NCBI RefSeq assembly: GCF_035594765.1
Contig: NC_085847.1
Coordinates: 5,704,001-5,768,000, forward strand
Source: Anolis carolinensis
Lineage: Eukaryota
DNA length: 64,000 nt
Reading direction: 5' to 3'
The first letter of the stretch is position 1, and the number at the start of each line of letters is the position of its first letter. The notes under the pieces were generated by a model that searched no databases, was not told the origin of the DNA, and saw only the letters and a program-made list of their open reading frames with translations. Positions 1-64,000 of this stretch are shown here, piece after piece. A program made the position numbers and the translations under genes.

Positions 1-16899: not shown

Positions 16900-17690
16900 G
16901 GTTTTTTCCTACCTGAAGGGAAGCTGAGGAGGAAGGGAGGCCGAGGGAGGCCGCTTCCCTCACGTTTTGGGCCGGAAACGGAAGGAAAAGGGAAAAATCA
17001 GGGGGGGGCGCGGGGGGGGGGGGTAAACGGAACAGCCTCCTGGAAGCGCGGGGGGAGGGGAGGGGAACAGCCCGCCCGAAGGAAAAGAAATCGGCCCTCA
17101 CCTCCGCCGCCGGAGCCAGACCTGCCACTCCTCGCATCTCCTGCTCCCGATTGGTTGGCAGGCGCCACGCCCCCCTAGGAGGCGGGGTTCACCGCCAACG
17201 CTGCCTAGTGGTTGCCTCTCCTCGCCGTTTGCTATTGGTTAGGGGGTGAAAAGAGGCCCCGCCCCCCCAAAGCAGAGTGGGCCATTCTTTCTCTTTAAGG
17301 GGACATCGAGAGGCCCGCGAGATGGTTTATCTGTCACACTTCCGGGTGCCGAGCGAAAAACGAAATGCTATTTACAGTTAAATAAAAAGCAGAGCAAGAC
17401 TCCCCCGTCCTGTTTCTCCCTCAGCTTTTCAAACGGAACCCGAAGTGTTAAGGGAAAGGACATAGAGTTCTCCGATTGGTGCGTCCGCCTGCCATTTGGC
17501 CCCCAAGGCCTGGCCCTCTCCCCTAGAGGCCATTCTGATTGGCGGGCTGGGAAAGGAAGGCCCTGGAGCGCCGAAAGGCGTGTGTGTTGCCAAAGCAAGG
17601 CCTCGCCGCCCCGCCCACCTGGAAACCAGGCCCCGCCCCCAAATAAAGGGGCGTGTCCTCCTTCGCCTCTTGGGTCGGAGAGGAAAAAAA
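16900..17690. promoter_or_regulatory. Divergent CpG-island promoter region shared by NF2 (non-coding exon ~16913-17130, -) and NIPSNAP1 (+)
   Basis: Several CCAAT boxes (ATTGG at ~17149, 17234, 17475, 17538), GC boxes, ETS sites, YY1-like AAAATGGC at the NIPSNAP1 ATG. Confidence 0.75.
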
Positions 17691-19489
17691 ATGGCTGCGA
17701 CGCGAAGGCTGGTTTTGGAGGCTCTTCGGGGCAGAGCGGCCTTTCCCTTTTCCGGCCTCGGCTTCCGGTAGGAAGAGATGCAATGGAGATACATATAGAT
17801 TATATAGGCAGCAATACTCTGAACAGATTTAGCAATCGATCTCATAGATGGAGGAACAGATTTAGGAATAGATTTCATATATATAGTAATGTATATAAAA
17901 ATATATCTAGGAATAGATTTAATATATTAAGGAATAGATTTATGATATTTAAGATATGTAGGGATGTATTTAATATATATATATATAGCAATATATTTAA
18001 TATATTTAGGATTATCTATCTAATATATTTAGAAATATATTTAATATATATATAGCAATACTTTTAATATATTTAGGAATTTATCTAGTATGTTTAGCAA
18101 TATATTTAATATATATACCAGTACTTTAAAGGTATTTAGGAATCATATATATATATATATATATATATATGCAATATATTTAGGGACATATAGATAGATA
18201 CATAGATATCAATACTTCTAATATATTTAAGATTATCTATCGTATATATTTAGGAATATATTTAATATACATATAACAATACTTTTAATATATTAAGAAA
18301 TATATCTAATATGTTTAGGAATATATTTAATATAGATACCAGTACTTTAAAGGTATTTAGGAATCATATATATATATATATATATATAGGGACATATAGA
18401 TAGATACATAGATATCAATACCTCTAATATATTTAGGAATATATCTAATATATTAAAGAACATATTTAGGAATATATTTAATATATTTAGGAATGCATTT
18501 AGGACTATGTTATATATATAGCAATATTTTAATATATTTAGGAATATATCTAATAGATTTAGGAGTAGATTTAATATATATCGCAATGAAGGTTTCCTTT
18601 CTCCGTATCAAAGTTAATGAATGGCTCGCTTCGGGCCAAAGGTCTAGGCCAAGGCCAAAGGGGGCGCATTTCTACTTTAATTTTATTTTTATATGATTCC
18701 TCACTTTTATTATTATTTGTAGTGATAAGACTAATAATACTGTTGTGTGTATATATATATATAATATATAGTACTGATACACACATATATAATAGTAATG
18801 GTAATAGTGATAATAATCATCATATAGAAGTGCTGTTGTTATTATACAAGCCCAGGCTGTAGTAATAATTATGAGATATAACACATTAAGAATAATAGTG
18901 ATAATACTGATATGTACACACAATTATATAATAGTAATAATACTGATATATACACACACATTTATATAATAGTAATAATATTGATATGTATACATATTAT
19001 ATAATAGTAGTAATAATACTAGGATATGCACACACATATATAATAGTAATCATAGGCCCAATGAGGACCAAAGCAATGAGTCTGAGCTGTAATAGTAATA
19101 CAGTAATAATATATCATATATCAAAATATAATATATATATAAATATTATTATTACAGCTTGGGCTCATTGCTCTGGTCCTTTGTCATTGTTCTCCCATTT
19201 TGATATATTTTGCACTTTGGCACAGATCCTTGTTTTACTCTCCTGCTTTTAATATTTTATGCTATATGTTGATTACTATGATGGTTTTATTGATATTGAT
19301 GTTTTACAGTTGGAATTATTGTTTTATCATTTTATTGTTGTATGTTTCGGGCTTGGTCCCCATGTAAGCTGCTCCGAGTCCCCATTGGGGAGATGGGGCG
19401 GGGTATAAAAATAAAGTTATTATTATTATTATTGTATTATTCCTTTCTTTACCATGTGTATACATGGAAATGTCATTATATATATATAT

Positions 19490-19522
<33 letters not shown>

Positions 19523-22202
19523 CAGAATATCCCATCATCCACTGGGATGAGCAATGAGCTACCATCACAACAGTATTATTATTATTATTATTGTTATTGT
19601 TATCATCATTAATATTAATATTTCTATGATTTGCAGGCATTACTCCCAGGATGGGGAAAGCAGCTGGTTCCGCTCGCTCTTTGTGCACAAGGTGGACCCT
19701 CGGAAGGACGCTCATTCCACCCTCTTGTCCAAAAAGGAAGCCAACCACCTCTATAAAATCCAATGCAAGTATCGGATTAATATTCAGATTCATTCCTAGC
19801 TTCACTCTTTGCGCTCATTCATCGCTCTTTCTCTCTGTTTCAGTCCACAATGTGAAGCCCGAATGCTTGGAAGCTTACAACAGCTTGGCGTAAGTCTCTC
19901 AATGCCCCTCCCTTCCCTAGAGGGGATGAGGGGGTGATGGGAGATGTAGTACTTCCTGCCTGCCTTCCTTCCGCAGGGAGGAAGTCCTTCCGAAATTGCA
20001 CTCGGATGCCAATTATCCTTGCGACTTGGTTGGGAACTGGAATACATGGTACGGCGAACAGGACCAGGCAGGTAAGGAAGAGGGACCATATAGCCCATCA
20101 TCCACTGAAATTAGCAATGAGCTACCATTGCAAACGTATTATTATTCTTTCTATTATTATATATTTATTATTGTGTATTTATTATTATGTATTTAATATT
20201 GTTATTATTATGATTGTTGTTACATTATTTTTATTATTAATATCATCATCATTATTATTTCCGCAGTTCACCTTTGGCGGTTTTCAGGTGGCTACCCAGC
20301 TCTGATGGATTCCATGAACAAGTTGAAACAGAACCAGGTCTTGGAATTAAGATGATTATTATTTCAATTAATTTAAATAATAATAATTTTATTATTATTA
20401 TGCAGTGCAATCATTATATTTATTATTATTATCATCATCATTTTATTATTTGTAGTATGCAATGTATTGTAGTCATTGTAAAAATAATTATTATTGTTGT
20501 AGTCATTATAATGTATTAATTACATTTCTTATTCTATTACATATATACATACATGCATATTTAACGGATTTTAAACACGTTTTATGTTTTATATTTTATA
20601 CTGTATTTAATTGGTTGTATTTTTTATATGTTGTTGTTTTTAATGATGTATCGGCATCGAATTGTTGCCAATTGTACGCCGCCCTGAGTCCCTCCGGGTG
20701 AGAAGGGCGGGATAGAAATATTTGAAATAATAAATAAATAAATAAATAAATAAATTTATGCTATGCTATATATACCGTATGATGATGCAACGTGTTTATT
20801 ATATTTATTAGTATATATGATGATTATTAAATTTGTTCAATGTATTATTATTATTATATAATATATATATTCTAGGAATATTTGGAATTCCGCAAGGAGA
20901 GGAGCAAGATGCTGCTTTCCCGGAGGAACCAGTTGCTGCTGGAGTTCAGTTTTTGGAACGAACCTCTGCCTCGTTCTGGGCCAAATATTTACGAATTGCG
21001 GACATATAACTTAAAAGTAAGCAAACATTGGATCAAAAATAGGATTGCAAAAATTACTAAAATCATAATGATTCCTCTGTGTTTTGCTTTCAGCCTGGGA
21101 CCATGATCGAATGGGGAAATAACTGGTAAGCAACACCCCCTCTCAAAAATATTATTATTGTTATTGCTATTATCCATTTTATTAGTTTTCATTGTTTTAT
21201 TTATTATTGTACATTTTTGTGTTTTCCTGCATGGAATCCTTTCTATTTCTTTGCTGCCCTCTTGCGGTTGCATCTGAGCCCATTTGCTAATCCTTTCTAA
21301 TCCCATTTCCCCATTTGTATCCCAAAACGGGGCAGAGTTTATACTTGAAAGACCCATATACATTTAAGTTGCGAAATAACGAATCTGTCTGCGCCATTAT
21401 GGCCCCGGTCCCGCAAACAAAGAAAGAAAGAAACCCATGTTACTCTCGCTCTTCTCTTTGCCTTGATTTCTGCAGGGCCCGGGCCATCAAGTACCGCCAG
21501 GAGAACCAGGAGGCCGTGGGGGGCTTCTTCTCCCAAATCGGGGAGCTCTACATCGTCCACCACTTGTGGGGTGAGCGGTCCCAGCATCCCCATGCCCGTA
21601 AGGCCCGAGGACTGGGATCTGGGTCTCGGGAGTCAAGGGGCTTCTCTCCTCCTCCCTCCCCTCTGCAGCTTATCGGGATTTGCAGTCGCGAGAGGAGACC
21701 CGGAACGCCGCCTGGAGGAAGCGCGGCTGGGATGAGAACGTCTACTACACAGGTCAGGCCTCCCGGCAGGCCACACCCCCTCCCTTAGGCCCCGCCCAGA
21801 CCGATCCTTTGAGACTTTAGTCCCGCCCCTCTCTGACTCCGCCCCTCCCCATCCCCTCCCTTAGACCCTGGGCCTACCCCTCCCTTTGGCTCCGCCCCTC
21901 CCTTAGGCCCCGCCCCCTTTCTGACCCTTAGAGATCTCGGTCCTTCCTTTGACTCCCTCCCCCCAGTCCTCTGTTTCTGAGCCCCGGCTTTCCCCACAGG
22001 CCCCCCACTCTGTCCTATTGACCCCTAACAACCCCCCCCCCCAGTGCTCAGGGCTGTCTCTGAACCCCTGACCCCGTGACCCCGGTCCAACCTCGTGACC
22101 CTCCCCCCCCCCCCCCCCAATGTGTCTGTGTGTGCAGTGCCTCTGGTCCGGAGCATGGAGTCCCGCATCATGATCCCCTTGAAGATCTCCCCGTTGCAGT
22201 GA
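17691..22202 (+). CDS. NIPSNAP1: Protein NipSnap homolog 1; exons 17691-17767, 19637-19764, 19844-19889, 19977-20071, 20267-20337, 20876-21016, 21094-21125, 21476-21570, 21669-21752, 22138-22202
   Basis: Mitochondrial presequence-like [15 protein letters not shown]; [26 protein letters not shown]; [17 protein letters not shown]; [19 protein letters not shown]; [15 protein letters not shown]. Confidence 0.97.
17800..18580. repeat. AT-rich degenerate satellite (aatatatttaggaat units) in NIPSNAP1 intron 1
   Basis: Dozens of short degenerate units plus a longer internal duplication (~18090-18230 vs ~18310-18440). Confidence 0.85.
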
Positions 22203-22682
22203 AGACCAAGAAGAGCAGCGAGCGAGGAAGAAGAAGAAGAAGACACCCTCCAAACCCTTCTCACGCACAAATATATGCATAGGGAGAGAGAAATATCTTT
22301 TTTGGGGCCCAGTTTTGGACCAAAACCCGGAGCAGGTTCCCTCCCGAGCCGGGAGAGGGCTGTGGTTGTTTTGCTGGGACCCGGTGCCTTGTCCTCCGCC
22401 CCCCTCCCTGGACATTCCCACCATCTCTTGAGACTGGGATGGAAAGTCTTGCAATACACTGAATGGTTTACGGAAAGACAAATGGTGTCGCCTTTGGTCT
22501 TTTTTTGGGGGGGGGGGATCTCCGTTGGCTCCTCTTTTCATGGGAAGAAGAAATCCCCAAGCTTGGCCCCACCCTCTTTCCCCTTGGCCTTGCCCCTGGG
22601 CTCTTTGCTCCTCCCCTTTCCCTGTGTTTGTATCAGTGCAGAACAAGAATGGACATGGTTTTAAAAATATTAGCACTATATG

Positions 22683-23003
22683 CAGTAGAGTCTCACTTCC
22701 AAGACTTGCTTATCCAAGGCTCTGGATTGGCCAAGGCATTTTTGTAGTCAGTGTTTTCAATATATTGTGATATTTTGGTGCTAAATTCATAAAGACAGTC
22801 ATTACTATGTAGCATTACTGCATATTGAACGACTTTTTCTGTCAAATTTGTTGTCTAACATGATGTTTTGGTGCTTAATTTGTAAAATCATAACCTAATT
22901 GGATGTTTAATAGGCTTTTCCTTAATCTCTCCTTATTATCCAATGTATTCACTTATCCAAGCTTCTGCCGGCCCGTTTACATTGCATAAGCGAGACTCTA
23001 CTG
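22683..23003. mobile_element. Tc1/mariner-type MITE (~300 bp), copy 1 of 6
   Basis: TIRs CAGTAGAGTCTCACTT...GAGACTCTACTG; other copies are flanked by TA. Confidence 0.85.
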
Positions 23004-23039
23004 TGTGTGTGTGTTTACATATGTTGAAAGGGTTGGAGG

Positions 23040-23535
23040 CAAGGAGCAAAGGGGCGTGGCTAAAGGCCAAGGGGCGTGAGGGAGGGCAGGGAGGGGCGTG
23101 TGGGGAGCGGCCAATGGGGGCCCTGGAGGCGTGTCCCGGCTGTGAGCTCACAATGGGCTGCTCTGCCTGAGCCGGGCTCCCCCAGCCTCTCCCGCTCAGT
23201 GGGTCCCAGGCTTTGGCTGCCAGAGGTTGGCTTTCCCGCCTGCCCGGGATGAGCCTCCGGCCCTGATCCACTCTTCTTCCAAGCGAGTGAGTGAGGCTGG
23301 GGGAGAAAGGGGGCGGGGCCTATAGAAAAGGGGCAGAGCCAAAAGAAGAAAGGCGGGCCCAAGAGAAAAACAGGCTCAAGGAGAAAGGGCGGGGCCGAGG
23401 GAGGAAAGGGGTGGGGCCAGAGCAGGGGGGCAAAACCAAGGGAAGGGAGGGGCCTAAAGAAAAGGACGGGGCGTGTCGAAGGGGCGGGGTCAAGATGAGA
23501 AGGGCGTGGCAGATGGAAAGGGGGCGGGGCTGAGG
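23040..23535 (+). promoter_or_regulatory. GC-box/CCAAT/TATA-like cluster upstream of the unrecognised gene; G4-prone G-run array
   Basis: CCAAT at 23111, TATAGAAA at 23321, several GGGCGG/GGGCGTG boxes, donor GA|GTGAGT at 23287. Confidence 0.5.
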
Positions 23536-24113
23536 GCCAGAAGGTCTCGGAGAAGCCAATCCCGACTTGGCGCTGCTTCTGCCTTGGCCAGGCCGTCCTG
23601 TGATGGAGATTCTGGGCGCCTTTGCCACCAACTCACCACTCGACGCCTCCGCCTCCTGCTGACGGGATTCTCCGCAGGACTTTGCGCTGCAGCACCATCG
23701 ATCGCCCAGACTTCCCGGCGAGGCCTTTCTTCTTCCTTCCGCCCGAGATCAAGCGGGATCCACTTCACCGACACCTGGTGGGACGAGGCCTCTCCTTGCC
23801 TCCTGGGGCCGGGGGGCGGGGCCTGTTTCTTGGGTGGAGTAGCCCTGTGGGTCAAGGCCGGGTGTGAACCCACGTAGGAAGAGAGGCAGGGAGCAAACGC
23901 CGTATCCCTTCTCAAATGTAGAATAATTACGGGAAATTCTGTCCACCAATTGTAATGGGGCAAATAGTCCAGGAGGGAAAGGTCGTGTCCAAGATGTGAC
24001 ATTCCGCCCGGAATACAAACAACACGATCAATTGGAGAAAGGCGAGACACGCAATGGAGAAAGGTCACGATTTCTCTCCCAGGTCACGATCAAAGGAGAC
24101 GACACCGACGGAA

Positions 24114-25464
24114 ATGCAAGACTCACGAGAAGAGGCCGAGCAGCTCAAGCAGCGGGAGGGGCAGCGGGCACGCAGCTACGGCTTGGGTAGGGCCCCCTTC
24201 CCCCCTCTTTGGGAGGGCCCTTTTGGGGTCCCTTCCCCGGCCAATGGCTTTGCCTTCCCTCCCGGCAGCCAAGCGGACCTGCTCCTGGCCTCTGGACCTG
24301 CGGGAGTGGACCACCGGCCACCTGAGCCCCAACCCGGCCAACATGCAAGAGCTCACCCCTCTGCCGCTGCCCAGGATCTTTGGCTCTTACCCGAGTCCGG
24401 TGGGTGCCTTGGCATTCGTCGTAATATCAATGTTACTGACATGTATGGATCTCACCCGTAAGTGCCAATCTGGGTGAGTCCCTTCTGGATCGCCAATTTG
24501 GGATGTCTTTTCACGTCCTGTAAATTCAGTCCATGTTTTGGATCTTGGTATAGGAATTCATATGAATCCATCATTGCTCTCTTTCAATTCAATCCATGTT
24601 ATTATTTATATTTCATAATGCATTATAATTATGATAATGTATTGGGTGAGTCCCTTCTAGGTCACCAGTTTCTTGCCGCCAAATTGACTGGAAATCAATC
24701 CCAGGCTGTTAAAAAATCAGAATTGATCGTTGGCCCCTCTCAAAAGTCCAGCTCGGCTCCCAAAAGGATAAAACCCAAAGTCGTGGTTTGTACCATCACC
24801 GTTAGTATACCACGCTCCCCATTTGGTCTCCTGGCGAGCCTTCCTCCCTTTGTCTCTGCAGGCCCAGAGGTACGCCTCCAGTTTGAACCTCTCCCAGCAG
24901 AGCCTCCTGCCTGTCAATCAAAAGAGGTAGGTCTGGGAGCCAGAGTCGCTCTCTCTCGGCCTCAAAGGGACCGGGAAGGGCCGGAAGGAGGCACAGCCTC
25001 TCGGCCTCTCATGGTGGTTCTCTCTCCGTAGCATGGTGGACCACCACCCCTTGATGCTCAACCCCGGGGGGCGTCACCCCTCGTTTCTGGGGTTCAACCC
25101 CCTCCACCGGACAAAGGACTTCCGTTTCACCAGGTAATATCGCCCCCCAATCCCATGACTTGGAGTGTAAATCATGGGATTGCCCCTTAGTCCAGTGTAG
25201 GCTCGGGAACGCTACCGTGAGCTGGGTCTGGAACTGGTTGAGGGACCCAACCGGACCCAAAGGATGCTTCCCACTTCATCCTGGAAAGAAGTGATTAAGA
25301 ATGGGGGGCTAATAATAATAATAATAATAATGGCAAGCTAATCACTCATCTTTGTTTCCAACGACAGGACGACGGTCACCCGCCCGGCCAGACCTCTGAC
25401 CCCCGAAGAGGACCCCAAGGGGATGGCCCCTCCCGGCCCTGACCCTCGACCTCCGGCCGCCTGA
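24114..25464 (+). CDS. Unrecognised spliced gene; best ORF 155 aa over exons 24083(ATG 24114)-24186, 24269-24399, 24862-24926, 25032-25133, 25368-25464; candidate upstream exons ~23120-23286 and 23678-23777; AATAAA 25484-25489
   Basis: Five exons with pyrimidine-tract/AG acceptors and GT donors join in phase (73+131+65+102+97=468 nt): MQDSREEAEQLKQREGQRARSYGLAKRTCSWPLDLREW...RHPSFLGFNPLHRTKDFRFTRTT...PRPPAA*; branch point GCTAAT; polyA signal followed by a U-rich element. Confidence 0.62.
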
Positions 25465-25600
25465 AGAGAAGCAAATCAAAGCCAATAAAAGTCCAATGCC
25501 AGAGACCGACTCCGGGCCTCAGCCGCGTTTTCTTTCTGTTCTCATGACATATTCATAGCAACCTTTAGAAAGGGGGCACACTCATTCCTGATGGCTCAAA

Positions 25601-25640
<40 letters not shown>

Positions 25641-25964
25641 CCAAGTATTGTGATGTATTTGTGTATTCTGAGCCCACCCATGTTGCTGGGCGCCCACTGG
25701 GCTGGGTCTTTGGTGCCCCTGACTGCACACAGAGTCTAGGGCCTTGGAAGTCCCTTTCCATCCGCCCACGGGAAGGGCTCACGGGAGCCCAAAAGCCACC
25801 ACGTGCCCTCGAGAGGCCTCCCTTTTGGGTGAATGAAACAGGCGGCAAGGCGGGGGAGGCTTCTCTCATCATCAAGTTGTCTTCTTCTTCTTCTTCTTTC
25901 ATGATGCTTCTCTCAGCCAAGGCACATTCCCATCGAGCCTCCAAATGGCCGAGACCATCATCAG

Positions 25965-26480
25965 ATCCCATTTCTGCCCAGTCTCTCGTCCCCCCTTTCT
26001 GGGCCAGGCTCTAGCCTCGCAGCTTCAGGGATTCCGGGAGGAAGCGGATGATCCAGATCCATCCCAGTCTGGTTTCAGGCTCGGCTGTGGGGCGGAGATG
26101 GCCTTGGGGGCCTTGGGAGAGAGATGTCTATGCAGAGAACTAGACGGGGGGAGGGTGTCTCTTGTTGCTTCCCCTGGACATCTCCACAGCCTTGGATACC
26201 GTTGACCAGGGTGGTCTTCTGGGACGCCTGGCTCTGGTCCGTCGCCTGCTTGACCTCATGGCTGTTGTGGTGTGGGGCCCCGCAGGGCTCCGTATTCTCC
26301 CCCATGAAGCCGCTGGGAGAGATCGTCCGGAGTTTTGGAGTTTGGTGCCATCAATACGCAGATGATGCCCAACGCTACGACTCCTTTCCACCAAGAGCCA
26401 AGGAAGCGGCCCAGACCCTGTCAGTGGTTGTGGACTGAACGAATCCAGACAAGACAGAGGCCCTCCTGGTCGGTTGTCAG
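25965..26480 (+). mobile_element. Degraded L2/CR1-superfamily LINE reverse transcriptase fragment
   Basis: Frameshifted RT motifs DPSQSGFRLGCGAEMAL, LDISTALDTVDQ, GAPQGSVFSP, HQYADD. Confidence 0.8.
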
Positions 26481-26689
26481 GTCTCGGGTGGCAACCTCAT
26501 GGCTGAGCCCGGAGGCCTAGGGTCCGCCAGGGGCACCATTCAGACTTGGCTGCCATCCCCTGGAGACTCTCGAGTTCTTCTTCTGGTTCCCAAAGAGGGT
26601 GCAATGCGGCACCCGGCCAGGCGGGGGCGCCCCGTGCCTGGGATCCCTTCCCTCCCCAACCAGAGAGTTCGACCTTCCATTGGAAAGGA

Positions 26690-26838
26690 TTGAAAGGATG
26701 GCCTGCAATGACGCCTGCGCGCCACCGGGGGCGGCAGAGGGGCGGCGCGCGCATGGGCCGGGCTTGCTTGCCCCCTCGCCCGACGTCACTTCCGCTCGGC
26801 GGCGGCGAGACTCCTAGGGAAGGCCCCGTGAGGTAAGT
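26690..26838 (+). promoter_or_regulatory. THOC5 promoter and non-coding exon 1 (donor GAG|GTAAGT at 26833)
   Basis: CpG-rich; NRF1-like GCGCGCATG; adjacent GACGTCA and CACTTCCG (CRE/ETS). Confidence 0.75.
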
Positions 26839-27009
26839 TTCTCTCCCGTTTCCTCCGTTTGAGGCCTTTTCCCGTCGAAATCAAGGCCTCCTGTTTGCTC
26901 GCTTATCCACAGACACTTTGGGCATTTGTAGCTCTATTTCTGAGGGGGAAAAAGCCAGTCTTTCCTGTTGATCTATTTAAATGAATGCTCCCATTAGAAA
27001 AGGCCTGAG

Positions 27010-27370
27010 GGTGGGGTGAACTACAACTCCCAAAACCGTGGGCCAGTCACGCCCAGGCCCCGCCAGTATGCACACTTGGCCAGGTTGGGCCTGGGTGCCC
27101 AGTTTGGTCCAGATCCGTCATTGGTGGGGCTCAGAGAGCTCTCTGGCTGCAGGTGAACTACAACTCCCATATGCCAAGGGCAATCACCCTCAAACCCTGC
27201 CTGTATTCACAGTCAGCCATGTTGGGTCTGCATGCCAGGTTTGGTCCAGATCTGACGTCGGCTGAGTTCAGGGCTCTCTGGGTGCAGGTGAACTATAACT
27301 CCCAAAACCAAGGTCCATTTCCCCAACCCCCAGTAGTATGTTCAGGTGGTCTGTGCCAAGTCTGGTCTCT
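27010..27370. repeat. Three tandem ~135 bp copies of a MITE-derived unit (ggtgaactacaactccc...tttggtccagat) in THOC5 intron 1
   Basis: Units start at ~27015, 27152 and 27288. Confidence 0.75.
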
Positions 27371-27790
27371 GTCCATTTAAAAAGAAAAAAAAATCTACTT
27401 CTATTATATTTTCTCGATATGTGAGAAGGAGAGAATATTAATACATAAACACAAATACATGTTAGAGCTATGTGTGAGAGAATAGATGTTTGTATCGATA
27501 TATATGTACGCATATATATAAGACTATATAATAACAGTATTGTAATATAAAGATGATATGGAATAATATGATAATAAAATATTGTATATATAAAAACACA
27601 CAATATTTTGGCCCTAGATTTTCCTCTTACTCCTATGTATTTTTCTTTATTAGCACATTTTCCCCTCCTATTATTATGTATTATCTATCTGTCTATTCAT
27701 CCATCCACCAGTCTATCCACCATTCCATCTATTTATCTATCTATCTAACATTTATATATTAGAGAGAGCTGTGTTTGTATATGTGTGTGT

Positions 27791-27830
<40 letters not shown>

Positions 27831-27932
27831 GCAAAGGCTAGCTTTGCACAAACCCGAAGGAGCGGACTGATGACAAACCAAATGGGATCTAATGTATAGA
27901 ATATTGTCTGCTTTACCTTTAAAGACAAGAGC

Positions 27933-30184
27933 ATGTCTTCAGACTCTGGGAAGAAGCGCAAGCCGAAGGTGATCCGGACGGAGGGCGTTGCTCCAGAAGG
28001 GAAGCGCAGCCGGGCGGAGGCCGAGCACAGCCAGGTGGGCTTGGGGGGCAGGCGAGCCCTTCCTCCGCCTGGGGAAAGCCGGACCAGAGGGGCCTTGGAA
28101 AACTAGACCTCTCTCATCCTCTCTGTGTTGGCAGGAGGGCCGGCCTTTGAGCGAGGAGGCGGAGGTGGAGCTGCGGGACCCCAGCAAGGACTTTGCCCTC
28201 TACCAGCGCACCTGCCAGGACCTCCAGCGCCTGATGCTCGAGATCCAGGAGCTGAAGAGCCGAGGCGGCCGGGACAGTGTACGTCCGGAGAGCCCCAGAG
28301 GCCATCCAGCCTACCCCCCCCCCCACGCGCGCACACACACACATATATCAGGGCTGTGTGAAATTGTCCTCACTCCTCGCAAGAAGGGAAAAAGTAGCTG
28401 GAGAAGGGGGAAAGTAGGCCCACTTTCAGAGCTGGAGAAGGGGGAAAGTAGATAGAATGTAGATATGTAATATAGATAAATAACTGTATAACATCCATGT
28501 TATATTATATAATATGTTATAGATGTAATANNNNNNNNNNNNNNNNNNNNNNNNNNNNNNNNNNNNNNNNNNNNNNNNNNNNNNNNNNNNNNNNNNNNNN
28601 NNNNNNNNNNNNNNNNNNNNNNNNNNNNNNNNNNNNNNNNNNNNNNNNNNNNNNNNNNNNNNNNNNNNNNNNNNNNGTCCATTCATGGCAATGTGTTCCA
28701 CAGGCGGCGGAGATTGAAGAGCGCCGGATCCAGAGCTGCGTCCATTTTATGACCCTGAAGAAGCTCAACCGTTTGGCTCACATTCGTCTGAAGAGCGGAC
28801 GGGACCAGACCCATGAGGTGCGTTTGTGGTGACTCACATTATTATTATTATTATTATTATTATTGTCTTCTTTTCTTCTTCTTATTATTATTATTATTAT
28901 TGCATTATTGCTATTTTATATTATTAATGTATTTTGTTACCGTTTCACATTATTCTTATGTAGTAATATTCCTATATTACAGTTTCATGATATTAATATA
29001 TTCAGTATTAATGTAGCATTATTGTTAATGTTGATTGTTGTTATTATCAGGGTGTTATCTAGTACTATTTCTGCCGTCCTGAATCTAAAAGTATATCTCA
29101 TTGCGTCTGTTATTATTATTATTCTTTCCAGGCCAAGCAGAAGGTGGATGCCTATCACTTGCAGCTCCAAAACCTTCTCTACGAAGTCATGCACCTCCAG
29201 AAGGAGATCACCAAATGCCTTGAATTCAAGTAGGAACCCTATGGGTGCTGGGGGGCTCTTTGAGGCTATTTAGACCCTGGATTGTTTGTGTTTGTAGGGT
29301 TTTTCTGAGCTATAGTTAGACCTTATGATATAGATGTGTGTGAGTGACTTGTTTCCTTGCTTGCTTTCTTGCTCCCAGGTCAAAGCACGAGGAGATTGAG
29401 CTGGTGGGGCTGGAGGCCTTCTACTCGGAGGCGCCCGAGGAGATCAGCCGGCCGGAGGTCACCCAAGAGGACCCCCACCAGCAGACCCTGGCCCGCCTGG
29501 ACTGGGAGCTGGAGCAGCGCAAACGGTATGAACCAAGGAAGGCAAGAAGGGCCTCTGCCGGGAGGGGTTGCAGGTTTCCTTCATGGTTGAAACAAGGGGG
29601 TGAATGGGACGGCCTTAGTGGACACTCGAGCTGAATAGATCTAGATCAAGAGCGAGATGTGAGAGAGGGATTGCCTGGTGCCTTCCTGCTTTGCACAGGA
29701 GGACCCTGTCTGATCTTTCCCGACAGAGGGCCACCCTTTGCCTCAAAGTCATGGAACCCGAGAGTCTTGACTAGCTTCCTCTGCATTCCCTCCTCCCGCC
29801 CTCCCTCCCTCCCTTCCCTCTTGTGTGTAGCCTGGCGGAGAAGTACAAGGAGGGCCTGTCCCAGAAGGAGACCATCCTGAAGGAGATCGAGGTCAAGAAG
29901 GAGTACCTCAGCAACCTCCAGCCCCGGCTCCACAGCATCATGCAGGTCGGCCATCAACAACATCGTGTCATCATTATCATTACGGTCACTAGCGTCCGAT
30001 GGTCATCATTGTGATAATAATAATTTGTTATATTTATTTATACCCCACAAAATAATAAGAACGACTCTGCTTTTCTTTTCCATAGCTTCACCATTGGTTC
30101 ATCCCATGGTTCAAATATTTAAATTTAAATTAAATTTGTTTAAATATTTGGCAGAATTTAATTGCTAAAATACCAAAGACAAAC

Positions 30185-30239
<55 letters not shown>

Positions 30240-64000: not shown

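What the first reader, a model, noticed from the sequence alone, without database searches (positions are those of the whole stretch)
23100..25540. Unrecognised multi-exon gene between NIPSNAP1 and THOC5
Seen: five phase-compatible exons give a 155-aa ORF (ATG 24114, stop 25464) with GC3-rich codons, a branch point, AATAAA plus a U-rich element, and an upstream GC-box/CCAAT/TATA cluster with two more candidate exons. Known: NIPSNAP1 and THOC5 are direct protein-coding neighbours in human. I recognise no domain in the Pro/Arg-rich product. The 5' exons hold only short uORFs (e.g. MGCSA* at 23153), and the best-looking frame in exon 23678-23777 differs from the downstream frame. Inference: a sauropsid gene lost in mammals, a young orphan, or a gene decaying from its 5' end.
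Basis: partly seen in the sequence, partly recalled or inferred. Interest (0 to 1): 0.8.

Follow-up and report, generated by a model that had tools for sequence, protein, structure and literature searches.

The report
Half-decayed lizard gene beside THOC5
The flagged gene is real and spliced, but it is the front-damaged copy of an uncharacterised gene found across lizards and snakes, and the same anole genome keeps an intact second copy elsewhere, possibly on the Y chromosome.

Summary
The five exons join into a 155-aa ORF. All four predicted junctions, plus two upstream ones, appear as GT..AG joints in contigs of three runs from three studies. The transcript has seven exons, 23106-25508.

It is not an orphan. 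It belongs to an unnamed family of about 270-aa "uncharacterized LOC" proteins found in geckos, skinks' kin, amphisbaenians, anguids, agamids and snakes. That gene sits directly upstream of THOC5 in Phrynocephalus and Rhineura, and downstream of NIPSNAP1 in a rattlesnake.

In this window the ancestral first coding exon (23592-23777) is wrecked. The ATG is kept, a TGA stands at codon 20, and frameshifts and a 63-nt loss follow. RNA contigs of four runs show the same sequence. Only the C-terminal 155 codons stay open, from a conserved internal Met.

An intact paralogue, LOC134292936 (244-261 aa), lies on a repeat-rich 1.3-Mb record of the same genome. Its promoter and exon 1 are 99.6% identical to the window's. 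The rest is 71-81% identical (dS 0.68).

Whether the remnant is translated, and whether the paralogue is Y-linked, stay open.

The parts
23020..23296 (+). Core promoter (GC boxes, CCAAT at 23111), the whole non-coding exon 1 and 10 nt of intron 1. This tract is 99.6% identical to the paralogue LOC134292936 (L012 23664-23940).
   Evidence: blastn; segment identities; both sequences read. Identity breaks sharply at both ends, which fits recent gene conversion between the two copies.
23106..23286 (+). Exon 1, non-coding, with uORFs of 18 and 5 codons.
   Evidence: The X7 contig starts at 23106 and is joined 23286/23592, GT..AG. uORFs listed.
23592..23777 (+). Exon 2, the relic of the family's first coding exon. 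The ancestral ATG is at 23603 and a TGA at 23660-23662 (codon 20). Relative to the paralogue it also has +3, -1, +11 and -63 nt.
   Evidence: DNA alignment A2 with the anole paralogue, Phrynocephalus, Rhineura and Crotalus; tblastn. Contigs of X1, X2, X7 and X13 cover it with no gap and differ only at 23630 and 23747.
24083..24186 (+). Exon 3. It holds the start of the surviving ORF (ATG 24114, G at -3). This Met aligns with an internal Met of the full-length paralogue.
   Evidence: Joint 23777/24083 in X2, X7 and X13; ORF; alignment.
24269..24399 (+). Exon 4 (coding). It ends with the conserved P-R-I-F-G motif.
   Evidence: Joints. 69% identical to residues 127-168 of P0108, E 1.3e-10.
24862..24926 (+). 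Exon 5 (coding), the same length as in the paralogue (65 nt).
25032..25133 (+). Exon 6 (coding). It carries the family's best-kept C-terminal motif, around PLMLNPGG.
25368..25508 (+). Exon 7. The stop codon is at 25462-25464 and AATAAA at 25484. Contigs end at 25493-25508.
22683..23004 (.). SINE-like dispersed repeat directly upstream of the promoter. It is context, not part of the gene.
   Evidence: Word depth in the millions in all four runs. Many copies in the window and in L012.

Best explanation
This is the ancestral-position copy of an unnamed, squamate-wide protein-coding gene. The normal gene has six coding exons and makes a protein of about 270 aa: three N-terminal helices followed by a disordered tail with short conserved motifs. 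It lies directly upstream of THOC5 on the same strand.

In the green anole this copy has lost the coding capacity of its first coding exon, through a nonsense codon at codon 20, frameshifts and a 63-nt deletion. The promoter, all splice sites and the last five coding exons are intact. It is therefore still transcribed and correctly spliced into a roughly 910-nt mRNA. The old start codon now heads a 19-codon uORF. The longest ORF (155 aa) starts at a conserved internal Met and encodes only the third helix plus the disordered tail.

Shown: the exon structure, the splicing, the lesions, the family membership, the synteny, and the existence of an intact paralogue (LOC134292936) whose promoter and exon 1 are 99.6% identical to this copy's.

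Inferred:
- The promoter identity reflects recent gene conversion.
- The window lies on the anole X and the paralogue may be its Y gametologue.
- I lean (about 55%) to the view that the 155-aa remnant is still translated at a low level, by leaky scanning or re-initiation past the uORFs, and keeps a motif-mediated part of the function. The alternative is a purely non-coding relic.
For: - Splicing: GT..AG joints in three studies.
- ORF and uORFs.
- Family: the exon-4 peptide hits P0108 at E 1.3e-10. P0108 is an A. carolinensis LOC protein. Twelve further squamate relatives match at E 1e-22 to 1e-60.
- Gene structure: the same six-coding-exon plan in L012-L015, with matching exon lengths 65, 102 and 97 nt.
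- Synteny: upstream of THOC5 in Phrynocephalus and Rhineura, and downstream of NIPSNAP1 in Crotalus.
- Lesions: alignment A2. RNA contigs of four runs show the same sequence.
- Sister copies: tree support 100/100, plus shared indels.
- Constraint on the remnant:
  - dN/dS is 0.24 against the paralogue.
  - A branch model gives omega 0.27 for the window branch, and omega = 1 is rejected at p = 0.025.
  - The coding exons show only three 3-nt indels in 468 nt. The relic exon and introns show 16 indel events, 8 of them frame-breaking.
  - The IFG and PLMLNPGG motifs are kept.
Against: - The remnant looks relaxed. It has lost 11 of 37 highly conserved columns against 6 for the paralogue, including Gly substitutions at two conserved positions of the third helix. 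Its tree branch is twice as long.
- Exon nucleotide identity to the paralogue (75-84%) is no higher than that of the alignable introns.
- The omega test is weak because outgroup dS is saturated.
- An open frame could survive about 50 neutral substitutions by chance about 24% of the time.
- Three uORFs lie upstream of splice junctions, which should depress translation and invite nonsense-mediated decay.
- There is no ribosome or peptide evidence.
- The tissue and sex of the runs are hidden.
Confidence: 0.8

Rival explanations
1. Transcribed pseudogene or non-coding RNA. Once the first coding exon died the whole gene lost its protein function. It is still made only because its promoter is intact and is refreshed by conversion from the working paralogue. 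The 155-codon frame has merely not been hit yet.
For: - Eight window-specific losses at conserved columns against three in the paralogue, and a branch twice as long.
- Exons are no better conserved than introns at the nucleotide level.
- The 5' leader is laden with uORFs.
- The chance of no stop after about 50 neutral changes is about 0.24, and the expected number of frame-breaking indels on this branch alone is only about 2.
- No protein from this locus is in the 15-billion-protein collection.
Against: - Omega is 0.27 on this branch, with neutrality rejected at p = 0.025.
- There is no frame-breaking indel in 468 coding nt, whereas the relic exon took two plus a 63-nt loss in 225 nt on the same branch.
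- All splice sites and the key tail motifs are intact.
Confidence: 0.4
2. An old sauropsid or tetrapod gene lost in mammals. On this view the family predates squamates and merely escaped my searches.
For: My searches have limited reach. The word-based search needs shared 5-mers. The exhaustive search was run with a 43-aa exon only. The tail is disordered and evolves fast.
Against: - All 13 relatives are squamates.
- No Pfam family, solved structure or Atlas cluster matches.
- Bird contigs have NIPSNAP1 and THOC5 906 bp apart and give no tblastn hit.
Confidence: 0.12
3. The gene is intact, and the stop and frameshifts in exon 2 are assembly errors.
For: None found. The region is GC-rich and next to a repeat, where assemblies can err.
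Against: Contigs from four runs of four studies cover 23592-23779 without gaps. They differ from the window only at 23630 and, in one run, at 23747. Neither difference touches the TGA or the indels.
Confidence: 0.02
4. A young de novo orphan gene.
For: No recognisable domain; a Pro/Arg-rich, GC3-rich product.
Against: Homologues with the same exon plan occur in at least nine other squamate genera and in the anole itself.
Confidence: 0.01

Closest known systems
LOC134292936 of Anolis carolinensis (XP_062814881-83; record CM069374.1 of GCA_035594765.1)
   Same: It is the sister copy (100/100 in the tree) and shares anole-specific indels. It has the same exon plan. Its promoter and exon 1 are 99.6% identical. 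The same Met, tail motifs and C-terminus (...DPRPPAA) are present.
   Different: It keeps the full 244-261-aa frame with the N-terminal helices. It lies among repeats, with 20-kb and 14.6-kb introns and a 42-bp satellite next door. It has no NIPSNAP1 or THOC5 beside it. Its GC3 is 0.61 against 0.83 in the window copy.
Unnamed squamate 'uncharacterized LOC' family (e.g. Rhineura LOC133373324, Hemicordylus LOC128338075, Phrynocephalus JRQ81_007577)
   Same: The same position upstream of THOC5, the same strand and the same intron positions. The C-terminal motifs are shared.
   Different: These genes encode about 270 aa, with an N-terminal domain that is highly conserved (dN/dS 0.09-0.25). The window copy cannot encode that domain.
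Anole X/Y gametologue pairs (RPL6, PPP1CC, DENR, SLC5A1, RTDR1, UBE2L3, EWSR1; Marin et al. 2017, PMC5741051)
   Same: The window is in the chicken-chromosome-15-like, X-linked part of the anole genome. It holds an old diverged pair (dS 0.68). By my own knowledge of amniote gene order, the pair lies near EWSR1, which has a 'more recent' Y copy.
   Different: Y-linkage of the partner is not shown here. In the seven published pairs the paper reports that X-gametologue function is generally preserved and that Y copies lost expression. Here the presumed X copy is the damaged one. This gene is not among the seven published Y genes.
Expressed unitary or duplicated pseudogenes whose old start codon survives as a uORF
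   Same: An intact promoter and intact splicing, a premature stop in the first coding exon, and a downstream ORF left open.
   Different: The remnant shows signs of purifying selection, and its promoter is kept identical to a working paralogue.

Membership tests
Squamate THOC5-upstream 'uncharacterized LOC' family (subtype A) | Significant sequence similarity to family members | tested here: met
   The exon-4 peptide matches P0108 at E 1.3e-10 against 1.84 billion proteins. tblastn of P0108/P0111/P0112 hits window exons 2, 3, 4, 5 and 6; exon 7 matches the paralogue by blastn and in the protein alignment.
Squamate THOC5-upstream 'uncharacterized LOC' family (subtype A) | Position directly upstream of THOC5 on the same strand, downstream of NIPSNAP1 | tested here: met
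   Window: NIPSNAP1 stop at 22202, gene at 23106-25508, THOC5 ATG at 27933. The same order holds in L013 and L014 and in L011.
Squamate THOC5-upstream 'uncharacterized LOC' family (subtype A) | Six coding exons with conserved lengths and phases | tested here: met
   Family exon lengths are 222-225 / 112 / 134-146 / 62-77 / 102-105 / 97-202 nt. Window lengths are 175 (relic) / 104 / 131 / 65 / 102 / 97 nt.
Squamate THOC5-upstream 'uncharacterized LOC' family (subtype A) | Open N-terminal helical domain with the invariant residues of alignment A1 (E46, N48, P49, C52, K58, R59, Q61, Y73-K75, K77) | tested here: not met
   There is a TGA at codon 20, frameshifts, and a 63-nt loss that removes most of this segment. 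The window copy is a member by descent, but it cannot make the full protein.
Squamate THOC5-upstream 'uncharacterized LOC' family (subtype A) | C-terminal motifs (P-K/R-I-F-G; VNQKS...PLMLNPGG) | tested here: met
   Both motifs are present. 26 of 37 highly conserved columns are kept.
Anole X/Y gametologue pair | One copy on the X | tested here: inconclusive
   Chicken NIPSNAP1 sits on a 12.70-Mb record, which is the size of chicken chromosome 15. Every chromosome-15 orthologue tested was X-specific in the anole (PMC4232536). Earlier scan notes call this piece the X. No sex-specific depth was measured here.
Anole X/Y gametologue pair | Partner copy present in males only | not testable with these tools
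No paper or note identified record CM069374.1. The small, repeat- and satellite-rich record with no neighbouring genes is suggestive only.
Anole X/Y gametologue pair | The copies diverged within the iguanian lineage and are old | tested here: met
   The copies are sisters at 100/100 and share indels absent from Phrynocephalus and Rhineura. dS is 0.68.
De novo / orphan gene | No homologue outside a narrow lineage | tested here: not met
   Relatives occur in Gekkota, Scincoidea, Lacertoidea, Anguimorpha, Iguania and Serpentes.

The most novel reading that the evidence does not exclude
The window copy is the X-linked gametologue and LOC134292936 is the Y-linked one. On this reading the usual direction of sex-chromosome decay is reversed. 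The Y keeps the full-length gene, while the X copy has lost its N-terminal domain, so females would have no full-length subtype-A protein. The two promoters and first exons are kept identical by X-Y gene conversion. That would point to a male-specific, probably spermatogenic, role for a squamate-only gene family. It would also add an eighth, previously missed, coding gene to the anole Y.
Probability: 0.45. Interest if true: 0.65.

Novelty: new member of a known kind. Interest (0 to 1): 0.42.

Why it matters
- It removes a candidate orphan gene and replaces it with a dated, explainable case: a lineage-restricted gene caught half-way through decay.
- The old start codon is fossilised as a uORF, and the splicing and promoter are still perfect.
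- It gives an unnamed squamate gene family a defined architecture and a conserved address next to THOC5.
- If the intact partner proves Y-linked, the pair would be an example of X-copy degeneration with Y retention and X-Y promoter conversion, in a reptile whose Y is thought to carry only about seven genes.

Tried and rejected
- Pfam on each exon peptide: nothing.
- Word-index protein search with the exon-4 open frame: blank, because only one 5-mer is shared even with the paralogue.
- Pfam on P0108 and on all 13 family members: only sub-threshold noise.
- Profile of alignment A1 against all PDB sequences: no hit up to E 10.
- AlphaFold2 model: pTM 0.21, three helices plus disorder.
- Foldseek against the PDB: nothing.
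- ESM Atlas: nothing by features, and TM 0.25 or below by structure.
- Identity of record CM069374.1: I looked in papers and in the scan's notes. I learned only that CM069372.1 is an anole record of at least 35 Mb, and that the anole X is 'chromosome 13' in older work. No supplements are held for Marin et al. 2017.
- Relics of NIPSNAP1 or THOC5 around the paralogue: tblastn and tblastx found only dispersed repeats.
- Logan contigs L001-L010: I first took them for close lizard relatives. They are bird contigs.
- Joined ORF: the joined 155-aa model was never sent to a search tool. It has no reference, so searches were made exon by exon. It was assembled only inside scripts, from window.fa, for translation, codon statistics and the tree.

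Full report
**Setting.** NF2 exons lie on the minus strand at about 13.7-16 kb. NIPSNAP1 runs on the plus strand and its stop codon is at 22200-22202. THOC5 starts at ATG 27933 on the plus strand. The finding lies in the 5.7 kb between NIPSNAP1 and THOC5.

**Observation.** The five exons have canonical GT/AG borders. Joined, they give a 155-aa ORF with GC3 0.82.

I laid the contigs of four public runs from four studies on 22300-25590.
- Runs X2, X7 and X13 carry GT..AG joints at 24186/24269, 24399/24862, 24926/25032 and 25133/25368.
- The same runs carry a joint at 23777/24083, and X7 carries one at 23286/23592.
- Lower-depth contigs retain introns, as pre-mRNA would.
- X1 holds one unspliced 2.5-kb contig.

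The runs are labelled RNA only by guess. However, exact GT..AG joints in runs of 50-180 million letters can hardly be anything but cDNA.

The transcript therefore has seven exons: 23106-23286, 23592-23777, 24083-24186, 24269-24399, 24862-24926, 25032-25133 and 25368 to about 25508. AATAAA lies at 25484. In the 910-nt model the 155-aa ORF starts at position 399, behind uORFs of 18, 5 and 19 codons.

**Identity.** Single exons hit no Pfam family, and a word-index search was blank.

An exhaustive phmmer search with the 43-aa exon-4 peptide found P0108 (255 aa, 69% identity over residues 127-168, E 1.3e-10). P0108 is 'uncharacterized protein LOC134292936 isoform X2' of Anolis carolinensis. It lies on record CM069374.1 (1.317 Mb) of assembly GCA_035594765.1.

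Using its isoform P0111 as query returned twelve more relatives, all from squamates and all unnamed: Rhineura, Hemicordylus (two genes), Phrynocephalus, Paroedura (two genes), Elgaria, Candoia, Heteronotia, Gekko, Micrurus and one transcript contig.

The alignment and the tree show two old subfamilies, A and B.

The gene lies directly upstream of THOC5, on the same strand, in Phrynocephalus and Rhineura. In a rattlesnake locus, homologous exons lie about 8 kb downstream of NIPSNAP1.

All mapped genes have six coding exons of matching lengths. Between species the N-terminal part has dN/dS of 0.09-0.25 and the rest 0.24-0.44. The family is therefore a real protein-coding gene.

I found no relative outside squamates.
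- Pfam, a PDB profile search, Foldseek and the ESM Atlas gave nothing.
- Nine bird contigs have the NIPSNAP1 stop and the THOC5 ATG 906 bp apart, with no family hit.

**What happened in this window.** Exon 2 (23592-23777) is the relic of the family's first coding exon. The alignment with the anole paralogue, Phrynocephalus, Rhineura and Crotalus shows these changes:
- the same ATG (23603);
- a 3-nt insertion;
- a TGA at codon 20 (23660-23662), where the others have Q, S, K or R;
- a 1-nt deletion;
- an 11-nt insertion;
- the loss of 63 nt.

The net change is -50 nt, so the old frame no longer connects with the downstream frame. The 19-codon uORF is the fossil of the original N-terminus.

Contigs of all four runs cover this exon without gaps. 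They differ only at 23630 and, in one run, at 23747. The lesions are therefore real and not assembly errors.

The surviving ORF begins at a Met that is internal in the full-length protein. An AlphaFold2 model of the full-length paralogue has helices at residues 23-47, 49-82 and 90-118 and a disordered second half. The remnant would thus encode the third helix plus the tail.

**Is the remnant still constrained?**

For constraint:
- dN/dS against the paralogue is 0.24 (dN 0.162, dS 0.681).
- In my own codon-model fit, omega on the window branch is 0.27, and omega = 1 is rejected at p = 0.025.
- The 468 coding nt differ from the paralogue by only three 3-nt indels. The relic exon and introns 1, 3, 5 and 6 show 16 indel events, eight of them frame-breaking.
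- The IFG and PLMLNPGG motifs are intact.

Against constraint:
- The window copy has lost 11 of 37 highly conserved columns, against 6 for the paralogue. Two of its losses are Gly replacements in the third helix.
- Its terminal branch is twice as long.
- Exon identity is no higher than that of the alignable introns.
- Outgroup dS is saturated, which weakens the branch test.
- A frame of this composition survives about 50 random substitutions 24% of the time.
- The uORFs should depress translation.

I lean slightly (about 55:45) towards a still-translated, relaxed remnant over a pure relic. Neither is shown.

**The second copy.** The two anole copies are sisters (100/100) and share indels that other squamates lack. 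The paralogue's exons are spread over 36 kb, with introns of 20 and 14.6 kb full of the same dispersed repeat. A 42-bp satellite of 128 units follows the gene. No relic of NIPSNAP1 or THOC5 lies within the 70 kb that I hold.

Most exons are 71-84% identical between the copies. In contrast, window 23020-23296 matches L012 23664-23940 at 99.6%. This tract covers the core promoter, all of exon 1 and 10 nt of intron 1. Identity stops abruptly at both ends. I read this as a recent gene-conversion tract, but a polishing artefact of the assembly is not excluded.

The window copy has GC3 of 0.83, against 0.60-0.67 in every relative. That fits GC-biased evolution at the ancestral locus.

**X and Y.** Chicken NIPSNAP1 lies on a 12.70-Mb record, which is the size of chicken chromosome 15. 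Chromosome 15 is the homologue of the anole X, and all its tested orthologues were X-specific in the anole (PMC4232536). Earlier notes of this scan also call this piece the X.

Marin et al. (PMC5741051) found seven coding Y genes. Among them is EWSR1Y, which has a 'more recent' X/Y split. By my own knowledge of amniote gene order, EWSR1 lies near THOC5 and NEFH. Transcripts without database matches were set aside as non-coding in that study.

A 1.3-Mb, repeat-rich chromosome-level record carrying an old diverged partner would fit a Y. I could not establish what CM069374.1 is. My single reads call was already spent, so sex-specific depth could not be checked. I give Y-linkage about even odds.

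**Verdict.**
- The gene is real and expressed. It is neither an orphan nor an intact gene. It is a 5'-decayed member of an annotated but unstudied squamate family, sitting at the family's ancestral address, with an intact sister copy elsewhere in the same genome.

**Limits.**
- The joined ORF was never sent to a search tool. Searches were made exon by exon, by reference.
- The exhaustive search used only one 43-aa exon.
- The tissue and sex of the runs are unknown.
- Stretches of N in the window were not touched.

Noticed in passing
window 22683-23004 (also 39699-40007, 41295-41621, 46693-47007, 61864-62177; at least 10 copies in L012): A dispersed SINE-like element of about 320 bp lies directly upstream of the promoter. 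RNA-contig word depth over it runs into the millions in all four runs.
   Followed up: partly
window 23287-23591 (intron 1): An intron packed with GGGCGG and GGGCGT boxes in an A/G-rich, loosely repeated context. TRF reports only a 20-bp unit with 2.2 copies. GC is 0.64 and CpG observed/expected 0.53 over 23000-23800.
   Followed up: partly
window 23630: All four runs read G where the window has A. This changes Asn to Asp in the fossil uORF, so the assembled individual differs from every RNA sample laid. Within the 155-aa ORF, 24315 and 24336 are synonymous variants (X13) and 25438 is Pro-to-Ser (X1, X2).
   Followed up: yes
L014 1-4969 and L015 456-7005: A phospholipase-A2-domain gene lies just upstream of the family gene in Rhineura and in Paroedura. 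The anole window has no room for it: only about 900 bp separate the NIPSNAP1 stop from exon 1.
   Followed up: no
L012 64814-70193: A 42-bp satellite of at least 128 copies, 95% alike, runs off the end of the locus beside the paralogue. It reads as a long acidic ORF on the minus strand.
   Followed up: partly
alignment A1; tree: The family has two old subfamilies. One has the N-terminus MEILGEFDNES... The other has METLDEFDNEY... plus a QGDMNY insert. Both occur in Hemicordylus and Paroedura, on the same chromosome. Only the first was found in iguanians.
   Followed up: partly
L002-L010 (bird contigs): The NIPSNAP1 stop and the THOC5 start codon are only 906 bp apart, so the two genes are nearly back-to-front in birds.
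   Followed up: yes
window 24114-25464 versus all relatives: GC3 is 0.83 here against 0.60-0.67 in the paralogue and four other squamates. This is a strong GC shift confined to the ancestral-locus copy.
   Followed up: partly
L012 24106-24127: A small alternative exon inside intron 1 of the paralogue supplies the METPRQI start of isoform X2. The window has no counterpart.
   Followed up: no
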